The notes below the pieces were generated by a model that saw nothing but the letters and a program-made list of their open reading frames with translations, had not been told where the DNA came from and made no database searches. A stretch of DNA of 64,000 bases from an uncultured Pelagibacteraceae bacterium (GTDB taxonomy: Bacteria; Pseudomonadota; Alphaproteobacteria; Pelagibacterales; Pelagibacteraceae). The stretch is from positions 4,061-68,060 of the forward strand of contig CACJOA010000003.1 in the NCBI GenBank assembly GCA_902594915.1, written 5' to 3'. Both the position numbers and the translations under genes were made by a program. Below are positions 1 to 64,000 of the stretch, piece by piece (the stretch's first letter is position 1; each line of letters opens with the position of its first letter).

Positions 1-374
1 AATTAATTGCTAGAAGGATTGTTTACATTGGTTTCTCAATAGGAGTAAGTTTTACCCTATTATTTTCTACCAATTTTGGAGACCTTATATCAATAAGAAT
101 TGCTCTAGGCTCAGGCACAGCGTTTTTAGTAGCACAATTACTCGATGTACAAATTTTTGATAAACTCAGAAAAAAAGATTGGTTTATTGCTCCATTGACT
201 TCATCCATAATTGGTTCAACTGTTGATACCTTTTTGTTCTTTTCAATTTCATTTTATGGAACTGGAGTACCTTGGATCTCACTTTCATTAGGTGATTTAG
301 CAGTAAAAATTTTCGTTGCATTAATAATGCTGATACCGTTTAGGTTGTTACTAAAAACTTTTAAACCAATTTAA
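1..374 (+). CDS. Queuosine precursor transporter (YhhQ/VUT family), 3' part only
   Basis: Manual translation of frame 3: ...IRIALGSGTAFLVAQLLDVQIFDKLRKKDWFIAPLTSSIIGSTVDTFLFFSISFYGTG...; stop TAA at 372-374; not in ORF track (truncated). Confidence 0.85.
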   Translation, partial: LIARRIVYIGFSIGVSFTLLFSTNFGDLISIRIALGSGTAFLVAQLLDVQIFDKLRKKDWFIAPLTSSIIGSTVDTFLFFSISFYGTGVPWISLSLGDLAVKIFVALIMLIPFRLLLKTFKPI

Positions 375-375
375 T

Positions 376-1251
376 CTAATAAAAATATTTATAAGATAGA
401 ATTTTATATGCGAGCTTCGCAACAAGAAAATTGTAAGAATTAAATCCTTTAATTGGAGCAAGTTCGTTAATATCTGCACCAACAATATTAGAATTTTTTG
501 ATGCAATTTTTATGACATCTAAAGCCTCATTCCATAGTAAACCACCAGGTTCAGGAGTTCCAGTAGCTGGCATTATACTTGAGTCAAATCCATCAACATC
601 AAATGTGAGGTAAACATTTTTATTTTTTATAAGTTTTTTAAATTTTTCTAAATTCCACCTTGCTTTATCTTTCGCCCAAAAAATATTTATTCTAAATCTA
701 TTTTTTTTCAAAAAAGATACTTCACTCTCCGATATATTTCTTATACCAAAAGAAATTAATGAAACATTCTTAAAATCCAAACATCTTCTGATTGCAGAAG
801 CATGAGAAAATTTTTCTCCATTATAACTATTTCTAAGATCTGCATGCGCATCAAAATGTAAAATATAGATTTCTTTGAATTTTTTAACAAATGGCTCGAT
901 ACATCCTGGTGTTATTGAGTGCTCACCTCCCAAAGTCATAGGAAAAAGTTTTTTTTCTAAAAGAGTTTTATTTATGTTTGATATTTTTTTTAGGGCTTTT
1001 TCGATATTCTTATCAATTTTGAAAGGTTTTAAAGTCTTAATACCTATTTTTTTATATGGCTCACAATTTAGCTCCTCATCGTATAATTCAACTTGATGTG
1101 AGGCCTTTATTATTTCTTTGGGACCATTTTTTGTACCACCGCCATAACTTACAGTTTTTTCTAGACCAAAAGGTATAATCACAACCTTTTCTTTAATAAT
1201 AAATTTATTATCCACTCCGAGGAATCCTTTTTTATTTGAAAGATAATTCAA
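376..1251 (-). CDS. speB: Agmatinase / ureohydrolase
   Basis: GGEHS, DAHAD, DVDGFD, ATGTPEPGG motifs; likely TTG start at 1251 just after the upstream stop rather than 1329. Confidence 0.9.
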   Translation of the reverse strand: MNYLSNKKGFLGVDNKFIIKEKVVIIPFGLEKTVSYGGGTKNGPKEIIKASHQVELYDEELNCEPYKKIGIKTLKPFKIDKNIEKALKKISNINKTLLEKKLFPMTLGGEHSITPGCIEPFVKKFKEIYILHFDAHADLRNSYNGEKFSHASAIRRCLDFKNVSLISFGIRNISESEVSFLKKNRFRINIFWAKDKARWNLEKFKKLIKNKNVYLTFDVDGFDSSIMPATGTPEPGGLLWNEALDVIKIASKNSNIVGADINELAPIKGFNSYNFLVAKLAYKILSYKYFY

Positions 1252-1255
1252 TTTT

Positions 1256-2302
1256 CTATCCAAAAATTTTAGAGAAGTTTTTTCGGCTTCTTTTTTTCCA
1301 TTCACCCTTATGATATGCATCACTAGCAATTAAAGGTAATACACTTGTAGCTTCAGCAAAAACCATTTGTTCTTTTGTGATGTCAACTTTACCCCATGAA
1401 CTTGCTTCTTTTAAAGTTGAACTACTACAAGCTCCATCTCGAGAGTCCGCCACAGTTATTTGAATAGCGTATTTGTGCATATCTACGTCTTTTCCTAATA
1501 GTTCAGCACATATTACAGTATCTTGAATAAAATTTTTTGGTACACCGCCTCCTATCATAAACAAGCCAGATCCTTTTGATTGGATTTTGATTTCAGTTAA
1601 TTCCCTAAATTCTTTAATTGAGTCAATAGTTATATGTTTTTTAGGGTTCTTTTCCTGATGAATAACTAATCCAAAACCAGCACTTGAGTCTGTAAATGCT
1701 GGACAGAAAATAGGCACGTTGTTATCATAAGCTGTTTCAATCAACGATTCTTTTTTGACAGAATTAGATTTTAAGTATTTACCCATTTCATATATAAATT
1801 CTCTAGAGGTATAACTTTTAGGTTCAAGATTATCTGCTATCTCACAAATTTTTTTGTCACAAACTTGTAATTCATCTTCATCAATATAAGTGTCATAAAT
1901 TCTGTCAATATAATTTTTTCGTAATTCATTATCATTCTGAAATTGTGATCCTTGATAATGTTTAAAACCTAATGCTTCGAAAAAATCCATATCTACAATA
2001 GATGCACCAGTGGCAACTATTGCATCTACCATGTTGTATTTTACGAGATCTCTATAAATATTTAAACAGCCAGCTGCTGAAGTTGAACCAGCTAAAGTTA
2101 AAAAAATTGTGCAATCTTTATCTTTTAACATTTCATTATAAATATTTGTAGCATTAGCTATCTCTCTTGAGACAAATGACATTTTTTGCATAGATGAAAT
2201 AATTTTTCTTGAGTCAAAAGCTTTAATATCTATGTGTTCGACAGGATTTTTTAAAAAATCTTTTTTACTATTATGACCCAAATTTTTTTTTTCAGACATC
2301 AA
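1256..2302 (-). CDS. Deoxyhypusine synthase-like homospermidine biosynthesis protein
   Basis: DRIYD, PIFCPAFTDSSAG, IGGGVPKNF, DGACSSSTLKEASSWGK motifs of the DHS family. Confidence 0.88.
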   Translation of the reverse strand: MMSEKKNLGHNSKKDFLKNPVEHIDIKAFDSRKIISSMQKMSFVSREIANATNIYNEMLKDKDCTIFLTLAGSTSAAGCLNIYRDLVKYNMVDAIVATGASIVDMDFFEALGFKHYQGSQFQNDNELRKNYIDRIYDTYIDEDELQVCDKKICEIADNLEPKSYTSREFIYEMGKYLKSNSVKKESLIETAYDNNVPIFCPAFTDSSAGFGLVIHQEKNPKKHITIDSIKEFRELTEIKIQSKGSGLFMIGGGVPKNFIQDTVICAELLGKDVDMHKYAIQITVADSRDGACSSSTLKEASSWGKVDITKEQMVFAEATSVLPLIASDAYHKGEWKKRSRKNFSKIFG

Positions 2303-3483
2303 GCAACTAAAGTAGCTTTATTATTATCTTTATCATAAAGAGTCATAATTGGATTATCCTCTACTTCATAAATTTCATTCGAATAAAAACCGTTAAATTG
2401 AGTTCTAAAAGTTAATCCGTAAGCTCCAAGCTGCCCAAGTTCAATATAATCGTTTTCTTTTATATTGTTCGGAAGGAGGAATGGACCTTTCATATAATCC
2501 ATACTATCGCAGGTTGGACCATAAAAATCAAAAGCAGTTAGTTTTTTTGAAATAATTTTGTTTGAATTATCCTTAATCATTTTAGATGGGTAAACAATAT
2601 TAGGTGTACCAGCATCAAAAAGTGTTCCATAAGTTCCATCATTTATGTAAAGTTTTTGTTTTTTTCTTAAGTTTACCCTTACAATTGTTGATCCACTTTC
2701 AGCAACTAATGCTCTTCCAGGTTCACAAATAATTTCAGGACAATTGTTGAGTTTAAGTTCTTCTAAATTTTTTTTTATTTCTTTAATGTAATTTTTTAAA
2801 GCTTGTGGAATTAAGTCAGGATAAATTGTTGGAAAACCTCCACCAACATTTATATAATCTGGATTAATTTTTGTTTTTTTAATAATATTTCCAATTTCTT
2901 TAATGCCTTTAGCATAAGAAATTGGATGCATACATTGAGAACCAACATGAAAACTCAAGCCAATTTTATTAGAATGTTGTTTTACCAATCTAAGCAAACC
3001 TACGGCCTCTGAATTTAATGCACCAAATTTCTTAGACAGGTCTATTTCAGCATGTTCATTTGATACTGCCACCCTGACAAATAATTCAAGATCTTTAGCA
3101 TTACTAGTGCTTTCAATAATCTTTATTAATTCATCTTTAGTATCAAGTGCAAAAGTTTTAATTCCATAATTGAAATAGGCTTCACTAATACTTTCCCTGC
3201 TTTTAACTGTGTGCATATAAGAGCATTTAGCAGAGTCGCTGTATTTCTTAACTGATTTAATTTCATCTACTGAAGCAACATCAAATTGCTCAATTCCACT
3301 TTTTATCAAAGTTTTTATTACCTCAGGATTAGGGTTTGTTTTTACCGCATACAATACTTTGCCTGGAAAATTTTTTTGAAAATATTTTGATGCAGAAAGA
3401 ATTGAATTCTTTCTTATACAATATATTGGTTTATCAGGTTTCAGTCGATTTACTAAATCTTCAACTGACTTAAATTTTTGCAT
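2299..3483 (-). CDS. Fold-type III PLP decarboxylase (ornithine/lysine/arginine decarboxylase family)
   Basis: YAVKTN (PLP lysine), FHVGSQ, NVGGGFP, CEPGR, GPTCDSMD, GAY motifs. Confidence 0.9.
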   Translation of the reverse strand: MQKFKSVEDLVNRLKPDKPIYCIRKNSILSASKYFQKNFPGKVLYAVKTNPNPEVIKTLIKSGIEQFDVASVDEIKSVKKYSDSAKCSYMHTVKSRESISEAYFNYGIKTFALDTKDELIKIIESTSNAKDLELFVRVAVSNEHAEIDLSKKFGALNSEAVGLLRLVKQHSNKIGLSFHVGSQCMHPISYAKGIKEIGNIIKKTKINPDYINVGGGFPTIYPDLIPQALKNYIKEIKKNLEELKLNNCPEIICEPGRALVAESGSTIVRVNLRKKQKLYINDGTYGTLFDAGTPNIVYPSKMIKDNSNKIISKKLTAFDFYGPTCDSMDYMKGPFLLPNNIKENDYIELGQLGAYGLTFRTQFNGFYSNEIYEVEDNPIMTLYDKDNNKATLVA

Positions 3484-3628
3484 TCTTAATGCCCCCTAAA
3501 AAAAATTTAACAAAAAAAAAGTCTTTTTTAAAAAAACTTTAATAATCGAGCACTTAATTCAATAAATATTCATTGTAAAGCAAATAATGACCTATTGAAT
3601 TGTGGAAAATTATATCCATATAAATACT

Positions 3629-4192
3629 ATGAAAAACGAAGCACCTTTACAAAATTTAGCCGATTTTGAGAATAAATCGCTATTAATCGTTGATGATGAT
3701 AATCCTTTTAGAGAAAGATTAGCTAGAGCAATGGAAAAAAAGGGATTTGAAGTTATTCAAGCTGAAGGTGTGCAGAAGGGTATAGACTCAGTTAGGTCTA
3801 AAAAACCTGGGTTTGCGGTAGTTGACCTTAGGTTAGGTGATGGAAACGGATTAGAAGTTGTAAAAGAAATTCAAACCTCAAACTCCTCAAGTAGGATTAT
3901 TATGTTAACTGGATATGGAAATATTCCAACAGCTGTTGCAGCGATAAAAGAGGGCGCTATTGATTATTTAGCAAAACCAGCAGATGCAGATGATGTTGAA
4001 AAGGCCTTATTAGCTGATCCCGCAAAAAAAGCTGCGCCCCCAGAAAACCCCATGTCAGCTGATAGAGTAAAATGGGAACATATCCATAGAGTATTTGAAT
4101 TATGTAACCGAAATGTTTCAGAAACTGCGAGGAGATTAAAAATGCATAGAAGAACTCTTCAAAGAATCCTATCTAAAAGATCTCCTAAATAA
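3629..4192 (+). CDS. regA: RegA/PrrA/ActR redox response regulator
   Basis: Receiver domain plus PPENPMSADRVKWEHIHRVFELCNRNVSETARRLKMHRRTLQRIL signature; ATG 3629 preferred. Confidence 0.95.
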   Translation: MKNEAPLQNLADFENKSLLIVDDDNPFRERLARAMEKKGFEVIQAEGVQKGIDSVRSKKPGFAVVDLRLGDGNGLEVVKEIQTSNSSSRIIMLTGYGNIPTAVAAIKEGAIDYLAKPADADDVEKALLADPAKKAAPPENPMSADRVKWEHIHRVFELCNRNVSETARRLKMHRRTLQRILSKRSPK

Positions 4193-4736
4193 TTTTCCTA
4201 AATTTTAATAATTTTTTCGCCAAGATTGTTAAAAGAGAAATTTTTGTTATTTCTGCTGCTAAGAAGGGTATGACCCCTAACTCTATCAAAGGTTTATCCC
4301 AACCTATTATTATTCCCAACCAAGTGATACCCAAAATATAGATGGTTGAAACAGATAATACTAATTTCATAAATATGTAAAAATAACTATCATCTATTTT
4401 TATAAATGATGCAAAAAAGCATGCTGATAAAAACCCCAATAAATAACCCATTGTTGGTCCTGTAAAATAAATCCATCCAACACCTTTTTCAGGAGAGTTA
4501 GCAAAAACAGGAAAGCCAACAATTCCCTCAATTAGGTAAAGTCCTATAGTAGCTAAACCAATTTTATATCCAAAACACATTCCTAAAAATAATACAACAA
4601 AAGTTTGCATGGTCATTGGCACAGGGTAAAATGGAATTTTAATTTTTGCGGAAATTGTCAAAATTAAAGATCCAAAAAAAATTATCAATATAGATTTAAT
4701 TATTTGGTTTTGAGAATTTTGCTTTATAAGTTCCAT
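4185..4736 (-). CDS. bioY: Biotin transporter BioY
   Basis: PVPMTMQTF, G.PVFA, GPTMGYLLGF motifs; hydrophobic. Confidence 0.92.
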   Translation of the reverse strand: MELIKQNSQNQIIKSILIIFFGSLILTISAKIKIPFYPVPMTMQTFVVLFLGMCFGYKIGLATIGLYLIEGIVGFPVFANSPEKGVGWIYFTGPTMGYLLGFLSACFFASFIKIDDSYFYIFMKLVLSVSTIYILGITWLGIIIGWDKPLIELGVIPFLAAEITKISLLTILAKKLLKFRKII

Positions 4737-4782
4737 AAAAAATAATACTCTTATTTCAATCTATAATCTATAATTATTTATA

Positions 4783-7557
4783 ATGGATAAAATAAAAAAA
4801 ACAGATCATTTTTATCTTATTGATGGTTCCGGATATATTTTTAGAGCTTATTATGCATTACCACCTCTATCGAGAAAAACAGATGGATTGCCAACTGGAG
4901 CAGTAAGTGGTTTTTGTAGCATGCTTTTTAAACTTCTTGAAGATTCCAAATCAAAAGAGAATTTACAAAGACCATCTCATTTTGCAGTAATTTTTGATTC
5001 TGCAAGAAAAACATTCAGAAATGATATTTATAAAGATTATAAAGCAAACCGAACAGAAGCACCTGATGATTTAGTACCCCAATTTGAGTATATAAGAAAG
5101 TCAGTTTTAGCATTTAATTTACCATCTATTGAATTAATGAATTATGAGGCAGATGATCTGATAGCGACTTATACAGATAAAATTTTAAAAGCTGGAGCGA
5201 AAGTAACGATAGTCTCTTCAGACAAAGATTTAATGCAACTGTATAAGAAAGGTGTTCGAATATATGATCCTATGAAAAATAAATTTGTTTCTGACGAAGA
5301 TGTTTATAAAAAATTTGGTGTCGAACCAAGTAAGGTTATTGATGTTCAGGCATTAGCAGGAGATAGTAGTGATAATGTGCCTGGCGTTCCTGGGATAGGT
5401 ATAAAAACTGCTGCAGAATTAATAAATAAATATGGAGATCTGGAAACTCTTTTAAAATTTACAAATGAGATAAAGCAAAACAAAAGACGGGAAACATTAA
5501 TTGAAAATAAACATAAAGCATTAATAAGTAAAAAGTTGGTCACTTTAGAACACAATGCACCAATAAAAGAGGAATTATCAGAGTTTCGATTAAAAGAGAT
5601 TGATAAAGACAAACTTTATAAATTTTTAAGAGAAATGGAATTTAATAGACTGCTAAGTTCAGCTATTGCGGCTTATGGAGAACCAAATTTTAAGGAAAAA
5701 ATAAACGAGTCTCAAATCTTAAAAAATCAAAAGCCAATATCTAATAAAGATTATTTTTTAATTACAAATATAAAAGAAATTGATGATTGGATAAGTGATG
5801 CAGAAGAAGCTGGAGAGGTTGCTGTTGATACTGAGACAAATTCATTAGATCCTCACCAAGCAGATTTAGTAGGTATATCTCTAAGTTCAAAAATCGGAAA
5901 AGCTTGTTATATACCTATCAATCATAAAAACCAAAAGAATATTGAAAAAAATAAAGTTCTAGAAAAATTAAAACCTTTACTTGAAGATTCAAGTATTAAA
6001 AAAATTGGTCAAAATATAAAGTTCGATTTTATTGTTTTAAATAAATATGGAATAAATATTTCTGCAATGGAGGATACAATGCTCATGTCTTATGTTCTTG
6101 ATGCAGGAAAAAATAGACATAATATGGATACGCTATCAGAAATTCATTTAGGGCATAAAACAATTCCTTTTAAGGATTTAGTGGGAACAGGAAAGAAAGA
6201 AATAAATTTTAGCGAAGTTGAAATCGAAAATGCAAAAAATTATGCTGCTGAGGATGCTGATATTACTTATAGATTATATAAAAAATTTTCAAAAAGCCTT
6301 AAAGATGAAAAATTAGTAAATATTTATGAACTTTTTGAAAAACCCATGATTACTATTTTGGCAAATATGGAAATTGAGGGTATAAAAATAGATTATAAAT
6401 TTCTTAAAGTTTTGTCATCGAATTTTGAAAAAAAAATTTTGAAAATTCAAAAGGAAGTTTTTAAAATATCAAAAAAAGAATTTAATATTGCATCACCAAA
6501 ACAATTGGGTGAAGTTTTATACAATGATCTTAAAATTGCAGATTTAAAGAGAACTAAAAAAGGTAGCTTTGCTACAAGTGCTTCAGTATTAGAAGATCTT
6601 GCTTTTAAAGGACATAAATTTCCAAAGTTAGTATTAGATTGGAGACAAATTTCAAAACTTAAAAATACTTATTCAGATGCATTGCCAGAACATATTAATC
6701 CCCTTACAAAAAGAGTTCACACTTCTTTTTTACTCGCTGCTACTACAACTGGAAGATTAGCTTCTAGCGAGCCAAACTTACAAAATATTCCAATAAAATC
6801 TGAGGATGGCAAAAATATCAGGAAGGCTTTTATAGCTAAGAAAGATCACGCTTTAATTTCTGCTGATTATAATCAAATTGAAATGAGAATTTTAGCAGAC
6901 ATTGCTGACGTAAAAGAACTTAAAAAAGCTTTTAAAAATAATGAAGATATTCATTCATTGACTGCAAGCCAAATTTTCAATGTTAATATAAAGAATGTAA
7001 ATGAAGACCAAAGAAGGAAAGCAAAAGCAATAAATTTTGGGATAATTTATGGGATTTCTCAATATGGATTGGCAAAACAAATTAATGTGTCTAATCGCGA
7101 GGCTGAAGAATTTTTAAAATCTTATTTTGCAAAATTCCCTGAAATAAGAGTTTACATGGATAAAACTATTAAATTTTGTAGAAAAAGTGGATATGTGAAT
7201 AATATCTTTGGTAGAAGGTCTCATTTTGAAAATATCAATGATAAAAATTACAATGTTAGAAATTTTCAGGAACGTGCAGCAATCAATGCTCCTATTCAAG
7301 GCTCCGCTTCAGAAATTATGAGACTGGCAATGATAAGATTGCAAAAGAGGCTAATGGATTACAAAAAAAGAGAAACTAAGATATTGTTACAAATTCATGA
7401 TGAGTTAATTTTTGAGTCACCAAAATCAGATGTGAAAAAAATTAGTAAAATAATAATGGAAGAAATGACCAGTGTTGTAGATAGTGATCTTCACTCATTT
7501 TCAATACCTTTAACCGTAGATTTAAATACTGGTGATAATTGGGGCTCACTACATTAA
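4783..7557 (+). CDS. polA: DNA polymerase I
   Basis: 5'-3' exonuclease (LIDGSGYIFRAYYA), 3'-5' exonuclease (DTET), polymerase (DYNQIEMR, KAINFGIIYG, QIHDEL). Confidence 0.99.
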   Translation: MDKIKKTDHFYLIDGSGYIFRAYYALPPLSRKTDGLPTGAVSGFCSMLFKLLEDSKSKENLQRPSHFAVIFDSARKTFRNDIYKDYKANRTEAPDDLVPQFEYIRKSVLAFNLPSIELMNYEADDLIATYTDKILKAGAKVTIVSSDKDLMQLYKKGVRIYDPMKNKFVSDEDVYKKFGVEPSKVIDVQALAGDSSDNVPGVPGIGIKTAAELINKYGDLETLLKFTNEIKQNKRRETLIENKHKALISKKLVTLEHNAPIKEELSEFRLKEIDKDKLYKFLREMEFNRLLSSAIAAYGEPNFKEKINESQILKNQKPISNKDYFLITNIKEIDDWISDAEEAGEVAVDTETNSLDPHQADLVGISLSSKIGKACYIPINHKNQKNIEKNKVLEKLKPLLEDSSIKKIGQNIKFDFIVLNKYGINISAMEDTMLMSYVLDAGKNRHNMDTLSEIHLGHKTIPFKDLVGTGKKEINFSEVEIENAKNYAAEDADITYRLYKKFSKSLKDEKLVNIYELFEKPMITILANMEIEGIKIDYKFLKVLSSNFEKKILKIQKEVFKISKKEFNIASPKQLGEVLYNDLKIADLKRTKKGSFATSASVLEDLAFKGHKFPKLVLDWRQISKLKNTYSDALPEHINPLTKRVHTSFLLAATTTGRLASSEPNLQNIPIKSEDGKNIRKAFIAKKDHALISADYNQIEMRILADIADVKELKKAFKNNEDIHSLTASQIFNVNIKNVNEDQRRKAKAINFGIIYGISQYGLAKQINVSNREAEEFLKSYFAKFPEIRVYMDKTIKFCRKSGYVNNIFGRRSHFENINDKNYNVRNFQERAAINAPIQGSASEIMRLAMIRLQKRLMDYKKRETKILLQIHDELIFESPKSDVKKISKIIMEEMTSVVDSDLHSFSIPLTVDLNTGDNWGSLH

Positions 7558-7609
7558 TTTAATTTGATTGCCCAAATTAGAACAATTTAGTATTTTTATA
7601 CTTAATACT

Positions 7610-8317
7610 ATGCATAAACAAACAATTGCTTTAATAGACGATGATAGAAATATTCTTACGAGTTTAAGTATAGCTCTAGAAAAAGAAGGTTTTAAAGTTC
7701 AGACTTATATTGATGGAGAAAGTGCCTTGATCGGATTAACGAGAACCCCTCCAGACTTGGCAATTGTTGACATTAAGATGCCCAAAATGGATGGTGAAGA
7801 ACTATTGAAGAAATTAAGAAAAAAAACTTCTTTACCTGTTATTTTTTTAACATCAAAAGATGATGAGATTGATGAATTATTAGGGTTAAAATTAGGTGCA
7901 GATGATTTTGTTAAGAAGTCAGGAGGATTTTCTATAAAAGTTTTAATTGAGAGAATTAGAGTACAATTAAGAAAAAAAGATACAAAAGAAATTATAGAGG
8001 AAAATAAGAGTATTATTTCTCACGGAAAGTTAAAATTAGACCCATCACAATTAGAATGTGAATGGAACGGTAAACAATTACCAGACAAGCTTACAACCAC
8101 GGAGTTTTTGTTAGTAAAAGAATTAGCTAAAAGGCCTGGAATTATAAAAGAGAGAGCTCAATTAATGGATATAGCCTATAGAGAGGATACTGATATTGAA
8201 GATAGAACTATTGATAGCCATGTAAAAAGAATTAGAAAAAAATTTAAAAAAGTTGATCCAGATTTTTCAGCTATTGAAACAAGATATGGAAGTGGATATA
8301 GATGGAATGTTAGCTAA
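7610..8317 (+). CDS. chvI: OmpR-family response regulator ChvI
   Basis: DIKMPKMDG, DRTIDSHVKRIRKKFK; paired with ChvG upstream of ahcY; ATG 7610 preferred. Confidence 0.9.
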   Translation: MHKQTIALIDDDRNILTSLSIALEKEGFKVQTYIDGESALIGLTRTPPDLAIVDIKMPKMDGEELLKKLRKKTSLPVIFLTSKDDEIDELLGLKLGADDFVKKSGGFSIKVLIERIRVQLRKKDTKEIIEENKSIISHGKLKLDPSQLECEWNGKQLPDKLTTTEFLLVKELAKRPGIIKERAQLMDIAYREDTDIEDRTIDSHVKRIRKKFKKVDPDFSAIETRYGSGYRWNVS

Positions 8318-9858
8318 TGTTCAATCAATTTCTTAAAAATTTATCGATCTTAAAAAAATTTTTATTTATTAATTTAATTTTTTTTACAATAATTGGTTTA
8401 TTCACATTTATATATATTAAAAATGTGCAACCAAATTTAATCAAAAAAAAATCATCTAACCATATCGAAGTTATTAATAATACAATTGATAATTTAATTA
8501 GATTGGATGTAGAGTTTGTTGAAGGTGATATAAGGAGATTTTTATTTTCTACGAGATTTTTATTTCAAAACCTTGATAGAGTAATATTTTTTGATAGTAA
8601 ATTAAATTTAGTTGGAGACACGGATACTTTGGATTTAGATCCAAGGTCATTTCAAAAAAGACTAAATACAATTGAATTAGAAATTCTTAGTGAGGAAAAA
8701 ACAAAAGAAACTATAGAAAAAAAAAATATTGATATTGGTAGTGATAATGCTGTTTCTCTAAAAGATATATTATATAATTATGCTGGATCAAAAAATTTCG
8801 GTATTCCATTTACTTTTACACAAGAGGAATTTAATAAATTTAAACTCACCACCATTAAGAACGTGATGAAAAACGGTAAAAATATTGGATATCTAGCTAT
8901 TACAGAAAATGCAAATGATGTTAAGGCAGCTATAGATGAAAGAGAGAGTTTTATAGTAAGAACCGCTATAGCTGTTGGTTTTGTAATAATTATTTTTTCA
9001 TTTGTCTTGAATAGATATTTCTTAAAGCCAATAAAAAATTTAGTTAGTTATACTAAGACAATAAAAAACAAAAATCCAAAAACAACTAGCATTGATGCAC
9101 TCAAATTAAGAAATGACGAATTAGGTCTATTATCAAACTCTTTAGATGATATGACATTAGAATTACAAAAAAGAATCTCTCATGCTGAAAATTTTTCAAC
9201 TGATCTTGTACATGAAATAAGAAATCCACTTGCATCACTTAAAAGTGCATCAGAAATTTTACATGATACAAACGACATTGATCAAAGAATAAAACTTATT
9301 GATATCTTAAGTCATGATGTTCAAAGAATTGAAAGACTAATCACTGATTATTCTCAGATGCTTAAAGATGAAGTAGCACTTAGTAAAGAAAAAATAAAAA
9401 GAATTGATATAGAGCCTATAATTAAATCTGTAGTAGATGACTTCAATAATATTTTTAAACTCAAAAGAGGAATTAATATTTCATATGAAAATGATAAAAA
9501 AAATAAATATTTTATATATGGAATAGAAAATAGAATTGAACAAATAGTTGCTAACCTTTTGGAAAATGCAATTTCTTTTAGTGATGATAATAAATGTGTG
9601 GTAGTTAGAGTTTCCAAAACTGACAAAAATGAGGTAATGATTAAAGTATTAGATGAGGGGGAAGGTTTTAAGGAAAAAGATACTAATAAGATATTTAAAA
9701 GATTTTATAGTAATAGGCCTGACAAATTTGGCCAACATTCTGGCTTAGGCTTAAATATTGTAAAAAACTTAGTTGAATTACATAACGCCTCTATCAATGC
9801 ATCAAACAGAATTGATCAAAAGGGAGCTAGTATGGAAATTATATTTCCAAAAGCTTAA
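8317..9858 (+). CDS. chvG: Sensor histidine kinase ChvG
   Basis: Two TM segments, HAMP, HEIRNPLASL H-box, RFYSNRP..FGQHSGLGL. Confidence 0.88.
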   Translation: MFNQFLKNLSILKKFLFINLIFFTIIGLFTFIYIKNVQPNLIKKKSSNHIEVINNTIDNLIRLDVEFVEGDIRRFLFSTRFLFQNLDRVIFFDSKLNLVGDTDTLDLDPRSFQKRLNTIELEILSEEKTKETIEKKNIDIGSDNAVSLKDILYNYAGSKNFGIPFTFTQEEFNKFKLTTIKNVMKNGKNIGYLAITENANDVKAAIDERESFIVRTAIAVGFVIIIFSFVLNRYFLKPIKNLVSYTKTIKNKNPKTTSIDALKLRNDELGLLSNSLDDMTLELQKRISHAENFSTDLVHEIRNPLASLKSASEILHDTNDIDQRIKLIDILSHDVQRIERLITDYSQMLKDEVALSKEKIKRIDIEPIIKSVVDDFNNIFKLKRGINISYENDKKNKYFIYGIENRIEQIVANLLENAISFSDDNKCVVVRVSKTDKNEVMIKVLDEGEGFKEKDTNKIFKRFYSNRPDKFGQHSGLGLNIVKNLVELHNASINASNRIDQKGASMEIIFPKA

Positions 9859-9903
9859 AGAGTTCTATTGATTAATTAATTCTTTATTGTTAGAAGACCC
9901 CAA

Positions 9904-11190
9904 ATGGAAGATTTCAAAGTAAAAGATATATCTCAAGCAGAATTTGGACGAAAAGAAATTTCAATTGCCGAAAGTGAAATGCCAGGATTAATGGCATTAA
10001 GAGATGAATATAAAGATAAGTCACCTTTAAAAGGAGCTAAAATTATCGGCTGTTTACACATGACCATTCAAACGGCAGTATTAATAGAGACACTATCTTC
10101 CTTAGGAGCAGAAGTTAGATGGTCATCTTGTAATATTTTTTCAACACAAGATCATGCAGCTGCTGCAATAGCAAAAGAAGGAATACCAGTTTTTGCTTGG
10201 AAAGGTGAAACTGAGGAAGAGTACCTATGGTGTATAAAACAAACTATTGTAGGTAAAAAAAATTGGAAGCCTAATATGCTTTTAGATGACGGAGGTGACC
10301 TAACCGCGATAATGCATAACGAACATAAAGATTTACTGAAAGATGTAAGAGGTGTTTCCGAGGAAACTACTACAGGTATAAAAGCTTTAAATAAAATGGA
10401 AAAAGATAAAAACCTTTTAATACCAGCAATCAATGTAAATGATTCTGTAACCAAATCTAAATTTGATAATTTATATGGATGTAGAGAAAGTTTAGTTGAT
10501 GGGATTAGAAGAGCAACAGATGTAATGATGTCAGGAAAAATCGCGATTGTAGCTGGATTTGGAGATGTGGGCAAAGGGAGCGCTGCTTCTTTAAGACAAA
10601 GTGGAGCAAGAGTTTTAGTAACAGAGGCTGATCCTATTTGTGCATTACAAGCTGCGATGGAGGGTTATGAAGTAGTTTTGATGGAGGAGGCAATAAACAA
10701 AGCTGATATAGTTGTAACTGCTACAGGAAATAAAGATATTGTAACCGCAGATCACATGAGAGAAATGAAAGATAGAGCAATACTTTGTAATATTGGTCAT
10801 TTCGACAATGAAATTCAGGTTGAAGCATTAAAAAATTATAAATGGACAGAAGTAAAACCCCAAGTACATGAAATAGAGCTTCCAAGCAAAAAAAGAATTA
10901 TACTTTTGGCAGAGGGAAGATTAGTAAATTTAGGATGTGCAACAGGCCACCCAAGTTTCGTAATGAGTGCTTCATTTACAAATCAAGTAATAGCTCAAAT
11001 TGAGCTTTGGAACAATCACAAAAATTATGAAAACAAAGTGTATGTTTTACCTAAACATTTAGATGAAAAAGTTGCAACACTACACCTTAAAAAAGTAGGA
11101 GCAAAACTTACTAAACTTTCAAAGGACCAAGCAGATTATATAAGTGTAGGAGTAGAGGGTCCTTTCAAACCTGATGCCTATCGCTACTAA
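9904..11190 (+). CDS. ahcY: S-adenosylhomocysteine hydrolase
   Basis: [47 protein letters not shown]. Confidence 0.99.
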
Positions 11191-11647
11191 AAGTGATAAA
11201 ATAGATATATCTTCAGAAAAAAAAATAGAAGATTTAGCAAATCTTTTTCTAAAAAAACTAAAAATTGGTGATGTCATTTTTTTACATGGTGAAATGGGTG
11301 TTGGGAAAACAACATTTGTCAAATATCTTATTAATAGTTTACAAAAAATGAATAGTTTAACTCTAACAGAGGTCACCAGCCCAACTTTCAACCTCTTAAA
11401 TGAATATCAAATTAATGATGTTAAGATAAATCATTATGATTTATTCAGGATACAGTCACTTCGAGAAGTTAAAGATTTAGGAATATTTGAAGATTATCCA
11501 AAAGTTATTACATTTATAGAGTGGCCACAATTAATTAAAAATAAACCAAAAAATTTGATAGAATTAGAGTTTAATTATGAAAATAATTATCAAAAAAGAT
11601 CTGTTAAAATAAAAGGCATTAATTTTAATTTATTTAATGAAAAGTAG
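11174..11647 (+). CDS. tsaE: tRNA t6A biosynthesis ATPase TsaE
   Basis: GEMGVGKT Walker A, SPTF, HYDLFR, IEWP. Confidence 0.95.
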
Positions 11648-12581
11648 AGAACATCTAAAAAAAATTACAGGCGATGCATCTTTTAGAACTTTTTTTAGAA
11701 AAAAAAATAAAACAAATAGCTCTATAATTGTTTATGCTAAAAAAGAAAAATTTCAAAACCTACTAGTTTACGATGCAATAAATAAAATCTTGATTAAAAA
11801 TAAGATATTAGCTCCAATTCTTTATAAGGAGAATTATAAAAAAAATAATATCGAGATTCAAGATTTTGGAAACAATACTATTTATAAAATATTAAAAAAA
11901 AAAAAAGTTAATAAATTTAGATTTTTCAAAAGAATATTAGAAGTACTAAATCAAATACAATCAATAAAAGATAATAAAGTCTTAAATTTCAAAAGAGGAA
12001 AATATTTTATCCCTAAATATGATAGTAAAATTTTAGTGAGGGAGGCACATTTATTCTGCGATTGGTATGTAAAAGAAAAATTACCTAATAATATGCAAAA
12101 AAAATTTAATTATAAATTTAAAAAGATTGTAAGAAAACTATCCTCCAACTTAAAATTAAAAAATAGAGTTTTTGTCCACAGAGATTTTCATGTTTCAAAT
12201 TTAATGTTATTTAATAAACAAATAGCTGTAATTGACAGCCAAGATGCACATTTTGGTAATAAAGCTTATGATTTAGCTTCATTAATAGATGATGTTAGAT
12301 TTAAAACTTCGACACAATTTAAGAATAGAATTTATAAAATGTACATAAATAACCAGAGCCTTTTAGAAAAAAAAAATTTTAAGAATGATTTTGAAATATT
12401 ATCGGTTTTAAGAAACTTAAAGATTATCGGAATATTTACTCGCTTAGCAGTTCGAGACAAAAAAAGAAATTATTTAAAATTAATTCCCTACGCCTGGAAA
12501 TTAATTGAAAATAGAATTTACAGAAATAAACAGTTCGAAGAATTAAATATCCTTTTAAAAAAAAATTTTAAGATGAATTAA
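11637..12581 (+). CDS. amgK: MurNAc/GlcNAc kinase AmgK-like phosphotransferase
   Basis: GDASFR, HRDFHVSNL, IDSQDA, YDLASL, LKIIGIFTRL; between tsaE and murU. Confidence 0.8.
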   Translation: MKSREHLKKITGDASFRTFFRKKNKTNSSIIVYAKKEKFQNLLVYDAINKILIKNKILAPILYKENYKKNNIEIQDFGNNTIYKILKKKKVNKFRFFKRILEVLNQIQSIKDNKVLNFKRGKYFIPKYDSKILVREAHLFCDWYVKEKLPNNMQKKFNYKFKKIVRKLSSNLKLKNRVFVHRDFHVSNLMLFNKQIAVIDSQDAHFGNKAYDLASLIDDVRFKTSTQFKNRIYKMYINNQSLLEKKNFKNDFEILSVLRNLKIIGIFTRLAVRDKKRNYLKLIPYAWKLIENRIYRNKQFEELNILLKKNFKMN

Positions 12582-13271
12582 ATGAAAATAAAAACAGCTT
12601 TAATTTTATGTGCAGGATTTGGAAAAAGATTAAATCCTGTTACTTTAAAAATTCCAAAGCCATTAATTGAAATAAAAAAAGTTTCTATGTTAGAGCATTG
12701 TATTAATTTGATAATTAATTTGGGTGTAGAAAAAATTTGTCTTAATACATTTTATTTAGGTAATCAAATTTCTGAATTTATTAAAAAAAAAAATTTTCCT
12801 TTGGAAATAAAAATAATCAATGATGGGAAAGAAATTCTAGATACTGGTGGAGGAGTACTAAATATGATTAATACCTATCATGAGAATGATTATTTAATTT
12901 TTAATCCAGATACTATTTGGAATAATGATTACACTAGCGAAATTAAAGATATGGAACAATTATATTTTAAAAAAAATTTAAACAACATTTTATTAGTGTC
13001 CCAAAAAAAATTTAGCTTTGATAAAAGATTTAAAGGTGATTTTGAATTGATGAATAATCTTTTAAATAGAAAAAATAAAAAAGATTATATTTATATCGGT
13101 TGTCAAATTTTAAAAAAGGAATTGTTTAAAGATTTCGTAATTAAAAGATTCTCGATTTCAAAAATTTGGGAGAAATTATTGAATAAAAATCAATTAAATG
13201 GTTTTGAAAGTACAAATAAATTCAATCATTTAACAGACTTAGAAATTTTTAAAAAACTAAAAGATCATTAG
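12582..13271 (+). CDS. murU: MurU-like nucleotidyltransferase
   Basis: LCAGFGKRLNP.T...PKPL, LDTGGG; synteny with amgK. Confidence 0.78.
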   Translation: MKIKTALILCAGFGKRLNPVTLKIPKPLIEIKKVSMLEHCINLIINLGVEKICLNTFYLGNQISEFIKKKNFPLEIKIINDGKEILDTGGGVLNMINTYHENDYLIFNPDTIWNNDYTSEIKDMEQLYFKKNLNNILLVSQKKFSFDKRFKGDFELMNNLLNRKNKKDYIYIGCQILKKELFKDFVIKRFSISKIWEKLLNKNQLNGFESTNKFNHLTDLEIFKKLKDH

Positions 13272-13962
13272 AACGGTCTTTATCTAAATATTCACATTCT
13301 ATAATGTTATATTTTTTGTCAAACTTGATTAATAGAGGATTTCCTGTTGGAATTTCTAAACTAGATATTTGTTTATCATCCAATTTAAAAAGGAACTTAC
13401 AAATAGCTCTAATTGAATTTCCATGTGCAGAAATAAGTATATTGTTATTCATCATTAGATTTTCAATTTTTTTTTTATAAAAATTTATGACTCTTTCATA
13501 GGTGTCTTTTAAAGATTCTGTATCAGGAATCATTTCTTTTGGTACATCTTCATAAATTTTGTTATTAAGGGGATGGAGAGGACTTTTTTTATCTAAAGGT
13601 TCAGGTTTTAAATCCCAAGACCTTCTAAGCTCATGAACTTTATCTTTACCTATTTTTTTTCCCATTTCAATTTTATTCTGTCCTGTAAGAGCTCCATAAT
13701 GTCTTTCGTTTAATTGCCAAATTTTTTCGAATTTTTTTTGGTCATCTAAAATTTTTTGAATAATTTTTAATGTATTACAAGCTCTTGTTTGTAATGATGA
13801 AAAGTAGAGATCAATATTTATTGATCTTTCTTTGATTAAAAAGCCAGCTTTTTCTGCCTCACGCATCCCTTTTTCTGTAAGGTCTACATCAACCCATCCT
13901 GTGAACCTTTTTTCAAGGTTCCATAAACTTTGTCCATGCCTTATTAATATTAGAGTACTCAT
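13249..13962 (-). CDS. gpmA: 2,3-BPG-dependent phosphoglycerate mutase
   Basis: RHGQS.WN...RFTGW.D, LNERHYGAL.G, AHGNS. Confidence 0.96.
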   Translation of the reverse strand: MSTLILIRHGQSLWNLEKRFTGWVDVDLTEKGMREAEKAGFLIKERSINIDLYFSSLQTRACNTLKIIQKILDDQKKFEKIWQLNERHYGALTGQNKIEMGKKIGKDKVHELRRSWDLKPEPLDKKSPLHPLNNKIYEDVPKEMIPDTESLKDTYERVINFYKKKIENLMMNNNILISAHGNSIRAICKFLFKLDDKQISSLEIPTGNPLLIKFDKKYNIIECEYLDKDRSNDLLVF

Positions 13963-14007
13963 ATCTTTGTTTTTAAAATATATTTATGAATAAAACTAGA
14001 AATTTAA

Positions 14008-14400
14008 ATGGTCAATTTTTTTGCGAAATATAAATTAATTTTTTATATAACTAATTTTAGCTTAATATTTTTATACCTTTTTCCAGCTAGTTTTTTTGGC
14101 TGTATTTTTTATGATGATTGTTATTTACAACCAAAATTGACCGTAGATTTTCTTAACGTTTCTTCTAATCATTTTTACTCATTTTTTGTGATTTCAGTGA
14201 TTGGACATTTATCATTCTTAAAATCAAAAAAAATAAATTTTTTAGTTTTATACCTTATTTTTTTAGCAATTTTCCTAGAAACACTTCATTTGATAGTACC
14301 AAATAGAAGTTTTCAATGGTCGGATCTAATTGGCAATTTAATTGGAGTGGTTATTGTAATTTTGATTTACAGTTTTATAAATAAATATGAACAATTTTAG
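14008..14400 (+). CDS. VanZ-like membrane protein
   Basis: Hydrophobic, E..H..VPNRSF.WSDLIGNL.G motif. Confidence 0.7.
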   Translation: MVNFFAKYKLIFYITNFSLIFLYLFPASFFGCIFYDDCYLQPKLTVDFLNVSSNHFYSFFVISVIGHLSFLKSKKINFLVLYLIFLAIFLETLHLIVPNRSFQWSDLIGNLIGVVIVILIYSFINKYEQF

Positions 14401-14986
14401 TAATAAATTTTTTATTATGATTTTTTTTTTTGTAATAAGCTGTTCATCAATTCCCTCTAATACTTCTAATAGCTGTTCGATTTTTAGCGAGAAATATTTA
14501 TGGTATAAACATTCAAAGAAAGTAGAACAATTATGGGGAACTCCTATTCATATTCAGTTAGCAATAATTAAAATGGAGTCAGATTTTGATTGGCTAGCAA
14601 AACCAGCAAGAAAAAAAATTTTTAAAATTATTCCTTTTAAAAGACCATCCAGCTCATTTGGATATTCTCAAGCAGTTAAAGGAACATGGGAGCAATATAA
14701 AAAAGAAACAGAAAATAAGTTAGCATCTAGAGCCAGGTTCAAAGATAGCGTGGATTTTATTGGATGGTACACAAATAAATCAAAAAAAATTTTAAGAATT
14801 CCATTAAATGATGCGTTTAAACAATATGTTGCTTATCATGAAGGTTGGGGAAATTATAAAGATTATAAAAAAAATCAAAAAGTAATTTACCTAGCCAAAA
14901 AAGTGAAAAAACAGGCCGATACTTATAAAGTCCAATTGGCAGAATGTAAAAGATCACTTAACAAAAAAAAATTTATCATTTTTTAG
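14387..14986 (+). CDS. Lipoprotein with SLT/lytic transglycosylase-like domain
   Basis: Lipobox VISC, IIKMES, SSSFGYSQA..GTW..Y, AYHEGWG. Confidence 0.8.
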   Translation: MNNFSNKFFIMIFFFVISCSSIPSNTSNSCSIFSEKYLWYKHSKKVEQLWGTPIHIQLAIIKMESDFDWLAKPARKKIFKIIPFKRPSSSFGYSQAVKGTWEQYKKETENKLASRARFKDSVDFIGWYTNKSKKILRIPLNDAFKQYVAYHEGWGNYKDYKKNQKVIYLAKKVKKQADTYKVQLAECKRSLNKKKFIIF

Positions 14987-17900
14987 AGAGTTCTTTTTTC
15001 AGTTCCAGATCAACCGCATCAATTCTTTTTGTATTTTTTGCTAATGCTAGATACATTGAGGGTGTTATATATAAAGTAAAAAAAGTTGATATTATCATTC
15101 CTCCTAATATAGTACTTCCAACTGCTAGTCTCGAACCCTCACCCGCTCCAGGACCAATGTTTCCTATGACTAATGGCATCATTGCTATCATTGTGCTAAG
15201 AGATGTCATTATGATCGGCCTGAATCTTACTGCGCAGGCCTCTTTTACTGCAGTATCAATATTTTTTCCAATCGATCTAATTTGATTAGCATAATCAACA
15301 ATTAAAATACTATTTTTTGTTGATATACCAATTAGAATGACTAAAGCTATTTGAGAAAAAATATTTACAGAACTATTTAGAAATAAAATAAATATAAGTC
15401 CTCCAAATATAGCAAGTGGCACAGTAAGAATTATTATCAAAGGATGTATAAAGGAATTAAATGTCGCCGCCATGACGAGATATGCTGTGAGCAAAGCAAG
15501 AGCAAAAATTACAAACAATTCGTTACTTGTTTCTTTTATTTCTTCAGATTTACCTTTCCATGCTATTTGGTTTTCTGGGGCTGTTTGAGACATAATTTCC
15601 TCGAAGAATTTAATAGCCTCAACTAAGGTATAATTTTCATTTATATTAGCTGATATTGTTACTGCTCTCTGTCTATTATATCTGGATAATTCTTTTGCTG
15701 ATCCTTTTTCCTCAAAACTCACTAAGTTAGATAATGAAATAAGTTTACCACTTGTTTCAGATCTAACAAAAATTTTTGATATGCCCTCTTTATTTCTTCG
15801 ATCATATAAATACTGTTGTACAATTATAGGATATTCTTTACCAAGCTTATTAAAAGATGTTATTTTTTTTCCCCCATATAGAGTTTCTAGTGTTTGCCCG
15901 ATATTTTTTATAGAGACACCAAGATCTTTTGCTTTATTTTTGTTAATTATAATCTTAACTTCTGGTTTATTGCGACTGTAATCAGAGTCAATTCTTGACA
16001 AGTTTTTATTTGATCTAAGTTTTGTAATTATTTTTTTTTGAATATTCTCTAATTCTTCATATGTATTTCCATAAATTACCATTTGAACAGGTTTATTATA
16101 ATTTGATACTCTAATAGATTGCGGGGATATTGGAAAAGCTATTGCTTGGGGTAAAGTTACAATTTTTTCTATAGCTTCTCTCAAGACAATTTGTTGACCT
16201 TTTTTTCTGCTCTTCCAATCGTCTAGAAGAGCAATAATTATAAAACTATTATAAGAATTTGCTGAGTTTCCAAATCCTGGAACTCTCATTATAAATCTAG
16301 AATAAGGGCTGTCTTTTGCTTGTAATAATGGAATTAAACGAGCTTCAACTTTTTGAGCTTGCTCTTGCGTGTATTCAAATGAACTTCCTTCATCAGTCGC
16401 ACCAATAATTAAATAAGCACCCCTATCTTCCAAAGGCAATAACTCCTTTTTAGAAAAAGTAAATAATAATATTGATGAAACAATTATAAATATTATGAAA
16501 ATACTCACAGTTTTTGTTTTATTAATAATTACATTTAAAGTTTCCCTATAAAAATCAGAAAAATTTAAAAATATTTTTTCAAACTTCTTTAGAAAAGTTC
16601 TTTTTGATACTCTATTGTTTAAAAATTTACTAGCAAGCATTGGGGATAATGTAAGAGCAACAAATGATGACACAACAATTGAAAAAGACAGTGCTATTGC
16701 CGTCTCTCTAAAAAGAGTACCAGAAATTCCTTTTATAAATATTAAAGGTAAAAATACTGCGACAAGTATGAGTGTGGTAGCAATGATTGCAAAAGAAATT
16801 TGTTTAGAACCTCTGTAAGCTGCAATTAAAGGATTTTCCCCGTTTTCTATTCTTCTATATATTGCATCCGTCATTATAACAGAGTCATCTGTAATTATTC
16901 CTATTGCTAAAATAAAACTTAGAAGCACAAAAATATTTATTGATAGTCCAAAAATGTAAAGCCCTAGAAATGATGCTATTAAGCTCACAGGAAGAGCAAT
17001 AGCTGGTACTATTACAGCTTTAAGATTGCCTAAAAATAAATATATAATTATTACAACTAAAACAAATGCTATAATCAAAGTTTTATAAACTTCTTCGATT
17101 GCTTCACTTACATAATTTGCTCTGTCAAAGGATACTCTTAAATCTAATTCCTCAGGTAAAGTTTTTTTTACATCAATTAATTTTTTTTTGATATTTTTTG
17201 AAAGCTCAACAGTTGACGCGCCACTTCTTGCATAAATACCAATACCAACTGTTTTTAAATTAACTTGATCTCTCGTTTGAGCTTTAAACAAAGTTTTTTC
17301 TGATACAGGTCCAAACTCTACATTTGCTACTTCAGATAATAATACTACCTTATTGTTTGTTTTTTTAATTGGTAGTTGTTTAATAGTATTTATATCATTA
17401 TATGATTTGTCCACATTTATTGTTAAGTCTATGTTATCTGCTTCTAGAGTGCCTGCTGGTAAACTAATGTTTTCACCTCTTAAGGCAGTTTCAACTTCTT
17501 GTATAGTTAAGTCATTAGCTGCAAGTTTGATGGGATTAATCCAAATTCTTATACTTAATTCTCTTAAACCTCCAACTCTAATTCTTCCCACATTTTTTAC
17601 ACTTGAAAACTGGTCTATTAAATATCTTTCTGCATAATCACCAATCTCTAAATCATCCCAAGAAGATGAGGATAAAGATAACCACATTGTAGTCGTGAAT
17701 CCTGCTGCTCTTTTAAGTATTTGGGGTGGGTCTGACTCCGATGGTAAATTATCTACAACTCTAGCCACTCTCTCTCTTATATCATTTGCGGCGTTATCTA
17801 AATTAATTTTAGTTTCAAACTCAATATTAATTGTGCTTCTTCCATTTTCCGATTTTGACTCTATATTTTTAATACCTTCAGCCCCACCAATTACATCTTC

Positions 17901-18104
17901 CACTACTTGTGTTACCTCCTGATCAACAATTGATGCAGCTGCAGATTTATAATCTACTTGAATTTGAACAACAGGTGGCTGTATACCATTTGGTAGCTCT
18001 CTCACTGGTAATTTCCAAAAGACAAATAATCCAAAAATTATTAGAATTAACGACATTACCCATGAAACTGTTGGTCTTCTTATGCTTAAATCTGTAATAA
18101 ACAT
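14976..18104 (-). CDS. RND efflux permease (AcrB/MexF family)
   Basis: 1042 aa, IRRP N-terminus, AIGIITDDS, KNSILIV, RFRPIIMT. Confidence 0.95.
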   Translation of the reverse strand: MFITDLSIRRPTVSWVMSLILIIFGLFVFWKLPVRELPNGIQPPVVQIQVDYKSAAASIVDQEVTQVVEDVIGGAEGIKNIESKSENGRSTINIEFETKINLDNAANDIRERVARVVDNLPSESDPPQILKRAAGFTTTMWLSLSSSSWDDLEIGDYAERYLIDQFSSVKNVGRIRVGGLRELSIRIWINPIKLAANDLTIQEVETALRGENISLPAGTLEADNIDLTINVDKSYNDINTIKQLPIKKTNNKVVLLSEVANVEFGPVSEKTLFKAQTRDQVNLKTVGIGIYARSGASTVELSKNIKKKLIDVKKTLPEELDLRVSFDRANYVSEAIEEVYKTLIIAFVLVVIIIYLFLGNLKAVIVPAIALPVSLIASFLGLYIFGLSINIFVLLSFILAIGIITDDSVIMTDAIYRRIENGENPLIAAYRGSKQISFAIIATTLILVAVFLPLIFIKGISGTLFRETAIALSFSIVVSSFVALTLSPMLASKFLNNRVSKRTFLKKFEKIFLNFSDFYRETLNVIINKTKTVSIFIIFIIVSSILLFTFSKKELLPLEDRGAYLIIGATDEGSSFEYTQEQAQKVEARLIPLLQAKDSPYSRFIMRVPGFGNSANSYNSFIIIALLDDWKSRKKGQQIVLREAIEKIVTLPQAIAFPISPQSIRVSNYNKPVQMVIYGNTYEELENIQKKIITKLRSNKNLSRIDSDYSRNKPEVKIIINKNKAKDLGVSIKNIGQTLETLYGGKKITSFNKLGKEYPIIVQQYLYDRRNKEGISKIFVRSETSGKLISLSNLVSFEEKGSAKELSRYNRQRAVTISANINENYTLVEAIKFFEEIMSQTAPENQIAWKGKSEEIKETSNELFVIFALALLTAYLVMAATFNSFIHPLIIILTVPLAIFGGLIFILFLNSSVNIFSQIALVILIGISTKNSILIVDYANQIRSIGKNIDTAVKEACAVRFRPIIMTSLSTMIAMMPLVIGNIGPGAGEGSRLAVGSTILGGMIISTFFTLYITPSMYLALAKNTKRIDAVDLELKKELSKK

Positions 18105-18974
18105 TTAATTATTAATTGGCTTAATTTTAGCTCGAGGTCTGACTTTCTTTAGGCCTTCCGCTACAATTAAGTCACCTTCAGAAAGTCCAGAAATTATCTC
18201 AATTTTCTTATTTCCCCTTAGTTTAGTCTCTACTTCGATTTTATTAGCAATATTTTCGCTATCTATTCTATAGACATATGAATTGTCACCCTCAATCATT
18301 ACGCTAGTATCGGGCACACTTAAAGAATTTCTAAGATTAAATTTCACGCTTACTTCAAGTAAGGAACCTGATATTAAATCAAAATTTGTATTTTTGACTT
18401 TAATTCTTGCCAATAAACTTCTTGTGTCAGCATTAATTCTACTTGATACAAAATCTACCTCTCCATTGAATATTTTATTTTTAAAGCTCGATAGTTTTAC
18501 TTCAACTGGTAAACCTTTTTTTATAAATGAAGAATAGTTTTCTGGTATTTTAATATCAGAGAAGATAGTTGAATTATCATCTAAGGTAATAATTATAATA
18601 TTATCTGAAATCAAAATATCTTCCGTTAAGCCAGTATAGCCTAGAACACCACTATATGGTGCTATAATGTCCCCACTTTTAAGTTTTATCAATACCTCTC
18701 CTTTTTTAACATAATTTTTTAATCTTAAATCCTCTAACAAATCATCTTTTTTAATTTTAAAAGTTTTTGATCTTTTTGATATTGCTGTGCCAAAAGTATC
18801 TATTTTATCAAAAAATTCCTTATAGATTACTTTAGTCACAATAATTCCTGGTGGTGGTATTTTACTAAATTTTTTCTTAAAATGATTTCCTATTAAAGTT
18901 CTTCCAGTAACTACAGTTGTTATTATAAAAAAAAATATAAATATTATAGAAACAATTTTTGTAGATCTTTTCAT
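18105..18974 (-). CDS. RND periplasmic adaptor (membrane fusion protein)
   Basis: I.APYSG, DTRS, GLSEGD.IV.EG; directly upstream of RND permease. Confidence 0.9.
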   Translation of the reverse strand: MKRSTKIVSIIFIFFFIITTVVTGRTLIGNHFKKKFSKIPPPGIIVTKVIYKEFFDKIDTFGTAISKRSKTFKIKKDDLLEDLRLKNYVKKGEVLIKLKSGDIIAPYSGVLGYTGLTEDILISDNIIIITLDDNSTIFSDIKIPENYSSFIKKGLPVEVKLSSFKNKIFNGEVDFVSSRINADTRSLLARIKVKNTNFDLISGSLLEVSVKFNLRNSLSVPDTSVMIEGDNSYVYRIDSENIANKIEVETKLRGNKKIEIISGLSEGDLIVAEGLKKVRPRAKIKPINN

Positions 18975-18980
18975 ATTTTT

Positions 18981-19796
18981 TTAAATTATCCCGTACTCTG
19001 ACCAAGAACCATCATAAATACAAGGTTGATATTTATCATTTATTAGAGAATAAGCTAGTGCCAAAACACACGCAGTAATTCCAGAACCACAAGAAAAAAC
19101 AATATTATTTTCATCTAAATTTTTTAAATGAGTTTTAAAAATTTTTATAAGCTCAGTTTTATTTTTAAACGTTTTATCTTTATTCAAACATGAATTAAAA
19201 GGTATACAAAAAGAATTTTCAATATTTCCACTTCTTAAACCTTCTCTTGGTTCAGAAACCTTTCCCTCAAACCTCTCCTTACTTCTACCATCAATTAATT
19301 TAAAATTATTATTTTTTATATTTTCATCAATTTCATTTTTAACTTTTACCATTGTTTTATTTTCACTTGCTATATAATTTGAGCTTTCGATAATGGTCTT
19401 TTTATCTGTTACCTTTTTATTTTCGATTAACCATTTTTTTAGACCTCCGTTTAATACAAAAGTTAATTTTGGATTATGTCCAAAATAAATAAAATTAAAC
19501 CAACATCGACAGGAACTTATTACATCTGAATTATCGTAAATCACCAATTTATCATTTTTATTAATTCCCATTTTAGAAACAATTTCTCCCCAATTTTTTG
19601 TATCGACAAGCATATGGGGTAATGATGTATTTTTTTTTGAATTTTGATCTATGTCAAAAAAAATTGCATTAGGAATATGTTTTACCTCATATTCTGCAAG
19701 ACCATTTCTTCGTGTTTGTGGCATATGCCATGAACTATCAACAATTTTTACATTTCCTAAATTTTTTTCTAACCAGTCTGTTTCTACTAATGACAT
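18981..19796 (-). CDS. sseA: 3-mercaptopyruvate sulfurtransferase / rhodanese
   Basis: HIPNA.FFD, LNGG, CGSGITA, YDGSWSE. Confidence 0.93.
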   Translation of the reverse strand: MSLVETDWLEKNLGNVKIVDSSWHMPQTRRNGLAEYEVKHIPNAIFFDIDQNSKKNTSLPHMLVDTKNWGEIVSKMGINKNDKLVIYDNSDVISSCRCWFNFIYFGHNPKLTFVLNGGLKKWLIENKKVTDKKTIIESSNYIASENKTMVKVKNEIDENIKNNNFKLIDGRSKERFEGKVSEPREGLRSGNIENSFCIPFNSCLNKDKTFKNKTELIKIFKTHLKNLDENNIVFSCGSGITACVLALAYSLINDKYQPCIYDGSWSEYGII

Positions 19797-19802
19797 TATC
19801 TT

Positions 19803-20246
19803 TTATTTTTTTTCTAAATACTTTTGGTGATACTCCTCAGCTGGACAGTAGTTCTTTAATAAAGAAATTTTTGTTACAACTTTTCCTGACAATCTTTCAT
19901 TAGTTTCTTTTAAAACCTTATCTGCAATTTTTTTTTGATTATCATTCAGATAAAAAATTTCACTTCTATATTGTGTTCCAAAATCTGGACCTTGGGAATT
20001 AAGTGTGGTCGGATCATGTATTTGAAAAAAAATTTTTAAAATTTTTTCATAAGTGATAATTTTTTCATCATAATCGAGTTTTACTACCTCTGCATGATTG
20101 GTGTCTCCTGTACAAACTTCCTTGTAAGTTGTAGTAGAGGTATTGCCCCCACAATATCCTACTTCTGTTTTAATTATGCCCTCAATTTTACTAAACCTCA
20201 TTTCTGGCCCCCAAAAACACCCTAATGCTAAAACTGCTATTTCCAT
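19803..20246 (-). CDS. msrA: Peptide methionine sulfoxide reductase A
   Basis: GCFWG, HDPT, GTQYRS, AEEYHQKY. Confidence 0.96.
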   Translation of the reverse strand: MEIAVLALGCFWGPEMRFSKIEGIIKTEVGYCGGNTSTTTYKEVCTGDTNHAEVVKLDYDEKIITYEKILKIFFQIHDPTTLNSQGPDFGTQYRSEIFYLNDNQKKIADKVLKETNERLSGKVVTKISLLKNYCPAEEYHQKYLEKK

Positions 20247-20281
20247 TGATTATGGTTTAATTTAAACTACAAATTATTCAT

Positions 20282-21166
20282 ATGCTCAGTAAAAATCAAT
20301 TGGGATTTTTGTACATGTTTATGTCTATTTGTGCCTTTTCACTTATGGATGTTATAGTAAAGTGGTCAGTAAACTATCCGATTGGTCAAGTATTATTTTT
20401 TAGAGGATTTTTTGGAATTATTTTCTATTTTTTTGTAATTCCCAAAGAAAGACTTCATAATTTTTATAAAACAGATAGACCTGGACTTCATTTTTTAAGA
20501 TGTTTATCAGGTTTGATTGCCTTGGTAGCAATATTTATTGCTTTAAGAGAACTGCCTTTGGCTACGGTCGTAAGTATTTCATTTGCAGCACCAATTTTTA
20601 CAACCATTTTTTCAATTTTTTTATTAAGTGAAAGAGTAGGAATTTTTAGATGGCTGGCAGTTATTATAGGTTTTATCGGAATTTTAATTATAACTGAACC
20701 AGGTATTACCGATTTAAATATTTATTATTTTTTTCCAATTATATTTTGTTTGGGTTTATCTTATGTTGCTATAGCAATTAGACAGTTATCTACAACAGAG
20801 CCGGTTTGGTTAATCTCATTTTATTTTTCATTATCTATTACATTATTAAGTTTTTTAACAATCCCTCAAGGATGGGTTTTTCCAAGTTTGAGAGATTTTT
20901 TACTTTTATCTATGGTTGGTATTTTTGGTGGCGTAGCAAATTTGTGGCTTAGTCAGTCATATAAATACTCAGAAGTTTCTCTTGTAACTCCTTTAAAATA
21001 TTTAGCTTTAGTTTTTGCAATAATTTTTGGATATTTAATATGGGAAGAGGTACCAACTATAAAGACATTGATTGGTGCTTCTCTGGTAATTATCTCTACT
21101 TTAATAATCTTTAGGAGAGAAATTTATAATAAGAAAATAATTTCATCAGAAACAATTAATGACTAA
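20282..21166 (+). CDS. DMT/EamA family transporter
   Basis: About 10 TM segments, two EamA repeats (LSERVG..RW, IWEEVP). Confidence 0.9.
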   Translation: MLSKNQLGFLYMFMSICAFSLMDVIVKWSVNYPIGQVLFFRGFFGIIFYFFVIPKERLHNFYKTDRPGLHFLRCLSGLIALVAIFIALRELPLATVVSISFAAPIFTTIFSIFLLSERVGIFRWLAVIIGFIGILIITEPGITDLNIYYFFPIIFCLGLSYVAIAIRQLSTTEPVWLISFYFSLSITLLSFLTIPQGWVFPSLRDFLLLSMVGIFGGVANLWLSQSYKYSEVSLVTPLKYLALVFAIIFGYLIWEEVPTIKTLIGASLVIISTLIIFRREIYNKKIISSETIND

Positions 21167-21794
21167 AGTTCCTAAATATTGGGATTCTGCTAAATTATAT
21201 TTATCAAAAAAAGATAGAGTCATTGCTATGTTAATAAAAAAATATAAAAGTCCAACAGAAATAATTTTGAAATCTAGAAGAGATATATTTTATTCATTAT
21301 GCAAAAGTATAGTAGGGCAACAAATAAGTGTTGCAGCTGCTAATGCTGTCTTTTTAAAATTTAAAAAAAAATGTAACAATCGTATTAATCCTAAAAATGT
21401 CTCAAAACTTTCGTTTAATAAACTTAAAAAGTGTGGGTTAAGCAAACAAAAAGTTATTGGAATTAAAAATTTATCTAAACAAATTTTAGATGGGTCTTTT
21501 AATCCTAAACTTTTAAAAAAAATGAGTGATGAAGATGCAATCACTTATCTTTCGAGTTTAAGACAAATAGGAAGGTGGTCAGCGGAAATGATTTTACTTT
21601 TTACCTATAATAGACCTAATATTTGGCCTGTGCAGGATATTGGACTGTTAAGAGCTATTTCAAAAAATTACAAAAAAAAATATTTACCCCCAATAAATTT
21701 CGTAAATTTACTCAAGCGAAGGTTTTCACCATATTGTTCTGTTGCAACTTGGTATTTATGGAGAAGCATTGATCCTGAACCAATACAGTACTAA
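21159..21794 (+). CDS. alkA: DNA-3-methyladenine glycosylase II (HhH-GPD)
   Basis: IVGQQISVAAA, IGRWSAEM, P.QDIG, PYCSVATWYLW. Confidence 0.88.
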   Translation: MTKVPKYWDSAKLYLSKKDRVIAMLIKKYKSPTEIILKSRRDIFYSLCKSIVGQQISVAAANAVFLKFKKKCNNRINPKNVSKLSFNKLKKCGLSKQKVIGIKNLSKQILDGSFNPKLLKKMSDEDAITYLSSLRQIGRWSAEMILLFTYNRPNIWPVQDIGLLRAISKNYKKKYLPPINFVNLLKRRFSPYCSVATWYLWRSIDPEPIQY

Positions 21795-22081
21795 TTGCCT
21801 TCAACTATTTGATGATGTCTAATTACGTCACCTTCTAGGACATTATGAGCTTGTTGATAATCAATGGAGTCGTAGCATTCTAGAGCAGAATTGTAATTAG
21901 GAAATTCAACAACAATTACTCTTGGGGACACGATACCTTCATTTGTTCTATTTTTTCCGCCTCTAACAAGAAATTTTCCAGAAAATTTTTCTATAACTGG
22001 TTTAGCTCTTAATGCATATTCTTTTAACTTTTCTGCATCAATAATTTTTTCGTAAATACAGACCCAATAAGCTTTTTTCAT
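21791..22081 (-). CDS. DUF1330 domain protein
   Basis: GKFLVRGG, R.IVVEFP, Y.S.DYQ. Confidence 0.85.
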   Translation of the reverse strand: MKKAYWVCIYEKIIDAEKLKEYALRAKPVIEKFSGKFLVRGGKNRTNEGIVSPRVIVVEFPNYNSALECYDSIDYQQAHNVLEGDVIRHHQIVEGN

Positions 22082-23235
22082 TTAAAATATCCTTGTAAAA
22101 TTTTTTCATAAATTTTAGTTAGTTTTTTTAAATCTTTTAATGACACTGACTCATCTATTTTATGCATATTCTTTCCAACTAATCCGAATTCTAAGCAAGG
22201 AGATATTTTTCTGATAAATCTTGCATCGGATGTTCCTCCGGTTGTGGATAATTTTGGATTAATTTTAGTTATTTTTTTTACAATTTTTTGTATCATATAG
22301 GTTGTATTATCCGGTTTAGTTATAAATGCCTCTCCTGAAACTTTATAATTTATCTTATATTTAGATTTATTTTTTTTACTTACTTTTTGGAAAATTTTAT
22401 TGATTTTCTTTTTAATTGAACTTGATGAATGTATATTATTAAATCTGACATTAAAAGTAGCTTCTGCTGACTGAGGAATTATATTATCAGCCGTGTTACT
22501 TATATTAATCTTAGTAACCTCCAGGTTAGTTGGTTGAAAATCTTTTGTGCCTTTATCAAATTTAATAGTTTTGAGCTCATTTAAAATTTTTACTATTGTA
22601 GTCGATGGATTATTTGCTTTATCTGGATAAGCAACATGACCTTGAACACCATCGACTATTAGGTTTCCCGTTAAACTACCTCTTCGACCTATTTTTATCA
22701 TTTCGCCTAACTTATTCGGATTAGTTGGCTCTCCAACTAAACAAAAATTTATTTTTTCTCTTTTTCTTTTCAAATAATCCACAACTTTTTTTGTACCATT
22801 TACTGCATCACCTTCTTCATCTCCAGTTATTAAGAGACTTATAGATCCGTTAAATTTTTTATTTGTAGATATAAAACCACTCATTGCTGATATAAAAGCT
22901 GCTATAGAGCTTTTCATGTCATTAGCGCCTCTACCAATTAGATGACCATTTTTAACCAATGGTTTAAAAGGATCTCCTGTCCAACTAATAATATCTCCGG
23001 GTGGTACCACATCTACATGTCCAGCAAAACAAAAGTTTGGAGGTTTATTTCCAAGTCGCGCATATAAATTTTTGACAGGGCTAAAATTTTTTTCTTTGAA
23101 TTCAATTATTTTAGTTTTAAATCCAAGTTTTTTTAATTTTTTTTCTATGAAAGCCATAACGCCTGCATCAACAGGTGTGATAGACGGGAATTTAATTAGC
23201 TCTTTAGCCAGCTTTATTTCGTTTAAAATTGTCAT
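22078..23235 (-). CDS. dapE: Succinyl-diaminopimelate desuccinylase
   Basis: FAGHVDVVPPG, GRGANDMK, GDEEG, GRRGS, GGTSDARF. Confidence 0.97.
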   Translation of the reverse strand: MTILNEIKLAKELIKFPSITPVDAGVMAFIEKKLKKLGFKTKIIEFKEKNFSPVKNLYARLGNKPPNFCFAGHVDVVPPGDIISWTGDPFKPLVKNGHLIGRGANDMKSSIAAFISAMSGFISTNKKFNGSISLLITGDEEGDAVNGTKKVVDYLKRKREKINFCLVGEPTNPNKLGEMIKIGRRGSLTGNLIVDGVQGHVAYPDKANNPSTTIVKILNELKTIKFDKGTKDFQPTNLEVTKINISNTADNIIPQSAEATFNVRFNNIHSSSSIKKKINKIFQKVSKKNKSKYKINYKVSGEAFITKPDNTTYMIQKIVKKITKINPKLSTTGGTSDARFIRKISPCLEFGLVGKNMHKIDESVSLKDLKKLTKIYEKILQGYFK

Positions 23236-23239
23236 TAAT

Positions 23240-24067
23240 TTATTCTCTTAATAGATCATTTACAGATGTCTTTGATCTCGTTTTTTCATCTACTTGCTTA
23301 ATTATTACTGCGCAATTTAACGATGGCTTAGTTGCATCATTTTTATCTGGTAATGAACCTGGAACAACAACAGAATATGGTGGAATTTTACCATATGTAA
23401 TTTTTCCTGTTTTTCTATCAACAATTTTTGTTGATTGACCTATATACATTCCCATACTTAAAACAGAACCCTCTTCTACAATTACTCCTTCAACTACTTC
23501 AGACATGGCTCCTAAAAAAACATTGTCCTCAATTATTGTTGGTAATGCTTGAGCTGGCTCTAATACACCTCCGACCCCAGATCCAGCCGAGATATGACAA
23601 TTCTTGCCAATTTGGCAACAACTACCAGCTCTTGCAAAAGTATCAATCATCGTTCCTTCATCGATAAACGCACCTATATTAACATAACAAGGCATCAGCA
23701 CTGCATTTTTTCCTATGTAGGATCCTTTTCTTACGGGTGAATTCGGTACCATTCTGAAACCAGCTTTTTCGTGATCTGCTTTAGACCATCCAGCTGTCTT
23801 CCCTTTTAATAAATGTGCTTTGTCGTACCAACTTGAATAAGGTCCATTTAAGTTTTCCATAGGATAAATTCTAAAACTTAACATAATTGCTTTTTTTAAA
23901 TATTGGTGGGTAATCCACTGGCCATTAATTTTTTCAGCAACCCTTGATTTTCCATTATCTAAGTCATTAATAACTTGATTTATAGCATCCTTTAAAGATT
24001 GATCTGAATTTTGATTTACCTGATCTTTATTTTCCCAAGCATCATTTATAATTTTTTCTAAAGACAT
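23240..24067 (-). CDS. dapD: Tetrahydrodipicolinate N-succinyltransferase
   Basis: KKAIMLSF, GGVLEP, CAVIIK..DEKTRSKT..NDLLR. Confidence 0.97.
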   Translation of the reverse strand: MSLEKIINDAWENKDQVNQNSDQSLKDAINQVINDLDNGKSRVAEKINGQWITHQYLKKAIMLSFRIYPMENLNGPYSSWYDKAHLLKGKTAGWSKADHEKAGFRMVPNSPVRKGSYIGKNAVLMPCYVNIGAFIDEGTMIDTFARAGSCCQIGKNCHISAGSGVGGVLEPAQALPTIIEDNVFLGAMSEVVEGVIVEEGSVLSMGMYIGQSTKIVDRKTGKITYGKIPPYSVVVPGSLPDKNDATKPSLNCAVIIKQVDEKTRSKTSVNDLLRE

Positions 24068-24070
24068 AAT

Positions 24071-24760
24071 CTAAGTACTTTTTAATAACCTTATTTCTTT
24101 AAGAAATAAAGATAGATTTTCAATTTTGTGAGAAATATAATTTTTATCAGAGTCCATTTTTCCGAAATGCTCATCATTAATTAGCCAAACAGTTGTGCAT
24201 CCTCTCTCATACCCAATGCTAAGATTTTTAGCGATATCTTCAATGTAAATTGTCTCTTTTGGATTTATTCCGAATTTTTTTATCATTAAATCAAATGTTT
24301 TAGCTTCAGGCTTTGGAATATATCCTGCATCTTGAATATCGAAGACTTTTTCTCTTCCAAATAAGTCATATATACCAAGATGAGTTAAAATATTTTTAGC
24401 ATGCTCAGCACTACCGTTGGTAAATATAAACTTTTCCATATCTAGTTTTTCAAGTTCATTTCTCATGATTTTATCTTGCTTCATAAATGTAAGGTCAATA
24501 GTATGAACATACTTTAAAAATTCTTGAGGCTGTATGTCGTGATGTATCATAAGACCATTTAAACTTGTGTTATATTTGTAAAAATAATTCGTTTGAAGTT
24601 TTTTAGCAGCATCAATGTCAATTTTTAGTTTTTCCGAAATAAATTTCGTCATTCTTTTTGAAACTTGTCCAAAAACTTTTTCTAGAGAATAATTGTTATG
24701 TTTTCCATAGCAGACACCGTCAAGATCTAAAAGAAGATATTTTTTTTCTTTAAAATTCAT
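24071..24760 (-). CDS. HAD-family pyrimidine 5'-nucleotidase
   Basis: DLDG, FTNG, PKP, ED...NL; usual position between argB and dapD. Confidence 0.85.
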   Translation of the reverse strand: MNFKEKKYLLLDLDGVCYGKHNNYSLEKVFGQVSKRMTKFISEKLKIDIDAAKKLQTNYFYKYNTSLNGLMIHHDIQPQEFLKYVHTIDLTFMKQDKIMRNELEKLDMEKFIFTNGSAEHAKNILTHLGIYDLFGREKVFDIQDAGYIPKPEAKTFDLMIKKFGINPKETIYIEDIAKNLSIGYERGCTTVWLINDEHFGKMDSDKNYISHKIENLSLFLKEIRLLKST

Positions 24761-25623
24761 TTTCTTATCAATGTACCGGAGCCTTTATCTGAAAGTAATT
24801 CAAATAATATTGAATGTTTTTTTCTTCCATCAATGATAACTACTCCTTTTACTCCATTACTAGCAACATCTAAACAGTTTTTAATTTTTGGAATCATCCC
24901 GCCAGTAATAGTTTTATTTGATATTAAAAAATTAATCTTATCAGTATTTATTTCAGACATTAATTTTTTATTAGTATCTAATACACCCTCAACGTCACTC
25001 ATTATTATTAACCTTCTAGCATTGAGTTTTTTTGCTATTGCGCTCGCAGCCGTATCTGCATTTATATTAAAAACATTCTTATTCTCATCTAAGCCCAAAG
25101 GAGCAATGACGGGCACCTTTTTGTCTCTAACAATTTCATCAATTATTGACTGGTTGATTTTCGTGGGCATACCTACGTAGCCAAGATTAATATTCTCTTG
25201 CATAACCGAAATAATATTTTTTTTTCTATTGGTTATACTTTGGCTACCACATCCTTTTTTTTCTAAAGCATCTGTAATTTCTTCATTGAAGGTATTAAGA
25301 ACTTTTTCAACAACAATAATTGAGTTTTGATCCGTAACTCTTAATCCATTTATAAATTTACTTTTAATTCCATTTAGCTCTAATTCGCTAGAAATTCTTT
25401 TACCTCCGCCATGTATTATTATTGGAATAAAGCCCAATTTATTTAGAATCGAAATGTTGCTAATAAAATTATCAAATAGATTTTTATCTATAAGAACACT
25501 ACCACCACATTTTATGACAATATACTCGTCATTATACTTATCTAAATATTTTTTTACCTCTTCAAAAGAAGGACCTTCAGTTGGCAATAATTTCTTTAAG
25601 TCTTGTTCTTTAATATTCACCAT
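24757..25623 (-). CDS. argB: Acetylglutamate kinase
   Basis: VIKCGG, HGGG, GLRVTD, NINAD, GGMIPK. Confidence 0.96.
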   Translation of the reverse strand: MVNIKEQDLKKLLPTEGPSFEEVKKYLDKYNDEYIVIKCGGSVLIDKNLFDNFISNISILNKLGFIPIIIHGGGKRISSELELNGIKSKFINGLRVTDQNSIIVVEKVLNTFNEEITDALEKKGCGSQSITNRKKNIISVMQENINLGYVGMPTKINQSIIDEIVRDKKVPVIAPLGLDENKNVFNINADTAASAIAKKLNARRLIIMSDVEGVLDTNKKLMSEINTDKINFLISNKTITGGMIPKIKNCLDVASNGVKGVVIIDGRKKHSILFELLSDKGSGTLIRK

Positions 25624-27302
25624 TAATTTGTTGTTTTAACCGTTGTTCTCTTCATAATAAAAACTTGTTGGGCCATGGTTAAAACGTTATTTATTGTCCA
25701 ATAAATTACTAATCCGCTTGGGAACGGAGCAAGTATAACAGTTAAAAAAAGTGGAAAAAACATGAATATTTTTGCTTGCATTGGATCTGTAGGTGCAGGA
25801 TTGAGTTTTTGTTGTATCCACATTGAGACACCCATCGCAACTGGCCATGCTCCTATTATTAAGAATGATGGAACATCATAAGGCAATAAACCGAATAGAT
25901 TAAATATACTAGTTGGATCTCTTTCACTTAAATCCTGTATCCACCCGTAAAATGGCATTTGTCTCATTTCGATAGTAACAAATAAAACTTTATAAAGTGC
26001 AAAGAAAACAGGTATTTGCACAAGTATAGGCAAACACCCAGACATTGGGTTTACCTTTTCTTTTTTGTATAATGCCATCATTTCTTGCTGTAGTTTCATT
26101 TTATCCTCTTTGTGCAGTTCTTTTAGTCTTACCATTTCTGGCTGAAGCGCTTTCATTTTAGCCATACTTCTAAAAGAGAAATTTGCTAATGGAAAAAAAG
26201 CTAAACGAATACAAATCGTGATAGCAATAATGGCTAAACCGTAGTTACCTAAAAGTTTAAAAAAGTAATCAATTCCAAAAAATAATGGTTTTGTGATAAA
26301 ATATAAAAAGCCCCAATCAATAACTAAATCAAATTTATCAATATTTAAATTTTCAGCATAACCATCAATAACGTCAACTCTTTTAGCAGCAACAATAACT
26401 CTTAAATTATCCTCAATAGAGCTATTTTGGTTTAATTCTAAAGGTTTGGTCGTAATGAAATTAGCTCTGAATTTGTTTTTATAATCAAAAGTAGTTTTAA
26501 ATTCTTTATCTTTAGGAGGTATTATCGAAGCTACAAAATATTTATCTCCAACACCAAGCCAACCCTTCTGTGCCGTTTTTGAAAACTTTTGATCCTGTAT
26601 ATCATCATAATCCTCTTCAATAAGCTCACCGTCCAAAGTTGCTATAGGGCCTTCATGAAGAATATAGAAATTTGACAAACCATCTGGAATTTTATTTCTT
26701 ATTATTTGACCATAAGAATAAAAATCATATTTTTTATTGGTTGAATTTATTACTCTTTGGTTGATTGTGAACAAAAATTTTTCATCAAGAGAGATTTCTT
26801 TTTCAAATGTGATACCTTGTTTATTGCTCCAAGATAATTTTATTGGGGATTGATTTGTTAAAGTATCATTCCCCACAATTGACCAGATGGTATCTGAATT
26901 TGGGATATCTATATTTTTGTCTGTGGAAACAAACCCGCTCTCTATTAAATAACCATCCTTAAAGTTTCTTGGTCCTAATAAAACAACTCTTTCATCACTT
27001 TGTAAATTTATTTTATATTCTTTAAAAGTTAAATCATCAATAACAGCACCTTTTAAAGATATTGATCCTACGATACTTTGATTTTCAAATCTTAATCTTT
27101 CGCTACTTTTTAAAGCTTCTTCGCGAGAAATCTCAATTTTAGTCTCATTTTGATCTAGCGCAGGTGTATCATTATTTTTTTCAATTTTACTCTCAGCTAT
27201 ATTTTTTTGTTGTGTCGATTTCTCTGGAATGAAGAATAAAGAATATAAAACAATTACCGCTGATGATAAAGCTATTGCTGCTATAACGTTTTTCGAGTCC
27301 AT
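25623..27302 (-). CDS. yidC: Membrane protein insertase YidC
   Basis: IDWG, GNYGLAII, NPMSGCLP, GLVIYW. Confidence 0.98.
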   Translation of the reverse strand: MDSKNVIAAIALSSAVIVLYSLFFIPEKSTQQKNIAESKIEKNNDTPALDQNETKIEISREEALKSSERLRFENQSIVGSISLKGAVIDDLTFKEYKINLQSDERVVLLGPRNFKDGYLIESGFVSTDKNIDIPNSDTIWSIVGNDTLTNQSPIKLSWSNKQGITFEKEISLDEKFLFTINQRVINSTNKKYDFYSYGQIIRNKIPDGLSNFYILHEGPIATLDGELIEEDYDDIQDQKFSKTAQKGWLGVGDKYFVASIIPPKDKEFKTTFDYKNKFRANFITTKPLELNQNSSIEDNLRVIVAAKRVDVIDGYAENLNIDKFDLVIDWGFLYFITKPLFFGIDYFFKLLGNYGLAIIAITICIRLAFFPLANFSFRSMAKMKALQPEMVRLKELHKEDKMKLQQEMMALYKKEKVNPMSGCLPILVQIPVFFALYKVLFVTIEMRQMPFYGWIQDLSERDPTSIFNLFGLLPYDVPSFLIIGAWPVAMGVSMWIQQKLNPAPTDPMQAKIFMFFPLFLTVILAPFPSGLVIYWTINNVLTMAQQVFIMKRTTVKTTN

Positions 27303-27559
27303 TATTTTTTATTTTTTACCTTTTTAATTACAGGATCAAATCCTTCTCCTCCACCTAAAAATCTGATTGGATGGCAAGATAATATTCTTTTTAAACTTTT
27401 AAAAAGACCTTTAAATAATCCAAATTTTTTAAAAGACTCAATACTATAGTCGGAACAAGAGGGAAAATATCTACAAGAGTTGCCAAATAGGGGACTTATC
27501 AAAAATTTATATACTTTTATTGTACTTATAATAATATTATTTAAGCTATTCATTATCAT
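27302..27559 (-). CDS. yidD: Membrane protein insertion efficiency factor YidD
   Basis: ISP....[18 protein letters not shown]. Confidence 0.95.
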
Positions 27560-27894
27560 TTAATATTTTTTAATTCTTGAAACAAAGTTTCTTTAATATT
27601 TGTATATTCTTTATCTAACATGTTTGCCTTAGCAATAACAAGATATGAATAATTAAATTTGATAGGTATTTTTTTTACTGCGTCATTAATTATATTTCGC
27701 AATCTTCTTTTTATTTTATTTCTCTTAACAGCATTACCAATTTTTTTCTTAGCTACAAAACTAATGTTTAAATTATTATTATTTTTTTTTAAATTGCCAA
27801 AAAAAATAGTTACATATCTATTTGATACTTTTTTTTTGTTTAGTAGTTCTTTAAATTCGTTATTATGCGAAAGAGCAATTATTTTGCTTTTCAT
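27556..27894 (-). CDS. rnpA: RNase P protein component
   Basis: [18 protein letters not shown] motif. Confidence 0.95.
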
Positions 27895-27898
27895 TGAT

Positions 27899-28039
27899 TT
27901 AACTAGAAACTGTTAATGATTTTCTACCTCTAGCACGTCTTCTTGCTAAAAGCTTTTTTCCGCCTCTAGTTTTCATTTTTGATCTAAAACCGTGTTTTCT
28001 GGCTCTTTTAATTTTCGAGGGTTGATATGTTCTTTTCAT
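27899..28039 (-). CDS. rpmH: 50S ribosomal protein L34 (below ORF-track size cut-off)
   Basis: Manual translation: [46 protein letters not shown]. Confidence 0.99.
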
Positions 28040-28128
28040 AAATGTGGTTAAATAATTATAAAATCCCGCTCTTTATAATAATTAAATATATAAATAGCAA
28101 ATAGAAGATTTTATAATATCAATAACAA

Positions 28129-28851
28129 ATGATGGAAAAAGCAAAAAAAATTAAATTATTTATTGGGTTGTTTTATTTATTGCTTGTAGTGTTATTTTTG
28201 TATTTTCTTTTTTCAAAATTTAGCTTTCAAGAAGTTACTAGTTATGACTTCATAAAAAATAATAGGAATTATTTTTTTAAATTGAAAGAGACAAATCTAT
28301 TTTTATTGGCTCTTTTATTTTTTATATTTACTATCATCTGGGTTTTAGCAGCTGGATTTGGGTCACCAGTTGCAATATTTGCAGGATTTATATTTGGGAA
28401 ATGGATTGGCGTATTAATCGTGGTATTTGGATTGTCTATTGGTGCAATATTACTCTATATTTTCGCAAATTATTTTTTAAAAAATATAATAAGAGAAAAA
28501 TTCTTGAACAAGTATCAAAATCTAGAAATTAAATTTAAAAAATCTGAATTTTTTTATTTGCTATTATATAGATTTATAGGAGGAATACCTTTTGCGATAT
28601 CAAATGTTCTACCATGTATATTTAATGTCAAAATTTCCAATTTTTTTTTTGCAACTTTAATTGGGATAACACCTCAACTTTTTTTAGTTTGTTCATTAGG
28701 AAGTGGTTTAGAAAAAATTATTGATCAAAATTTAGAAACACCTAACCTGGTTCAATTGATATCATCACCAGATATTTATATCCCCCTAGTAATTTTTATG
28801 TGTCTCGTTATTATTACATTCTTTTTGAAAAAAATATTGTATAAAAATTAA
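28129..28851 (+). CDS. VTT/TVP38 (DedA superfamily) membrane protein
   Basis: GFIFG..IG, GA...Y, R..GGIPF...N, F.ATLIGI.P. Confidence 0.85.
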   Translation: MMEKAKKIKLFIGLFYLLLVVLFLYFLFSKFSFQEVTSYDFIKNNRNYFFKLKETNLFLLALLFFIFTIIWVLAAGFGSPVAIFAGFIFGKWIGVLIVVFGLSIGAILLYIFANYFLKNIIREKFLNKYQNLEIKFKKSEFFYLLLYRFIGGIPFAISNVLPCIFNVKISNFFFATLIGITPQLFLVCSLGSGLEKIIDQNLETPNLVQLISSPDIYIPLVIFMCLVIITFFLKKILYKN

Positions 28852-30120
28852 ATGCAAAAAATTAATATAAAAAATAAGTTCTTATTTTTTATATTATTTA
28901 ACATTTTTTATTCTGTATTTTATTTATATTATAAACATGAAGTTGGTAATGATACTTCAATATCTGAATGGTTAATAAACTATCAAGGAGGTTTTACAAG
29001 AAGAGGATTAGGTGGAGAGATAAATATTTTTTTAGCAAAAATAACGACTCTTAATTTAAGAGACGCAATTTTTTTTTTTCAATCATTTATTCATATAATT
29101 TATTTATTATTTGTTTATTTTTTTTTAAAAAACATAAAATTAAATATATTTCAAATATTTGCTTTATTCTCACCATTGTTTCTTCTATATCCTATTGCTG
29201 AATTAGAGGCGTTAGGTCGTAAAGAAATTTTAATTTTTCTTTTTTTTGTTTCAATTTTGTTATTATGTGAAAAAAAATTTAATCCAATTTATATTAATTC
29301 ATTTGTTTTTCTTTTTTTTCCGATTTTGACACTAATATGGGAGGAAATAACAATTTTTGCTCCATTTTTTTGCATAGTTATAATTTATGAAAATAAGTTA
29401 GTCTCTTTCAAAAATGTTTTAAAAAAACTTTTGATAATTTTTTTTCCAACAATTTTAACTTTACTTTTTATTTTTTTAAATCCATTAAGTCTTGAGGGAC
29501 ATAGTCAAATGTGCGACTTCCTAAAGAATATTTTTGATGAAAAATGTTATATGTCTGCAGAATTATTGATAATAAATACAATTTATTTTGATACTTTTGA
29601 TGTGCATCAAGAAGTTAATTTTTTTCCAGAATATTTTAGATATATAATGATTTTTTTAATCGGATTTTTGCCTTTGCATTTGTCGATTAACAAAAATAAA
29701 TTTATAAATGAAGAAAATTTCATTACTAAAAATTTTAGGCCTATATGGTTATTTTTTACTTTATATTTTCCCGTTCTTCTTCTATTTGCTTTTGGGCATG
29801 ATTGGGGTAGGTGGATGCATATAATGTATTCGTTATCAATATTATTATATTTTTATTTGTTAAAAAATTCTTTAATTGAAAATATTTTTTACGAAAATTT
29901 TTTGAGTAAATTAATTTCAAAAAAAAAATTTTTACTTATACTGGTATTTTTTATTTTTGCTTTTTTCTGGAATCCAAAAACATTGATATCTGGAGATGTT
30001 GCAACAAATTCTTTATATAAAATTATTTATAATTCTAGCAAAATAATTTTTAATTATGATAGTATTAGAATATTTCAAAACAATCCTATAATTATATTTC
30101 ATAAAAAATTTATTGAGTAA
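28852..30120 (+). CDS. Polytopic membrane protein of unknown function (possible GT-C-like)
   Basis: About 10-12 hydrophobic segments with polar loops EWLINYQGGFTRRGLGG, RKE, WEE, DWGRW. Confidence 0.6.
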   Translation: MQKINIKNKFLFFILFNIFYSVFYLYYKHEVGNDTSISEWLINYQGGFTRRGLGGEINIFLAKITTLNLRDAIFFFQSFIHIIYLLFVYFFLKNIKLNIFQIFALFSPLFLLYPIAELEALGRKEILIFLFFVSILLLCEKKFNPIYINSFVFLFFPILTLIWEEITIFAPFFCIVIIYENKLVSFKNVLKKLLIIFFPTILTLLFIFLNPLSLEGHSQMCDFLKNIFDEKCYMSAELLIINTIYFDTFDVHQEVNFFPEYFRYIMIFLIGFLPLHLSINKNKFINEENFITKNFRPIWLFFTLYFPVLLLFAFGHDWGRWMHIMYSLSILLYFYLLKNSLIENIFYENFLSKLISKKKFLLILVFFIFAFFWNPKTLISGDVATNSLYKIIYNSSKIIFNYDSIRIFQNNPIIIFHKKFIE

Positions 30121-30127
30121 TTATTTG

Positions 30128-30201
30128 TGGTGCCCTCACCAAGAATCGAACTTGAGACTTATCCTTACCATGGATATGTTATACCATTTAACTATGAGGG
30201 C
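30128..30201 (-). tRNA. tRNA-Thr(GGT)
   Basis: Reverse complement GCCCTCA...TATCC-ATGGTAA-GGATA...GTTCGATTC...TGAGGGC-A-CCA folds as a cloverleaf. Confidence 0.96.
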
Positions 30202-30300
30202 ATTATGGTCAAGTTATTTTCATTGATAATAAAGCATTTTTTTCAAATTATTGCCTTAATTTTTTGATGAATATGATTTATATCTACCTAAGGATTTTTT

Positions 30301-30501
30301 ATGGGCATTCATTACGATTATAAATCAACAAAAAGCGCCAAGCTAATGGAAAAGCAAGCTAAAAGAGAGAGGAAATTAGCGGAAAAAAAAGCTAAAAGAT
30401 TAGCTAAAGAAGGTCCAAAAATTAAAGATGATAAGGCAAAATCTTTAGATGTCTCTAAACCTATAACTTTAGATTTTATCACTAATCCAAATAAAGAATG
30501 A
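30301..30501 (+). CDS. Small basic hypothetical protein (66 aa)
   Basis: AAGGA upstream of ATG; Lys/Arg/Ala-rich helix; first gene of the dcd-murA run. Confidence 0.7.
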   Translation: MGIHYDYKSTKSAKLMEKQAKRERKLAEKKAKRLAKEGPKIKDDKAKSLDVSKPITLDFITNPNKE

Positions 30502-30599
30502 AAATAAAAGATAAAAATGAGAGATTAAGTTTAGCTCTTAAGAAAAATTTGAAAAAAAGAAAAATATTTCAAAAAAAAAATAAAAAAAAAAGTAAATAA
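30498..30599 (+). CDS. Small basic protein (33 aa), not in ORF track
   Basis: [33 protein letters not shown]; ATGA overlap with upstream gene and TAATG overlap with dcd. Confidence 0.7.
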
Positions 30600-31153
30600 T
30601 GTCAGTTCTCTCAGACAAATGGATTAGAAAAATGTCAATAGAACATCAAATGATCACTCCATTTGAGGAAAAGCAAGTTAGAGGAAAAAGCATCTCTTAT
30701 GGTCTTTCATCTTTTGGCTATGATGCAAGAGTCGCAGATGAATTTAAAATATTTACCAATGTCAATTCTGAAATTGTTGACCCGAAAAATTTTAAACCAA
30801 CTAATTTTGTTACTAAAAATGTTTCTGAGTGTATTATTCCACCCAATTCATTTGTGTTAGCAAGAACTGTGGAAAAATTTAAAATTCCTAAAGACATTCT
30901 TGTAATTTGTTTGGGAAAATCAACATACGCTAGATGTGGTATAATAGTAAATGTTACTCCTTTAGAACCTGGTTGGGAAGGATATGTTACGCTTGAATTT
31001 TCTAACACTACACCTTTGCCAGCAAAAATTTATGCAAATGAGGGTGTTGCTCAATTTATTTTTTTAAAAGGAAACGAGAAACCCGAAGTTACTTATGCTG
31101 ATAGAGAAGGAAAGTATATGGGTCAAACTGGTGTAACTCTACCAAAAGTATAA
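30599..31153 (+). CDS. dcd: dCTP deaminase
   Basis: [38 protein letters not shown]. Confidence 0.98.
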
Positions 31154-31155
31154 TT

Positions 31156-32409
31156 ATGCAAAAACTAGAGGTCTTTGGAGCAAGTAGGCTCAAGGGACAA
31201 ATTAAAATATCAGGATCAAAAAATGCTTCATTACCAATATTAGCAGCAACTCTTTTATCCAGTAAAAAAATTTTTTTAAAAAATTTACCTAAAGTTAAAG
31301 ATATTGAAACTATGATTTCATTATTGCAATCATTAGGTTCTAAAATAAGTTATGATGGAGAAAAACATATAATTGATAATTCAAATCAAAAAAAATTTTT
31401 TGCATCATATAACTTAGTTAAAACTATGAGAGCAGGAATTTTAGTGCTTGGACCTTTGTTAGCAAAATTTGGTAAGGCAAAGGTCTCGCTCCCAGGTGGA
31501 TGTGCAATTGGGACAAGACCAATAGATATACACTTAAAAGCACTATCAAATCTTGGTGTGAAGTATAAAATTTTTCAGGGATACGTTCACGCTATTGCAC
31601 CAAAGGGACTGATTGGTACAAAGATTAAATTTCCACAAATTTCAGTAGGTGCAACTGAAAATTTAATTATAGCAGCTAGCTTTGCTAAAGGTACTACTAT
31701 TTTGAGTAACTGCGCTGTCGAGCCCGAGGTATTAGATTTAGTCAATTTTCTTAAAAAAATTGGATGTAGCATAAAGTGGATTTCAAAAAGATGTTTAAGC
31801 ATCAAAGGAGTAAAAAAGATTAATGAGATAATTTATTCTATCATGTTTGATCGTATTGAAGCAGGCACATATCTAGTAGCAGCGGCTGCTACAGAGGGAA
31901 ATTTAAGAGTAAAAAATGTTATACCAAGTTTGATTAAAACAGAGTTAAATATCTTAAGAAAAATAGGAGCAAAAATTAAAGTTAAAAGAAATGAAATTCA
32001 TATTATTGGAAATAAAGACATAAAGAATATTAGTTTCAAAACGGCTCCTTACCCAGGCTTTCCAACTGATTTACAAGCTCAATTTATGGTTCTTTTGTGT
32101 AAAGCAAAAAAAGATTCATTTATAAAAGAAGATATATTTGAAAATAGATTTATGCATGTAGGTGAATTAAATCGTATGGGAGCACAAATTAAAATAAATG
32201 GTAATAAGGCAATAATATCAGGAAACACAGATTTTCAAGCAGCAGAATTAATGGCAACAGATCTCAGAGCTTCAGTCTCATTAATTATTGCAGCATTAAC
32301 TGCAAAAGGCAAATCAGTCATAAATAGAATTTATCATCTTGATCGAGGATATGAAAATTTAGAAAAAAAGTTGAAAAAGGTTGGTGCAAAAATTAAGAGA
32401 AGTGGATGA
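31156..32409 (+). CDS. murA: UDP-GlcNAc 1-carboxyvinyltransferase
   Basis: SGSKNA, LPGGCAIG.RP, PGFPTD.Q, HLDRGY. Confidence 0.98.
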   Translation: MQKLEVFGASRLKGQIKISGSKNASLPILAATLLSSKKIFLKNLPKVKDIETMISLLQSLGSKISYDGEKHIIDNSNQKKFFASYNLVKTMRAGILVLGPLLAKFGKAKVSLPGGCAIGTRPIDIHLKALSNLGVKYKIFQGYVHAIAPKGLIGTKIKFPQISVGATENLIIAASFAKGTTILSNCAVEPEVLDLVNFLKKIGCSIKWISKRCLSIKGVKKINEIIYSIMFDRIEAGTYLVAAAATEGNLRVKNVIPSLIKTELNILRKIGAKIKVKRNEIHIIGNKDIKNISFKTAPYPGFPTDLQAQFMVLLCKAKKDSFIKEDIFENRFMHVGELNRMGAQIKINGNKAIISGNTDFQAAELMATDLRASVSLIIAALTAKGKSVINRIYHLDRGYENLEKKLKKVGAKIKRSG

Positions 32410-32795
32410 TGGAAAAAAAATATTTAGCACAGATCATTGCTACTGATAAAGAGGGACTGCAAATGATATCTGCTTGCAGCGCAGGGGCAAAGGTAAGAGT
32501 TGGAGACATAAAATATCTTGCTAGTAATAAAGTTTTTTTGCTATCAATTGAAAGAACTAAAATTGAGATAAATCAAAAAAACATTAAAATAAATAGTATC
32601 TGTAGATTTGATTTTATAAATAAAGTAAAAGCAAAAAATATTGACCAAAAAAAAAATGAATTAATTTTAGAGTTGTTGGCTATTGATTTTATGAAAAATA
32701 ATGACGATTATGAAATTAACTTAATTTTCAAAAATAATGCTCACATTACCTTGACTACTGAGACAATTGAAGCAAGACTCGAAGATCAAAATTAA
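32406..32795 (+). CDS. DUF2948 family protein
   Basis: A.D.E.L..ISA N-terminus, L.LLAI, IEARLED; typical murA-DUF2948-hisD synteny. Confidence 0.75.
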   Translation: MMEKKYLAQIIATDKEGLQMISACSAGAKVRVGDIKYLASNKVFLLSIERTKIEINQKNIKINSICRFDFINKVKAKNIDQKKNELILELLAIDFMKNNDDYEINLIFKNNAHITLTTETIEARLEDQN

Positions 32796-32806
32796 ATTAA
32801 GGATTA

Positions 32807-34090
32807 ATGAAAATATTATATAGCAACAATAAAAATTTTGATAAAAGTTTAGATAAACTGTTAACAAGTAGAAAAAATAGAATTAAGTTAAACTCTAAAT
32901 CAGTAATTAATATTTTAAAAGATGTAAAAAAAAACGGTGATAAAGCTTTATTTAAATATGAAAAAAAGTTTAACAAAAATAAATTAATAGTCCCTAAATC
33001 ATCACAAATTTTGAGGTCAATCAGTTCCTTGGATAAAAATATAAAAAGAGCTATTGACTTAGCTTATAATAGAATTCTAAAGTTTCATTCTCTTCAAAAA
33101 TTTAAAAATATTATTTATACAGATAAACTTAAAAATAAACTTGAATACAAATATGTCCCAATCGAATCAGTTGCCATCTATGTTCCTGGTTCAAGTGCAT
33201 CTTATCCATCAAGTGTTTTAATGAACGCAATTCCTGCAGTTGTAGCTGGAGTTAAGAGAATTGTAATGATAAATCCTAGTTTCAAGGGAAAACTAAATCC
33301 TGCAGTATTATATGCAGCACGCAAATGTAAAATAAAAGAAATCTACTCTATAGGCGGACCATCAGCAATTGCAGCTGTTGCGTATGGAACTAAAAGTATA
33401 AAAAAAGTGGATAAAGTTGTTGGACCAGGTAACTTATATGTTGCAGCGGCAAAAAAAGAGGTTTTTGGTGATGTTGGAATTGAAAGTATGACTGCAGGTC
33501 CGTCAGAAATTACAATTGTTTGTGATAAGTTTTCTAATTCTAGTTGGATAGCGAGTGATCTTATTGGTCAAGCAGAACACGATATTCAAGCACAATGTAT
33601 TCTTATTTCGAAGGATAAGAAATTAATTCAAGAAGTGAAATTTAAAATTTTTGACCAATTAAAAAAAATTAAGAGAGCTTCTATTGCCAAGCAAAGTTTA
33701 AAAAAAAATGGTATATTAATACATATTAACTCAAATAAAAAAATTATTGATGTTGTAAACAAAATTGCCCCTGAGCACCTTGAGTTAAATATTAAAGATT
33801 ATAAATCTATTGTCTCAAAAATAAAAAATTCTGGTTCTATTTGTTTGGGCAAATATGCAGTGATGGCAATGACTGATTATAATATAGGTTCTAATCATGT
33901 CCTGCCCACTAATGGTTCCTCTAGGTATTCAAGTGGGATTAGTGTTAACGAATTTTATAAAAGAATTTCATTAATAAATATATCAAAAAAGGGTATTGAA
34001 AGTCTTGGACCATCGGTTATAACTCTTGCAAACTATGAAGGGTTAGCTGGCCACGCAGAGTCAGTTAAAATAAGAATTAGGAGAAAATAA
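32807..34090 (+). CDS. hisD: Histidinol dehydrogenase
   Basis: [36 protein letters not shown]. Confidence 0.97.
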
Positions 34091-34092
34091 AT

Positions 34093-34308
34093 TTGTCAAA
34101 ACAAGACTTACTTGAGTTTAAAGGTAAAGTTACAGATCTTTTACCGAATGCTATGTTTAGAGTTAAATTAGAAAATGGCCATATAGTTACAGCACATACT
34201 GCGGGTAAGTTGAGAAAAAATAGAATTAGAGTTTTGCAAGGAGATAATGTTACAGTAGAAATGACACCTTATGACCTTACAAAAGGAAGAATAATTTTTA
34301 GAGGTTAG
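34093..34308 (+). CDS. infA: Translation initiation factor IF-1 (TTG start)
   Basis: [22 protein letters not shown]. Confidence 0.99.
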
Positions 34309-34314
34309 TATTTT

Positions 34315-34389
34315 GCCTCGGTAGCTCAGGAGTAGAGCAGAGCCCTGAAAAGGCTTGTGTCGGAGGTGCGAATCCTTCCCGAGGCACCA
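34315..34389 (+). tRNA. tRNA-Phe(GAA)
   Basis: GCCTCGG/CCGAGGC acceptor stem, GAGCC-CTGAAAA-GGCTT anticodon arm, encoded CCA. Confidence 0.95.
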
Positions 34390-34464
34390 GCAAAATGTCT
34401 TGAAATTAATAAAAAAGAAATTAACTTCTAATAAAAATAAATAACAAAAGGACTAAGAAATAAG

Positions 34465-34677
34465 ATGAGTACATTAAAAGGAACTGTAAAGTGGTTTAAC
34501 GGAAAAAAGGGCTTTGGATTTATCGAAAGAGAAGACAAAGAAAAGGATGCTTTTGTACACGCGAGTGCGGTCAAAGCAGCAGGAATGCGATATTTAAATG
34601 AGGGAGATAAACTTGAATTCACTCTAGAAGATGGACCAAAGGGGCCATCGGCTGTAAATCTGAAAAAACTAGATTAA
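34465..34677 (+). CDS. Cold-shock protein (CspA family)
   Basis: GTVKWFN.KKGFGFI, FVHAS, GPKGPSA. Confidence 0.97.
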   Translation: MSTLKGTVKWFNGKKGFGFIEREDKEKDAFVHASAVKAAGMRYLNEGDKLEFTLEDGPKGPSAVNLKKLD

Positions 34678-34686
34678 TTTTAAATT

Positions 34687-34734
34687 TAAAAAAAAGGACG
34701 TTTCTTTTAAAAGAGTATAACGTCCTTTTTTTTA
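34687..34734. terminator. Rho-independent terminator after cold-shock gene
   Basis: Perfect 16-bp inverted repeat TAAAAAAAAGGACGTT / AACGTCCTTTTTTTTA with T tract. Confidence 0.9.
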
Positions 34735-34772
34735 GGACTTGCATAATTCATTTTTTTGTCTACAAGGGTTTC

Positions 34773-34874
34773 ATGAACTTTAATATGTTATATTCTTTAT
34801 ATTTTATATATACTTCTAAAAAAACCTTAGAGGTAGACGCTAGAAGTATGCATATTCATTCCCATGCTGGCTAA
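34773..34874 (+). CDS. Candidate His-rich leader peptide / sORF (33 aa)
   Basis: MNFNMLYSLYFIYTSKKTLEVDARSMHIHSHAG*; promoter-like CTTGCA-N17-TACAAG 6 nt before ATG; stop lies in a hairpin loop. Confidence 0.45.
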   Translation: MNFNMLYSLYFIYTSKKTLEVDARSMHIHSHAG

Positions 34875-34943
34875 AGCTAGCAATTTTACATTTATTAAAT
34901 AATTTTAAATCCACACAAAATAAGATAAAAATAAATAGGATAA

Positions 34944-35018
34944 GCCCGGGTGGTGTAATGGTTAGCACGGAAGTTTGTGGAACTTTAAGTTTGAGTTCGA
35001 CTCTCAGCCCGGGTACCA
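34944..35018 (+). tRNA. tRNA-His(GTG), type lacking G-1 (G1-U72, A73)
   Basis: GCCCGGG/CCCGGGT-A-CCA, anticodon loop TTGTGGA, T-loop TTCGACT. Confidence 0.96.
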
Positions 35019-35022
35019 AAAA

Positions 35023-36420
35023 ATGAATAAAGATAATAAATTAATTCCTGGGTTACCCCAAGGATTTGAAGATAGATGGAATAAAAAATTACTTCTCAAA
35101 AAAAGACTATTAACAGTCATTGAGAAAAAATTTGTTAAGTATGGATTTGATCCACTGGAGACTCCATCATTTGAAATTAGTGAAAATATAGGCTCCTTTC
35201 TCGCAGAGGATGACAGCAATCCTATGTCTGATGTTTTTACATTTGATGACGGTGAAAAAAATATTACTTTAAGATATGATTTGTCTAGTCCACTTGCTAG
35301 ATTTGTTGCACAAAATAATCAAGAGTTACCTTCAATATACAAAAGATATGCAATTCAAAACGTATTCAGAAATGAAAAATCTGGAAATGCTAGATACAGG
35401 GAATTTACACAAGCAGATTGTGATATAGTTGGCAATGTTAATCCAGCTCAAGCCAATGCTGAGTTATGTAATTTAATTTCTAATACCTTGGTAGATTGTG
35501 GTTTAAAAAAAGATCAGTTTACTATCAATATAAGCAACAGAAAAATCGTTCAAGGTTTAATTGAAGATTTAAAAATTGAAAAAAATAAAAGAACAAAAGT
35601 AATGAGAGCTATAGATAAACTCGATAAACCCGGATTTGGCTTGAAGGGTGTTGAAGAATTATTAAAAAAAGAGAGAAAAGATAAAAGTGGAGATATAACA
35701 AAAGGAGCAAATTTGAGTGATAATCAAGTTTCAAAAATCTTAAATTTTTTAAGGATAAAGAATTTAGAAGAACTTAAACAAAATTTTAAAAATCCTATTA
35801 CTCAAGAAGGCATTAGAGAATTAGAGGAATTATTCGAGGTCTTAAGTTTTGGAAATTATTCTAATCAAGTAAAAACTAATTTTACAATAGTTAGAGGTCT
35901 AGATTATTATGATGGATTTTGCGTTGAAACAAACCTAAACTTTAAAATAAAAAATATTAAAGGTAAGGAAATTGATATTGGAAGTGTCTGCTCAGGTGGA
36001 CAGTATAATAAATTAATTTCGAGATTTAAAGGTGTGGACATTCCAGGAACAGGTATAAGCATTGGCGTAGATAGATTACTATTTGCAATTATGCAATTAA
36101 ATCAATTTCAAATTGTTGCACAAAAGCCAGTTATTGTTTGTGTAATGGATGAAAAATATTTAAAAAATTATTACGATATTTTAAACAATTTGAGAAAAAA
36201 TAATATTAATTCTGAAATATTTTTGGACAGTAAAAAAAATCTAGGCAAACAACTTACTTATGCAAATAAAAGAGAATGTCCAATTGCAATTATATGTGGT
36301 GAAAATGAATTCAAAGATAATAAAATCACATTAAAGAATCTACTTGGAGTTAAAGGAGAGAAAAACCAAATTACGTTTCCAGAAGAAAATTTAATAGATG
36401 AAATCAAAAAATTTATCTGA
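35023..36420 (+). CDS. hisS: Histidyl-tRNA synthetase
   Basis: LRYDL, FRNEK...ARYREFTQ.D.D, RGLDYY, GGQY, GISIGVDR; the 34975 start overlaps the tRNA so ATG 35023 is preferred. Confidence 0.96.
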   Translation: MNKDNKLIPGLPQGFEDRWNKKLLLKKRLLTVIEKKFVKYGFDPLETPSFEISENIGSFLAEDDSNPMSDVFTFDDGEKNITLRYDLSSPLARFVAQNNQELPSIYKRYAIQNVFRNEKSGNARYREFTQADCDIVGNVNPAQANAELCNLISNTLVDCGLKKDQFTINISNRKIVQGLIEDLKIEKNKRTKVMRAIDKLDKPGFGLKGVEELLKKERKDKSGDITKGANLSDNQVSKILNFLRIKNLEELKQNFKNPITQEGIRELEELFEVLSFGNYSNQVKTNFTIVRGLDYYDGFCVETNLNFKIKNIKGKEIDIGSVCSGGQYNKLISRFKGVDIPGTGISIGVDRLLFAIMQLNQFQIVAQKPVIVCVMDEKYLKNYYDILNNLRKNNINSEIFLDSKKNLGKQLTYANKRECPIAIICGENEFKDNKITLKNLLGVKGEKNQITFPEENLIDEIKKFI

Positions 36421-37456
36421 CAAAATCCATAGATCAGTACAGTCTAAAGGATTTAAATATATTCAATTACCCTCAGTAATTGAGACTAATCATATAGTTC
36501 AAAGATCTGGTGAAAGTTTTAGAAAATTTATTTTTTCATTTACAGATCAGGCTGGTAATGAATTATGTTTAAGACCTGATCTTACCATTGCTTCTTGTCT
36601 TAGATATTTAGAGAATAATTTAAAAGGTAAAGAAAAAATATTTTATAGTGGACAGGCCTATAGAAAATCTCAAAATAAAAAAGATTCTATAATCCGAAAT
36701 CAAGTTGGTTTTGAGATTATAGGATCAAAAGATGAAAAAAATGATGACAAAGAAATAATAAATACATCACTTAAATCACTTAAAGTTTTAAAATACTCCA
36801 CAGGCACTCTCACAATTGGCAATGTAGAGATTTTTAATCTTCTAATATCCAAATTAGATATACCAAAAAGATGGAAATTAAGACTTACGAGACATTTTTG
36901 GCGAGAAAACTATTTCAGTGATTTATTAAAAAGACTAGAGACGAATTCTGATGTAGACCCAACTATTGTCGAAGTTGATAAAAGACGATATTTAAAGATG
37001 TTAAAGAATGAACAATCATCTATTGTTGCTGGTAGAACGTTAAAAGAAATTTTAGAAAGATTTGATAAAAAGATTAAAGACCCAAGAAGAGCAAGCAAAG
37101 GAAGCAATACATCAAAAATTATTAAAGAATTTTTGAAAATTAAATGCCCAATAAATAAAGCTGCGAAGGAGTTAAATAAATTTTTTAAAAAACATAAAAT
37201 AAATCTTTTTGTTGATCAGAGATATTTTCCTATCTCAAAAAATAAAATTTCAAAATTAAATGTAGTTTTCTCAACTGCCTTTGGGAGGCAATTAGAATAT
37301 TATACAGGTGTAGTTTTTAAGATAGATATCAAATCAAAATCTAAAATTATAAATTGTTGCAACGGTGGTCGTTATGACAAATTAATCTCTGATCTTGGTT
37401 CAAAAAAACCAATACCAGCTGTTGGAGCAGCCCTTAACTTAAATTTTCAATCATGA
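36398..37456 (+). CDS. hisZ: ATP phosphoribosyltransferase regulatory subunit
   Basis: LCLRPDLTI, Q.G.E, YYTG..F, GGRYD.L, PAVG; between hisS and hisG. Confidence 0.92.
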   Translation: MKSKNLSDKIHRSVQSKGFKYIQLPSVIETNHIVQRSGESFRKFIFSFTDQAGNELCLRPDLTIASCLRYLENNLKGKEKIFYSGQAYRKSQNKKDSIIRNQVGFEIIGSKDEKNDDKEIINTSLKSLKVLKYSTGTLTIGNVEIFNLLISKLDIPKRWKLRLTRHFWRENYFSDLLKRLETNSDVDPTIVEVDKRRYLKMLKNEQSSIVAGRTLKEILERFDKKIKDPRRASKGSNTSKIIKEFLKIKCPINKAAKELNKFFKKHKINLFVDQRYFPISKNKISKLNVVFSTAFGRQLEYYTGVVFKIDIKSKSKIINCCNGGRYDKLISDLGSKKPIPAVGAALNLNFQS

Positions 37457-38138
37457 AAAATTTAATAAATATTGGAATACCAAGTAAGGGACGATTGAGA
37501 AAAGATGTTTTAAAGATTTTTACTAAAAAAAATTAAAGCTTAATTCTGAGCGAGGTAAAAGAGATTTGATAGGCTCAATAGAAAATAAATCAGATATAAA
37601 AATTTTATATTTACACGCAAGAGAAATTATTGAAAGATTAGGAGATGGCTCTTTAGATATTGGCTTCTCAGGATTTGATTTATTAAAAGAAAGTGAGATT
37701 AATACTCAAAACAAAATAAATGTTATTAAAAAACTTAATTTTGGAAATGCTAATTTAGTTGTAGCTATACCAGATCCTTGGATTGATGTTCAAACTATAG
37801 CTGACTTAGAAGAAATTGCATTTGAATTTAGAGATAAAAAGAAAAAAAGATTAAGAGTTGCAACTAAGTATCCAAATTTAACTAGAGATTTTTTATTTTC
37901 CAAAGGTGTTACTCAATTCAAATTGATTGATAGTTTGGGAGCAACTGAGGCATACCCTTTTACTGGCTCGGCTGAATTAATTACAGATATAACATCTACA
38001 GGTGAGACTCTTAAGGCAAATAACTTACGTATATTGAAAGATGGAGAAATTTTAAAATCTCAAGCTTGTATTTTTACTTCAAAGAAAAATAGTAAGAAAA
38101 AGGGATTAAAAAACTTGGTTAGATTACTTTCCAAGTAA
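37453..38138 (+). CDS. hisG: ATP phosphoribosyltransferase (short form), frameshifted in an A8 run
   Basis: N-terminus MKNLINIGIPSKGRL from ATG 37453 stops at TAA 37534-37536; rest (VATKYP, GATE, DITSTGETL.AN) continues in the -1 frame. Confidence 0.9.
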
Positions 38139-38255
38139 TTTATCTTTAAAGTATATGAGAATAATTTTGATTATATCTAAATTTCGCATTACTGCATACA
38201 TAGCTATTAAAAAACCTATTCCAAAAACAATTTTCAATATAAGATATGATTCCAT
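38124..38255 (-). CDS. Small membrane protein (43 aa), not in ORF track
   Basis: MESYLILKIVFGIGFLIAMYAVMRNLDIIKIILIYFKDKLLGK*; AAGGGA a few nt upstream of ATG; fills the hisG-rmuC gap. Confidence 0.6.
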   Translation of the reverse strand: MESYLILKIVFGIGFLIAMYAVMRNLDIIKIILIYFKDKLLGK

Positions 38256-38285
38256 AAAAATCCCTTATAATATAAGATACGAATC

Positions 38286-39377
38286 ATGGACACATTTTTA
38301 TTAACAATCTTGATTTTAATGTTTGGAGCAATCCTGACTATTTTATATTTAAATATAAAGTTCAAGAATGACAGCAGAGCAGATGAGACTAATGTAATAG
38401 CAAATTTGAACACAGAGATTATTAGACTAAAAGATAGCTTAAATTCTACAATCAATACATCTCTAAGTTCGATGTCTACCTCATTTAACTCTTTATCAAC
38501 TGGGGTTACAAAGGACATGACTGAGGCCCTTACAAAAGTTGATGAGAAGGTCGGTAATTTTAACGAACAAGTAAAGCTCTTAAATCAAAGTCAAGAAGGA
38601 ATCACTAAAATTTTAGCAGGGGTCAAAAAGTACGGAACTTTAGCTGAGTATTCTTTAGATGCTTTAATAAAAGATTTGCTTCCAGCATCACAATACATGA
38701 TTAACGTTAAGATGAAAGAGGATACTAATGAAAATGTAGAATTTGCCATTAAACTTCAAGGCGATGTGTTAGTTCCAGTAGATTCTCATTTTCCAGTAGA
38801 AAAATTTAAAGCAATTACCGAAGCTTATGAAGCTGATGATAAAAAAGCAATAGCTGACGCTCGAACAAAATTAGCAAGTGCTTTTAAAGCAAAAGCAAAA
38901 AGTGTAAATGAAAAATATATTTTCCCACCAAAAACAACTGATTTTGCAATCGTTTATGCTCCTACAGAGAGTTTATATAAAGAACTAACTGAGTATCAAG
39001 ATCAAGGAACAAAAGAATTATTAACCCAAGAATTGATGAAAAAATTTAAAATAGTTATTTGTGGCCCTAATACTTTATCAGCATATTTGCAATCTTTACA
39101 CATGGGGTTCCAATCACTGAAGGTTCAAAAAGGTGCTACAGAAATTTATAATCATTTAAAAACAATTAGTACAAGATTTGGTAAACATTTTGATAATGTT
39201 ATTATTCTTAGAAAAAAACTTGAAGAAGCAATGAATGTTGTAGATAAGTTCGGAACTGATGCTAGGTCAATCACCAGAACTTTGGAAAACATTAAAGATC
39301 CCGAGCAAGTTGAAAAAGCTATTTTAACAGATAACGTTGAGAAATTTGTTGAAAAAAATAAACAGCTTAAAAAATAA
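38286..39377 (+). CDS. rmuC: DNA recombination protein RmuC family
   Basis: N-terminal TM and coiled coil, G.LAE..L, VEFAIKL, VDSHFP, KYI.PP.TTDFAI, GP.TL.A.L.SL.MGF. Confidence 0.88.
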   Translation: MDTFLLTILILMFGAILTILYLNIKFKNDSRADETNVIANLNTEIIRLKDSLNSTINTSLSSMSTSFNSLSTGVTKDMTEALTKVDEKVGNFNEQVKLLNQSQEGITKILAGVKKYGTLAEYSLDALIKDLLPASQYMINVKMKEDTNENVEFAIKLQGDVLVPVDSHFPVEKFKAITEAYEADDKKAIADARTKLASAFKAKAKSVNEKYIFPPKTTDFAIVYAPTESLYKELTEYQDQGTKELLTQELMKKFKIVICGPNTLSAYLQSLHMGFQSLKVQKGATEIYNHLKTISTRFGKHFDNVIILRKKLEEAMNVVDKFGTDARSITRTLENIKDPEQVEKAILTDNVEKFVEKNKQLKK

Positions 39378-39414
39378 TTTCTTTTTTCAGATAATACCGA
39401 CTATAAGAAATCTC

Positions 39415-40101
39415 ATGCGTTGGAACAAAAAATATGACTATCCTACAAGTTCAAGAGCGACAGAAGATGGAATAAGAAGATATGTTTTAGGAGAAGCAAA
39501 GTTACCTAGTGTAACTTCAATACTCGATGCAACAAAGTCTGAGGAAGATAAAGCAGCTTTGGCTAATTGGCGTGAAAGAACTGGCCACAAAGAAGCTGAA
39601 GCTATTACAAAAGCAGCAAGTAGCAGAGGCTCACAGATGCACAGCTATTTAGAGTCTTTTCTTTTAGGTAGAGAAAATTTAACTTTCTTTGAGGATAAAG
39701 AGCAATATAAAAAAATGGCAAAAGAAATTATTGATAAGGGTATAACTAACAGATTAGAGGAAATATATGGAGTGGAGTGCACTATGTATTATCCTGAGAG
39801 ATATGCTGGCACAGCAGACTGTGTGGGCGTATATGAGGGAAAAGAAACAATAATTGATTTTAAGCAGTCCAACAAACCCAAAAAAGCTGAGTACATAGAC
39901 TCTTGGTTTTTACAAACTGCTGCTTATTCTTTAGCACATAATGTTGTTTATAATTCAAATATCAATGCTTGTGTTATTCTAGTTTGCACAGTAGATAATT
40001 TGTTTCAAGAGTTTAAAATTCAAGGATCTGAATTAATAACATATCAAAATTTGTTTTTAGGAAGATTGAAAAAATTTAGTGAAATAAATAATTTAGTTTA
40101 A
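39415..40101 (+). CDS. PD-(D/E)XK exonuclease, MGME1/phage exonuclease-like
   Basis: LPSVTSIL, WRERTG, RGSQMH..LE, YAGTADC, IIDFKQS, LQTAAY; ATG 39415 preferred. Confidence 0.85.
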   Translation: MRWNKKYDYPTSSRATEDGIRRYVLGEAKLPSVTSILDATKSEEDKAALANWRERTGHKEAEAITKAASSRGSQMHSYLESFLLGRENLTFFEDKEQYKKMAKEIIDKGITNRLEEIYGVECTMYYPERYAGTADCVGVYEGKETIIDFKQSNKPKKAEYIDSWFLQTAAYSLAHNVVYNSNINACVILVCTVDNLFQEFKIQGSELITYQNLFLGRLKKFSEINNLV

Positions 40102-40107
40102 TAAAAA

Positions 40108-41544
40108 ATGGATAAAATTGTAATTTATGATACTGAAACAACAAACTCAACAATATGGGGATCCATAATTGAAGTTGGTGCCGTTGTAGTTGATAAAAAT
40201 TTAAATGAAATTGGAAAGTTAAATATAAGAGGACGAATGCCAGAAGGTGAGGTGCCAAGTGCAAAGGCCTTGCTTGTTAATTCAACTAGTATTGATCTAT
40301 TAACTAAAGGCAATTATTCACATTATGACTTCTTAGGTGCTGTTGAAAATTTTTTTTCTAAATGCGCCCCAGCAATGTTTATGGGCTGGTCAAATCTAAA
40401 TTTTGATCGGAGAATGTTCCACTTTAATTTTTTTAAGGGCAATCGTTATCCTTACGCCACTCACTCATCACCCAATAGCGAACATGATGGTTTACACATA
40501 GCCAGGGCGGCTCAAACCTTAAATTCCGAAACTTTAAAAACAGAATTAACAGAAGCAGGTAACCCAAGTCTAGCATTAGAATCTTTATCAAGAATGCAAG
40601 GTTTCGACACTTCTGCTAGTCACACTGCCTACGTAGATGCCCAAAATTCATTGAAGGTCCTTCGAATTATCAAAGACAAACATAAAGAAAATTGGGAAAC
40701 GTTTTTAAAAACATCAACAAAAACAAGCGTAGAAATGTTCTTAAAAAATGAAGGTATATATTCTATTTTTGAAAATGTTAAGGGTAGAAATATGATGTAT
40801 CTTACTAGCACACTACATCCTAATCACTGTTTTCATCCATCATATACATCGTGGGGATACGTTTGGGATTTAAGAAGAGATCCAGAACCATTGTTAAACT
40901 TACCAGTAAATCAATTACGAGACATATTGAAAAAATATAGCCCTAAGGCTCTAAGAGTTTTAAAGACTAACAAAGCTCCAGTTATATTAGATAAACAATT
41001 TGGTCTTAAACAAAAACCATATTCGGATTTAGATTTAGCAACAATTCAAAAACGAGCTAAACTTGTTAGAGAAAGTGAAAATTTTTGTAAAAATATACAG
41101 TTTATTAATAGAGAGGCCGCGGAGGAAAAGGAACAAACAAAAACTCAAGAAGATTTATTACCAGAGGAAACTCTTTATGAGAAATTTATTCCCAATAAAG
41201 ATACTGCATTATTTAAAACATGGCATAGTTCATCTTGGGAAGATAAATTAAGATTATTAGATAAGTTTCAAGATAAAAGATGTAGTTGGTTTGGCCAAAA
41301 AATTATTTACCAAGAAGCACCACAAATTTTACCACCAGATCTTTACAAAAACATCAAGAGTGAAATAGCTAGAAGAATTTTGAGTAAAAATAAGGAAAAG
41401 TGGCAAACCGTCAATATGGCTTACACTGAAATTGATTATTTAAGAGATCAAGCTTCAAATAGAGATGATGATGAGGAGCTAAAAAAACTTGATGAAATCA
41501 ATCAATTTATAATGTCAATTGAAAAAAAATATGAAATAGCCTAG
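40108..41544 (+). CDS. sbcB: Exodeoxyribonuclease I (DEDDh)
   Basis: YDTETT, NFD, HTAYVD, KTNKAP, EETLYEKF; 478 aa, ExoI-like length. Confidence 0.82.
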   Translation: MDKIVIYDTETTNSTIWGSIIEVGAVVVDKNLNEIGKLNIRGRMPEGEVPSAKALLVNSTSIDLLTKGNYSHYDFLGAVENFFSKCAPAMFMGWSNLNFDRRMFHFNFFKGNRYPYATHSSPNSEHDGLHIARAAQTLNSETLKTELTEAGNPSLALESLSRMQGFDTSASHTAYVDAQNSLKVLRIIKDKHKENWETFLKTSTKTSVEMFLKNEGIYSIFENVKGRNMMYLTSTLHPNHCFHPSYTSWGYVWDLRRDPEPLLNLPVNQLRDILKKYSPKALRVLKTNKAPVILDKQFGLKQKPYSDLDLATIQKRAKLVRESENFCKNIQFINREAAEEKEQTKTQEDLLPEETLYEKFIPNKDTALFKTWHSSSWEDKLRLLDKFQDKRCSWFGQKIIYQEAPQILPPDLYKNIKSEIARRILSKNKEKWQTVNMAYTEIDYLRDQASNRDDDEELKKLDEINQFIMSIEKKYEIA

Positions 41545-41578
41545 TTGACATTAATGATAATAATTATAGACAGATAAT

Positions 41579-41896
41579 ATGCTAATAGATTTTAAAGATG
41601 AAGATTTTGATAACAAAATCAAAAATGAGGATATTTCAGTAATTCAATTTAGTGCTTCATGGTGTGGTCCTTGTAAGACTTTAAAACCAATAATGGATAA
41701 ACTAGCTGGCGAATATAAAGATAAAGCAGGATTTTATTACGCAGATATTGAAGATGGGGGAATAAATACAGGTAGTGCAGCGGGAATTAGAGGTGTACCA
41801 ACAGTAATCATTTATAAAAAAGGTGTCGAGGTCGATAGAAAAGTTGGTGGAGTTCCCGAAAGTCACATGAAAGATTTTTTGGAAAAAAATATTTAA
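41579..41896 (+). CDS. trxA: Thioredoxin
   Basis: WCGPC, IRGVPT. Confidence 0.96.
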   Translation: MLIDFKDEDFDNKIKNEDISVIQFSASWCGPCKTLKPIMDKLAGEYKDKAGFYYADIEDGGINTGSAAGIRGVPTVIIYKKGVEVDRKVGGVPESHMKDFLEKNI

Positions 41897-43158
41897 TTTA
41901 AATCTAAAACTTCAGAACATAAGTAAAGAGATCCAGTTACCAACAACAAATCACCTTTACTTAAATTCACTGATTTAATAGCTTGAGTTAAACTTTCTTT
42001 ATACACAACGTTAGAAAAATGGTTAAATTTTTTTTTTAAGTCTTTTCCACTGATTGAGTTAGGCTGACTTTTGATATCAACTGTCGTAATGGATGAAATA
42101 TCTTTAAAATAACTGATGTACTTTTCGTGATCCTTATTTTTCATCATTCCAATTATAATATGCTTTTTACAATCTAGACTTTTTAAGTAATCATTTAAAA
42201 CTCTAGCGCCATCTTCATTATGGTCTCCAGAAACTATAAATAAATTGTTTTTAACTAAATTTTTTAATTTTCCTGACTTAATTTCTTGAAGCCTAGCAAT
42301 ATTATTAATTTTTTGAATTCCATTTATTATATGTTGATTTTTAATACCTAGATCTAACATTCTAAGACTTGCAATTGCAGTAGATATATTCTCTAGCTGG
42401 TATTGACCAAGAACATTTGGTTGAGGTAGTTTTAGTCCTCCGAATTTATCCTCATAGTAAAAAAATTTATTTTCTTTTTCAAGAAATGAAAAATCTTCGT
42501 TAAAAAAAATCTTTTTTGATTGATTTTTAGCTATAGTTTTTTTAATACATTTAAGTGTTATATTGTTACTTTGTTTTGCAACAACAATTTTCGAATTCAA
42601 AAGAGCAGAAGTTTTTTCGAATACAATTTTTTCAATTGTTCTTTCATTTTTAGGAAGCCAATCTAAATGGTCTTTACTAATTGATGTTATAATAGTGGCT
42701 AAATTTTTCTTAAAAATATTAGTTGCATCAAACCTAAAAAATAATCCAGCTTCAATAAGATTAATATTATTTGGATATTGTCCAGCCTTATATAGATAAC
42801 AAGCGGTCAGCATTTCAAAGAATGTTATGGGTTGATTATTATTAATTTTTTCGACTTTTTCAAAAATGGTGACTAGATCATTATCATTTAACTCTTGGTT
42901 GTTAAAAATGAATCTTTCATTGATTTTTTGTATATGTGGACTTGTAAAAACATTACATTTTATATTAGCTTCTTTTAATATCGAGTAACATGCCTGTATA
43001 GTTGAATTCTTACCATTAGTACCAATTACATTTATTACTTTAATTTTATCTTGAGGATTACCAAGTTTTTTGCAAAGATTTTTGATACGATCTAAACTTA
43101 GATCAATCTCTTTTTTATGCAATGTTAGAAAGCGACTGAGTATTTTCTTTAGTTTCAT
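41893..43158 (-). CDS. folC: Folylpolyglutamate/dihydrofolate synthase
   Basis: GTNGK.ST, TSPH, FFE.LT, EAGL..RFDATN, GSLYL. Confidence 0.95.
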   Translation of the reverse strand: MKLKKILSRFLTLHKKEIDLSLDRIKNLCKKLGNPQDKIKVINVIGTNGKNSTIQACYSILKEANIKCNVFTSPHIQKINERFIFNNQELNDNDLVTIFEKVEKINNNQPITFFEMLTACYLYKAGQYPNNINLIEAGLFFRFDATNIFKKNLATIITSISKDHLDWLPKNERTIEKIVFEKTSALLNSKIVVAKQSNNITLKCIKKTIAKNQSKKIFFNEDFSFLEKENKFFYYEDKFGGLKLPQPNVLGQYQLENISTAIASLRMLDLGIKNQHIINGIQKINNIARLQEIKSGKLKNLVKNNLFIVSGDHNEDGARVLNDYLKSLDCKKHIIIGMMKNKDHEKYISYFKDISSITTVDIKSQPNSISGKDLKKKFNHFSNVVYKESLTQAIKSVNLSKGDLLLVTGSLYLCSEVLDLN

Positions 43159-44041
43159 TTTCTTCAGTGCTTACGACAGAATTTTTCTTTAGCAATATTG
43201 ATAACAAAGTTCCAATTTTGGCTGAAAGATCTTTTCTTTCAACAATCAAATCAATAAAACCAGTTTTTTTTACGTATTCACTCTTTTGAAAACCTTCGGG
43301 TAATTCTTCTTTGACTGTACCTTGTATAACTCTAGCACCAGCAAAAGCAATCAAAGCACCAGGTTCAGCTATTTGAATATCTCCTAGCATTGCGTAAGAG
43401 GCAGTTATACCTCCAGCAGTTGGATCAGTAATGCAAACTATGTATGGTAGATTATTTTTTTTTAATTCATTTATTGCAAGAGTAGTTCTTGCCATTTGTG
43501 ATAAAGAAATTAAACTTTCCATCATTCTCATTCCTCCACCAGCGCTTATACATAAAAACGGGGTATTATTTTCTATAGCATGTTGAATTCCATACAAAAA
43601 TGCTTCTCCTTCCGCAGCTGCCATTGAGGCACCTAAAAAATCAAAATCAGATGCTACGGCTGTGATTTTGATATTTTGAATTGATCCACAAACAACCATC
43701 ATTCCACATTCCATTCCAGTTTTTTTTCTAGCGCTGGACAATCTACTTTTATAAGATTTTGAATCTGTCCAATTCAATGGATCATCCTTTGGAATAGGTG
43801 TTTTAAATATTTCATAATTATTTTTTCCAAATAAAATATCAAATCTTTGTTTTGGTTTTATTCTGTGATGTTTATTACAGTCTGGACAGCAAAATAAATT
43901 ATCTTCAAGATCTTTTTTTAATATAGGACCTTTGCAACACGAGGTCCAGTCGCTATTAGCAATATCCTCTTTTGATGCTCTTTTATGAATAGCAGTTTTA
44001 ATTTTTTCGCCAGCCTTGATTATTTTTGTTATCCAATTCAT
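43115..44041 (-). CDS. accD: Acetyl-CoA carboxylase carboxyltransferase beta subunit
   Basis: Cys cluster, GGMRMME...SLSQM, DPT.GGITASYAMLGD, FAGARVI. Confidence 0.97.
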   Translation of the reverse strand: MNWITKIIKAGEKIKTAIHKRASKEDIANSDWTSCCKGPILKKDLEDNLFCCPDCNKHHRIKPKQRFDILFGKNNYEIFKTPIPKDDPLNWTDSKSYKSRLSSARKKTGMECGMMVVCGSIQNIKITAVASDFDFLGASMAAAEGEAFLYGIQHAIENNTPFLCISAGGGMRMMESLISLSQMARTTLAINELKKNNLPYIVCITDPTAGGITASYAMLGDIQIAEPGALIAFAGARVIQGTVKEELPEGFQKSEYVKKTGFIDLIVERKDLSAKIGTLLSILLKKNSVVSTEENETKENTQSLSNIA

Positions 44042-44841
44042 ATAATTTTATTTTTTAATTTTTTTACTACATTAGTCGCATTTGTGACAGCATTTTGTCC
44101 TTTTTTAATAGACCTAGTAATTTCATTACAAATTGCGCTTCCCACAACTAATCCATCAGCTTTTTTGAGCGAGTTTATTGATTTTTCTGTAATACCGAAA
44201 CCTATTACAACTTTTTTGTGTTTATTATGACTCTTAATTTTTGTGTATTCTCTGAGTATTTTTTTAGGAGATACCTTCAGTTTTCCCCCAGTGGTAGATA
44301 ACATACTTATGTAATATATCATATCATGTGATTCTTTAATAATTTTGTTCAATCTTATTTTAGAAGTTGTTGGTGAAATTAGTTGAATAAAGTTTATTTT
44401 ATTTTTTTTACATTTATATGCAAACTTTTTATTTTCTGGGTAAGGTAGGTCTACAACTATAAGACCATCTACTTTACTCGTTTTGCATATTTTAATAAAT
44501 TTATCCTCTCCGTATTGGTAAATCATATTAAAGTAACCCATTAAAATTATTGGTTTGTTTTTTTTAATTTTTTTAAAATTTTTAACTATTGAAAAAACAT
44601 CCTTCATTTTGATACCATTCTTAATAGCACGGTAAGAGCTAGTTTGAATTTGACCACCATCAGCGATAGGCGTATTATGAGGGAATCCTAGCTCACAAAT
44701 ATCTGAATAATTTGATATTGATTTCAAAATTTCTAAAGATTTTTTCTTTGTATAATCTCCTGCTACGGTATAGGTCAGTAAGGCTGGTCTTCCTTCATCT
44801 TGTGCTCTTCTAAATGCTTTTATAATTAATGAGTTGTGCAT
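44038..44841 (-). CDS. trpA: Tryptophan synthase alpha chain (divergent)
   Basis: ELGFP...PIADG..IQ, LMGYFN, VDLP, GFGI, VVGSA. Confidence 0.92.
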   Translation of the reverse strand: MHNSLIIKAFRRAQDEGRPALLTYTVAGDYTKKKSLEILKSISNYSDICELGFPHNTPIADGGQIQTSSYRAIKNGIKMKDVFSIVKNFKKIKKNKPIILMGYFNMIYQYGEDKFIKICKTSKVDGLIVVDLPYPENKKFAYKCKKNKINFIQLISPTTSKIRLNKIIKESHDMIYYISMLSTTGGKLKVSPKKILREYTKIKSHNKHKKVVIGFGITEKSINSLKKADGLVVGSAICNEITRSIKKGQNAVTNATNVVKKLKNKII

Positions 44842-46070
44842 TAATATTTTCCTAATCTTTTTCTCAAAATATCTTGATCTTTTTTAGCATCACCGCATGA
44901 ATTGACTATAATGATTGTATTTTTTTCCAATTTTGGAGCAATTTTTATTGCTTCAGCAAAAGCGTGACTTGGTTCCAAGCTTGGATTAAGTTTTTCTAAT
45001 TTGGTTACAAGTTTGTAGGCATTCAATGCTTCCTCATCCGTAGCATAAGTATATCTTGCCCGCTTGGTATCTTTTAGAAAACAATGAATTGGACTTACAC
45101 CCGGATAATCCAAACCTGCACTTATGGATTCTGTTTCCGCTATTTGACCCTCGACATTTTGACAGACATATGAAGCAGCTCCATGTAGTATACCAATTTT
45201 AGCATCTTTACTTAAGGGTGCGGCATGAAGTTTTGATCCTTTAGGACCACCGGCTTCAACACCAATTAGTTCTACGCGATTTTTGTCATAATCAATAAAA
45301 TTGCTCCAAAAACCATAGGCAGAACTTCCTCCACCTACACAATTAATTAATTTAATTTTTCTAGGAATTTTTTTGAATTCTTTTTTAATCTGAAATTTTA
45401 ATTCTTTAGAAATTTGTGAAGTACTCCATCCACAAATTTTGACAAATATATTTGGCCCCACCGTCGAACCAACACACATATGTGTGTTATCGCAATTTGA
45501 TACCCAATACCTCATGCATTCGCTAACAGCATCAACCAAAGTTTGGCTACCTGAATAAACTGGCACTATTTCTGCACCGTTTTTCCTTATTGCCTCACAA
45601 TTAGGTCTCTGTCTTTTAATATCTTTTGCTCCCATAAAAATTTTGCACTTAAGTCCAAATTTTTTAGCTGCCATACTTAACATTTTACCTGCATAACCTG
45701 CGCCAGTATCACCAACAATATATTTTTTACCCATAGCTTTGCAAATCAAAGCATGTACAGTCGCATTATATATCTTATGAGCACCTCCATTTGCCTCTGA
45801 TACCATCTTTGCCCATATTTGAGCCCCACCTAAATAATTAGTTAAATTTTCTAGTTTTATAAATGAAGTTGGTGATCCAATATAATTTTTAAAATAAAAA
45901 TCTTTTTTTTCTAAAAATTTTTTATTTTTTCTCAACTTTTTGAATTCTGTGGTTAAATCTTCAATTGGTTTTTTTAGAGTTTCAGGTATAAAACTCCCTC
46001 CAAACTTACTCCCCCAAAATCCATACTTATCGTGCTGGTCAATTAATGGAATTTTTTTTCTAATTTTCAT
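44841..46070 (-). CDS. trpB: Tryptophan synthase beta chain (divergent active site)
   Basis: GAHK, TGAG, CVGGGS, SISAGLDYPGV, LE.SHA; adjacent to trpA. Confidence 0.88.
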   Translation of the reverse strand: MKIRKKIPLIDQHDKYGFWGSKFGGSFIPETLKKPIEDLTTEFKKLRKNKKFLEKKDFYFKNYIGSPTSFIKLENLTNYLGGAQIWAKMVSEANGGAHKIYNATVHALICKAMGKKYIVGDTGAGYAGKMLSMAAKKFGLKCKIFMGAKDIKRQRPNCEAIRKNGAEIVPVYSGSQTLVDAVSECMRYWVSNCDNTHMCVGSTVGPNIFVKICGWSTSQISKELKFQIKKEFKKIPRKIKLINCVGGGSSAYGFWSNFIDYDKNRVELIGVEAGGPKGSKLHAAPLSKDAKIGILHGAASYVCQNVEGQIAETESISAGLDYPGVSPIHCFLKDTKRARYTYATDEEALNAYKLVTKLEKLNPSLEPSHAFAEAIKIAPKLEKNTIIIVNSCGDAKKDQDILRKRLGKY

Positions 46071-46960
46071 TTTTCAATCCAATTATGATAAAGCTCTAAA
46101 TTATTTTTAACAAAGCTGGGTAAGAAATTTGTATCAAGCTTAACAAGTTTGTTGCCTTTATTAAATTTGTTCGATTTAGAGTCAACTTTTAAATTATATA
46201 CTGTTGTTTTCTTTTTTATTAGTTCAGAAATTTTTTCTGCTCCAAGAGGTGCCAGGTCATATTCAGTATGATGCAAATAAGATTTTAGTTTTTTTTCAAT
46301 ATCCTCGGGTTTTTTGATATATGAAAAATGCCAACCCCCATTATTAATAATATTTATTTTTGAGTATTTTGTTTTTGAAAACAAAGTATCAATTCTCCAC
46401 CAAGGATAAATTCTATCTTTAATATTTCTTAACCATTGTGGTGAGTAAAGATTTTTTTTCTTACAAGCTTTAGATCCTATCCAAGGAAAATTTTCCAAAA
46501 GTAAATTCAACTTATAATAAATCATCAACTGTTTAAAAAAAACAATTTTATCATTTTTCTCTCTTAAATTACAATTTTCTAAATTAGGTATCTCATCTAA
46601 ATCAGATATTATAATCCAATCATTTTTATCTGCATTCAATAAACCGTTTATAATAAAATTTCTTTGATAATTTTCCCTTAAAAGTGCATTCATTATATTT
46701 TTGCCAATTATCTTTTTTGAATTGTCATCTTTTTTAATATCAAAAAGATTATTTGGTTCATGATCTAATAAAAGATAGTTAATCTTACTTTCGAATTTTC
46801 TAAATTTCTTTATATCAAACAAAGGTGTTCTTTTTTCCCCTTTATGATTGAAAGTTGATTCAACTATTACGAATTTATCGACAAATCTATCTAGATAATT
46901 CAATCTGAGATCTAGTATCATGTCTTCATCAAAATACATAAAACAATCAAATATTTTCAT
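46067..46960 (-). CDS. Glycosyltransferase family 17-like (MGAT3/GnT-III-like)
   Basis: DCFMYFDE...L.LR, FVIVES, E..QRN, SDLDEIP, GGWHFSY. Confidence 0.8.
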   Translation of the reverse strand: MKIFDCFMYFDEDMILDLRLNYLDRFVDKFVIVESTFNHKGEKRTPLFDIKKFRKFESKINYLLLDHEPNNLFDIKKDDNSKKIIGKNIMNALLRENYQRNFIINGLLNADKNDWIIISDLDEIPNLENCNLREKNDKIVFFKQLMIYYKLNLLLENFPWIGSKACKKKNLYSPQWLRNIKDRIYPWWRIDTLFSKTKYSKINIINNGGWHFSYIKKPEDIEKKLKSYLHHTEYDLAPLGAEKISELIKKKTTVYNLKVDSKSNKFNKGNKLVKLDTNFLPSFVKNNLELYHNWIEK

Positions 46961-46993
46961 TAATACTTTTTAATCTTTTTTAATTTTTTTTAT

Positions 46994-47530
46994 ATGATAA
47001 AAAAATTTATGGCAGATAAATTAATTATAAGTTTTGAAGAATATACTAAAATTGTTGAAAAATTGGCTATTCAGATACATAAAAATTACAATCCAACTGT
47101 TTTAGTTGGAATTATGAGGGGAGCAGCTCCGATTATAGATATTTTATCAAGAATTTTTAAGCTTCCAATTGCATATATTGTAATACAAAGTTACTCTGGC
47201 AGAGGATTAGAAGACAAGCAGGGAGAATTAATGTTTGCAAGAGAAATAAGTTCATTAGCCGTTGAAAAAGATTTTAAAAAAGTTCTTTTAATCGATGATT
47301 TATCAGACACAGGACTAACATTAAATAAAAGCATTGAGTGGTTAAAGAATTATGGGCCAACAAAAAAAAATATTGATGAGGTCAAAACCGCTTGCCTTTG
47401 GAAAAAAAAATCGTCAACTTTTGAACCAGATTTTTGTTCAGTTAGATTAGACTATGATCCATGGATTGTACAACCCACAGAACATTATGAGGAATTATCG
47501 ATTGATCAAATTTTGAAAAGAAACCTATAG
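46994..47530 (+). CDS. Type I phosphoribosyltransferase (xanthine/guanine PRT-like)
   Basis: GIMRG, VLLIDDLSDTGLTL, WIVQP; convergent with a purine permease. Confidence 0.85.
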   Translation: MIKKFMADKLIISFEEYTKIVEKLAIQIHKNYNPTVLVGIMRGAAPIIDILSRIFKLPIAYIVIQSYSGRGLEDKQGELMFAREISSLAVEKDFKKVLLIDDLSDTGLTLNKSIEWLKNYGPTKKNIDEVKTACLWKKKSSTFEPDFCSVRLDYDPWIVQPTEHYEELSIDQILKRNL

Positions 47531-47553
47531 GGTTGGTTAATAACCAACCCTAT
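47527..47553. terminator. Hairpin between convergent genes
   Basis: ATAGGGTTGGTT-AAT-AACCAACCCTAT perfect 12-bp inverted repeat. Confidence 0.8.
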
Positions 47554-47568
47554 TAAGTACGTTTAATT

Positions 47569-48879
47569 TTATGCAACAGCAAAACTAACAACACTAAGTA
47601 TTGCAACTATCCATATAGCAGGAGATGTATTTGAGAACTTACCTGTAAATATTTTTATTAAAGCGTATGACACAAATGCAAGAGCTATCCCATTGCTTAT
47701 ACTGTATGTCAAAGGCATTGATATCATTGCAAGAATCGCAGGCGCAGACTCAGAAATATCATTCCATTCTATATCTGTTATATTTCTAATAAATAAAACT
47801 GAGACAAATAACAGAGCTGCACCATCTATTTGTTTTGGTAGACTCGTAGCAAGAGGAGCAAAAAATATACAAGCCAAGAACAATATGCCAATCACTAATG
47901 ATGTCATTCCAGTCTTTCCACCAGCTTTTACACCAGCACCAGACTCCACATAACTAGTCACTGTTGTAGTTCCCATCATTGCACCTGCAACGGTACTAAC
48001 ACTATCAGATAACATTGCTTTATTAATATCTTGAACTTTTCCGTCTTTACCAACTTTACCAGCTACATTAGCTACAGATGTTAAAGTTCCGGCAGTGTCA
48101 AAAAAATCAATAAACAATAATGTAAATATAACTGTTGACATACCAGCAGTCATAGCGGCTGATAAATCAAATTCAAAAAGGTAAGTCATTGGTGGCGGAG
48201 CGCTAGCTATTCCATTGAACTTAGCTAATCCAGTAGCCCAAGCAATAATACTAAAAACTAAAATACCAATAATTATGTTTCCTTTAACATTCATTTTTTC
48301 TAAAACTATAATTGCAATAAAAGTTGCGCATCCTAGTAAAACTAATGGGTCACTCAAATTACCTAGTTGTACTAAAGTTACAGGATTATCTACTACGACC
48401 TCCATAATCTGAAGACCTATTATTGCTAAAAATAAACCAATGCCAGCTCCTATACCTAATTTAAGACTTTTTGGAATTGAGTTAATAAGCCAAGCTCTCA
48501 CAGGTGTTAAAGATATAATTAAAAATAATACTCCTGCAACTAAAACAGCACCAAGAGCTTCTTGGGGAGAATATCCCATTCCAGCACAAACTCCGAAGGC
48601 GACAAAAGCATTAATTCCCATGCCTGGCGCGAGCCCTATTGGCCAAGTTTTACCGTAGAATGCCATGATGAAACATGCTAGCGCTGTGGCTAAAATCGTT
48701 GCCGTATAAACTGCACCGAAATCAAAAAAGCCTTTATCAGGTCCAGCAAATTCTCCCGATAATATAAATGGATTTAAAAACATTATATAAGCCATGGTTA
48801 AAAAAGTAGTGGTTCCGGCTATTACTTCAGTTTTAAAATCTGTTTTATGTTTTTTATAATTAAAATAATTTTTAAGCAT
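47569..48879 (-). CDS. NCS2/AzgA-family purine permease
   Basis: E.IAG.TTFLTMAYI..NP, APGMG.NAF, FFDTAGT, YVESGAG; AGGAGG SD. Confidence 0.95.
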   Translation of the reverse strand: MLKNYFNYKKHKTDFKTEVIAGTTTFLTMAYIMFLNPFILSGEFAGPDKGFFDFGAVYTATILATALACFIMAFYGKTWPIGLAPGMGINAFVAFGVCAGMGYSPQEALGAVLVAGVLFLIISLTPVRAWLINSIPKSLKLGIGAGIGLFLAIIGLQIMEVVVDNPVTLVQLGNLSDPLVLLGCATFIAIIVLEKMNVKGNIIIGILVFSIIAWATGLAKFNGIASAPPPMTYLFEFDLSAAMTAGMSTVIFTLLFIDFFDTAGTLTSVANVAGKVGKDGKVQDINKAMLSDSVSTVAGAMMGTTTVTSYVESGAGVKAGGKTGMTSLVIGILFLACIFFAPLATSLPKQIDGAALLFVSVLFIRNITDIEWNDISESAPAILAMISMPLTYSISNGIALAFVSYALIKIFTGKFSNTSPAIWIVAILSVVSFAVA

Positions 48880-49010
48880 TTGTCCTCCTAAATAATTAAA
48901 TGATAGATATTTGATTCTTTTTGTAATTACCCATCAAAACTACTCTTTATTCACATATTTCAACTCAGAAGTTTATATTTATGCAATAAATTCACTGTTA
49001 ATATGGATTA

Positions 49011-49316
49011 ATGATTAAATTCAAATTTATCATATTGATTTTTCTTTTGTTGCCTTTTGTTAATGGTTGTCAGACAATAAAACAAAAAACAGATGCTATA
49101 GTTGAGAAGGAAAATCAAAAGTTAAGTAAATATATTGGTAAGTCCTCAGAAGTGCTCAAAACAGAACTTGGAAAACCTGATGAGGATTATAAAAATTCAA
49201 AAGGTAATATGGAATTGATTTATAGAGCTAAAAAATATGGAATTTTATGTGAGAGGAAATTTGAGGTAAATTCTAGTTTGATAGTTATAGGTTTTATATC
49301 TAATGGCTGTTTTTAA
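49011..49316 (+). CDS. Small lipoprotein, unknown function
   Basis: Signal peptide with VNGC lipobox; LGKPD. Confidence 0.7.
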   Translation: MIKFKFIILIFLLLPFVNGCQTIKQKTDAIVEKENQKLSKYIGKSSEVLKTELGKPDEDYKNSKGNMELIYRAKKYGILCERKFEVNSSLIVIGFISNGCF

Positions 49317-49318
49317 TT

Positions 49319-49349
49319 TTACCTGCGGAGATAGACTCTCCGCAAGTAA
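49319..49349. terminator. Hairpin between convergent genes
   Basis: TTACCTGCGGAGA-N5-TCTCCGCAAGTAA. Confidence 0.75.
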
Positions 49350-49357
49350 GGTGAAAC

Positions 49358-49804
49358 TTATTTAATATGAATAAGCCTTTTCTTTTTGTGTTCAGGAACA
49401 ATTCTTTCACAAGATATTGTCAAAAGACCATCTTTAAGCTCAGCACCATTTATTTTTACATCATCAGCAATGGTGAAAGTTCTTGAAAACTGTCTTTGAG
49501 AAATTCCTTTATGAATAATTTCCCCGTCAACATTTTTAGAGTTTGATTTATCAACCTGTTTAGTTCTTACAGTCAATAAATTATCTTCAAATTCAACTTC
49601 AACATCTTTTTTATTAAAACCAGCTAAAGCTAATTCAATGGCATAATTATCTTTGCCAACTTTTCTAATGTTGTAAGGTGGATAGTTTGACTGCATTGTC
49701 AAATTACCGTTACCAAGCATATTTTCAAATTGATCGAACATATCGTCAAAACCGATTGAAAATGGTCTTAGTGAGTTGAAAATGGATAAATCCTTACTTG
49801 TCAT
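49358..49804 (-). CDS. ibpA: Small heat shock protein (IbpA/Hsp20)
   Basis: IGFD, NYPPYNI, LAGF, HKGISQRQF.R.F, GLL.I; AGGAGG SD places the start at 49804. Confidence 0.93.
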   Translation of the reverse strand: MTSKDLSIFNSLRPFSIGFDDMFDQFENMLGNGNLTMQSNYPPYNIRKVGKDNYAIELALAGFNKKDVEVEFEDNLLTVRTKQVDKSNSKNVDGEIIHKGISQRQFSRTFTIADDVKINGAELKDGLLTISCERIVPEHKKKRLIHIK

Positions 49805-49858
49805 AGTTTCCTCCTTTTTAAGCAAGTTAATTTTGTAAACCCCATTAGGCGATCTACG
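49805..49858 (-). ncRNA. ROSE-like RNA thermometer in the ibpA 5' UTR
   Basis: CTTGCTT-AAA-AAGGAG: U(U/C)GCU motif pairs with the SD leaving a bulged G; upstream hairpin GTAGATC..GGTTTAC. Confidence 0.65.
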
Positions 49859-49863
49859 TTATA

Positions 49864-49892
49864 TATATGGGAAGTAATTTTTTTTTTTCAAG
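49864..49892 (-). promoter_or_regulatory. RpoH (sigma32) promoter of ibpA
   Basis: CTTGAA-N15-CCCATATA on the minus strand. Confidence 0.8.
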
Positions 49893-49900
49893 ATTAAAAA

Positions 49901-51976
49901 TTAAATTTTATTAGAAATTTTAAGAGCAAAAGAATAGTCCAGAGCAATCTCTTCAATAGCACTATCACGTCCTGATTTACCTCCATGACCTGCATTCATC
50001 TCTGTTTTAAGGAGAAGCAAGTTATTATCTGTTTTGAAGTCTCTTAATTTTGCTGTAAATTTTGCTGGTTCATCAAATAAAACTCTATTATCGCTCAAAC
50101 TAGTAGTAATTAGAATATGAGGATAATCCATTTTTTTTATATTATTATAAGGCGCGTAAGAAAATATATATTCAAAGTGCTCTTTATTGTCTTTTGCATT
50201 TCCAAATTCATCAAACTCTCCAATAGTTAATGGTAATGAATGATCAAGATTTGTTGTTAAAGAGTCTACAAATGGTACAGCCATAATTACTCCCAAAAAC
50301 AATTCTGGTGCTTGATTTATAACAGCTCCTATTAACAAACCGCCAGCTGATCCACCCATACCAATTATTTTACCTTTAGATGAATATTTTTTTTCAATTA
50401 AATATTTTGCAGCATAAATATAGTCTTCAAAAGAATTCTTTTTTTTTGTAAGCTTTCCTTCCTTCCACCATTTCATGCCTTTTTCCATTCCCCCTCTAAT
50501 ATGTGCAGTTACCCAGATGATATCTCTATTTATTAAACTGAGTCTAGTTGAGGAAAAACTTGGACTCATTGAATTACCGTAAGATCCATAACCATATAAC
50601 AGAACATTCGCAGATCCATCTAATTTAGTTTTTTTGTTTCTTGTTATTGTTAATGGCACCATTCTTCCATCATGAGATTTATATTCAATCCTTTCTACAA
50701 TATAATTATCTGGATTATGGCCAGTGGGTATTTCTTGTTCTTTAACAAGTCTTTTTGATTTTTTCGATAGATTATACAAATAAACTCTTGAGGGTGTTTT
50801 TGGAGATGAATACCCTAAATATATTTCATCAGTATTTCTATCTTTTTTTGTCAAAGAAATATTAGGTAGACAAACCTCTTCATCTGAAAAAATCAATTCT
50901 TCCTCAACATTTGTTGAAGTATCCCTTAAAAATAATTTATCTAAAGCATTAGATGTCTCAGATCTAATAATCCAATTTTTCAAAAATACGCAACCACCAA
51001 TTAGAACCTCTTTTTTTGCAGCAACAAATGGTTTCCAATTTTGTTTTTCTAAACTTTCTGAGACATCAATCTTGAAATCTTCTGCATCTTTATTTGTATG
51101 ATTATAAAACTTATTGTTCCATGAGCTTATTGAATACAAAACTCCCCTTTTTCTTTCCATAATGAGCTTAGGTTTTGGTGGCTCTTCATTTACACAAAAA
51201 TAATATTGTTCAGATGTATTATGATCTGATGTTGATATGAAGTAATATTTTTCATCGGAGCTTACATTAAGAGCAACAGTAAAAGCATCACTTTTTTCAG
51301 CAAAAATTAATTCATCGTTTTCATTTAAACTTCCAAGTTTATGTCTATAAATTTTCCTAGCTCTATGATTTTCGTCTAATTTAGAGTAAAAAATATATTT
51401 ATCATCTAAGCTAAAAACAATACTTCCTGAAGTGTCATGAATTTCTTTCGTCACCATCTCATTTGAGATAATATCTCTAACAAAAATTGAATAATATTCA
51501 GAGCCTTTAGTATCTAAAGAATAAGCAAGAAACTTATCATTGTGACTTACTTCTAAGTCTCCAACACCGAAATAGTCCACACCTAATTTTTTCTTTTCTT
51601 TATCTCCATTCCATATTTCTTCAATTTCATCAGAATTAATTTTTTTTCGAAGTTTAATAGAATAATTTCCTTCAGTAGTTGTCTTGGTCCAATAATCATA
51701 TGAATGATCTCTATATGGTAGAGACTCATCATCTAACTTTATTCTACCCTTAATTTCATTGAATAATTTTTTTTGTAAAAATTTAGTATCTTTTAAATGA
51801 TACTCAGTGTACTTATTTTCCTCAATTAAATAACTTTCGACCTCAGGATTTAGTTTTTTTTTATCCTTTAGAACTTCAAGTATATCTTCCTGGTGTATCC
51901 AACTATAGTTATCCTCCCAAGTAGTATTGTGACAAGATTTTATTTCTGGTTTTTTTCTAAGTTGTGGTATTTTCAT
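49901..51976 (-). CDS. ptrB: Oligopeptidase B (S9A)
   Basis: YGYGSYG, HIRGG, GGSAGGLL, D.RV, AGHGG.SGR. Confidence 0.95.
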   Translation of the reverse strand: MKIPQLRKKPEIKSCHNTTWEDNYSWIHQEDILEVLKDKKKLNPEVESYLIEENKYTEYHLKDTKFLQKKLFNEIKGRIKLDDESLPYRDHSYDYWTKTTTEGNYSIKLRKKINSDEIEEIWNGDKEKKKLGVDYFGVGDLEVSHNDKFLAYSLDTKGSEYYSIFVRDIISNEMVTKEIHDTSGSIVFSLDDKYIFYSKLDENHRARKIYRHKLGSLNENDELIFAEKSDAFTVALNVSSDEKYYFISTSDHNTSEQYYFCVNEEPPKPKLIMERKRGVLYSISSWNNKFYNHTNKDAEDFKIDVSESLEKQNWKPFVAAKKEVLIGGCVFLKNWIIRSETSNALDKLFLRDTSTNVEEELIFSDEEVCLPNISLTKKDRNTDEIYLGYSSPKTPSRVYLYNLSKKSKRLVKEQEIPTGHNPDNYIVERIEYKSHDGRMVPLTITRNKKTKLDGSANVLLYGYGSYGNSMSPSFSSTRLSLINRDIIWVTAHIRGGMEKGMKWWKEGKLTKKKNSFEDYIYAAKYLIEKKYSSKGKIIGMGGSAGGLLIGAVINQAPELFLGVIMAVPFVDSLTTNLDHSLPLTIGEFDEFGNAKDNKEHFEYIFSYAPYNNIKKMDYPHILITTSLSDNRVLFDEPAKFTAKLRDFKTDNNLLLLKTEMNAGHGGKSGRDSAIEEIALDYSFALKISNKI

Positions 51977-51991
51977 AAAGAAAATAATTAT

Positions 51992-52495
51992 ATGAATATA
52001 ATATTTTATACAGTAGCAATTTTGACTATTTTTTATTTGTTATTAAGATATGTAAGTAAAATATCCTCAAAAAAACTATCAAAAGGTTTACGAATTATAA
52101 TTTTCATTGGCCTTATTTTTTTAGCTATTTTATTTGCTATTGGTGGGAGATATATATTAACCCTACCTCTAACGTTAGCAAGTTTAGCATTATTAAAATT
52201 AAAAGGATTATCGCTATTTCAATTATTTTCACTTTTTAGATTAATTCAAACTTTAAGGAGTACCGGAAGATTTTCATTCAAAGGTGGTTATAATAAAAAT
52301 TTTTCCAATTTATCTGTTTCGGAGTCATGCAAGATTTTAAATTTGGATGAAAAAAAAAAATTAACTAAACAGGATATTAATAAGGCATATTTAAAGATTC
52401 AAAAAAAAATTCATCCAGATGTATCACCTGAAACAGCAAGGTTGTCATCGATCGTTAATGAAGCTAGAGATGTACTATTAAATGAAATTAAATAA
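51992..52495 (+). CDS. Membrane-anchored J-domain protein
   Basis: Hydrophobic N-terminus, C-terminal KILNL...AY.....HPD...NEARD.L; ATG 51992 preferred. Confidence 0.8.
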   Translation: MNIIFYTVAILTIFYLLLRYVSKISSKKLSKGLRIIIFIGLIFLAILFAIGGRYILTLPLTLASLALLKLKGLSLFQLFSLFRLIQTLRSTGRFSFKGGYNKNFSNLSVSESCKILNLDEKKKLTKQDINKAYLKIQKKIHPDVSPETARLSSIVNEARDVLLNEIK

Positions 52496-53414
52496 ATTTT
52501 TTTGCCTCATTTAAAACTATTTGAACAGAAACGGAAGTTGGATCTAGCCTTGTATCGTGAGAAATAGTGTCTATTTTAATACCAGGTGGGATAATACGGT
52601 GCTGGTTAATGCTATAATCTGAATAAGCTTTAGGAGTATCCAATAAAATTATTAAACTTTGAATTCCCATCTGACATGATATGTGATGTCCAAATGAGTC
52701 ATTTCCAATATAAAGATTACTAAGAGCAATATAATTTTTTACTTCCGCTATACTTTTTAATCCTAATGTTTCACAATTTTTTTCTTTTATAGATTGAATT
52801 ATTTTTTTGGCTTCATCATTTTCTTCAGGCCCACATAATAAATAAAAATAAACTTTTTTGATTTTATTTATTTCTTTAATTAATTGTAAGTAGTTGGCAT
52901 ATCCCCATTTTGTTGTAGGTCCAGATGAGCCGATTCCTAAAACAATTTTTTTTAAATCATTTTTTTCTATTTCTCTAATTTTTTCTTTATCTATAAAAAT
53001 TTTTGTTTCGGTTGGACAGTCTTTAATTTTTAGAGATTCTTCTGTAAAAGTTTTTGCCATATTTACTAAATGTAAATTTTTTTTTTTGAAAATTGGGTAT
53101 TGATATATATTCTTTATTCCAGCAAGTTTACTTGATAAAAAATATCTTAAACTAGGATAAAAAATAAAAAGATTATCTAAATTTAATTTTTTTAAAAACT
53201 TAGATAATTTAAAAATATCTGAAAGTTTTCTATGAAATTTGTCCAAATGAATTACTTCTCTAAAGTAAGGGTCATCAGCTAAAACCTCATTTAGTTTTGG
53301 ATTTAATGTAATCAAAGTTATCTTGCCAAATTTTTTTGAAATTTGATGACAATAACTTAGATGCATTAAATTTGCCCCTAATCCTTTATAGCTTAAGAAA
53401 ATTCCTGTTTTCAT
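52488..53414 (-). CDS. Glycosyltransferase family 9 (heptosyltransferase-like)
   Basis: GLG, KW...NY, GP.E, YIGNDS..HI. Confidence 0.85.
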   Translation of the reverse strand: MKTGIFLSYKGLGANLMHLSYCHQISKKFGKITLITLNPKLNEVLADDPYFREVIHLDKFHRKLSDIFKLSKFLKKLNLDNLFIFYPSLRYFLSSKLAGIKNIYQYPIFKKKNLHLVNMAKTFTEESLKIKDCPTETKIFIDKEKIREIEKNDLKKIVLGIGSSGPTTKWGYANYLQLIKEINKIKKVYFYLLCGPEENDEAKKIIQSIKEKNCETLGLKSIAEVKNYIALSNLYIGNDSFGHHISCQMGIQSLIILLDTPKAYSDYSINQHRIIPPGIKIDTISHDTRLDPTSVSVQIVLNEAKKFI

Positions 53415-53453
53415 ATAAATAATTTTTCTATTATACTTATTTAAAAAAAAATT

Positions 53454-54338
53454 ATGTCAAAAATTAACGGAATATACGCTGCTGGCATGTCAATATTTAA
53501 TGAAGATCTTAGTTTGAATATAAAAAAAACGATCATTCATTCTGAGGAAATTATTAAAAATGGTTGCCATGGAGTCGCAATATTTGGTAGTACGGGTCAA
53601 GCACAATTAATACCAATTTCAGAAAAGATTAATTTTTTAAACCATCTCTCAAAAAGCAATTATAAAGAAAACTTTATTATCGGAACAGGATTAAACTCTT
53701 TAGGTGAAATAATCAATTTATTAAAAATATCTCTATCTTTAGGATTTAACAAATTTCTGATAATGCCACCTGCGTATTACAATTACGAAGATGAGGAAGT
53801 TATAAAATTTTACTCAAAGATAGTTGAAGCATTACCTGGTGTAGAAATAATTCTTTATAATTTTGAAAAATTATGTGGTTATAAGTTTAGTTTGAGCTGT
53901 GTGAGTGAATTGGTAAAAAGATTTCCTGATCAAATAATAGGTTTAAAAGATAGTTCCTACAATTTATATGAAAATTTGAAGATTAAAAATTTTTCTATTT
54001 TACCTGGATCAGAGCTAAAACTCTTAAAAGGTCTAGAGTTAGGTTGTTCAGGTATAATTAGTGCTACGTGTAATGTCACTGCGCAATTATCAAGAAAAGT
54101 TTACGATGATTTTATTTTAGGAAATAAACAATCTTACGACAAAAAATTATTTGATGTTAGAAATATTTTTGATAAATACAATTTGATTTCAGGATTACAT
54201 ACATTTCTCTCTAAAGAAAATAAAATTTACAAAAATCTTGTTCCTCCATTAAGATTGTTGAATCAAAAAGAAGAGAGGGATTTATTAGATAATTTAAAGA
54301 ATATTAATTTTTCAATTAAATCAACAAAAGCAGCTTAA
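53454..54338 (+). CDS. DapA/DHDPS-family aldolase
   Basis: GSTGQ, PPAYY, LYN, GLKDSS. Confidence 0.85.
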   Translation: MSKINGIYAAGMSIFNEDLSLNIKKTIIHSEEIIKNGCHGVAIFGSTGQAQLIPISEKINFLNHLSKSNYKENFIIGTGLNSLGEIINLLKISLSLGFNKFLIMPPAYYNYEDEEVIKFYSKIVEALPGVEIILYNFEKLCGYKFSLSCVSELVKRFPDQIIGLKDSSYNLYENLKIKNFSILPGSELKLLKGLELGCSGIISATCNVTAQLSRKVYDDFILGNKQSYDKKLFDVRNIFDKYNLISGLHTFLSKENKIYKNLVPPLRLLNQKEERDLLDNLKNINFSIKSTKAA

Positions 54339-54339
54339 T

Positions 54340-55527
54340 ATGCAACTTGCAAGTTTTTTAAATAAAGTTTTTAAAAAAGGTGGTTTTATATTAACAGATG
54401 CAAATTCAAAAAATTATATTATAGGAACACCAAACAAAAATCCTTTAAAGCTTAAAATACTTAACAAAAATTTACATTATAAGTTGTTGCTACAACCAGA
54501 TTTATATTTTGGTGAAGCATATACTAACGGTGAAATAATTATTGAAGATGGTAGTTTAACGGACTTTTTAGATCTAGCATTGATGAATATAGGAAGGGGG
54601 GAATTAAATTTTTTGGGCTCTTTAATTAATAAAGTAAGAGGCTCTTACAGATATTTAACAAATTTTAATTTTATAAAAAAATCTAAAATGAATGTGTCTC
54701 ATCATTATGACATTTCTGATGAGTTATATGACTTATTTCTCGACTCAAAGAAACAATATTCATGTGGTTATTTCAAAAGAGATAATGATACTTTGGAAGA
54801 AGCTCAAAATAATAAAATTCAACATATAATTAAAAAGTTAAACATAAAACCAAATCAAAGAGTTCTTGATATTGGATCTGGTTGGGGATCATTAGCAACT
54901 GATATAGCTAAATCAGTGAATTGTGAGGTTACAGGTATAACACTATCAGAAAATCAATTTAATTATTCTAATAAAAAAGCAAAAGAATTAAATTTAGATA
55001 ATCAAGTAAAATTTAAATTAATGGATTATAGAGAATTAAAAGAAAAATTTGATAGAATAGTAAGTGTTGGAATGTTTGAACATGTTGGAAGAAAGTTTTA
55101 TAAAAAATTTTTTAATCAAATAGAAAATTTATTAACAAATGATGGAATTTCATTGATACATACTATTGGATCGGTAAATCCACCAAGGGATCCACATCCT
55201 TGGATTACCAAATATATCTTCCCTGGCGGTTACACTCCAAGCTTGAGTGAAATGACCACACCAATTGAAAAAGCAGGGTTAATAGTCACAGACATTGAAG
55301 TTTTGAGAATGCATTATTCTCATACCTTGAGACATTGGAAAGAAAATTGTATTAAAAATAAAGACAAAATAACAAAAATGTTTGATGAAAAATTTTTTAG
55401 AATGTGGGAATTTTATCTCGCAGGATGTGAAATGGCTTTTAAGTGGGGCGACCAAGTTGTTTATCAATTTCAATTAACAAAAAATTATAATTCAACTCCA
55501 GTTACAAGAGACTATATTTATCAATAA
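54340..55527 (+). CDS. cfa: Cyclopropane-fatty-acyl-phospholipid synthase family methyltransferase
   Basis: HHYD, YSC.YF, LDIGSGWG, VSVGMFEHVG, YIFPGG, RMWEFYL. Confidence 0.9.
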   Translation: MQLASFLNKVFKKGGFILTDANSKNYIIGTPNKNPLKLKILNKNLHYKLLLQPDLYFGEAYTNGEIIIEDGSLTDFLDLALMNIGRGELNFLGSLINKVRGSYRYLTNFNFIKKSKMNVSHHYDISDELYDLFLDSKKQYSCGYFKRDNDTLEEAQNNKIQHIIKKLNIKPNQRVLDIGSGWGSLATDIAKSVNCEVTGITLSENQFNYSNKKAKELNLDNQVKFKLMDYRELKEKFDRIVSVGMFEHVGRKFYKKFFNQIENLLTNDGISLIHTIGSVNPPRDPHPWITKYIFPGGYTPSLSEMTTPIEKAGLIVTDIEVLRMHYSHTLRHWKENCIKNKDKITKMFDEKFFRMWEFYLAGCEMAFKWGDQVVYQFQLTKNYNSTPVTRDYIYQ

Positions 55528-55556
55528 TTTATTGATAGAATTAAACTTCCATTAAA

Positions 55557-56723
55557 ATGAAAAAAAAACAAAAAAAGACGAAGAAAAGACATTTTAAAAA
55601 AAAAACTAATCAAAGAAAAAAAATACGTAAAAAAAACAAAGTTAAAAGAAAATCAAAATTTAAAAAAAAAAGGAAATTAAAATATTCACAAAAAAGCTTA
55701 AAAACAGCTAACAATCCAAAACAATTTGATAGCTTTGTTTACAAATTAGTTAAATTTCAGCTTTCTTTAAAACCACGATTTAATTTAAAGATAAATTTTA
55801 ATTTAGAAAAATATATACAAAGTTTTTTCGATAAAATTTCAGAAACTATTACAACTTATAAGAATTTAAAAGCTGATGAATTCAGGAGAATAAAAATTGA
55901 AAAGATTGAGAGTGAAAGAATAGAAAAAATAAAGTTAGATAAAGAAAAAAAAATTGAAGAGACATTAAAAGTTAAATTAAAAGAACAATTTCTTAGAGAT
56001 GAACAAAAATTAGAAAAACAAAGATCAAAAGATATAAAACTTTTCTTAAAAAAAGAGCAAGCTATATTAAGACTCGAGCAAGCTGAAAAACAAAAAAAAT
56101 TTTTAAAACAAATTAGATTAGATCAACAAATTGAAAAATTTAGGATAAGAGAAATTAAAGAGTTAGATCGTCTTGAAAAAATTTCCTTACAAGAAAAAAG
56201 AGAGGATTATACTGCTCTACAAGAAAGAATTACTCAACTAAAAGAAAAATATAGAGCAATCAGAGATAAGAAAATAAAAGAGAGAGTTGAAGCTTTAGGA
56301 GTTGAACTACAAGGTGGTGAAGATAGAGAAACGTTACTCGAAAAGGAAAAAGAATATACTCTAGCAAGACAAAAAATAGAATTTGCATTAGAAAGTTTTT
56401 ATAGAAGCGCAAGTAGTTTAGTTTTTCAATTAAACAAGAGACACGTTACAAGGAACATGTCAATTTTTAGATGTATTGATAGGAGATTTGAAACAGGCGA
56501 GATATTTATTAAATGGGATGAGTCTAATGATGAAGAATGGTTATTATTAATTTATATTAAGAATAACCTTCCAGATGAGGGTATTGTAATTGAAGATAAA
56601 ACAGATCCTGAAAAAAATATTTCTCATGAATTTAAAAGTATTGATATTTTTAAAGCATCAGACACGATGGTTGACTCTCTAACACAACTTATTGCAAGAG
56701 AGAGATCAAAAAATGACAATTAG
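55557..56723 (+). CDS. Hypothetical protein: Lys/Arg-rich N-terminus, long charged coiled coil, globular C-terminus
   Basis: Uninterrupted 388-aa ORF; composition; no family recognised. Confidence 0.7.
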   Translation: MKKKQKKTKKRHFKKKTNQRKKIRKKNKVKRKSKFKKKRKLKYSQKSLKTANNPKQFDSFVYKLVKFQLSLKPRFNLKINFNLEKYIQSFFDKISETITTYKNLKADEFRRIKIEKIESERIEKIKLDKEKKIEETLKVKLKEQFLRDEQKLEKQRSKDIKLFLKKEQAILRLEQAEKQKKFLKQIRLDQQIEKFRIREIKELDRLEKISLQEKREDYTALQERITQLKEKYRAIRDKKIKERVEALGVELQGGEDRETLLEKEKEYTLARQKIEFALESFYRSASSLVFQLNKRHVTRNMSIFRCIDRRFETGEIFIKWDESNDEEWLLLIYIKNNLPDEGIVIEDKTDPEKNISHEFKSIDIFKASDTMVDSLTQLIARERSKNDN

Positions 56724-56728
56724 ATTTT

Positions 56729-57040
56729 TTGTTAGTTAAAATTAATATGCTTTTAGGTTCTATTTTTTTAATTTCATTATACTTAATATTAAAATATGTT
56801 TTGGCTTGGATAAAGTATTTTAATAGTTTAGATAAAAGACTTGGTGATAGTACATGGCGATTTAGCTATGATTATCCTGTTTTGGGTGAAAGAGATATAT
56901 CTGATTTAGATGATAAAAATTTTGTAAGATTGAGAAGAAAAAAAAATAAGATTGTTTTATTAATGTATTCTATAGTTTTAGTAATGTTTATATCTTCAAT
57001 GTCTTTACTGAGTAAATTTTTATTATTTTTTTTTAGTTAG
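56729..57040 (+). CDS. Small two-TM hypothetical protein
   Basis: Two hydrophobic segments around a polar loop; start may be ATG 56747. Confidence 0.65.
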   Translation: MLVKINMLLGSIFLISLYLILKYVLAWIKYFNSLDKRLGDSTWRFSYDYPVLGERDISDLDDKNFVRLRRKKNKIVLLMYSIVLVMFISSMSLLSKFLLFFFS

Positions 57041-57386
57041 TTTTTTTCAATTGTTTTTTGTTTTTAAGATAAAGAAAAAAAGCCACTATTTCATATACAA
57101 TAGAAAATACGTTAAAAATTATTGGTAGCTTAAAAAAATTATAAAGAAATTTATATTTTGGTATTTTTTTCCATAATAACAAAAAAGCCTCTGCACCTCC
57201 TACAACTTTATCTTCATCTTTGATATGAAGTCTTCTTAAAAGTTGTTTACTGTCCTTAGAGGTTTCTTTTTCGGCCAGCTCATTATCTGTAATATCAATC
57301 CAATCAATTTCATCTATTTTTTCTTTTTTATAAAGATCAATTTCGGCCTTACAAATTTTACAAGAATTATTAAAATAAACTTTCAT
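57033..57386 (-). CDS. DUF393/DCC-family thiol-disulfide oxidoreductase
   Basis: YFNNSCKIC, RLH, GAEAF..LW. Confidence 0.85.
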   Translation of the reverse strand: MKVYFNNSCKICKAEIDLYKKEKIDEIDWIDITDNELAEKETSKDSKQLLRRLHIKDEDKVVGGAEAFLLLWKKIPKYKFLYNFFKLPIIFNVFSIVYEIVAFFLYLKNKKQLKKTN

Positions 57387-57479
57387 AATAAGAGAATTTA
57401 TTACTAATTTGTCTCACATATGTACATGCGTAAAATACTCTAGTTGAAAATTTTATGAAACAATCTATTTAATGTTCTT

Positions 57480-58892
57480 ATGAGTAATTTCTTTGAAAAA
57501 TCTGACCTATCTAGAAAAGACGCTGAAAGTATCATTTCAGATACTTTGCAAAAATGTGATGATGGAGAATTGTATTTGGAAAATTCGAAATCTGAGTCGA
57601 TATTATTAGACGATAACAAAATTAAAAATTCCAGTTATAATTCAGATTTAGGATTTGGTTTTAGAGCTATATCTGATGAAGTGGTTGCTTATTCTCATTC
57701 TAATGAAATTTCTAAGAACTCTTTAAAACAATCCTCAGAAAATTTAAAATCAACATTAACATCTGTTAAAGGTACTTATAATCATGAAATTCCTAAATCA
57801 AATAAAAAGTATTATGACAATATAAATCCTATTGAGCAAAAATCTCTTAATGAAAAAATTAAGATATTGAACGACGTAAATGATTATTTACGATCTAAAG
57901 GTGATAAAGTTAAACAAGTTACAGCTAATTTTTTGGGAGAGCAAAAATCTGTAGAAATAATTAGATCTGGTGGAGAGACTTTGTCAGATGTTCGTCCTTT
58001 GGTAAGATTTAATGTGTCAGTTATGGTGGAAAAAGATGGCAGAAAAGAAACAGGTGTATACGGTGTTGGTGGAAGACAATCTTACGACTCATATTTAAAA
58101 GATGATAATTGGAAAAGTGTTTGTGATGAGGCTTTAAGGATAGCATCAGTAAACTTAGAGAGTAAACCCGCTCCAGCAGGTGAAATGAAGGTTGTACTCG
58201 GACCTGGGTGGCCAGCAATATTAATTCATGAGGCTGTTGGTCATGGTTTAGAAGGAGATTTTAATAGAAAGAAAACTTCAGCATTTCATAATCTAATGGG
58301 TCAAAAAGTTGCAAGTGAGGGAGTTACAATTATTGATGATGGTACCATTGATAAAAGAAGAGGCAGTCTTACAATTGATGATGAAGGAACACCAACAGAA
58401 AAAACTGTTTTAATTGAAAATGGAATTTTAAAAAATTTTATGCAAGACAGACTTAACGCACGTTTGATGAAAACAAGATCTACTGGTAGTGGGAGAAGAG
58501 AAGACTATAGACATATAGTTCTACCAAGAATGAGAAATACAATGATGCTAGGTGGTAAGCAGACCCAAGATGAAATGATTAAATCTGTCGACAAAGGTAT
58601 TTTCGCAGTTAGTTTTGGTGGTGGACAAGTTGATATTACATCTGGAAAATTTGTATTTAATTGCACTGAAGCTTATGAAATTGTTAATGGTAAAATTGGA
58701 TCACCAATTAAAGGTGCAACGTTAATTGGTGATGGTCCTTCAATTTTAAAAGAAGTTTCTATGGTAGGGAATGATATGATGATGGATCCTGGTATTGGGA
58801 CATGTGGTAAAGCTGGACAAGGTGTACCCGTAGGTGTTGCACAGCCATCAATATTAATCGATAAGATGACTGTAGGTGGTACGAAACTTTAA
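57480..58892 (+). CDS. tldD: Metalloprotease TldD
   Basis: HEAVGHGLEGDFNRK, PRMRNT, GGGQVD, CGKAGQGVPV. Confidence 0.98.
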   Translation: MSNFFEKSDLSRKDAESIISDTLQKCDDGELYLENSKSESILLDDNKIKNSSYNSDLGFGFRAISDEVVAYSHSNEISKNSLKQSSENLKSTLTSVKGTYNHEIPKSNKKYYDNINPIEQKSLNEKIKILNDVNDYLRSKGDKVKQVTANFLGEQKSVEIIRSGGETLSDVRPLVRFNVSVMVEKDGRKETGVYGVGGRQSYDSYLKDDNWKSVCDEALRIASVNLESKPAPAGEMKVVLGPGWPAILIHEAVGHGLEGDFNRKKTSAFHNLMGQKVASEGVTIIDDGTIDKRRGSLTIDDEGTPTEKTVLIENGILKNFMQDRLNARLMKTRSTGSGRREDYRHIVLPRMRNTMMLGGKQTQDEMIKSVDKGIFAVSFGGGQVDITSGKFVFNCTEAYEIVNGKIGSPIKGATLIGDGPSILKEVSMVGNDMMMDPGIGTCGKAGQGVPVGVAQPSILIDKMTVGGTKL

Positions 58893-60209
58893 ATGATTAA
58901 AGATCAAGAATTTTTAAAGAAAAAAGCGACATATTGTTTAGATTTAGCGAAGAAATTAGGTGCAACAGAATCAAGTGTGGTCGTAAAAAATTCAGTTTCT
59001 GAAACTGTTAATTTTAGAAATAAAAAATTGGATGAAGCTAACAGGTCAGATGATCTAGGTATAAGTATCACTACTTATGTTGGTAAAAAAAAATCATCAA
59101 TATCCTCATCTAATTTACTTATTGATAATTTGAATATTTTGATGGAAAAATGTGTAGAAACTACAAAAAATACTCCTGAGGATGAATTTAATTCTTTACC
59201 GGACAAAGATTTATTGGCAAAAGAAGTTATAGATTTAGATCTCTATGATGAGAGCCATATAGCGAATGATCAAAAAATAGATTATTTAGAAAAATTAGAG
59301 TCTGCTGCTTCAAAGGACAAAAAAATTGTCAATACTGAATCTAGTTTTACTCAAAATAAATCTAATTTTGTTTTAGCTAATAGCGAAGGTTTTTGCGATG
59401 GTTACAAAAAATCCTCATTTACAGCATCAAGTGTAACAGTTGCAAAAGATGAAAAAAGCATGGAAAGAGATTACGAATACTCCAGCAAATGTTTTCTTAA
59501 AGACCTAGATGATGCAGATGAATTAGGTAAAATTGCTGCTAATCAAACTATTAGAAAATTAAGTCCAAAAAAAATTGGGAGTGAGAAAATTGCTATAATT
59601 TTTGATAAAAGAATAGCTAAGGGGATATTAAGTACTTTTGCAAGCGCTATTTCTTCATCTGCAATATCAAGGGGAACTTCTTATTTAAAGGATAAAGTTA
59701 ATCAAAAAATATTCTCTGATAAAATTAATGTATTTGACGAACCTGATATGCTCAAAGGCTTAGGCTCAAGAAATTTTGATAGTGAAGGGGTAAAGACTGA
59801 CACACTTAAACTGGTAGATCAAGGAATTTTGAAGCATTACCTGATTGATACTTACAATGGAAAAAAATTAAATCTTAAGTCTAATGGAAGATGTGGAGGA
59901 ACAAGTAATCTTTATTTTGAAAATGGAAATATTAGCTTTGAGGATTTACTGAATTCAAATTCAAAAAGTCTCTATATTACAGAAACCATAGGACATGGAA
60001 GTAATATTGTAACCGGAGACTATTCAGTTGGAGCAACAGGGTTTTTGATTGAAAATGGTGAGTTTAAATATCCAATAAATGAAATTACCATAGCAGGTAA
60101 TCTTAAAGACATGTTTCAAAATATTACCTTAGCAAATGACTTGGAGTTTAAATATGCAACTAACTCACCAACCATGTTAATAGAAGGAATGGTTGTTGCT
60201 GGTAAATGA
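58893..60209 (+). CDS. pmbA: TldE/PmbA
   Basis: MERDY, FDSEGV, TGDYSVGA.G, EITIAGNL. Confidence 0.95.
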   Translation: MIKDQEFLKKKATYCLDLAKKLGATESSVVVKNSVSETVNFRNKKLDEANRSDDLGISITTYVGKKKSSISSSNLLIDNLNILMEKCVETTKNTPEDEFNSLPDKDLLAKEVIDLDLYDESHIANDQKIDYLEKLESAASKDKKIVNTESSFTQNKSNFVLANSEGFCDGYKKSSFTASSVTVAKDEKSMERDYEYSSKCFLKDLDDADELGKIAANQTIRKLSPKKIGSEKIAIIFDKRIAKGILSTFASAISSSAISRGTSYLKDKVNQKIFSDKINVFDEPDMLKGLGSRNFDSEGVKTDTLKLVDQGILKHYLIDTYNGKKLNLKSNGRCGGTSNLYFENGNISFEDLLNSNSKSLYITETIGHGSNIVTGDYSVGATGFLIENGEFKYPINEITIAGNLKDMFQNITLANDLEFKYATNSPTMLIEGMVVAGK

Positions 60210-61177
60210 GTGAATTTTGTATAATTGGTTCTGGAATATCTGGATCTACAATTGCAAATCTTCTTAATAAAAAATATTCAGTAATTTTGTTCGACAAAGC
60301 AAGAGGTCCTGGGGGTCGTGCATCTTTTAAAAGAATAAAAGGTAAAACAGGTTTTGATCATGGTACTCAGTATATTTCACCAAAAACAAACAAATTTAAA
60401 AAATTTATTAAAGATTTAATAAAAAAAAGAATTTTAAAAGTATGGGGTGGCAAACACATTTTTCTTAATTCAAAAAAAAACGAGGATAAAAAACATCTAA
60501 AAGTAATTGGCAAAAATGGAAACAATGATATATGCAAACATTTGCTAAAGAAAATTAGTTGCAACTATCACAGTGAACTAAAAAAAATCTATTATAAAAA
60601 TAAACTCTGGTATTTGTTATTTGACGATGGAAAATTAAGATCCTTTAAAAACCTAATTTTGACTTGTCCTTTTCCACAATTAAAAAAACTTTCTAAGAAA
60701 TTTATTAATAATTCTTTTTTAAGAAAATCCATAAAAATGGATGCAAATATTACTACTATGATTGCGATAAAAAAAAGTAAGAATTCAAATAGTAGCTATC
60801 TCTTTGAAGATCCAATTCTTGGTTGGGCAGGAAATGAAAACTCAAAAAAAAGATTTAGATCAAAATATGATTTATGGACTCTTCAAAGTACATTTAAATG
60901 GGCAAATAAAAAGATTAATAAAAACAAGAATAACAAAAAAGAAAATTCACAAATTATGATCGATAAATTTTTTAAACTTTCAAATATCAGAAAAACAAAA
61001 ATTTATTATTCACTTAATCACGGTTGGCGATACTCTTCAAATTCGAGACCATTTAAAATTAAAAGTTATTGGGATCCTAGTAAAAAATTGGGTGTTTGTG
61101 CCGATTGGTTTGTAGGACCTAGATTAGAGTCTGGATGGATAAGTGCACATGATTTATTTAGAAAAATCTCAAGATGA
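60206..61177 (+). CDS. Renalase-like NAD(P)/FAD-dependent oxidoreductase
   Basis: IIGSGISG, DKARGPGGR, FDHGTQY, H.WRYS, CADW..GPRLE.GW.S. Confidence 0.85.
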   Translation: MSEFCIIGSGISGSTIANLLNKKYSVILFDKARGPGGRASFKRIKGKTGFDHGTQYISPKTNKFKKFIKDLIKKRILKVWGGKHIFLNSKKNEDKKHLKVIGKNGNNDICKHLLKKISCNYHSELKKIYYKNKLWYLLFDDGKLRSFKNLILTCPFPQLKKLSKKFINNSFLRKSIKMDANITTMIAIKKSKNSNSSYLFEDPILGWAGNENSKKRFRSKYDLWTLQSTFKWANKKINKNKNNKKENSQIMIDKFFKLSNIRKTKIYYSLNHGWRYSSNSRPFKIKSYWDPSKKLGVCADWFVGPRLESGWISAHDLFRKISR

Positions 61178-61178
61178 A

Positions 61179-61859
61179 TTAATTGAAATTTTTTAATTTA
61201 TATTCCCAGTTACCCATTCTTGAATAGGATACTTTTAATATCATTAAATTTTTACGATCATACCAAATGTCAAAATCTAATCTTTTATCTTTCGGTATAC
61301 TCATGTCTTTAGACTTCAGTGTAAAATGATCAACATCATAAACTTTTCCATAAAGATCTATTTTTTCTTTACCTAAAAAAGTCACCACTTGATCCTTAAT
61401 ACTCCCTGAGATAGGACTAATTTGAGAACTCGCTAGTAAAATTTTGTGATTCCACCAATTTCCAATCACGTTATGAGCTGAGGCTTCTCCATTATATGAA
61501 GAGCCTTGAATATCAAATTTTTTATTTTTTTTATTATATGTTAAATTTACAAACTTCTTTTTGTCGTTTTGTAAAGTTTTAGAATTATAAGAAACTAATA
61601 GATCTTTGAGATATTTTTCTTCACTAAAGCCTTCAACTTTGAAAACCGTTGCCCCCAAAAGTTTAACTACAAATTTAATTTGATTAGTAACAATAGTTTC
61701 TGTTCCATTTCTATTGAAAAAATAATGATTGTAGCCTATAAGCTTACCATTTCGAAAAATTTCCATCTCAATTTTCTTGTATTTAATGTAATGTCCAATA
61801 TGAGCAATTGAATTTGTTGAATAAATCAAGAGAAATAAAATGACTATAATTTTTTTCAT
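61179..61859 (-). CDS. Exported protein, DUF6134-like
   Basis: Signal peptide, RNG..IG, beta-rich, IWYD. Confidence 0.6.
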   Translation of the reverse strand: MKKIIVILFLLIYSTNSIAHIGHYIKYKKIEMEIFRNGKLIGYNHYFFNRNGTETIVTNQIKFVVKLLGATVFKVEGFSEEKYLKDLLVSYNSKTLQNDKKKFVNLTYNKKNKKFDIQGSSYNGEASAHNVIGNWWNHKILLASSQISPISGSIKDQVVTFLGKEKIDLYGKVYDVDHFTLKSKDMSIPKDKRLDFDIWYDRKNLMILKVSYSRMGNWEYKLKNFN

Positions 61860-61909
61860 TTAACAAATAGTTTAATAGACTTTATTAGCAATAGAAATAA
61901 CTTATTAAA

Positions 61910-62557
61910 ATGTTTTTAAAAATTAAGAAAATACCAAGGGTCAATTGGAGTTCTGATAAGCCTTATAATTTTAAACCAAAATTCTCCACATTCTTTTTTT
62001 TATGTTTTGGTTTGATTTTATTTGGTCTTGGAGAAGGTTTATTAATTGTATCTTTTACTGGCGCTTCTCCATGGAGTGTTCTAGCACAAGGTATTTCTCT
62101 AAATGTTAACTTAAGTATAGGAATAATTACATTTTTAATTAGTGTTGCAGTTTTAATTCTATGGATACCCCTTGGTCAAAAACCAGGGATGGGAACAATA
62201 CTCAATGCAATCATTATTGCATTGATGATTGATCTTTGTATAACATTTGTTCCAACCCCATCTAACTACTTATATCAATTAATTTTAGCAATAGTTTCAG
62301 TAATAACAGTTGGGATTGGCGGAGGTATTTATTTAGTTTCTAATCTTGGAGCAGGACCAAGAGATGGATTAATGATTGGTTTGCAAAAAATAACTAACTT
62401 ACCAGTAGCTACTGTTAGAGCATTTTTAGAAATTTCAGTAGTTAGTATTGGTTGGTATTTAGGTGGAACAGTAGGTATTGGAACTTTATTGTTCGCCTTC
62501 GGTATTGGTCCGTGTGTTGCTTTAGGATTGTTCTTGGTGGATAAAATTTTTGATTAG
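61910..62557 (+). CDS. YczE/YitT-like membrane protein
   Basis: GASPW.VL.QG, GT, LGAGPRDGLM, GG.VG.GT. Confidence 0.85.
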   Translation: MFLKIKKIPRVNWSSDKPYNFKPKFSTFFFLCFGLILFGLGEGLLIVSFTGASPWSVLAQGISLNVNLSIGIITFLISVAVLILWIPLGQKPGMGTILNAIIIALMIDLCITFVPTPSNYLYQLILAIVSVITVGIGGGIYLVSNLGAGPRDGLMIGLQKITNLPVATVRAFLEISVVSIGWYLGGTVGIGTLLFAFGIGPCVALGLFLVDKIFD

Positions 62558-64000
62558 GCTGCGGCGCCTGATTTCTCACTTCTTTTTCTTTCATGAGGAT
62601 CTAATATTGCCTTTCTTAATCGGCAGGAATCTGGAGTAATTTCTAAGGCTTCATCAGTGTTTAACATACTTAATTGTTCAGCAATCGACATTTTTCTTAC
62701 TGGTGTTAATACAACGTTTTCATCGGTGCCTTGTGTTCTCATATTAGTTAATTTTTTGCCCTTCATAACATTAATAATCATATCACCTGGTTTAGGAGAT
62801 AAACCAACAATCATACCTGGATAAACTGGATCATTATGTGTTACAAACATCTCACCTCTGGCTTGCAGGTTAAATATTGCAAAAGCAACTGCTTTTCCTT
62901 GCTCCATAGAAATTAAGGCACCATTTCTTCTACCCTCCATTTCTCCCTCAAATGGACCATATTCATGAAAAATTCTATTGATAACACCATTTCCTTTTGT
63001 AAGCGTTAAAAATCTACTTGTGTATCCCATCAAACCTCTAGTTGGTGCATGAAATATAAGTCTCTTTTTGTTTTTACCGGTATCTTTTAACTCTATTAAT
63101 TTACCTTTTCTTCTGTTCATTGAGTCAATTATTTTTGACGAGTGTTCTTCATCAAGATCCATGGTAATTTCTTCTATTGGTTCAAGTTTTTTTCCATTTT
63201 CATCTTTTTTATAAAGAACTTTTGGAGGACTGACAGTCATTTCAAAACCCTCTCTTCTCATTTGAGTAAGTAAAATTTCTAACATTAATTCGCCTCGGCC
63301 ACTTACTACGAATGAGTCATTTCCCTCATTTTCGGTAAAAGTTATACCAACATTATTTTGTGCTTCTTGAATTAATCTATCTCTTATTTGTGTACTTGTT
63401 AGTTTTTTACCCTCTGTGCCAGCTAAGGGCGATGTATTTACTGTGATTGTAATTGACATTGTTGGAGGATCTATAGGAGTAGCTTCTATTGGCTCATTTA
63501 CCTCAAGATCGCAAATAGTATCTGCAACATTAGCTTTTTCTAATCCTGCAACTACTACTATATCTCCAGCCTCACCAACCTCAATTGGAGTTTTTTTGGT
63601 TCCTTCATACCTAAAAATTTTAGTTAATCTCCCTTCATCAACTTTTTCTCCATTTAAGTTAATTGCTTTAATTGCCTGATTAGCTTTTGCAGTTCCTTGT
63701 GAAATTCTACCTACTAAACTTCTTCCTAAGAAACTATCAGCGTAAAGAAGTGTAGATAGCATAGCAAATGGTTTTGATTTATCTAACTCGGCTGGTTTAA
63801 CATGTTCTACTATTTTGTCTAAAAGTGGATTAAGATTTTCTCTTGGGCCATCAACATCAATATCAGCCCATCCAGATCTTCCACTCGCATACAATACTGG
63901 AAAATCTAATTGATCCTCATTAGCATCTAAGTTTACAAATAAATCAAAGGTTTCATCTAAAACCTCATTAGCTCTTTGATCCGATTTGTCTAATTTATTA
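62554..64000 (-). CDS. typA: Translational GTPase TypA/BipA, 5' end outside window
   Basis: INKLD at window edge, GRGEL, RREGFE, PTRGL.G, KKLTNMR, EITP...RLRK. Confidence 0.97.
   Translation of the reverse strand, partial: NKLDKSDQRANEVLDETFDLFVNLDANEDQLDFPVLYASGRSGWADIDVDGPRENLNPLLDKIVEHVKPAELDKSKPFAMLSTLLYADSFLGRSLVGRISQGTAKANQAIKAINLNGEKVDEGRLTKIFRYEGTKKTPIEVGEAGDIVVVAGLEKANVADTICDLEVNEPIEATPIDPPTMSITITVNTSPLAGTEGKKLTSTQIRDRLIQEAQNNVGITFTENEGNDSFVVSGRGELMLEILLTQMRREGFEMTVSPPKVLYKKDENGKKLEPIEEITMDLDEEHSSKIIDSMNRRKGKLIELKDTGKNKKRLIFHAPTRGLMGYTSRFLTLTKGNGVINRIFHEYGPFEGEMEGRRNGALISMEQGKAVAFAIFNLQARGEMFVTHNDPVYPGMIVGLSPKPGDMIINVMKGKKLTNMRTQGTDENVVLTPVRKMSIAEQLSMLNTDEALEITPDSCRLRKAILDPHERKRSEKSGAAA

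Follow-up and report, generated by a model that had tools for sequence, protein, structure and literature searches.

Exonucleases of the ExoI (SbcB) family degrade single-stranded DNA (ssDNA) from 3' to 5', and MGME1-type enzymes act on ssDNA mainly from 5' to 3'. SAR11 bacteria are reported to recombine very often, yet without much of the textbook machinery. In E. coli, recBC cells regain recombination upon loss of ExoI, which implies that ExoI, where RecBCD is missing, opposes recombination at DNA ends, and the terminus is amplified by loss of ExoI together with ExoVII or SbcCD (PMC7326373, in excerpt). In Vibrio, transformation is promoted by SbcB, which interacts with RecA, so ExoI can also be pro-recombination (PMC11784430, in excerpt). 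Proteobacteria with SbcB tend to have RecBCD and SbcCD as well (PMC6452273, in excerpt), and Caulobacter is described as being without SbcB (PMC1839093, in excerpt). Broken mitochondrial DNA (mtDNA) is degraded by MGME1 with Pol gamma, and MGME1 loss raises recombination intermediates (PMC11014290, in excerpt). We found no published account of the locus described here or of an addAB/ExoI swap; that Pelagibacter is without addAB may already be on record in Cromie 2009 and Viklund 2012.

The window analyzed here is a stretch of 64,000 nucleotides from an uncultured Pelagibacteraceae bacterium. On its + strand, rmuC (38286..39377; RmuC-family, 363 aa), the gene for an MGME1-like stand-alone PD-(D/E)XK exonuclease (39415..40101; 228 aa from the ATG), and the gene for an SbcB-like ExoI (40108..41544; 478 aa) precede trxA (41579..41896), which anchors the ancestral addB-addA-trxA operon downstream, with successive intergenic gaps of 37, 6, and 34 nt in the window ORFs. 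The convergent slot landmark folC-accD-trpA-trpB follows (41893..46070, - strand; accD and trpA/trpB were named by reading translations). These ORF coordinates agree with an earlier sequence-only reading, which described three co-oriented genes before trxA, and its gene names were upheld by Pfam, NCBIfam, PDB, and Foldseek matches. Its term "addAB slot" was also borne out: trxA lies directly downstream of addA in 28 of the 30 best-scoring alphaproteobacterial addA loci, and a convergent folC lies within 1.5 kb in 11 of these 30. The upstream half of the ancestral addAB operon, ahcY-tsaE-amgK-murU (9904..13271, + strand; names read from L106 translations without a family scan), is 25 kb from the slot in the window, where addB is not downstream of murU; the SAR11 slot retains only the trxA side of the tsaE-amgK-murU operon context. 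The hisG-rmuC gap (38139..38285, no strand) is empty in the window and is a variable insertion site in relatives, where it takes up a methylase, AAA ATPases, and NurA-like and SNF2-like genes. Comparison with a close relative (G031) gave dN/dS values of 0.07, 0.05, and 0.03 for the three locus genes, indicating purifying selection. Among 12 metatranscriptome runs, each used only in small share, contigs from 4 runs (85% likeness) cover all three genes in relatives, in a form from which strand, level, and a single transcript are not readable. A promoter and terminator scan of the window returned 21 and 2 sites, the same as in shuffled sequence.

The claim that addAB is missing was confirmed in the window's genome, an 88.6% complete assembly, in which the AddA and AddB models gave no real match and hit only UvrD. 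An SF1A helicase motor fused to a nuclease was found neither at the locus nor in the genome, and the AddB model search revealed no AddB/RecC-like second subunit. Likewise, an AddA/AddB/RecB-type nuclease domain in a frame of >900 aa was detected in 0/61 test genomes, compared to 9/9 controls. UvrD, RecG, RecO, and RecA are present, and RecJ was found in 4/5 genomes tested; hence the description "helicase-free" holds for the locus but not for the cell, which has UvrD and RecG. In a sample of about one genome per alphaproteobacterial family, 121 in all, AddA is present in 115, and ExoI occurs in 5 of the 6 AddA-less genomes versus 3 of the 115 AddA-positive ones, in none of which it adjoins trxA. 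This result supports the proposed tie between the locus and AddAB loss. One genome (G128) has neither AddA nor ExoI, and in another (G081) ExoI is off the slot. All carriers examined belong to small-genome aquatic lineages. ComEC was found in 0/30 genomes of ExoI-slot lineages compared to 16/16 comparison genomes, which argues against the earlier suggestion that the locus trims transforming DNA. Because ComEC loss tracks these lineages equally well, AddAB may have been only one among several systems lost in parallel; moreover, the lineages are few and have an ocean habitat and small genomes in common, so that the profile amounts to a handful of events.

The ancestral operon order is tsaE-amgK-murU-[addBA]-trxA, and in two other orders ExoI sits exactly at the place of addB-addA. 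In the order of G067, ExoI was found in 21/22 genomes, and the arrangement is amgK-murU-ExoI-trxA><folC in 21/21 loci. In the order of G100, where the model matched weakly and ExoI was found in only 9/15 genomes, all nine loci read tsaE-ExoI-trxA><folC. Two 1.4-Mb genomes (L184 and L202) carry murU-ExoI-trxA; of the 51 genomes of their order, these 2 alone are without AddA. The 49 sampled order-mates keep AddA, and the arrangement seen in order-mates is tsaE-amgK-murU-addB-addA-trxA. Within SAR11, ExoI is at the slot in 20/20 loci of one genus (g1) and in 17/17 informative loci of one family (f2). We conclude that in SAR11 and several other small-genome marine alphaproteobacteria the usual addAB repair genes are not found and ExoI stands in their place. 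In quick trees built with and without a mixture model, followed by AU tests under LG+G4, a single clade of SAR11 ExoIs was rejected (p 0.0056) and a single clade of all slot ExoIs was not (p 0.54). The set of 150 ExoI representatives served only for deepening an alignment, and a FolC tree for placing the host lineages was discarded because its rows split by composition.

The window ExoI contains the PF00929 and PF08411 domains (Exonuc_X-T_C, E 2e-15), a PDB match also identifies it as ExoI, and the NCBIfam PRK11779 model matches residues 4-472 (E 2.5e-31). The score of 108.8 bits is below the NCBIfam equivalog cut-off of 260 bits, which implies that the protein belongs to a divergent subfamily rather than to the curated equivalog. 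The DEDDh residues D8, E10, D100, H172, and D177 are invariant in 22/22 aligned rows, and the product is a putative ssDNA exonuclease with an intact catalytic motif. The residues that we take to form the SSB-tail pocket of E. coli ExoI (R148, Y207, Q311, and R316) are not conserved in the window protein, in an alignment at ≈23% identity, and the SSB of this genome ends in DDDIPF. A PADLOC model for reverse transcriptase (RT)-associated SbcB matches the window ExoI (E 2e-54), and no RT lies beside ExoI in the window, where the neighbors are his genes, trxA, and folC. The idea that ExoI replaces exonuclease VII rather than AddAB was rejected, because most ExoI-slot lineages have xseA.

The best solved relative of the middle gene product by sequence is human MGME1 (E 7e-12), and the predicted structure (pLDDT 93) leads to the same enzyme: Foldseek ranks 1-9 are all MGME1 (TM 0.69-0.75; best match to human MGME1, E 2e-12, TM 0.75), and the next match has an E value of 6e-6. 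Residues H76, D135, D148, K150, Q167, and Y171 (the H, D, D-x-K, and QxxxY motifs) are invariant in 25 rows and aligned to human MGME1, as E121 is likewise invariant, and the protein is predicted to be a nuclease with intact catalytic motifs. Its closest relatives are in phages, with 43% identity to pelagiphages HTVC023P and HTVC027P and up to 51% to viral contigs; the gene is likely phage-derived. It is present in 103/107 genomes of one genus and in 1/53 other family members. It never co-occurs with exonuclease VII among 160 family members: xseA is found in 0/108 genomes of the two genera that carry the MGME1-like gene and in 25/25 genomes of three genera without it. Neither gene is found in 31/160 family members, which implies that the MGME1-like gene is not required. 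Replacement of this gene elsewhere by another small PD-(D/E)XK nuclease was rejected; such nucleases occur in 16/61 genomes, the 9 regions examined were scattered and off the slot, and a copy within the slot was seen in G024 and G406 alone.

The rmuC product matches Pfam PF02646 (E 1.9e-49; 168.8 bits versus a cut-off of 26) and has an N-terminal hydrophobic helix at residues 4-22 (hydropathy 2.67) and long helices around a nuclease-like core. A fold search returned nothing at E 0.001, the best nuclease match being weak (E 4e-3). The window's RmuC clade has E152...D166-S167-H168 where other RmuCs have D...D-x-K; the E...D-S-H form is found in 22/36 aligned slot RmuCs, including that of the window, and D-x-K is kept in 13/36. 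Thus, the designation "three nucleases" is doubtful. Prediction of a complex between ExoI and RmuC residues 30-350 scored 0.00, which gives no answer either way. RmuC lies within ≈4 kb of ExoI in 34/34 and 45/45 SAR11-type loci in which both genes are visible, compared to 0 of the 5 genomes tested outside SAR11, where it is distant; the RmuC-ExoI linkage is limited to SAR11. In profiles against AddA, ExoI tracks AddA absence, but the trio is not co-conserved, given this restriction and the near confinement of the MGME1-like gene to one genus. The conserved unit is ExoI, not the trio, and its two neighbors are later, more restricted additions.

Our preferred reading, to which we assign a probability of about 0.55, is that the slot ExoI serves as a low-cost clean-up locus, one that likely preserves AddAB's destruction of loose DNA ends and gives up the preparation of ends for recombination. 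UvrD or RecG would open broken ends and the flaps formed where replication forks meet, ExoI would remove the 3' strand, and the 5' strand would be removed by RecJ or, in the genus Pelagibacter, by the phage-derived MGME1-like enzyme. This scheme would resemble the turnover of broken mtDNA by MGME1 and the 3' exonuclease of Pol gamma. A 478-aa ExoI without an ATPase would stand in for a helicase-nuclease of ≈2,100 aa, and RecA would act mainly at single-strand gaps. The MGME1-like gene probably took a place that had become free when exonuclease VII was lost earlier. RmuC, linked to ExoI in SAR11 alone, would be an exchangeable partner there and, in the window's clade, may act as a membrane scaffold whose active site has weakened. 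Counting against this reading, fork collision is doubted as a source of 3' flaps in the review cited above (PMC7326373, in excerpt).

A true functional replacement of AddAB, in which the MGME1-like enzyme or RecJ resects 5' strands and ExoI blunts ends or aids RecA as Vibrio SbcB does, seems unlikely to us. The frequent recombination of SAR11, with which a purely destructive locus fits badly, speaks for it, as do the exact positional swap in several lineages and the presence of RecA, RecO, and RecG. The Vibrio SbcB-RecA interaction (PMC11784430, in excerpt) is consistent with such a role, but E. coli ExoI antagonizes RecF-pathway recombination at ends (PMC7326373, in excerpt). The locus also has no helicase, AddB-like, or Chi-reading part, RuvB was not found in 4/4 SAR11 genomes or RecQ in G000, and ComEC was not detected, as described above. 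Slightly less probable still is linkage without compensation, by which streamlining deleted addAB and an ExoI cassette moved among marine lineages through recombination in the conserved flanking sequence, with rmuC and the phage gene carried along as passengers on the border of a variable island. In its favor, the AU tests point to such transfer, the order of genes and the clade of RmuC are variable, insertions enter the hisG-rmuC gap, and an RNA contig joins across rmuC. However, a passenger is not expected to be so rare with AddA (3/115) and so common without it (5/6), and strong purifying selection, the near-universal presence of the MGME1-like gene in its genus, and the constant proximity of RmuC to ExoI in SAR11-type loci all count against this reading.

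Defense against phages or mobile elements, with RmuC anchoring at the membrane a module that degrades injected DNA, is improbable. Defense-like genes do insert alongside the locus, alleles turn over fast, the PADLOC match is strong, and the N-terminal hydrophobic helix is kept in the RmuC sequences listed; but the locus is single copy and near-universal at a housekeeping operon in whole orders, unlike patchy defense systems, the window has no RT beside ExoI, and ExoI or RmuC was found within 1.5 kb in 0/80 viral loci. We give very little credence to nucleotide salvage, in which DNA would be recycled for phosphorus and nucleotides in oligotrophic water. The small-genome aquatic habit of all examined carriers would suit it, but neither ExoI nor the MGME1-like protein has a hydrophobic segment, a DNA uptake channel was not found, and the position in place of addAB would be left unexplained.

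Under the preferred clean-up reading, the swap likely means that these cells trim and discard DNA ends over recombinational repair. The combination of ExoI without RecBCD or AddAB is a recombination-deficient state in E. coli and runs contrary to the published SbcB-RecBCD tendency. The locus names the gene in AddAB's place and makes it possible to test directly what a free-living cell has to retain once AddAB is lost. The same-site swap in several orders implies either that horizontal displacement happened repeatedly or that these lineages share a rare character which bears on their placement in the alphaproteobacterial tree. A bolder version, which we advance only tentatively as somewhat more likely wrong than right, is that a horizontal sweep of one ExoI cassette through unrelated, streamlined marine alphaproteobacteria displaced addAB in place each time and gave the most abundant ocean bacteria a rule of degrading rather than repairing ends, and that Pelagibacter completed this pathway with an MGME1-like exonuclease captured from a phage, thereby converging with mitochondria in the disposal of broken genomes. 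As modeled, the MGME1-like protein folds well and would be the bacterial equivalent of the product of a human disease gene; it also has relatives in phages.

Compared to known systems, the locus resembles alphaproteobacterial AddAB in the position of ExoI between murU (or tsaE) and trxA and in the single RecB-family nuclease domain of the MGME1-like protein, whose model has weak Foldseek matches to AddA/AdnA; unlike AddAB, the slot has no SF1 helicase, AddB, or ATPase, and ExoI is its sole constant. The window ExoI matches E. coli ExoI (SbcB/XonA) over its full length, including the C-terminal PF08411 domain and D15/E17/D108/H181/D186, which correspond to its own catalytic residues, but the two are only ≈23% identical. 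Unlike the proteobacterial SbcB tendency described in PMC6452273 (in excerpt), it occurs where neither RecBCD nor AddAB was found, and it matches the profile of the RT-associated SbcB of DRT/DRT10 systems (preprint 10.64898/2026.04.29.721553, in excerpt) but has no RT at the locus. RmuC resembles the E. coli family in its Pfam match, N-terminal membrane helix, long helices, and nuclease-like core and differs in its E...D-S-H motif and its SAR11-only linkage to ExoI. The middle gene shares fold and catalytic motifs with human MGME1, and the pairing of 5' and 3' exonucleases, with a role in broken-DNA turnover that we infer, recalls MGME1 with the Pol gamma 3' exonuclease; in contrast to human MGME1, the window protein is bacterial, cytoplasmic, only 23-27% identical, and nearer to phage exonucleases, and its partner is ExoI, not a polymerase.

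The window's genome (G000) has a 1.05-Mb assembly with 29% GC that is 88.6% complete. On its forward strand, rmuC (38286-39377) lies 3' of hisS-hisZ-hisG and is followed by a gene for a 228-aa MGME1-like exonuclease (39415-40101), the exonuclease I (ExoI) gene (40108-41544), and trxA (41579-41896), which ends the run. The sequence-only reading had these names and the first two spacings right: the gaps are 37 nt (rmuC/MGME1-like), 6 nt (MGME1-like/ExoI), and 34 nt (ExoI/trxA), folC-accD-trpA-trpB converges on the run, and the names hold in family scans and against solved structures and a confident structural model. Sequence alignments show all catalytic residues retained in ExoI and the MGME1-like protein, and comparison with a close relative (G031) indicates purifying selection on all three nuclease-family genes. 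Compared with G031, ExoI and trxA (40108-41896, against L032) have synonymous divergences of 1.45 and 0.98; those of hisZ, rmuC, and the MGME1-like gene are lower (0.48-0.55), which suggests a recombined patch. In relatives (L035, L036, L040, L047), the hisG-rmuC gap, 38139-38285 in the window, takes up defence-like cargo: a C5 methylase, a NurA-like gene, an SNF2-like helicase, and ATPases of the AAA_21/AAA_15 types.

The proposal that this position before trxA is the addAB slot was confirmed, as trxA follows addA in 28 of the 30 top addA loci. The full order tsaE-amgK-murU-addB-addA-trxA occurs in 5/12 class-wide regions (L151, L156, L157, L158, L160) and 8/14 regions of one order (L249-L255, L258); the remaining regions are incomplete at their ends or miss some flanking genes. 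A profile search of the G000 assembly (88.6% complete) found neither addA nor addB, and its ahcY-tsaE-amgK-murU genes lie at 9904-13271, 25 kb upstream of the slot.

This positional swap extends beyond SAR11. We sampled 121 genomes at roughly one per family. AddA was found in 115; ExoI occurs in eight, of which five belong to the six AddA-less genomes and three to the 115 AddA carriers. In the order of G067, 21/22 genomes carry ExoI and all 21 loci read amgK-murU-ExoI-trxA convergent with folC; G067 itself retains the complete ancestral run ahcY, tsaE, amgK, murU, ExoI, trxA. In the order of G100, ExoI is found as weak matches in 9/15 genomes, and all nine loci read tsaE-ExoI-trxA convergent with folC. 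The identical swap occurs in L183, L194, and L207, in L201 and its kin, and in L184, L186, and L202; the five of these that were examined gave only UvrD-length AddA matches. Only the genomes of L184 and L202 lack AddA among 51 drawn from their order, so at least this swap sits within a group of AddAB carriers. A long-frame PD-(D/E)XK domain was found in 0/61 test genomes compared to 9/9 controls. Exceptions are G128, in which AddA and ExoI are both absent, and G081, which lacks AddA and has ExoI (L107:9082-10509) far from folC, with trxA not adjoining folC. Islands of these lineages also contain scattered members of a second small PD-(D/E)XK family (235-280 aa; L264-L272), often adjoining methylases.

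Within SAR11, ExoI occupies the slot in all 20 loci of the window's genus (g1). Three of these run into contig edges; all three genes are present in 16 of the other 17, of which 11 follow the window's order and five have different orders with a distant RmuC. Of the 17 informative loci in the sister family f2, the order ExoI-RmuC-trxA is seen in 16 and the MGME1-like gene in none (two incomplete loci and one phage contig of the 20 were left out). RmuC-ExoI-trxA is the order in titled records of HIMB114, Fonsibacter, and many Pelagibacteraceae. The 80 loci that best match a single ExoI are a biased sample; trxA or folC lies within 5 kb of ExoI in 71 of them and the MGME1-like gene in none. The latter is present in 103/107 g1 genomes versus 1/53 of nine other genera. 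RmuC adjoins ExoI across SAR11 in both gene orders and in at least four RmuC clades. The g1, f2, titled-record, and 160-genome counts therefore do not bear out the trio as a conserved unit: the RmuC-ExoI pair spans SAR11, and the trio holds at the level of the genus. ExoI is the constant gene of the locus, RmuC alleles are exchangeable, and the site is variable.

The single MGME1-like match in f2 is due to a phage-like contig in an f2 assembly (L069, G053:C17) with primase-, helicase-, and PolA-like genes. In 13 f2 loci, a conserved ORF of ~90 aa without a Pfam match abuts the ExoI start (e.g. L054:5112-5384), preceded in 10 of them by a staphylococcal-nuclease-family gene. Four g1 genomes share a recurring slot element (L050:8751-17279, L051:2228-14171, L354:11181-20000, L356:6852-18800). 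Its parts are an ExoI gene that is inverted and very divergent, a repressor-like gene of the S24-peptidase type, a distant RmuC, small ORFs, and an RNase H-like/SF1 helicase of 1,115 aa; three of the four also carry an unknown of 530 aa. An SF1-type helicase is thereby back in the addAB position.

Quick trees group 28 slot ExoIs from five lineages together (SH-aLRT 98), with f2 joining at 89 and three long-branch groups of uncertain placement. Monophyly of all 35 slot ExoIs is not rejected (p 0.54) and that of SAR11's 21 is (p 0.0056), which favours, without proving, spread of one ExoI cassette between lineages. Cellular MGME1-like proteins form a single branch (99) against 44 viral rows, and relatives occur in 927 phage records, with pelagiphages giving the best matches. 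Judged from these sequences, the gene was likely captured once from phage.

The xseA gene (exonuclease VII) is present in 25/25 genomes of three genera of the window's family and in 0/135 of the other seven (0/107 in g1, 0/1 in g140). ExoVII and the MGME1-like gene never occur together, a pattern that reduces to roughly one loss and one gain; since 27 genomes of five genera have neither, loss of ExoVII probably came first and the phage-type gene arrived later. Omitting three unpublished genomes (G087, G368, G307) replaces 115/121, 103/107, and 25/25 by 114/120, 102/106, and 24/24 and leaves the claims unchanged. Among five genomes tested, RecO and RecG (just below the cut-off) are in all, RecJ in all but G000, and RuvB only in G067. 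G000 has RecA and UvrD; RecQ, RecBCD, SbcCD, and DprA were not found in its 88.6%-complete assembly. The DNA-uptake channel ComEC was found in none of 30 genomes of AddAB-less, ExoI-carrying lineages (G000, f1, f2, f9, f42, G081, G216-G220; seven without an individual AddA/ExoI test) and present in 16/16 others, at least 10 of them equally small (0.9-1.4 Mb).

Residues 4-22 of the window's RmuC form a hydrophobic helix. Among 36 aligned slot RmuCs, 22, including this one, carry E...D-S-H, 13 carry D...D-x-K, and one D-S-F. The E...D-S-H form characterizes the main RmuC clade of marine SAR11, with or without an MGME1-like neighbour, and makes that clade, 38286-39377 included, a candidate pseudo-nuclease. 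Five genomes outside SAR11 that carry ExoI have their RmuC at a different site.

RmuC, the MGME1-like protein, and ExoI are each of a known family. In the literature searched, we came across no report that places ExoI where addAB would be, and the available part of PMC4285135 does not cover it. SbcB tends to accompany RecBCD in Proteobacteria (PMC6452273, available text) and is given as absent from Caulobacter in the accessible portion of PMC1839093.

We put at roughly 0.55 the probability that the locus is a cheap clean-up unit, in which helicases would be supplied in trans, none coming from the locus, ExoI would remove the 3' strand of ends, and RecJ or the MGME1-like enzyme would remove the 5' strand. 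SAR11 bacteria are reported to recombine very often, and this would fit a locus that promotes recombination, as would Vibrio SbcB (PMC11784430); we regard such a pro-recombination role as unlikely. In E. coli, loss of ExoI spares 3' tails and restores recombination to recBC cells, and the terminus is amplified on loss of ExoI with ExoVII or SbcCD (PMC7326373, in the sections available); a cell with ExoI and without AddAB would therefore be expected to destroy ends, not recombine them. Weaker than both readings are passenger linkage, which is doubtful, a role in defence, which is improbable, and salvage, which is very improbable. A clean-up unit of this kind would have a counterpart in mitochondria, where, according to the available text of PMC11014290, MGME1 and Pol gamma destroy DNA ends, the same role as that proposed for the locus.
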